In this document: positions 1 through 20,000 of the stretch, piece by piece
Position numbering within the stretch: position 1 is the stretch's first letter
How the letters are laid out: every line of letters starts with the position of its first letter
Source: Reclinomonas americana ATCC 50394
Lineage: Eukaryota
Assembly: GCA_048213135.1 (NCBI GenBank)
Contig: PS015018.1
Span: forward strand, 48,348 to 68,347
Direction of reading: 5' to 3'
Length of the DNA stretch: 20,000 nucleotides
Position numbers and translations under genes: made by a program
The notes under the pieces: generated by a model
Seen by the model: only the letters and a program-made list of their open reading frames with translations
Told to the model about the DNA's origin: nothing
Database searches by the model: none

Positions 1-1257
1 GGCGACGCACCCAACGGCGGCAGCAGCATCGGCGACTGTGGAAGTTGACGAACGTGCTGTGACTGTGCTTGTTGCAGTAGCAGTAGTTGCTGCTGCTGCT
101 GCTGTTGTTGTTGTTGTTGTTGTAGTTGCTGACTCGCCAAGCGTGTGGCCACCGGAGAAGAGAGCAGCAGCGTTGAATCCGCGGCTGTCGCCGACGGCAT
201 CGGTAGTGAGGCGAGCATCGGCGGCACCGACGGTCTGGTGGTGACTGATGAAACAGCCGGTACTACGACACGCTGCATTGTGGGTGACAAGCCGGTGGGT
301 ACTGTGGTCGTGGTGCTGGTGCTGCTGGCCATCATCATAGCCGGAGTCACCATCGAAGCGCCACCGCTGCGACTCATGAATGCCGACGACGGCGACCGTG
401 ACGAGGAGCTGACCAGGCTGGCACGCCGCGCCTGGGATGGTGAGTCCTCGCCCTCGGGCCTGTCATCGTCGGACGCAGAGTCCGACGGTCCATACGGGTG
501 ATGCCGATCCGACGCAGCAACACCCGGCGACCGACGGCGACCGCCCATCACCGCCGCAGAATACGCCCGCCGTCCTCGCTTGCCTTTTGGCGGCGAGTCC
601 TGGCCATAAGTCTGCGATAACAACAACAGCGCAATCAGTTGTCCGACCACAGTGCAGTGATGACGCTGGCTGGTTTCACACATACCGGTGAGTCGGGAGC
701 GTCATCGACACCCGAGCCTGGTGTCTTGGCTTTCCGTCGTCGGTTCTCGAACCATACCCTGCGACGCCCGCAATACTTTGCTGTGAGGCGCGCGGAAACA
801 ACTGTAACGAAAACAAACACACGCAACGTTACACTCGTCAGAGTGCGTCCGAATGCCGCGGCAATCTCCTCCTTCTCGTGCCTTGTCGGGAACGAGTTGG
901 TCTTGTACATGGTCTCCAGGATGTGCAGCTAGCAGCAGCAGCAGGCCCATCAGTCACAGTGACAAACACATACAGTCTCAGTCTCAAAAAATGAATCCGT
1001 GCACAAACCTGCTCTGGCGTGTACTTTTTGTACGAGCGCGACTTGTGCTGCTGCGAGCGCGCCTGTATGCTCTGCACAAGCGACGCCGCCGTGGCAGACA
1101 GAGCCGCTGCCGTGGACAACGTGGACGATGATGAGGGTGAGGCAGGCATGGTACCAATGGTGATTGGGGGCGCCACAATGCGCATCAAGGACGGCGGCTG
1201 TTGATGAACAGGAAAGTCGGTGTTGCGATTGCCACTTGGCTGCTGGTCCATCAGCAT
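1..1257 (-). CDS. Homeodomain transcription factor (3' end runs off the window); Ser/Pro-rich, with poly-Gln C-terminal region
   Basis: Exons 1257-1009, 928-828, 758-686, 611-<1 (GT-AG introns 1008-929, 827-759, 685-612) give ...KSRSYKKYTPEQ|LHILETMYKTNSFPTRHEKEEIAAAFGRTLTSVT|VWFENRRRKAK. This has homeodomain spacing L16, Y20, P26, A35, W48-F49-x-N51-R52-R53. ATG 1257 is tentative because an acceptor-like CAG lies just upstream. Confidence 0.9.
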
Positions 1258-2227
1258 TGTCTGACACACGCGGTGTGGGCGGCAAGGGGCAAGAGAGAGC
1301 AAGAGCTTTCTGGACACCAGCATACACAAAGTGAGCTGATATTGTTGACAAAAAGACAAGATCGCGCGTTGCTTCTGCTCACGCACCAAGCACGCCAATA
1401 AGTGGTGAGAAAGGCGAGACAGAGAGACAGAGAGAGGGTTGAATGAGAACAATGAGAACCGAGAGTGGCAAGCATGATCAATTTTTTTGTTTTCTCTCCA
1501 ACAGGCAGGCATGCACCAAGCGCACCAATAAGCAGCGGCACATGTAACAAGCATGCAGCACCACACACAAGATGCTTGAGGGACGACGCGCGCGAGAGAG
1601 AGAGAGAAAAGAGGCAAAAAAGTTGTAGTATTCCCCTTGCGCCGGTATGACTGTGTGCACGTGGTGCGCTCTGCTCGCACACACAAAGAGCTTTCTGCAT
1701 CACTGTCAACACAAAAAAAGAGGCAATAAAAAAAGGAAAACACAATGCACTTTCGCTGTGTGTGTATATAATGCGCGTGTGTTTGTGTGTGTGCAAGACA
1801 GGAGAGTGTGCGAGAATGTTCGAGTTCAGTGCACCAGTGTGACTGGAAATGCTGCAGAAGACTGAAAGAAAAGGAGTACTTATTTTTGTGTCTCACCTTC
1901 AACACACTCACATGTGGGTGAGAAGAAGCGACGTGCACATGACAGGTGGAGAGACAGCGAGAGAGCGGGGGGGAATGTGAACAAGAATCAATCATTATTT
2001 TGTGGCAAGAGGGAAAACGGTCTCGTCCCTCTCTCTCTCTCTCTCCCCTTTCGTGTGTGTGTCTCTCTCGCCTGCTCGTGCATATGTGTGTCTCTCGGTA
2101 TACAATACGTGAGGGATGTTCACCTGTGTTCCGCGTGCGTCCCCGTGTGCTCTTCGCTCCTGCGACAAAGAAAGAAAAACAACAACCAGTGTTGTGCTGG
2201 AAGGGCACTCCGGCTCCGTATCCCCGT

Positions 2228-2563
2228 ATGGTAGGGATCCTGACAATTCGCCATTGGCCGTTTTCGTACACACACGCGATGCCGTCTTTTCTCTCGCACA
2301 CCCGCGCCATGACAGGCTCCGGTTCTCGTGCTTTCCCTCTTTTTGCGAGTATGGTCATTCCACACGTGGCGTGCACGCTACATCGTCATTGGAGGGCGCA
2401 TTGGATTCCTTGCAATATGGTTGTTGGTGATACTGCAGCCTTCGGGCGCGTTGTGTTTGCTGCCTTTGGCGTGCCCCGCTTGCTCGGGATGTCCGGAAGA
2501 GGCGTGTCATACCACAGCAGAAGAAGAGCAGCTGCCCATCGATACTGCTACGGTCGCTCCGAG
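2228..2563 (+). CDS. Possible 5' exons of an unknown membrane-anchored protein (runs into a gap)
   Basis: ATG 2228|GTAGGG...ACAG 2315|APVLVLSLFLRVWSFHTWRARYIVIGGRIGFLAIWLLVILQPSGALCLLPLACPACSGCPEEAC..., then AG|GTCGCA at 2564 and a CAG at 2735-2737. Hydrophobic segment plus Cys cluster; no homology recognised. Confidence 0.25.
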
Positions 2564-4722
2564 GTCGCATGTTGACTCGGCGAGCGATAACCAAACACGG
2601 CAACGTACATGTAACAAGAGCCCGCGCAGCACGCCTTCACTCACGCCCTTCACTCTTCCAGCAGGCCACCGCCCCACACCGCTTCCTCCCCACCAAACCC
2701 CTCTCTGTCCCCCTTCCTCCGCTGCACAGACCCCCAGNNNNNNNNNNNNNNNNNNNNNNNNNNNNNNNNNNNNNNNNNNNNNNNNNNNNNNNNNNNNNNN
2801 NNNNNNNNNNNNNNNNNNNNNNNNNNNNNNNNNNNNNNNNNNNNNNNNNNNNNNNNNNNNNNNNNNNNNNNNNNNNNNNNNNNNNNNNNNNNNNNNNNNN
2901 NNNNNNNNNNNNNNNNNNNNNNNNNNNNNNNNNNNNNNNNNNNNNNNNNNNNNNNNNNNNNNNNNNNNNNNNNNNNNNNNNNNNNNNNNNNNNNNNNNNN
3001 NNNNNNNNNNNNNNNNNNNNNNNNNNNNNNNNNNNNNNNNNNNNNNNNNNNNNNNNNNNNNNNNNNNNNNNNNNNNNNNNNNNNNNNNNNNNNNNNNNNN
3101 NNNNNNNNNNNNNNNNNNNNNNNNNNNNNNNNNNNNNNNNNNNNNNNNNNNNNNNNNNNNNNNNNNNNNNNNNNNNNNNNNNNNNNNNNNNNNNNNNNNN
3201 NNNNNNNNNNNNNNNNNNNNNNNNGAAAACAGTCAGCGACTTACAGACAATCAACAAAAGATACGGACGACGGATAGCGCTGTATCCTGCTTCCTTGATG
3301 CACACGTTCTATATGTGTGCAACAATCTCACTCACTTACTCACTAGCAGCACAAGCAAATGTCCCGATCAACGCACACTCTTCTTGAAGGCGCTTTTCCA
3401 AGAGTGGAAAAAGCTCCCAATCGACACCATTAAAAAAAGAGAGCACAAGAGAGACACACACAATACATGGCAACGTACACAGGCATACACACACGCGCGC
3501 AGCTTCCCCCACGGAACACAGATGCCCAGAAAAGGAGCCTAGTAGATTGCTCGACGCGCAGTATGCGAGAGAGAGGACGGCGCGGTGGAGAATGACCAGA
3601 AAAGGAGAAGTCGTCAAGCGAACCGAACACCGGCATTATTCGCATGCGCGCGCAAGAGACTTTCTGTGTTGTCCAGAAAGAAAGAAAAAGTGGGGGTGTC
3701 GCGACGCAGAATACAGAGTTTGACACGAAAATCAGGAGAGGGAGTATGGGCATGTGCGGCGTGGAAACAGGGACGGAAAAAGAAGAAGAAGAACGGCAGA
3801 AAGAGTGCGTGTGTATTTGATGAGAATGGGAGGAAAAAAGAAACGACCGAAAGAGACCCAATAAAGTATCTCTTTTGCAACAGCCAACTGCAGCAAAAAA
3901 GCAATACGCGTTGCCGGCTCGGCGGCGGAAGGAGTAGGGTGGAAGAGAAGGAAAGAGAGAGCGGGTGCTCGGATACGACACGCGAGACACGCGAGCGGGG
4001 AGAAAATAAAGATGCTTGCATCAAACGACAAATCCCCGCAAGAGTGACGAGAAAAACAAGGCGACATACCCGCACACAAGCGTGGCAGAGACGCCGCCAG
4101 CGTGGAAACAGGGGAGACGAGCGAAAAGTAGTAGTGAAACCAGAGGCGGCAACGGTGAAAAACAGGGAGAAAACACGTCCCACCACAAAACAACAACGGG
4201 GCACACACACAAGAAGAGGTGAGTAGGGCAGAGGAGTAGAGGGAGACGAGAGCATCAGGGGTTGCATGCAAGCTGCAGGGGAGGAGATAGAGAGAAAAGG
4301 GCAACCAGCACGGAAACATGTCCCCCTACACAAAGAGAGAGAAGTACTCTTGCATTGTAGCGCAGGGGTACGCGCAGCAAGACTAGCACACACAGCAGCA
4401 GCCGGAGGTCAAGAGAAGAGTTGACAGCAGGGAGAGAGAAAAAGAGAGACAGCGACTGTCATTTCCGCGTGTGCATATTCGACAAAAGCGAATGGTCGAC
4501 GCATGCAGATATCGCAGCGAGAGAACATCGGCGAGATGAAGACGATAGAATAACAACCCGTGCAGTGAGAAACACTCTCATCGAGGCACAAAGACACAGA
4601 GAGGCGAGCAAGCGAGGGAGAGGAATAATGATTGATCTTCACGCATGCGAGGAAACAGCCAGCAAGAATCATTAATGTCGTGAAGAGGAAACGTGTGCCG
4701 TGATGCTACATAGAGAAAGGGA

Positions 4723-4726
<4 letters not shown>

Positions 4727-4819
<93 letters not shown>

Positions 4820-4820
4820 G

Positions 4821-4856
<36 letters not shown>
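4727..4856. repeat. (GA)n microsatellite at a contig end
   Basis: About 130 nt of near-perfect GA repeat; (GA)n resumes at 5547-5576 after the gap. Confidence 0.95.
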
Positions 4857-4857
<1 letters not shown>

Positions 4858-5546
4858 GAGACGAGACGAGACGACGACGACGACGACGTACGTACGTAGT
4901 AGTAGTACGTAGTAGTAGTAGTANNNNNNNNNNNNNNNNNNNNNNNNNNNNNNNNNNNNNNNNNNNNNNNNNNNNNNNNNNNNNNNNNNNNNNNNNNNNN
5001 NNNNNNNNNNNNNNNNNNNNNNNNNNNNNNNNNNNNNNNNNNNNNNNNNNNNNNNNNNNNNNNNNNNNNNNNNNNNNNNNNNNNNNNNNNNNNNNNNNNN
5101 NNNNNNNNNNNNNNNNNNNNNNNNNNNNNNNNNNNNNNNNNNNNNNNNNNNNNNNNNNNNNNNNNNNNNNNNNNNNNNNNNNNNNNNNNNNNNNNNNNNN
5201 NNNNNNNNNNNNNNNNNNNNNNNNNNNNNNNNNNNNNNNNNNNNNNNNNNNNNNNNNNNNNNNNNNNNNNNNNNNNNNNNNNNNNNNNNNNNNNNNNNNN
5301 NNNNNNNNNNNNNNNNNNNNNNNNNNNNNNNNNNNNNNNNNNNNNNNNNNNNNNNNNNNNNNNNNNNNNNNNNNNNNNNNNNNNNNNNNNNNNNNNNNNN
5401 NNNNNNNNNNNNNNNNNNNNNNNNNNNNNNNNNNNNNNNNNNNNNNNNNNNNNNNNNNNNNNNNNNNNNNNNNNNNNNNNNNNNNNNNNNNNNNNNNNNN
5501 NNNNNNNNNNNNNNNNNNNNNNNNNNNNNNNNNNNNNNNNNNNNNN

Positions 5547-5581
<35 letters not shown>

Positions 5582-6564
5582 AGAAGAGGAGCGGACGTTC
5601 TGGCGAAGGAGACTGCTGTAACTGGAGCGAAGTCAGAGAGAGTGAGAAAAGAGACCAGCACGATTAGATCGCAGCACAAGTGGCAATGTTTTGGCGAAAG
5701 CAGAGGGTAGTGTGAACATCGAGGGTGGGGGAAAAGAGAGCATGCATCTGGCAATGCGCGGATGCGATGTCACGACAATGGCATACGAGAACAGTGGAGT
5801 AGTACCGCAGCAGTTCAAGAACAAGCAGCAAAGGTGAGACGTGGGTACAGAAGTGATGCGACGAAGGGAGCGCATAGAAGCGCACGTACAGAAGCACTGG
5901 TAATGGTGAGGCAGGATCCTGAAGGCACAACGAGCAGACCAAGACAGCACAGACTCGAGCACAGCGACAGAAGACAACGCACGATGGTAACGAGAGAACG
6001 ACGCACACTTCGCACGATTTCACAAACACCGGGGAGATTCGCACAGGAAGAAGAGCTTCAAAGGAAACCAGGGCAGATTTAAGTGCGTACGAGAATTACA
6101 AAGCAGTGAAACAAGAACACGCCATCAAACGACTGCGCAGCAGCGGCGATCACGTGAACGACAGTGGGACAGCACGAGCTGCGAGCGAGATGAGGCAACA
6201 CACACAGGGACACGAGAGAAGGAAGGCAGGTGAGAAGCTGACAGCGAGCAGCCACAAACGACATTAAACAAGAATGCAAGCACACACAATATTCGACACG
6301 AGAGAGCAGGAAGTCTGCGACAACCATCGGTGCAGATGACAAGAGATGGAAACGAAGCAAGAGCACAGTCACGAGGACAAGACGATACGAGCGAGCAGTT
6401 GGCTCCGTGACTGCAGACAGTCGAGCATCGGAACGAATACGCATGAAACGCAGGCACACGAGAGAGCAGGTAGTTGGTGACAGACAGCGAGCGAGCACAC
6501 TCGAGCAACGAGCGAAGCGAGAATGCATTCTAGAAAACGACACGAGAGAGCAGATGGACAGTGA

Positions 6565-6932
6565 CAGCACAAGCAACGAATGCACAACGATGAGGAAACA
6601 GACTGTTGTTGAGAGCACGTGGTATAGCGAGTGACGAGAGAGGCAAGCGAACAGCGACACGAGGGAGCGCAGTCGGCGACAGACAGCGAGTCACACAGAT
6701 AACAAGGAACGATCAAAGAACGCAACCACGAAGCCACACACGACGACAGAAGAGAGCAGCTAGCTGCTGAGGACGGCGATTGTGCAGCACAGGCAACGAA
6801 TACAAAGCGATGAGGAAACAGTACTTGACGCGAGCAGATCGTGTCAATTCCAAGTGACGAAGTGAAGCCAGCGAACAGCAACACGAGAGAGCGCATCGTC
6901 GATGAAGGGAGCAAAAGTAACGAATGCACAAC
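6565..6932 (+). repeat. Imperfect 37-nt direct repeat (two copies plus one partial)
   Basis: 6565-6601 CAGCACAAGCAACGAATGCACAACGATGAGGAAACAG vs 6785-6821 CAGCACAGGCAACGAATACAAAGCGATGAGGAAACAG (33/37 identical); AACGAATGCACAAC again at 6919-6932. Confidence 0.7.
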
Positions 6933-7092
6933 AATAGAAAAGACGGGCTATTGATGAGAGAGCACAAGAGTCGAGCACGTCGATGGGTAGGTCGCGATGG
7001 ATTACAAAGAAGCAGCGAACACACTGACACACACATCTCCACACGGGCGATCGAGAACTCTCCACGCTGCTACGCACGCTGCGCCTGTCGAC

Positions 7093-7126
<34 letters not shown>

Positions 7127-7187
7127 ATCATCCTGTTCTCTGCCTTCTCAATCTCCTTCTCCTTCTCCTTGCTGCCGACAACGAAAC

Positions 7188-7864
7188 TTGCGACGAATGG
7201 CACGAGTGCGCTTCACACGGAGATCCAACGGCAGCTGGCTCTTGCCGGCAAACGCCTTGCGTGTGTTGCTGCGGCGCTTGGCATTCAACACCGTCAACAC
7301 GCGAGCAATGTTCTTGCGCACAGACGAGCTGCGATACACAAAACACACAAAGTCAACAACACTGCTCCATCGCCCGTCCTCCTCCTCCTGCTGCTGCTGC
7401 TGGCACGCAACATCTTGCCGAGCTTGGAGGCACCACCGCTGGTCACTTGCGCGACGCGCAGTTGTGCGAGCTCCTGCTTGAGCTCGGAAAGCTGGCGCTG
7501 CAGCTCCTCAGGTGACTTCTCGCGGAGCGAGTACGCAGAGATCTTGGCTGTGTGCGTGCGTGTGCGTGTGTGAGTGACATGACATGTGCGCGCGCGAGTC
7601 ATGGCCAACAACAACAACAATCGCAGCAGAAGCAGAAGCACACAAAGGACGAGTCCTCTCTTTGCTCTCTCACTGTGTGCACGCGATGCGCGGGACCACA
7701 CCACACTCGTACGTGAGCGTGCGTGCGTGTGGGCGCACATGCATGCACATCAGACGCACTCTCTCTCTCTCTCTCTCAAGCCTGCCCTGCCCCAATCCGT
7801 CTCTGTTTTTTTCGTTCACACGCAGCACGATGCTCCCTGTCCCTGTGTACCCTACGCAACTCAT
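7188..7864 (-). CDS. RPL35: 60S ribosomal protein L35 (uL29); final exon not found in called sequence
   Basis: Exons 7864-7861, 7547-7412, 7328-7188 give [103 protein letters not shown] and PLDLRxKxTRAIRR are eukaryotic L35 motifs. Confidence 0.95.
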
Positions 7865-8205
7865 GATGATGTGGTGGCTCAGGGGGCGAGGCGCGATTGG
7901 TGAGTGTGGACTCGGTCCGTCCACTGGCACAGACCGTCGAATCCGTAACGTGTGTTTCGTATCTCGAGCTATCATGTTTTCCAGGCTGGGGCGTCTCTTG
8001 TTGCGTCCATCTTTGTATATTGTGAAAGAGAGACAGAGAGAGCGGGCTGAGCAGAGTTGAAGTGTGTGTGTGTCGTTGGGTGGAAATGGACGGCGTTCGT
8101 GTCCTCCTTTCTCTCGAGTGTCTGCGTGCGTGTGTGTTTCTCTCACGCGTGCTGGTGTGTCTCCCTCTGTATGTGGGTGGCACACNNNNNNNNNNNNNNN
8201 NNNNN

Positions 8206-9429
8206 ACGGAAGAGTCTCTTGAAGATCTTCTTGACGATCGACAAGAAGTCGCGTGGGAATGGTTGATCTGCCCACAAAGAGTCAGTCACTTGCAGCGTGA
8301 GTATGGATGACGAACAGCTGCTCCCTGCCCTCTCTCTGCTCGTGAGTGCACGTGTGCTCACCTGGCTTGGAGGGGAAGATGGTTTCTTGTGACACCGTGT
8401 CGCCAATCCATTGCATCAGCAGCTCGACATACTCCGGTGCCGACACCTTTACCGGCTTCTTCACCTTGTCGCCATCCGCCCACAAGTACTCGTACTGCAA
8501 AACAACAACAACAACAACAACTGTGAGGGGGGAGGGAAAAAACACCCCCCACACACGCTGCTGAGTGAACTGCACCTTGGGACCGGCATTCATCGTCGGG
8601 CACGTGGTCTCATCGCAAAACTCAGTGATGCTTCCGTACAACAAGTTGGTCGTGTTGTAAAAGTCAATGGCTGCGCCAAAACGGAACGGATGGAGAGAGG
8701 AGGAAGTGAGCACAGGAGAGCAAGGAGAGTGTTCTTTGCGAGGATTGACGAATTGTGAGCTCAACTGTTGACTGCCAACCACTCATTCAGTTCCTCTCCG
8801 GGTGGAAGCACCACAGCCGCTCGCAAGTCACCGCTGCCGAGGGTGGCCTTGGCCAGCTTGTGCAATGAGAACTGCTTGGTGCCCTGTGTGTGTGTGTGGA
8901 GAGATGATTGAGTGAGAGTGATCAAACCGTCGAAATACACAGAGAGAGAGAGTCNNNNNNNNNNNNNNNNNNNNNNNNNNNNNNNNNNNNNNNNNNNNNN
9001 NNNNNNNNNNNNNNNNNNNNNNNNNNNNNNNNNNNNNNNNNNNNNNNNNNNNNNNNNNNNNNNNNNNNNNNNNNNNNNNNNNNNNNNNNNNNNNNNNNNN
9101 NNNNNNNNNNNNNNNNNNNNNNNNNNNNNNNNNNNNNNNNNNNNNNNNNNNNNNNNNNNNNNNNNNNNNNNNNNNNNNNNNNNNNNNNNNNNNNNNNNNN
9201 NNNNNNNNNNNNNNNNNNNNNNNNNNNNNNNNNNNNNNNNNCGAAACTCGAATCGAGGGCGCCGGCACAAACAGCTTGCGTCTGTGCGTGAAAAGAGGGC
9301 CCGATCAATTTGTGAGGGACCTGCTGCTCATCGACACACACACGCGTGCTATCGCGCACTCTTCCTCTCTCTCTCTCATGTGCGCGTTGTTGAAGCAACT
9401 CACCGCGATGGCGACGTGCTGTCGGTCAT
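8206..9429 (-). CDS. MOB1: MOB kinase activator 1 (MOB1/phocein family), N-terminal and central exons
   Basis: Exons 8883-8766, 8670-8576, 8494-8362, 8267-8206 give [79 protein letters not shown]...[18 protein letters not shown]. Putative first exons 9429-9404 and 9281-9248 ([20 protein letters not shown]) are lower confidence. Confidence 0.9.
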
Positions 9430-9812
9430 TTTTCCTCGTCACCAACTCACTCTCTCTCACTCACACACACGATCGCTCCCTCTCACTCGCTCTCGCACAC
9501 ACACTGTCACAGTTGGCGATGTGGATACGAAGGAGTTGTTGTGATGCTGCTCTTCTCAACTCAAGCAACAAGGGACAGGACTTCTTTGATCGACACTGTA
9601 CACTCGTTGTTCGCTTTTTTTGTTTTTCGCGTGTTTTTCTTCGCGACCCGCACAGACGCGACACACACACACGCACATGCAAAGAGGGTGCGTGGAAGCG
9701 TTGCGCACTAATACATACCAACCACACATAAGACACAAACACAGAAGGACACAACACAACTTGAAGGGCTTCCACGCCGACCAAGTCCACACACACACAG
9801 ACAGTCACGCGC

Positions 9813-10125
9813 TCAAGAGAACAACGAGTTGATCAGGTCCTCCAGCGGTGCGAGTTCCTTTCGATCAATCAGATCGAACTCAAACACTGTGTACGCGCGC
9901 GCAAGTCAGCAGCAAGGAGAGGAGGATGGAGAGAAAGAGGAGGCTGGTGACGCACCAAACCACATGAAGTGCTTGAACGCCGTGTTCAAGTGTGCTTCTT
10001 CGCCGAGTTTTTGGATCTTGGCAAAGTGGCAGTAGTAAATGTGCGCTGCGCGAGAGTGATGGAGTGAGGCGGGGACGGAAGGCAGGAGGCAGGCCGCGAA
10101 TTTGCATCAGCGGCTCACCGTACAC
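9813..10125 (-). CDS. MOB1: MOB1 C-terminal exons, located upstream of the N-terminal exons on this scaffold
   Basis: Exons 10125-10119, 10045-9956, 9886-9813 give VYAHIYYCHFAKIQKLGEEAHLNTAFKHFMWFVFEFDLIDRKELAPLEDLINSLFS*, the canonical MOB1 C-terminus. Confidence 0.92.
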
Positions 10126-10616
10126 NNNNNNNNNNNNNNNNNNNNNNNNNNNNNNNNNNNNNNNNNNNNNNNNNNNNNNNNNNNNNNNNNNNNNNNNNNN
10201 NNNNNNNNNNNNNNNNNNNNNNNNNNNNNNNNNNNNNNNNNNNNNNNNNNNNNNNNNNNNNNNNNNNNNNNNNNNNNNNNNNNNNNNNNNNNNNNNNNNN
10301 NNNNNNNNNNNNNNNNNNNNNNNNNNNNNNNNNNNNNNNNNNNNNNNNNNNNNNNNNNNNNNNNNNNNNNNNNNNNNNNNNNNNNNNNNNNNNNNNNNNN
10401 NNNNNNNNNNNNNNNNNNNNNNNNNNNNNNNNNNNNNNNNNNNNNNNNNNNNNNNNNNNNNNNNNNNNNNNNNNNNNNNNNNNNNNNNNNNNNNNNNNNN
10501 NNNNNNNNNNNNNNNNNNNNNNNNNNNNNNNNNNNNNNNNNNNNNNTTCCCACTCTCACACACACTTTCCTTGGCAGCAACGCGTGGCACTCACACACTC
10601 TGTCAACCCCCCGCAG

Positions 10617-12522
10617 ATGCGCCCGATTCAATACCTGACCGAGGATCACAAGGTCCGCGTTCGAGAAATCCGCTCCATGACCTGGCTGCAGCACACTCGC
10701 GATGAGGTTGGTCGCGTTCTTTGTGTAGTGGAGAATGCCAACATCGTACTGTGTCTGTAGAAGCGATGGGGAAGATTTCATTCTCCTTCGTTGATCGTTG
10801 TCTCTCTCTCTGTCGCCAGATCTACGACGGTGCCTACGAGCTGCTTCTCGATTCGCCGCACATGCCACCGACGGTGCGCGTGGCCGACGTCATTTACGAG
10901 GTGCTCATGCGACGGCATGTGCACAAGAGCGTGGCGGATTTGGTGCGCTCGAGCTTGAGTGGCACACGCAGTTTTCCGTGGGGGGCTGACGCGGTGATTT
11001 CTCCTTGCGTTGCAGGTGTGGTACGACATTGCGCAGGCGATTCGTCGCCGTGCCGTGGGCGAGGATCGATCGCTGCGCCAGCTTTATCGCTTTCTGCGGA
11101 ATGTGAACACGGTGCCGGAGTTCATGTGCTACGCCTACGTGCGGGCGCTCACGGCGGCCAAGCTCGGTGCGCGAGACATTCAGTTGGCTGTGCCTGGTAT
11201 CGATGTTGCGTGCCGTGCAATGCACGCCCACTCTCTTTTTCCTCCCGTCCCATCTCATTGTGCGCGCAGTCCTCGTCGAGGAGAGTCGTGCACTTTGATC
11301 TGCCACTGGAGCTCGACGTGCACGACGTGACGGAGCAGCTGTTGCCGACACTGCGACTACTGCCCGGCCTAATTCCCGAGACCGCTGTGCAGCGCATTAC
11401 CGCCTTTGTTGCGGAGAAGCAGCAGGCGCATGCGCACTTGGGAGCGCCGAGCACCGTTGCTGCGCACGATCTGCTGCAGCTGGTGCTGGAGCACGCCGAC
11501 TACGACGCCATGTTTGCTGGCTCGGCGGCCGGTCTGCAGGACGCGGCACATGACTTGGTGTTGACCGGTTCGTTGTTGTCGCCACGGCATGTGCGGCGGT
11601 CGCATGTCGCCGGCGAGGAGTACGGCAGTGATCATCCGTCGTCGTTGCTGTCGGGCTCCTACGGCACCTCCGCGAAGCTGTCGCCGCCTGCGCCGCTGTC
11701 GTTTAGCTCGTTCCAACAGCCGTCGCCACGGTTGCATCAGCAACGGCAGGTGGACTTTGACGACGGCGACGGTGGTACATTCGGCGAGTCTGCCGACGAC
11801 GAGTACAATGTCGACAGTGACGACGATGATTACGATGGGGTGGAGGACGACAGCGGCGACGACGACGACGGTGACATGCAGCCAACTCGCACCATGCTGC
11901 CCATGTTTCCGGTGTGTGTGTGTGTTTTTTCGAGTGCCACCACTTGTTACTCTGTGTGGTATCCAGCACTCACCTCCCTCCTCCTCGCGCAGGATCACGA
12001 CAAGATCACGCAAGATCTCTTTCGTGAACTCGAGTCGATTGTGGGACCCGGTCGCTTGACAGCACTTTCGACCGCGCGTGGCTCGTCGACCTCACCAGGC
12101 AGCAGGTGCGTGTTGCTTGTGCGCTCGTGTCGTTGTACTTGGCTAGTTGAGTATAACATTGTGCTGTTGCCAATGTGCAGCGTGCCGGTGCGACCGAAAC
12201 CGCAGTCTGTTGCGGGCGGCCTCAGTCGTGAGTGTCTACGTCAGCAGCATGCACTGGTGTAATATTTCTCTTCTCACTATCATCGATGTGTGTGCGCGTG
12301 CGTCACAGCCGGAAGATCAAGTGGGGCCACGCGTGCTGGATCGGATGGGGTGAGTAGATCAAATATCCGTTCTCTCGCGCCTCGCTCTCACCACTCGCCG
12401 CACAGCCTGTGATGATTGACATTTCCGCCCCTCCGCGGAATGAGTTGGCGGAGCGTGAGCAGTTTCTGCGGCAGGTGGAAACAGCGGCCGACGAACTCAC
12501 CCGACGCGAATCAGAACGCGTG

Positions 12523-12558
<36 letters not shown>

Positions 12559-13598
12559 TTGGCGGTGCCGACGTTGCAAAAGACACCGGTTCGCTACTCT
12601 CACGTCTCTCGTGGAGAATTTTCGCATCTCATTGATACTCTCGTAGGATGGCGATGCGACAAGAGGCGGCGGCGGTGGCGGCGGCGCGGGTGATGGTGGT
12701 GGCGGCAATAGTGGACCGACCTCGCTCGAGTCATCGTTTGCCAGCCTCGGTGACGAACCGAGTCGCGAGTGGTCGTCGGTGGACGAGTCATTACTCGGCG
12801 GGGCAACTGCAGACGGCGGTGACGATGCCGGTCCGCTGCACTTTGACTCTGATCTGTCGGCTCTCCGACACACCTTCCAGCCGCTCAGCTCAGCTGGCGA
12901 TAGTGGTGCCGGTGGCAGTGGTGGGTGGATGGAGAGAACGTGGGTGTGTCTTGTTGTGGTGATACGTGTGTGCTCATTACCTACCGTACGCAGCTCCCAC
13001 GTCATCGTTCCTCGAGCTGCCTGTCCCCGTATCGCAATCTCGAGAGTCGCCGCGATCGTCGGCATCGTCCACGCCGTCGGCAGCTCGCATGCAGTCCATT
13101 CTCGAGGAGTACGATCGACTGAATGCCGAACGCAGCACACGTCGTCTCTCGTCGGAACCTGTACCGCCGGCACGAAAGCACCCAGTTCTGCAGCCTATTG
13201 TTATGGAGACGGCAGCCTTGGTGGACTCGGCCACGTCGCCGGTGGAGCACCCGTCGTCCACTGGCTCCGACACCAGACCATCGCGATCGACCGCCAGCGG
13301 CGGAGTGGTCAACAGCGGCACGCAACCGAGTGACGACGATGGAGACGACGAACGAGAGGAGGGCGACGGCGGCGACGATGACGATGACGATGACGACGAC
13401 GACGAGGGCGGCGACTTTGACAGCTACAGTTCCGAAGACGAGGAACTCACCGAGGCCGATTTGCTGGCGATTCTCGAAGACGCCAAGTGGAAAGCCGAAA
13501 TCGCCACGCTGGTCACCGAGGCTCGTGCCGAGTTTGAGCTGGAGCAAGACAGTGATCGCTTCGTGCGCCGGTACAGCTCGCAGTTCCCGTTGCAGTGA
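10617..13598 (+). CDS. Hypothetical multi-exon protein: helical N-terminal domain, then long acidic, Ser-rich, poly-Gln and poly-Gly low-complexity regions (5' end may lie in the gap)
   Basis: Nine GT-AG introns (donors at about 10707, 10943, 11205, 11912, 12106, 12228, 12350, 12589, 12921) join in frame: MRPIQYLTEDHKVRVREIRSMTWLQHTRDE|IYDGAYELL...HKSVADL|VWYDIAQAIRRR...PGID|SSSRRVVHFDLPLE...EQDSDRFVRRYSSQFPLQ*. Confidence 0.75.
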
Positions 13599-13653
13599 AA
13601 CCATGCAAGTCAATTTTCCCGCCAGCATTTTGTTCTGCATCGCAAACCACCCC

Positions 13654-13996
13654 ATGAGAGGAGCACAGACTCTCATCGGCGTCGTCGTCCTCGTCGGCAC
13701 ACTATGTGTGCTTGCCTCACGCGCCACCGCGCTGCTCGGGGGTAAGAGCGTCGCAGCACATGAGCGTGACAGTGGGAGTTTGTGCACACTCACCTCTCTC
13801 TCTCTCTCGCAGGAGGCTTCGGCGGTGGCTCTCTCTTCTCTGGAGGCTCTCTGACGCTGCAGTATCAGCCACACTCGTTCCCCATTGCCGTGATCGCATA
13901 CAACAGACCCGACTATCTGCGACGCACACTCGAGTCGCTGTTGAAGGCAGACGGTGTCGACGCCACACAGATTGTCATCTATCAGGCACGGATGTC

Positions 13997-14068
<72 letters not shown>

Positions 14069-14204
14069 AGTAGTAGTAGTAGTAGTAGTGTGTGTGTGTG
14101 TGTCGACGACGGTACGGTACCGGTACGTACGTAGTAGGTACGGGTACGACGACGACGCGTCGACGTACGTCGTCGACGTACTTCNNNNNNNNNNNNNNNN
14201 NNNN

Positions 14205-14296
<92 letters not shown>

Positions 14297-16213
14297 CAAG
14301 AGGTTGATGATGAGTTGTCTTGTGCGTGCAGGACGGCTATGATGAGGGCGTGGATCGCGTGGCGCAAGAGTTTGTCGCCTCGCATAGCATGCGACACGTG
14401 CAGCACCCGCGCGTGCTCATTCGCAGTGAGGGCGCCGAGTTCATCGCCGACATGTACGCGTTCGTGCTGGAGCATGTGTTTGGCGAGTTTCCCGAGACCA
14501 AGGCATGACGAGGGAGGAGAGGTGTCATGATGGTTTTTCGTGCTGGCTGACTCGCTGGCGTGCTCGTGCACAGCATGCTATTATCATGGAGGATGATCTG
14601 GAGGTGGCCGCGGATATTTTGTGGTACTTTGCCATGATGGCACCGCTGCTCGATCGTGAGGAGGGCGAGCACACGTCCGTGGAAGTCGACGCCACTGTCA
14701 TGGCCATCAGCGCCTACAACGACAATGGCTTCGAGGGCCGTGTGCGCTTCACGAATCAGATGCATCGCACCAACTATTTTGTCGGTATGTTGCTTCTCTG
14801 CTCTTGTGACCGATGTGTGGACGTACGACCCACCGCCCCACCACTTCTGCTGCAGGACTGGGTTGGCTGTGCAGTCGGTGGCTGGCGGAGGAGCTGTTGC
14901 CGCAGTGGCCGAGTACGCATTGGGACATGTGGATTCGCAAGTCGGCCATTGCGAAGAATCGTGTGACGCTGTATCCTGAAGTGAGTCTCCCTCGTTGTTG
15001 TGTGGGAGTTGTCTGCTGAGGTTGTCGCTGCTGCAGATCTCGCGCGTGTATCACTTTGGCGAGGTTGGCACGCACACTTCCCTCGTGCCGACAACCATGT
15101 ATTCGCGCATCGTGTTGGCCAGCAGTGCCGCCAGTTGCGTCGCTCTCATGTTGTGGAGGACCATAAACAGTAGATCTCATGGTGAGCGGGCAGGAATTCT
15201 GGACTGGAGACGGTACCGAGAGGCGGACTATGACGCCTTCTTGCAGCAGCAGTTGGTGTCGGCGGTGAGCGTGTCCACCATGGACGAACTCGAGGCCGTG
15301 GCCGACATGGTCACGTCGCAGCCGGTGGTCATGTGGCTCTCTCTTGGAAAAGATGAGGTTTCGTGCACCACCACCTACCAACCTACCCTCCTCTCCATTC
15401 TCTTACATGACTGTCGGTGCAGGAAATCTGGCAATTCGTCGCAAGTGTGTTTGAGCTGTGGCCCAACAGCAACCCCATTCGCAACTCCTACAAGGGTTCG
15501 TGGATACTGCGTGTGGGAGTGTGTGTGCCCTCGGCGGCCCATTAGGGTGTGGCTTTCCTGACTGCAGGTGTCATTCCACTGTGGTATCGCGAGAGACGAC
15601 TGTACTTTGTGCTGGACACGTCGCCGTTTGCCACTCTGCGACCTGCTGTGGTCCCTGTGATTCCGGCCAACTACTGGCACCGGGTGCGCGTGTACTTTGT
15701 GTGGAAGATGCAGCGCCGTCACTGACACTCTCAACCACGCACCAGATGGAGTTGTCGCAGCTCAACGAGTCGTGCGAGGACGCCTGCTGGCGCCACAAGC
15801 TGCACTGTGTCGTTGCGCGCGCCCACCAGCCAACTTGGTCTCTTCGCTAACCCACCCCGTCTCACTCGAGTGTGCGGTGTGTCGCAGCCGGCGCTATTCT
15901 TCGCCTTTAATCAGTGCGCATCGCTGCGCAAGATCTTTACGTGCGCCAGTTGCGTGGAGAAGAACGCCGACATGGGACCGGGCTTTGAGATGCAGGTGTG
16001 CCACCGTGCATACGCTCCACAGGTTTTCTTTCCTCACTTGCCGCTCAGGATCGGTCGTGCGTCTTCGACAGCGGCCTCGACGGTAGTCGCGAAAGCAACT
16101 GCTCACGTCGCAGTGCCACCTTTCATCAGCTGTGCCCGTGCGCCCGAGAAACACCCTCCGGCCGATGGACCCTGGTCTCCCGAGCACCTGCTCGCCCCAC
16201 ATCGCAATCATAG
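13654..16213 (+). CDS. GT13 family beta-1,2-N-acetylglucosaminyltransferase (GnT-I/POMGNT1-like) with N-terminal signal/anchor and C-terminal Cys-rich domain
   Basis: Twelve exons. GT13 motifs: IAVIAYNRPDYLRRTLESLL, IVIYQ|DG, IIMEDDLEVAAD (DxD-like EDD), ISAYNDNG, RTNYFVG|LGW, WPSTHWDMWIR, PE|ISRVYHFG. Hydrophobic leader MRGAQTLIGVVVLVGTLCVLASRATA. An alternative in-frame ATG lies at 13603. Confidence 0.9.
14000..14296. repeat. (GA)n microsatellite inside GT13 intron 2, interrupted by a 20-N gap
   Basis: GA repeats at 14000-14070 and 14209-14296. Confidence 0.95.
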
Positions 16214-16287
16214 ACTACTGCCAGCGTCGCATAAAGAACTTTTGTCGTCCTTCAATCGTCCTCCTTCCCATCACACAGCGCCTTGAC

Positions 16288-18250
16288 ATGAGCCACGGCA
16301 CTCCAAGGGGAGGCTCAGTGGCCATCAACAGCCCGTACACCGCGGGCAACTCGACGGCATTCCGCTCAGGGTCCACCGATGACATGCTGCGCATGGACGA
16401 CACCGGCAAGATCAACGACAGTCTCACCCCTGTCGACGGTGACGATGAGAAGCTGGGCTTGCTGGTGCACGGGGAGCGTGACAGACGACCAGCGGAAAGC
16501 TCGTTGCGTGTTGGAGGGAGAGAGGGAGAGGGAGAGAAAGAATGTGTGCGTGTGTGTGTGACTGATGATGCGTGCTCGAGCAGATGGGCAATCGCACTCT
16601 TCAACTTTATCAAGTCGTTCATCGCCTCGGGCATTCTCGCCATGCCGTTCGCCTTCAAGCAGTCCGGCACACTGGTGAGTGGTGTGATGCACTGTCTGTC
16701 TCGTGCGTGTGTGTGCGTGTGTTGACACTCTCTCCCTCGCAGTTGGGCGTGATTCTGATGGTGGTGTGCACCGTCGGCGCCGGCTACTGCATGTTCCTGC
16801 TCATTGAGATCACCAAGACGAAGCCTATGGGAGTCATCAACGAGTACGCACTCGTTGGCAAGCTGGCTTTCGGAGAGCTCGGCGTGCAAATGGTGACTGC
16901 GGAAGAACCAGCCAGAGCTGTAGGGAAGAGGCACTCACTCGGCCTTTTTGCAGATTGACGCGTTTCTGGTGCTGACCCAAGTCGGCTTTTGTTGCGCGTA
17001 CATGATCTTCCTCGGCACCATCCTGTCGTCGCTCATTCCCGCCCTCAACCACTACGAGTGGATTCTGATTGCGTTGCCGGTGGTGATTCCGCTCAACTTT
17101 TTGCGTGATGTCCACAAGCTGGCGCCGTTCTCCATGGTTGCTCTCTGCTGCGCCATGGTGGCCATTGTTGTCGTGTCTGGTGAGTGTGTGTGTGTGTGTG
17201 TGTGCGTGTGTGCCGTGGACGAGAGCGTGTGCCATGTACTAACGGAGCGGCAGTGTTTGCCGGCGAGCACATCACGTCGCTGCCGGCCGGCTGGGCCAAG
17301 ACGCGCTCGTTGGCCACTTGGAATTTCCCGGTGGCCATCGGCACCTTTGTGTACGCTGTCGAGGGCATTGGCCTGGTCATTCCCATCTACAACACGCTGC
17401 GCAACAAGGATCGCTACCCGTCGATCATCATTGTCGGCATGGTGGTCATGTCGCTGCTCACCACTGGCTTTGGTTTCTTCGGGTACCTGGCGTACGGCGA
17501 TCAAGACACCAAAGACAACATCATCGACAGCATTCCCAGCCACAGCATCTTCACCAGTTGCGTGCGTACGGTGCATTTTCTTGCAAGATGAGCTGCCAAC
17601 CAATTTACACTTGTGTGTGTGCGTGCGCAGAAATCATCAAGTACATTCTCTGCGTCGTGATGCTGTTCACGTGCGTGTGTCGTGTGGTTGCCAGTGTGTG
17701 TGTGCGCGCGCGCAGTCATGTGTGCTAACAGCATTGCCCTTCTTCACAGGTACCCCATGCAGATGAACCCGGTGCTGGATCTGACAGAGCGCCGTATCTT
17801 CCGCAAGTATCCGTGCGTATCTCAGTGCTCTCGTCTCTCTGTGTAATCGCGCTGGCGATCTTACCCTCTCGTTCTGCCCTGCAAGTGTGTTGGATCGACC
17901 AACGTGGTGGGTGAATGCGTGGCGTGCGCTGCTCGTGGTGACCACGGCGCTGGTGGCCATGGGCATCCCGCATTTCGGCGACTTCATCTCGGTGATTGGC
18001 TCGGCCGGCAGCACCATGCTCGCGTTCACTTTCCCCGCCCTCTTCCACTGGAAGGTGCTGCGCAATACGCTTTCGCTACGACAGGTATGCGTGTGCGTGT
18101 GCATTTTTGTTTACGACGCTTGCTGATCCCCCCACCTGCCTGCTGCGACAGAAAATCATCGATTGGACTTTTGTGATTGTCGGCAGCATTTTGTGTGTCG
18201 TCTGCACCACGTTCTCGGTGTGGAACCTCGTCAAGGTTATGACATCGTAG
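16288..18250 (+). CDS. Amino-acid/auxin permease family transporter (Aa_trans; SLC36/AVT3-like proton-coupled amino-acid transporter)
   Basis: Nine exons. Motifs FNFIKSFIASGILAMPFAFKQSG, TQVGFCCAYMIF, FVYAVEGIGLVIPI, GFFGYLAYG, FT|YPMQMNP, IPHFGDFISVIGS, AFTFPALFH; many hydrophobic helices. Confidence 0.93.
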
Positions 18251-18456
18251 TTTTAGAGCGTGATCAATATTTTTGCCACCACGCCCCCCAAACAACAACA
18301 ACTCATAGTGAATTCATCATCATCAACAACACCCCTCCCTAAACAAACAACGAAAACAATCAACGAAACAACAACAACAACATAACTCTAGCACAGCAAC
18401 AAACAGGTTACAGATGCGACTACAGTTGTACAGCAGTGTGTGTATGAGCCTGCTCG

Positions 18457-19030
18457 TCACGCCTCGACACCGACGTCTTGCGGTGCATCGGCGGCCACTC
18501 CCAGCAACTCGGGCGACGCTGCTCCTGCGCCCTCCGACTCGTCATGTACAACAAAGTTGACCACACCGTCGCTGGCCAGACAGAGTCGCTCAATGTGGTC
18601 GAGAACGCCAACAGGAGGCAAGTTTCCTGCACGTCGTCGCCAGTGAGCACCCTCACCGGCAAAGGCAATAAACCAAAGGGAAAACAGAAGCAGCAACGCA
18701 ACTCAGCGCGTACAACGAGCGCAGAGTGGGACACGACCGCGAGTATGCAACTCGCGCCAATGCCAGCGTGTGCATCCTGGCGCCACACACTGCCGCCACT
18801 CGCAGAGTGAGTACATGAGACACGCACGCGAGCGTCATTCGTGTTGTACGCAACTCGAGGCCGCAAACTTGCGCAGTGAGCGGTTCTGAGCAACGCCCTC
18901 GGCGATTCTCACAATGTGCCGATTGAACGAGTTCTCTGTAGCAGCCAAATGACGTGAGCGGTGCAATGGAGGAGAGATGTGAGGCGGGTTGTGACGCAGG
19001 ACGCAACTCGAAATCGACATTTCTTCCAGA
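18457..19030 (-). CDS. RNI-like leucine-rich-repeat protein, C-terminal exons
   Basis: Exons 19030-19008, 18935-18855, 18789-18703, 18626-18457 give LEEMSISKNSFNRHIVRIAEGVAQNRSLRKFAASMCGARMHTLALARVAYSRSCPTLRSLYALRNLPPVGVLDHIERLCLASDG...VEA*. Confidence 0.75.
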
Positions 19031-19511
19031 NNNNNNNNNNNNNNNNNNNNNNNNNNNNNNNNNNNNNNNNNNNNNNNNNNNNNNNNNNNNNNNNNNNNNN
19101 NNNNNNNNNNNNNNNNNNNNNNNNNNNNNNNNNNNNNNNNNNNNNNNNNNNNNNNNNNNNNNNNNNNNNNNNNNNNNNNNNNNNNNNNNNNNNNNNNNNN
19201 NNNNNNNNNNNNNNNNNNNNNNNNNNNNNNNNNNNNNNNNNNNNNNNNNNNNNNNNNNNNNNNNNNNNNNNNNNNNNNNNNNNNNNNNNNNNNNNNNNNN
19301 NNNNNNNNNNNNNNNNNNNNNNNNNNNNNNNNNNNNNNNNNNNNNNNNNNNNNNNNNNNNNNNNNNNNNNNNNNNNNNNNNNNNNNNNNNNNNNNNNNNN
19401 NNNNNNNNNNNNNNNNNNNNNNNNNNNNNNNNNNNNNNNNNNNNNNNNNNNNNNNNNNNNNNNNNNNNNNNNNNNNNNNNNNNNNNNNNNNNNNNNNNNN
19501 NNNNNNNNNNN

Positions 19512-20000
19512 CCGCTGCGGAACGTGGATGTGGCGGCCAACCATTTCGACATGAGTGCATCTCGCGCACTGGCGGCTGCGCTCGCCACCGACTGGCCAGT
19601 GGAGTCGCTGTCGCTGTGCGGCTGCTCCATCAGCGCCGCTCTGCTCGAGCCGTTTGCGGATTTGTTGAGTTGCCATCCGACTCTGTCGACGCTTTCGCTC
19701 GCCTGGAATCCGCTGTGGGGCGGCGGTGCGACGCTGCTTGCGCGTGGATTCGCAAGTGGCAAGTCGGCACTGAGCGTGTTGGATTTGCACAACTCGCGAC
19801 TGTCGGACGCAGGGGCGCAAGTACTGCTGCGCTCGCTCGTACACGTGCCCCATTTGCGCGTTCTCAACATGTCCAGTTGCGTCGCACTCCTTTGCAAGTA
19901 CCGCTTGCGCACTACATGCTAACCTCGCGCCACCAGATGTGAGCATGCAGTCGGCAGAAACAGCCGAGTGCATCTACGAACTGCTGCTGGTCAGCGAGCA
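19512..20000 (+). CDS. RNI-like leucine-rich-repeat protein, internal fragment
   Basis: About 28-aa LRRs (LRNVDVAANHF, VESLSLCGCSI, LSTLSLAWNPL, LSVLDLHNSRL, LRVLNMS|NVSM). Intron 19876-19936 carries a GCTAAC branch point. Confidence 0.85.

Follow-up and report, generated by a model that had tools for sequence, protein, structure and literature searches.

A recurrent GTTGCGT class of 5' splice sites, possibly read by U1 one base out of register, in a 20-kb window of Reclinomonas americana

The window analysed here is a single stretch of 20,000 nucleotides from Reclinomonas americana with a GC content of 56%. A total of 43 introns in eight to nine genes were modelled by coordinates in this window. 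Introns beginning with GTTGCGT or a near variant were found in eight genes, namely those for L35 (uL29), MOB1, a homeobox protein, an amino-acid transporter (Aa_trans), a GNT-I family glycosyltransferase and an acidic protein, and the LRR genes D and E. A preliminary description of the same DNA had listed 15 donors of this kind in seven unrelated genes; the letters at all 15 coordinates are as it gave them, whereas the genes number eight and two of them (D and E) are related to each other. In what follows the base in lower case is the last exon base and the bar marks the cut.

The L35 gene, on the minus strand, holds two introns of the class. Intron 1 (7548..7860; a|GTTGCGT, 313 nt) comes directly after the ATG and one further base, and is needed for frame or stop reasons only when translation begins at the ATG at 7864; the N-terminus of this model begins five residues ahead of the start of the L29 profile, and the intron contains an in-frame ATG as a possible alternative start. 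Intron 2 (7329..7411; t|GTTGCGT, 83 nt) is supported by the frame and by the Ribosomal_L29 profile: residues 7-40 of exon 2 correspond to profile positions 3-35 and residues 2-17 of exon 3 to positions 42-57, which leaves exactly one junction residue. A further donor, GTTTCG, had been claimed at the end of exon 3 (7182..7187, minus strand). The nearest and only CAG downstream lies 16 nt away and would give an intron of just 16 nt, and a C-terminal exon was looked for downstream of 7187 and none was found, so that this donor has no support.

Also on the minus strand, the MOB1 intron (8671..8765; a|GTTGAGC, 95 nt) contains a stop on read-through and has no same-phase GT or GC alternative inside 60 nt; its flanks cover positions 1-28 of the Mob1_phocein profile, one junction residue, and then positions 30-60. 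The second donor claimed in this gene (GTTTCG, 9242..9247, minus strand) is unsupported, since it adjoins a run of N at 8955-9241 and the exon may just continue. The homeobox gene intron (759..827, minus strand; c|GTTGCGT, 69 nt) falls in codon 46 of the homeodomain, where profile positions 12-37 are followed by 46-56 with the standard spacing only if splicing occurs at the GT. The earlier statement that conserved proteins fix the cut at the GT is thus borne out for L35, MOB1 and the homeodomain, where the numbering of the Pfam profile runs on without a break.

Two class introns occur in the amino-acid transporter gene on the plus strand. Intron 5 (17557..17630; a|GTTGCGT, 74 nt) has a length that is not a multiple of three and a stop on read-through. 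Its cut is set by frame and stop together with the alignment of the spliced model to P0001, which is gap-free; a GC cut 3 nt later gives an in-frame stop, and the GTGCGT that overlaps the site 5 nt downstream does not fit the frame. P0001 is a distant protein and was the one match of a transporter exon in the protein database, where no annotated protein of this organism came up, and a metagenome scan with the transporter exon found no relative. Intron 1 (16503..16583; c|GTTGCGT, 81 nt) is of typical length, ends in a CAG acceptor and carries the branch-like motif CTGAT 19 nt ahead of its 3' end, and the exon after it begins at position 5 of the Aa_trans profile. In the acidic protein gene, intron 3 (11205..11269, plus strand; t|GTTGCGT, 65 nt) is needed to pass from frame 1 to frame 0, with one other GT of the same phase available 15 nt upstream.

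The glycosyltransferase gene, on the plus strand, contains the most varied set. Intron 6 (15134..15193; a|GTTGCGT, 60 nt) carries a branch-like CTCAT; its flanking exons had no match in Pfam or the PDB, and the read-through of exon 6, intron and exon 7 gave only chance-level matches in the PDB. Intron 10 (15812..15887; c|GTTGCGC, 76 nt) contains a stop on read-through, and its exact cut is not fixed because same-phase alternatives exist at -3 (GTCGTTG) and +3 (GC). No match was found in Pfam for the C-terminal glycosyltransferase exons or for the exons of gene A, nor in the protein database for a glycosyltransferase exon. Intron 7 (15358..15422; g|GTTTCGT, 65 nt), whose acceptor demands phase 0, begins with a further variant that was absent from the preliminary description; it has G and T at +6 and +7, but its last exon base is G. 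The same gene also holds an exonic a|GTTGCGT (15949..15955, plus strand) that is unused in the gene model and whose context from -3 to +7 is identical to that of three real donors. Paired by hand with the AG at 15994-15995, it would keep the frame and give a 47-nt intron in which the branch-like motif is absent. That this identical copy is apparently unused stands against a reading based on U1 register.

The remaining four sites belong to the LRR genes, where they occupy one common repeat position in phase 1. LRR gene D (minus strand) has three, in intron 1 (18936..19007; a|GTTGCGT, 72 nt, with a branch-like CTCAC), intron 2 (18790..18854; a|GTTGCGT, 65 nt) and intron 3 (18627..18702; a|GTTGCGT, 76 nt), the last two with stops on read-through. 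The intron of LRR gene E (19876..19936, plus strand; a|GTTGCGT, 61 nt) likewise has a stop on read-through; the open frame downstream of it is shifted, and a CTAAC lies 15 nt before its 3' end.

At 7411, 8765, 827 and 17557, protein homology and reading frame, rather than RNA, place the predicted cut directly before the GT of the donor. In addition to the cases above, an intron is needed for the frame or to remove a stop at 11205, 18854, 18702 and 19876. The introns at 16503, 15134, 19007 and 827 have lengths that are multiples of three and stay open on read-through. All donors had earlier been called frame- or homology-constrained; this is so for 827, which is settled by homology, but 16503, 15134 and 19007 are not forced, homology searches gave no support for them, and the intron call at these three depends on the motif.

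The heptamer GTTGCGT is found 15 times in the whole window against an expected 4.45 +/- 1.94 copies, and none of 200 shuffles reached 15. It forms the first seven bases of 11 of the 43 modelled introns (Wilson interval 15-40%), a share whose lower bound varies from 9 to 15% with the treatment of the LRR repeats (counted or left out), and with one GTTGCGC and one GTTGAGC donor the class comes to 13 members. GTTGCG is the most frequent donor hexamer among the 43 introns with twelve occurrences, GTGAGT having six and GTGCGT four. The previous figure of about 15 of 45 introns was right in presenting a common class, but the count obtained here is 11/43 plus the two near variants. As had also been noted, the sites read as the local GTGCGT/GTGAGT-type consensus with one base added. 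Ordinary-register donors begin 29 of the 43 introns, so the atypical donor is not near-universal, and GTGAGT and GTGCGT occur side by side with the GTTGCGT class inside the same genes. The wider proposal that the shifted register would be a principal splice code of this lineage is based on one 20-kb window.

The clearest difference between the two sets of donors lies in the last exon base. In the class this base is A in eight sites, C in three, T in two and G in none (n=13), whereas 25 of 29 ordinary donors have G (p=9e-8); with the LRR genes removed, G is still found in 0/9 class sites (p=4e-6). Viewed from the other side, 17 introns have a base other than G at -1, and 13 of these are in the class while four have GTG[CA]GT; GTTG[CA]G follows none of the 26 exons that end in G. 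Position -2 of the ordinary donors is A in 11, T in seven, C in seven and G in four. The -1 position of the class therefore resembles the canonical -2 and not the canonical -1, which fits the prediction of a U1 register shifted by +1. Within this window the sites are real and enriched, with their cut at the GT, and they stand apart as a class of their own.

We consider, with a probability of about one half, that these are ordinary GT-AG introns of the major spliceosome which are cut before GTTGCGT and whose donor U1 probably reads in a register displaced by one base. Under this arrangement the intron G+1 would take the place of the last exon base (-1 G) opposite C9 of U1, the last exon base itself, mostly A, would stand opposite U10, and U+2 would face C8 unpaired. 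The bases U+3, G+4, G+6 and U+7 would then pair as +2, +3, +5 and +6 do in GUGCGU. Through these pairings A|GUUGCGU would resemble an AG|GUGCGU site that carries a single mismatch, and U6, U5 and Prp8, acting later, would still cut at the sole GU. The class would serve exons that are unable to end in G and may have originated from H|GTGCGT sites that gained one T; we infer this origin, as we do the U1 register. Watson-Crick pair counts, made against a standard U1 5' end that may differ from the organism's own U1, are 3-6 in the shifted register and 2-3 in the canonical register across all 13 sites. In other respects the class introns look like their neighbours, with a median length of 74 nt against 73 nt, CAG acceptors common to both, and branch-like CT[ACG]A[CT] motifs in 11/14 class introns and 22/29 ordinary introns (13.7% in exon controls).

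The same cut is expected if U1 sits in its normal register at G+1/U+2 and one U at +2/+3 is looped out, as in GU(U)GCGU. A '+2/+3 bulge' is among the human registers (PMC4856993), and the pairs counted for the bulged U are likewise 3-6, equal to those of the shifted register. Because the counts are equal, the shifted register is favoured over the bulge by the -1 statistics only. At the GTTTCGT site at 15358, which has AG before the cut, the bulge fits better, with six pairs against four. For the class, however, the bulged duplex would gain a strong pair from G at -1, yet G is found there in 0/13 sites against 25/29 ordinary donors. A bulged site is also always weaker than the same site lacking the extra U, which leaves unexplained why exons that do not end in G prefer GTTGCGT (13 introns) over GTG[CA]GT (four). 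We therefore regard a bulge as unlikely for these sites.

Some features of the class go beyond what the shifted register accounts for. Position +5 is C in 12 of 13 sites, whereas the corresponding +4 of ordinary GTG-type donors is A in nine, C in seven, T in two and G in one (p=0.003). The class is far more uniform than a plain shift of the general consensus predicts, and an A at this position would pair better with standard U1. The C hints at a partner with G opposite, or at another reader. Moreover, at the five of the 13 class sites that have C or T at -1, the shift brings no advantage compared with an ordinary H|GTGCGT. The preliminary description had inferred a variant U1 or U6 snRNA, or altered proofreading factors. 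On the snRNA side, a second U1, or a U1 or U6 ACAGAGA region that has changed, would have A|GUUGCGU as its preferred partner, so that two codes would have two readers. The invariance of the heptamer in 11 sites and the preference for C over A at +5 (12/13 against 7/19), which standard U1 does not explain, are in keeping with this, as are the co-evolved U1 5' ends of Entamoeba and Mastigamoeba balamuthi (10.1101/2022.06.08.495308). Such a reader is not required, however, for the 3-6 pairs that standard U1 already offers; in that same study a standard U1 goes together with C at +4 in two lineages (10.1101/2022.06.08.495308), and the ordinary GTGAGT and GTGCGT donors within the same genes also speak against it. 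A search of the 20-kb window with Rfam gave no match and no snRNA. We find a variant reader rather improbable.

A fuller form of this idea holds that two donor codes run in parallel, G|GUG[A/C]GU being served by ordinary U1 and A|GUUGCGU by another snRNA of the U1 type, either a second one or one that has been remodelled, or through a changed U6 handover. Which code applies would depend on whether G is permitted as the last exon base. This reading draws on the near-invariant heptamer and the C at +5, both unexplained by standard U1, as hints, and we hold it to be a little more doubtful again.

The introns might instead be of the GC-AG type and start 3 nt later (exon ...GTT | GCGT...), with the frame kept everywhere. 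A same-phase GC at +3 is present in 11/11 GTTGCGT sites, and two introns of gene B (13986 and 14503) are apparently of this type. Against this, in-frame stops would arise at 4/11 sites (17557, 15134, 19007 and 18702), an extra residue would disrupt the profile spacing at 7411 and 827, the dinucleotide at 8765 is GA, which makes such a cut impossible there, and an invariant GTT would have to close exons in all three phases. This reading is accordingly very improbable, and the same low standing applies to an extra T that is an assembly or homopolymer error and to a start shared through descent from a mobile intron family. The assembly does have many gaps and odd low-complexity contig ends, and an extra intronic base would be invisible to reading frames; a miscalled T, however, cannot track the preceding exon base and is ruled out by the occurrence of G in 0/13 against 25/29 sites, and genes A, B and C needed no frame repair over some 5.2 kb of modelled coding sequence. 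A mobile family is opposed by the mean intron-body identities, which are 0.515 both within the class and among ordinary introns and 0.508 for mixed pairs, with no conservation past +7. Finally, U12-type (minor) introns, which have an extended [AG]TATCCTT donor and a tightly spaced TCCTTAAC-like branch, were considered and rejected, the donor here reading GTTGCGT and the branch-like motifs and CAG ends being as in ordinary introns.

Out-of-register 5' splice sites make up a small fraction of human sites, and the evidence for them comes mostly from minigene work. What would be new here, if the register is as proposed, is such a human rarity as the commonest donor in a window. If the same were true genome-wide, this organism would provide a large natural sample of out-of-register sites, which would bear on the uncoupling of U1 binding from the later choice of the cut site, on the tolerance of U6 for an extra base, and on how coding constraint at the last exon base shapes intron signals. 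With training on GTRAGT-type donors, gene finders and weight-matrix classifiers would overlook or wrongly score one intron in four, and this could account for reports of many 'non-canonical' introns in some protists.

A description of a GTTGCGT class was not found among the matches listed for the heptamer in openly readable full-text literature, all of which had unrelated titles; the matches found for shifted or noncanonical registers comprised human, tunicate and Archamoeba work only. For human cells, experiments have established both shifted and bulged registers, and all validated noncanonical registers together amount to 1.5% of 201,541 sites (PMC4856993). The present class resembles the mammalian +1 shifted sites (Roca and Krainer 2009, via PMC4856993) in having an extra base after GU, with +5G/+6U displaced to +6/+7, and in showing better U1 complementarity one base out with cleavage at the GU. 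It differs from the human registers, with their 1.5% together, in that a single heptamer occupies 11/43 introns of one window (PMC4856993), and from the mammalian shifted sites in that GUUGCGU is built on a GUGCGU-type consensus and is almost invariant, its register here being one that we infer. The bulge +2/+3 sites (Roca et al. 2012, via PMC4856993) similarly have an intron that begins with GUU and one surplus U; those sites profit from a G at -1, whereas the class has none.

Some species have been flagged for many 'non-canonical' introns by weight-matrix score, which could reflect either flexible splicing or annotation of poor quality (Olthof et al. 2024, PMC11347168). A GTTGCGT-like class would score low in that scheme, which is given without a donor motif in the portion of the paper used here (PMC11347168). 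Among the Archamoebae, Entamoeba combines GUUUGUU donors with a U1 of AACAAAC, and M. balamuthi combines GUGCGC with a U1 of ACGUAC (10.1101/2022.06.08.495308). Their introns, as described by Roy and Bowser, share with ours lineage-specific donors, a T at +3 or a C at +4, and conservation to +7 (10.1101/2022.06.08.495308). In its general statistics Mastigamoeba, at 60.7% GC with 3.4 introns per gene and a mean intron of 137 bp, is unlike the window, at 56% GC with a median intron of about 73 nt. On the other hand, the atypical site of the Archamoebae is near-universal, lies in the normal register and goes with a changed U1, whereas here it forms a minority class beside ordinary donors and, unlike in those lineages, follows a separate rule for the last exon base (10.1101/2022.06.08.495308).

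A total of 43 introns were modelled in the window, which holds 17,661 called bases (56% G+C) and seven N runs and whose tightly packed, intron-rich, eukaryotic genes have introns of about 55-120 nt. The models were obtained by reading three frames per strand on both strands, with coordinates set from the frames; none of the assembled models contains an internal stop, and 36 of the 43 introns are forced, either by a stop on read-through or by a length that is not a multiple of three. On the minus strand these frame-based models comprise a homeobox gene (1-1257), ribosomal protein L35/uL29 (7188-7864), MOB1 in three pieces (8206-9429 and 9813-10125) and an RNI-like LRR gene (18457-19029). The plus strand carries an acidic protein gene with no assigned family (10617-13598), a GNT-I family glycosyltransferase (13654-16213), an Aa_trans amino-acid transporter (16288-18250) and a second RNI-like LRR gene (19512-20000). 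An Rfam search of the window gave no matches.

GTTGCG was found to be the most common donor hexamer with twelve occurrences among the 43 introns, against six for GTGAGT and four for GTGCGT. The longer motif GTTGCGT occurs 15 times on the two strands of the window (expected 4.45 +/- 1.94 from 200 dinucleotide-preserving shuffles, none of which held 15 copies), and eleven of these copies are bases 1-7 of modelled introns. Three others (6720, 8000 and 13320) either fall on the strand opposite a modelled gene or lie outside the modelled genes. The only exonic copy on the sense strand, cca|GTTGCGT at 15949-15955 (plus), has a context equal to that of three real donors and, as worked out by hand, would preserve the frame if joined to the AG at 15994-15995; it could act either as a decoy or as an alternative donor. 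Once GTTGCGC (15812) and GTTGAGC (8765, minus) join the eleven GTTGCGT donors the class numbers 13, with a GTTTCGT donor at 15358 as a further relative that the preliminary description lacked. That description had placed such donors at 15 coordinates and in about one third of introns. The letters it gave are present at all 15; the share of GTTGCGT is 11/43, roughly a quarter of the window introns (Wilson interval 15-40%), or 7/39 without the LRR genes (9-33%).

These 5' splice sites with one extra base are a real, statistically distinct class, cut at the GT and used where the exon ends in a base other than G. The last exon base (-1) is G in none of the 13 but in 25 of the 29 ordinary donors (Fisher p=9e-8), and the absence holds without the LRR genes (0/9, p=4e-6). 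Thirteen of the 17 introns that follow exons ending in non-G belong to the class, while GTTG[CA]G follows none of the 26 exons ending in G. Five further donors combine T at +3 with G at +5 or +6 (GTTGGT, GTTCGC, GTTCGT, GTTTGT and GTTTCGT), and all of them are preceded by G. The class also leans to phases 1 and 2, with only 2/13 introns in phase 0 against 16/29 ordinary introns (p=0.02), a bias that is not significant without the LRR genes (p=0.13). Median intron length (74 nt against 73 nt), CAG 3' ends and branch-like CT[ACG]A[CT] motifs 5-45 nt before the 3' end (11/14 in the class and 22/29 in ordinary introns, with an exon control of 13.7%) are alike in both groups, which argues that the same spliceosome serves them. 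A mobile intron family is rejected because the class intron bodies are no likelier to match each other than to match others (mean identity 0.515 within the class, 0.515 within ordinary introns and 0.508 between them), and alignment within the class gave no conservation past +7. A miscalled extra T is ruled out since such an error would be blind to the exon base that precedes the cut; in three genes, coding sequence totalling about 5.2 kb also needed no frame repair.

The position of the cut was examined by Pfam scans of single exons in which profile numbering was compared across junctions. In L35, exon 2 residues 7-40 match Ribosomal_L29 profile 3-35 and exon 3 residues 2-17 match 42-57, a gap that fits exactly one junction codon and thus fixes the cut at 7411. 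At the MOB1 junction (8765) the profile runs from 1-28 through a single junction residue to 30-60, and at the homeodomain junction (827) from 12-37 to 46-56, the standard helix 3 spacing. The profile numbering therefore bears out the cut at the GT that had been proposed from sequence for these three proteins. Both the frame and a stop on read-through require the transporter intron at 17557, and the spliced model aligns without gaps to P0001, a single distant database relative, over this junction and the next. Because a same-phase GC lies three bases downstream at every GTTGCGT site, frame does not separate H|GTTGCGT from HGTT|GCGT. The latter cut is rejected on other grounds: it gives an in-frame stop at 17557, 15134, 19007 and 18702, adds a residue for which the profiles have no room at 7411 and 827, is impossible at 8765, and would demand an invariant exon-final GTT in all three phases.

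Some sites are less tightly constrained. Four GTTGCGT introns (16503, 15134, 827 and 19007) have lengths that are multiples of three and are open on read-through. Homology settles 827 alone, and the other three calls rest on motif, CAG end, length and branch-like motif; neither Pfam nor PDB yielded a match for the exons flanking 15134. The donor at 7860 requires the ATG at 7864 as start, the alternative being an in-frame ATG within the intron that would add an odd 19-residue extension to L35. There is one same-phase GT alternative for 11205, 15 nt upstream, and 15812 has alternative cuts at -3 and +3. A further donor proposed at 7187 proved unusable, the sole downstream CAG being 16 nt off and a search finding no further L35 exon, and another at 9247 adjoins a gap. 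The four LRR introns occupy an identical repeat position in phase 1, directly ahead of a conserved N/C position, and may descend from one intron through repeat duplication; the mutual likeness of their bodies is now gone.

Several other features of the annotation were observed. The MOB1 body (8206-9429, minus) breaks off at a 20-N gap (8186-8205) with no C-terminal exons beyond it, and the C-terminal exons (9813-10125, minus; stop 9813-9815) precede a MOB1 start codon at 9429 in the direction of the gene; there are either two tandem copies, each interrupted by a gap, or misordered contigs in the scaffold. In L35 (7100-7190, minus) a stop falls in frame after RAIRRK, and a lysine/glutamate-rich frame resembling an L35 tail, offset by one base, leads into GA-repeat sequence; the assembly probably carries a frame error here or has left a repeat unresolved. 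The plus strand of 3225-7080 (about 3.8 kb) is very T-poor, with loosely recurring purine-rich units and long AG runs (4712-4871 and 5547-5588), and no convincing coding frame was found on its minus strand. Low-complexity runs of GAC, GTA and ACGT units adjoining N runs (4860-4923 and 14075-14184) look like contig-end assembly artefacts. The glycosyltransferase has two apparent GC-AG introns on the plus strand, a high share at 2/43: 13986-14331 (cag|GCACGG), which crosses a gap and low-complexity sequence, and 14503-14573 (aag|GCATGA), which is stop-forced and directly precedes an exon matching GNT-I profile 195-254. The spacing ahead of this gene is extremely tight, with 5 nt from the upstream stop (13596-13598) to the first ATG (13603) and 56 nt to the second (13654) on the same strand. 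One transporter intron ends in AAG (17883-17885, plus), where CAG is near-universal elsewhere.

When aligned on GCGT, ordinary AG|GTGCGT and class A|GTTGCGT are eight letters with a single G-to-T difference. Pairing was counted against the standard U1 5' end, with positions as in the accessible part of PMC4856993, and the class reaches 3-6 Watson-Crick pairs one base out of register but only 2-3 in the normal one. In the shifted register A-1/U10, G+1/C9, U+3/A7, G+6/C4 and U+7/A3 would face each other, and the cut would follow the GT wherever it sits. This out-of-register reading by U1 is the best-supported mechanism and is likely, judging from the sequences of 13 sites; at the five with C or T at -1 the shift adds no pair. 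A bulged register with one U looped out gives an equal pair count and ranks below the shift, because a G at -1 would help there as in ordinary sites, yet the class has none. Such a site also never beats the same site minus the extra U, which leaves the preference at non-G exon ends without a reason.

The class is far more uniform than the general donor consensus. Its +5 position is C in 12/13 sites, whereas ordinary GTG-type donors have, at the matching +4, A in nine cases, C in seven, T in two and G in one (p=0.003; p=0.016 without the LRR genes), and A would pair better with standard U1 than C. The variant snRNA proposed in the preliminary description is a live but rather unlikely rival that goes beyond what the data imply. 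The C could mean that the organism's own U1 has G at that place, as the accessible text of 10.1101/2022.06.08.495308 reports for Mastigamoeba balamuthi, or that another reader takes part; however, the same text has Thecamonas and Mamiellales favouring C at +4 despite a standard U1.

The class is of clear interest to splicing specialists. A search of openly accessible full texts by motif and register terms turned up no account of such a donor class. The accessible part of Olthof et al. 2024 (PMC11347168) reports that a large fraction of the introns of four protists score low as 'non-canonical', and does not state their motif; a class like this one would yield a signal of that kind. Nearest among known systems are the shifted and bulged registers of human sites, which, as far as the accessible part of PMC4856993 goes, follow a logic common to the window class. 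They are rare, all validated noncanonical registers combined making up 1.5% of 201,541 sites, and are proven by suppressor U1 experiments, whereas the window class covers about a quarter of introns with a register proposed from pairing. Next closest are the co-evolved U1/donor pairs of Archamoebae, which share an extended atypical motif but, in the accessible text of 10.1101/2022.06.08.495308, use it almost universally and read it in the normal register.

Follow-up and report, generated by a model that had tools for sequence, protein, structure and literature searches.

Introns in the DNA of Reclinomonas americana analysed here (the whole stretch of 20,000 nucleotides, termed the window) begin with one of two classes of donor, and the class is associated with the last base of the preceding exon. 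The two classes are probably forms of a single U2-type 5' splice-site word, the second being that word with the U1 register moved by one base. The 42 introns modelled by reading frame, which belong to 8 genes and span positions 612 to 19936, divide into 29 with standard or degenerate donors and 13 with shifted donors, the latter a small sample from one 20-kb window. Each of the 8 genes contains at least one shifted donor, and all nine modelled reading frames are open after splicing. Exons that end in a base other than G are followed by GTTG(C/A)G at 13 of 17 donors and by a standard donor at the other four, whereas GTTGNG occurs at none of the 25 donors that follow G (Fisher exact p=9.3e-8). 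Boundaries were set by reading frame and protein homology, with the GT/GC-AG rules applied at the choice, which biases the models toward some GT, and positions 1300-7100 were left out of the gene models. Intron length has a median of ~72 nt across the 42 modelled introns, those with shifted donors being like the others. The assembly of the window is a draft of poor quality, interrupted by seven N gaps, next to which lies low-complexity sequence that resembles an artefact.

Table 1. Shifted donors and, in the last four lines, standard donors that follow a base other than G. A slash marks the cut.
Position	Strand	Donor	Gene	Intron	Phase	Reading with a GC donor 3 nt downstream	Evidence or remark
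11205..11211	+	T/GTTGCGT	gene A (unknown protein)	11205-11269	0	frame-possible	frame change f0 to f2, met by no other donor with a CAG acceptor
15134..15140	+	A/GTTGCGT	GnT-I-like	15134-15193 (putative, 60 nt)	1	in-frame stop	putative intron itself in frame and open
15812..15818	+	C/GTTGCGC	GnT-I-like	15812-15887	0	frame-possible	frame f2 to f0
16503..16509	+	C/GTTGCGT	amino-acid transporter	16503-16583 (putative, 81 nt)	2	frame-possible	putative intron itself in frame and open
17557..17563	+	A/GTTGCGT	amino-acid transporter	17557-17630	1	stop	frame f0 to f2; flanking exon is Pfam Aa_trans
19876..19882	+	A/GTTGCGT	LRR gene D	19876-19936	1	frame-possible	frame f0 to f1
19001..19007	-	A/GTTGCGT	LRR gene E	19007-18936	1	stop	
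18848..18854	-	A/GTTGCGT	LRR gene E	18854-18790	1	frame-possible	spliced frame
18696..18702	-	A/GTTGCGT	LRR gene E	18702-18627	1	stop	
8759..8765	-	A/GTTGAGC	MOB1	8765-8671	1	impossible (no GC)	collinearity
7854..7860	-	A/GTTGCGT	RPL35 (uL29)	7860-7548 (313 nt)	1	frame-possible	right after ATG
7405..7411	-	T/GTTGCGT	RPL35 (uL29)	7411-7329	2	frame-possible	collinearity
821..827	-	C/GTTGCGT	homeobox	827-759	2	frame-possible	Pfam Homeodomain
12228..12233	+	C/GTGAGT					spliced frame
14981		A/GTGAGT					
17671		C/GTGCGT					
17813		C/GTGCGT					

The original prediction had counted about 15 shifted and 4 standard donors after non-G bases and about 26 donors after G. The pattern stands, but the gene models place 13 and 4 in the first group and 25 in the second, and its two additional shifted donors did not turn up in these models, which exclude 1300-7100. 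The four standard donors that it named after a non-G base are the same four as in Table 1, and its examples of standard or degenerate donors after G, G/GTGACT (16893), G/GCACGG (13986) and G/GTTTGT (1008), are all present, as are G/GTTTCGT (15358) and G/GTGCAGT (8575), in which it saw a hint of G at +6. Its statement that GTTGCG never follows G is borne out by the modelled G donors, and the contingency test that it proposed, of the -1 base against the GTTG form, finds a real association, here over frame-modelled rather than RNA-supported introns. The split between 13 donors after non-G and 0 of 25 after G also agrees with its view that random sequencing error is unlikely.

The shifted class is rigid. 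T at +3, G at +4 and G at +6 are invariant in its 13 members, C occupies +5 in 12 (the sole exception, donor 8765 of the MOB1 gene, has A), T occupies +7 in 11, and the word TGCGT is contained in 11. GTTGCGT occurs 15 times on the two strands of the window, compared with 4.45 +/- 1.94 expected from 200 shuffles, none of which reached 15, and 11 of the 15 occurrences are modelled donors. The GTTGCGT class presumably extends genome-wide. Among the 29 standard donors, +4 is A in 9, C in 10 and T in 8, +3 is T in 5, and 6 read GTGCGT or GTGCGC. Compensation between the -1 base and the intron side, to which the original prediction had appealed, is seen inside the standard class: G3, G5 and T6 are common to all four donors that follow a non-G base, and R3/G5/T6 is found in 4/4 of these donors versus 9/25 of those after G (p=0.03). 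None of the 42 modelled donors has /RTATCCTT, the donor consensus of U12-type (minor) introns. An introner-like or transposon-derived family was considered and rejected, as all-versus-all blastn of the 42 introns revealed no similarity beyond simple repeats and the opening 9-10 bases.

The relationship between the classes lies in their geometry. CA/GTTGCGT is CAG/GTGCGT with one G replaced by T and the cut placed one base upstream. When aligned with the canonical U1 5' end, as printed in PMC4856993, the number of paired positions for the 13 shifted donors is 6.77 when the register is moved versus 4.31 when it is normal, with the proviso that the host U1 may differ, and for standard donors it is 4.59 and 7.66, respectively. 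The 'displaced intronic register' of the original prediction is thus the best description of the class. Base composition points the same way. The last exon base of the shifted class (A8 C3 G0 T2) fits position -2 of the standard class (A12 C6 G4 T7; p=0.43) and differs from standard -1 (p=5e-5); the preceding exon base is like standard -3 (p=0.90), and GCGT at register +3 to +6 is present in 11/13 shifted versus 4/29 standard donors (p=2e-5). These fits do not support the proposal that the last exon base, through missing exonic pairing, decides the type of donor. As that base sits at register -2, the '-1 rule' follows from the geometry and does not act as a switch, and the two-by-two table is almost tautological, given the motif AGTTGCGT. 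Nor is 'no G/GTTGCG' proven as an exclusion rule, since G makes up 14% of bases at -2 and 0/13 would then be expected 15% of the time.

If the donors are two forms of one word, the common form would be (C)AG/GTGAGT or (C)AG/GTGCGT and the second, at 13/42 introns here, (C)A/GTTGCGT. The second would retain the same nine letters with T for G after 'AG'; the sole remaining GT then starts one base earlier, and the cut would therefore fall one base upstream. U1 snRNA would most likely occupy the same place in the RNA on both forms and so, relative to the cut, be moved by one base, with the first intron G pairing at the usual place of the -1 G and the final base of the exon, in most cases A, at that of the -2 A; the GT would then be chosen by later steps (U6, U5). 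As one central pair would be lost, the remainder of the word would have to be near perfect, which would explain the rigidity of the class, while the geometry of the moved register would account for its dependence on the last exon base. We infer that U1 is indeed bound in the moved register and that U6 copes with the extra base.

Shifted sites described in human cells by Roca and Krainer reportedly number a few dozen. The class described here resembles them in that the cut at GU lies one base upstream of where U1 pairing would put it, the first intron G takes the pairing of the -1 G, register +1 is mismatched and good downstream pairing is needed. It differs in making up 13/42 introns, in the rigid GTTGCGT word, in a C at +5 that canonical U1 does not explain, and in being identified from sequence alone. 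Experiments in human cells have established the shifted register, according to the available text of Tan et al. 2016 (PMC4856993) and of a review (PMC9311317). The former describes the shifted-register sites of Roca & Krainer 2009, with the test oligo ACA/GUCAAGUAUA, and the rescue of human site mutations by a suppressor U1 in the shifted but not in the normal register, and it puts all validated non-canonical registers together at 1.5% of 201,541 human sites. The shifted U1 register has precedent in a handful of human sites. For the GTTGCGT word, a literature search of main texts returned primer sequences and, among the matches listed, no paper that deals with splicing by its title; on the concept of a shifted register the listed matches yielded only a tunicate preprint that speculates on it.

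Shifted pairing by itself falls short of explaining the motif. The C at +5 mismatches canonical U1. This C is found in 12/13 shifted donors versus 10/29 at the matching place of standard donors (p=6e-4), and the predicted duplex with canonical U1, in the best register, averages -1.74 kcal/mol for the shifted class versus -6.97 for the standard class. The near-invariant C and the weak canonical pairing are hints of an adapted U1. GUUGCGU may be the target of such an RNA, of a second U1 snRNA or of some other dedicated factor, a less likely possibility that would refine the shifted-register model rather than exclude it. Such a U1 could carry a G opposite +4 of the normal word (a 5' end of the ACGUAC or ACGCAC type) or be complementary to the whole word, and would render the class well paired, not weak: in the moved register, a 5' end of ACGUAC is predicted to give the class -5.85 kcal/mol and one of its typical members -8.4.

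Precedents for an altered U1 exist in the Archamoebae, where, in the available text of a preprint (bioRxiv 10.1101/2022.06.08.495308), Entamoeba combines GUUUGU donors with a fully co-evolved U1 (ACAAAC) and Mastigamoeba balamuthi combines GUGCGC donors with a U1 candidate, ACGUAC. A similarly changed U1 would explain the rigid C here, and the likeness extends to the tolerance of U at +3 and the frequency of C at +4 in the standard donors of the window. Unlike the situation here, these two lineages are described with a single donor class in the normal register, and the text available mentions no GUUGCG class. Against an adapted U1, the same source reports that Thecamonas and Mamiellales, lineages with C at +4, keep a standard U1, and A, C and T are about equally common at +4 of the standard donors here. 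Mamiellales, whose donors are strictly GTGCG(T/C), resemble the GTGCGT/GTGCGC part of the standard class, but are described, as far as the source text goes, as having one donor class and intron-poor genomes, in contrast to the second class and the 8-11 introns per gene seen here. The Rfam scan of the window matched no family and no snRNA gene. The combination of a shifted register as a major class (~30% of introns), with (C)A/GUUGCGU as its own near-invariant word, and a co-evolved or second dedicated U1, in effect a natural two-register spliceosome, is a doubtful proposition.

An improbable alternative is a bulge, in which U1 and U6 would pair normally with GU-U-GCGU while a single U, at +2/+3, is flipped out. 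GTTGCGT is GTGCGT plus one T, and the additional U that separates GU from the paired G is also a feature of the +2/+3 bulge register described in humans (Roca et al. 2012, cited in the available text of PMC4856993), for which Table 3 of that paper contains 68 predicted single-nucleotide bulges, 54 after curation, predicted or validated. Some kind of bulge would in any case be required at catalysis if U6 pairs with G6 and U7. The bulge register, however, keeps the -1 G pairing by placing the last exon base opposite C9 of U1, where G should be favoured as it is in the standard class (25/29). The shifted class has G at this base in 0/13 members (p=5e-5) and is enriched in A (8/13).

That the moved register is paired with a moved cut depends on the intron boundaries, for which protein homology provides a guide. 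In MOB1 the exons upstream and downstream of donor 8765 match residues 22-60 and 62-92 of the MOB1A chain 5twg_A, leaving one residue for the split codon, and there is no frame-keeping alternative within 24 nt. In RPL35 the exon after intron 7860 begins at residue 3 of uL29 (chain 5xxb_g), with room before it for Met and one split codon, and the exons around intron 7411 match residues 3-46 and 49-93; as residue 2 of the query lies at 49, residue 1 falls on 48, so that the split codon takes the one free residue, 47. In the homeobox gene, residues 1-26 of the upstream exon, which has 33 residues, match positions 12-37 of Pfam Homeodomain, so that the exon ends on 44; residues 1-11 of the downstream exon match 46-56, weakly (E=0.06), again leaving one position for the split codon. 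By this collinearity the predicted cut is fixed exactly, at A/GT or T/GT, in MOB1 and, twice, in RPL35, and the same predicted position is supported in the homeobox gene; in the other nine shifted members the cut is placed by reading frame alone. Introns running from TT to GN, with both ends slid by one base, are also collinear in MOB1 and were rejected as non-canonical.

The collinearity also bears on the alternative of misplaced boundaries, under which the true start would lie at another site, such as a GC donor 3 nt downstream (GTT/GCGT), or some of the putative introns would be retained coding sequence. The GC donor would keep the frame in about 7/13 shifted members, less those contradicted by homology, GC-AG introns are apparently in use, two GC donors being modelled in the GnT-I-like gene, and the putative introns 15134 and 16503 can be read through in frame without a stop. 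Pfam gave no match over the in-frame stretch of the former in the GnT-I-like protein. Against this, the GTT/GC reading meets a stop in four members (Table 1), has no GC to use in 8765 and adds a residue relative to collinearity in RPL35 and the homeodomain; to read one motif in two ways would also be unparsimonious. We judge misplacement very unlikely. Least probable of all is an assembly or sequencing artefact that put a false T into GTGCGT donors of this draft. The seven gaps and the undisturbed frames that an extra intronic T would leave are compatible with such an artefact, but it would select neither non-G exon ends (13 versus 0/25) nor C at +5 and would not repeat one heptamer 11 times. 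TT is not an error-prone homopolymer length.

If the shifted donors are the common word cut one base upstream, as we favour, they bear on how the cut site is chosen when U1 pairing and GU disagree, a question so far studied on a few human sites and artificial minigenes. Were about one-third of introns to be cut one base upstream of a U1-type word, the genome would supply hundreds or thousands of natural test cases, relevant to the hand-over from U1 to U6, to the tolerance of one more base separating GU from the ACAGAGA pairing, and to the co-evolution of U1 with its targets. A large fraction of the exons of this genome would be predicted wrongly by gene finders trained on G/GTRAGT, and this may be why the protein collections searched lack its proteins. 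In these, the GnT-I-like exon had no match, the transporter exon had a single distant fungal match, and the MOB1 exon had five matches with 60-73% identity, the nearest MOB1 match being at about 45-70%.

Two further features of the introns were observed. A branch-like motif, CTAAC, lies 15 nt upstream of the acceptor of intron 19876-19936. By eye, GCG of the donor has the potential to pair with CGCAG at the acceptor in 6/13 shifted versus 7/29 standard introns.

Reading of all frames yielded eight genes, in which 42 introns were placed by coordinates with every spliced frame open; intron lengths are 53-113 nt, with two exceptions of 313 and 346 nt. Thirteen introns open with GTTG[C/A]G after an exon ending in A, C or T and are termed shifted, while the other 29 donors, including degenerate forms, constitute the standard class. 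These data confirm the observation behind the original prediction, that donor type follows the last exon base (-1). Exons ending in a base other than G precede GTTG[C/A]G in 13/17 cases and a standard donor in 4/17 (12228, 14981, 17671 and 17813, the same four as first listed), whereas GTTGNG follows none of the 25 exons ending in G (Fisher p=9e-8 for the 42 frame-modelled introns). The totals first given, 15 plus 4 and 26, are slightly above those placed here (13 plus 4 and 25); the gene models cover positions outside 1300-7100.

Genes modelled in the window, and standard-class donors with T at +3
Feature	Position	Strand	Basis or donor sequence
Unknown acidic protein	10617-13598	+	Frame reading
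GnT-I-like glycosyltransferase	13654-16213	+	Pfam GNT-I
Amino-acid transporter	16288-18250	+	Pfam Aa_trans
LRR protein	from 19512 onward	+	Frame reading
Second LRR protein	19020-18457	-	Frame reading
MOB1, two pieces	8206-8954; 9242-10125	-	Pfam Mob1_phocein
Ribosomal protein L35/uL29 (RPL35)	7864 downward	-	Frame reading
Homeobox gene	1257 downward	-	Frame reading; exons match Homeodomain profile
Donor	10707	+	GTTGGT
Donor	12589	+	GTTCGC
Donor	15358	+	GTTTCG
Donor	15496	+	GTTCGT
Donor	1008	-	GTTTGT

Within the shifted class +3T, +4G and +6G are invariant (13/13 each), +5C occurs in 12/13 and +7T in 11/13, and the last exon base is A in eight cases, C in three, T in two and G in none. The window contains 15 copies of GTTGCGT against 4.45 expected, a number reached in 0/200 shuffles, and 11 of the 15 are modelled donors. 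All eight genes carry at least one shifted donor, and phase 0 is rarer among shifted introns (2/13) than among standard ones (17/29, p=0.017). In 5/29 standard-class donors a G-ending exon is likewise followed by an intron with T at +3; U at this position is broadly tolerated in the organism, as in Entamoeba-type donors. Branch-like motifs (CTGAC, CTAAC or TTGAT) lie near the 3' end of about half of the 42 introns and CTCAC substitutes in many of the remainder, the mix being alike in both donor classes.

A typical shifted site, CA|GTTGCGT, is the common strong standard site CAG|GTGCGT with its fourth letter changed from G to T, and is cut before the sole GT present. The same geometry characterises the shifted register established at a small number of human 5' splice sites, where U1 pairing is offset by one position and selection of the GU comes later (available portions of PMC4856993 and PMC9311317); this type of mechanism is known from humans. 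Scored with the canonical U1 5' end as printed in PMC4856993 (Tan et al. 2016), which may not be that of the host, the 13 shifted sites have 6.77 paired positions when the register is moved and 4.31 when it is normal, while the 29 other donors show the opposite (4.59 against 7.66). The displaced intronic register originally proposed is upheld as the probable reading, and the original interpretation as a whole is partly supported.

The causal role given to the -1 base was not supported. In the moved register the first intron G would act as the functional '-1 G', and the last exon base would occupy register position -2. Consistent with this, its composition fits standard -2 (A12 C6 G4 T7; permutation p=0.43) but not standard -1 (p=5e-5), and the preceding base fits standard -3 (p=0.90). 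As G constitutes 14% at standard -2, its absence from 13 sites has a probability of 0.15. The two-by-two table thus largely restates the motif AGTTGCGT and does not count as evidence for a switch of recognition mode by the last exon base. Classical compensation for a missing -1 G, also invoked originally, is visible, but within the standard class, where G3/G5/T6 occurs in 4/4 non-G donors and R3/G5/T6 in 9/25 G donors (p=0.03).

The other known way to read a shifted donor is as GU-U-GCGU with a bulged U, and 68 human sites with a +2/+3 bulge are predicted in the available text of PMC4856993. A bulge, however, retains pairing of the -1 G and so predicts G at -1, in disagreement with the observed 0/13. 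Alternatively, the true donor could be a GC three bases downstream (GTT|GCGT), the sole rival shared across the shifted class when frame-keeping alternatives within 24 nt of each site were listed systematically. This reading introduces in-frame stops at 15134, 17557, 19007 and 18702, is impossible in the MOB1 member, and adds an extra residue relative to protein collinearity with homologues, by which boundaries were checked, in RPL35 and the homeodomain. At MOB1 donor 8765 (A|GTTGAGC) the flanking exons correspond to residues 22-60 and 62-92 of human MOB1A (5twg_A), leaving exactly one residue, that of the split codon. RPL35 donor 7411 (T|GTTGCGT) likewise leaves one residue between matches to residues 3-46 and 49-93 of uL29 (5xxb_g), the latter starting at query residue 2, and at donor 7860 the post-intron exon begins at residue 3, consistent with Met plus one split codon. 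In the homeobox gene the upstream exon aligns to positions 12-37 of the Homeodomain profile and ends at 44, and the downstream exon aligns weakly to 46-56 (E=0.06). Introns 15134 (60 nt) and 16503 (81 nt) are open in frame, and we infer their removal from motif and intron-like sequence only; Pfam gave no match across the 15134 stretch. A mobile-element origin was rejected, as the 42 introns showed no similarity beyond the donor. Nor is the shifted class a simple mutational derivative, since a single G to T change in a standard intron would cause a frameshift.

Displaced pairing with canonical U1 does not explain the whole motif. The predicted duplex in the best register averages -1.74 kcal/mol for shifted donors against -6.97 for standard ones, and the near-invariant C mismatches canonical U1 in 12/13 shifted sites versus 10/29 at the matching standard place (p=6e-4). 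A modelled U1 with G opposite this C gives -5.85 kcal/mol for the class and -8.4 for a typical member in the moved register. The 20-kb window contains no snRNA. The available text of bioRxiv 10.1101/2022.06.08.495308 describes GUGCGC donors together with a candidate U1 carrying ACGUAC in Mastigamoeba balamuthi, a fully co-evolved U1 in Entamoeba, and a preference for C at +4 despite standard U1 in Thecamonas and Mamiellales.

Shifted donors represent ~31% of introns here (13/42) and have their own rigid word, whereas all validated non-canonical registers together account for 1.5% of 201,541 human sites in the available text of PMC4856993. As far as searched, a lineage with such a proportion and word seems undescribed, although the sample is small (42 introns) and a genome paper on this organism may exist. 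Among the matches listed for GTTGCGT as a whole word none concerned splicing by title, in a search outside which supplements and most subscription papers lie; the listed matches inside longer words were primer noise, and the nearest conceptual match listed was a speculative remark on tunicates.

The window is a gap-rich draft with seven N runs and ~55-60% G+C in gene-bearing parts. Around N gaps, the MOB1 N-terminal three quarters (8883-8206, -) and C-terminal quarter (VYAHIYY... to stop; 10125-9813, -) lie in the wrong order, the latter 'upstream' on the same strand, and the order from tblastn with MOB1 relatives is 8868..8206 followed by 10046..9822. A scaffolding error is the probable cause. 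Long (GA)n runs at 4712-4923, 5547-5576, 13999-14184 and 14205-14297 decay beside gaps into GACGA, ACGT and AGT periodic strings, a pattern more suggestive of assembly or read artefacts than of biology. Approximately 3 kb within 3225-7080 is strongly purine-rich (+ strand) and lacks any Pfam-supported gene; its sole tandem repeat is (AG)n at 4712-4871, and it contains G|GTTGCGT at 6726 (-), outside the modelled donors. The GnT-I-like gene has putative GC-AG introns at 13986-14331 (G|GCACGG), which includes an N gap as well as long (GA)n stretches, and 14503-14573 (G|GCATGA), for which a GT donor at 14473, 30 nt upstream and in frame, would also fit. Past ...RAIRRK (7140-7200, -) the RPL35 frame enters a short unrelated tail and stop while a K/E-rich continuation occupies another frame, suggesting either an additional small intron or a frameshift caused by a draft error. 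The homeobox frame stays open through 515 codons, as far upstream as 2385 (838-2385, -), and the true start may lie well upstream of the modelled ATG. Consecutive genes on the forward strand are separated by 55 nt from stop to next ATG (13598-13654) and 74 nt (16213-16288), a spacing that requires either co-transcription or overlap of UTRs, promoters and poly(A) signals.
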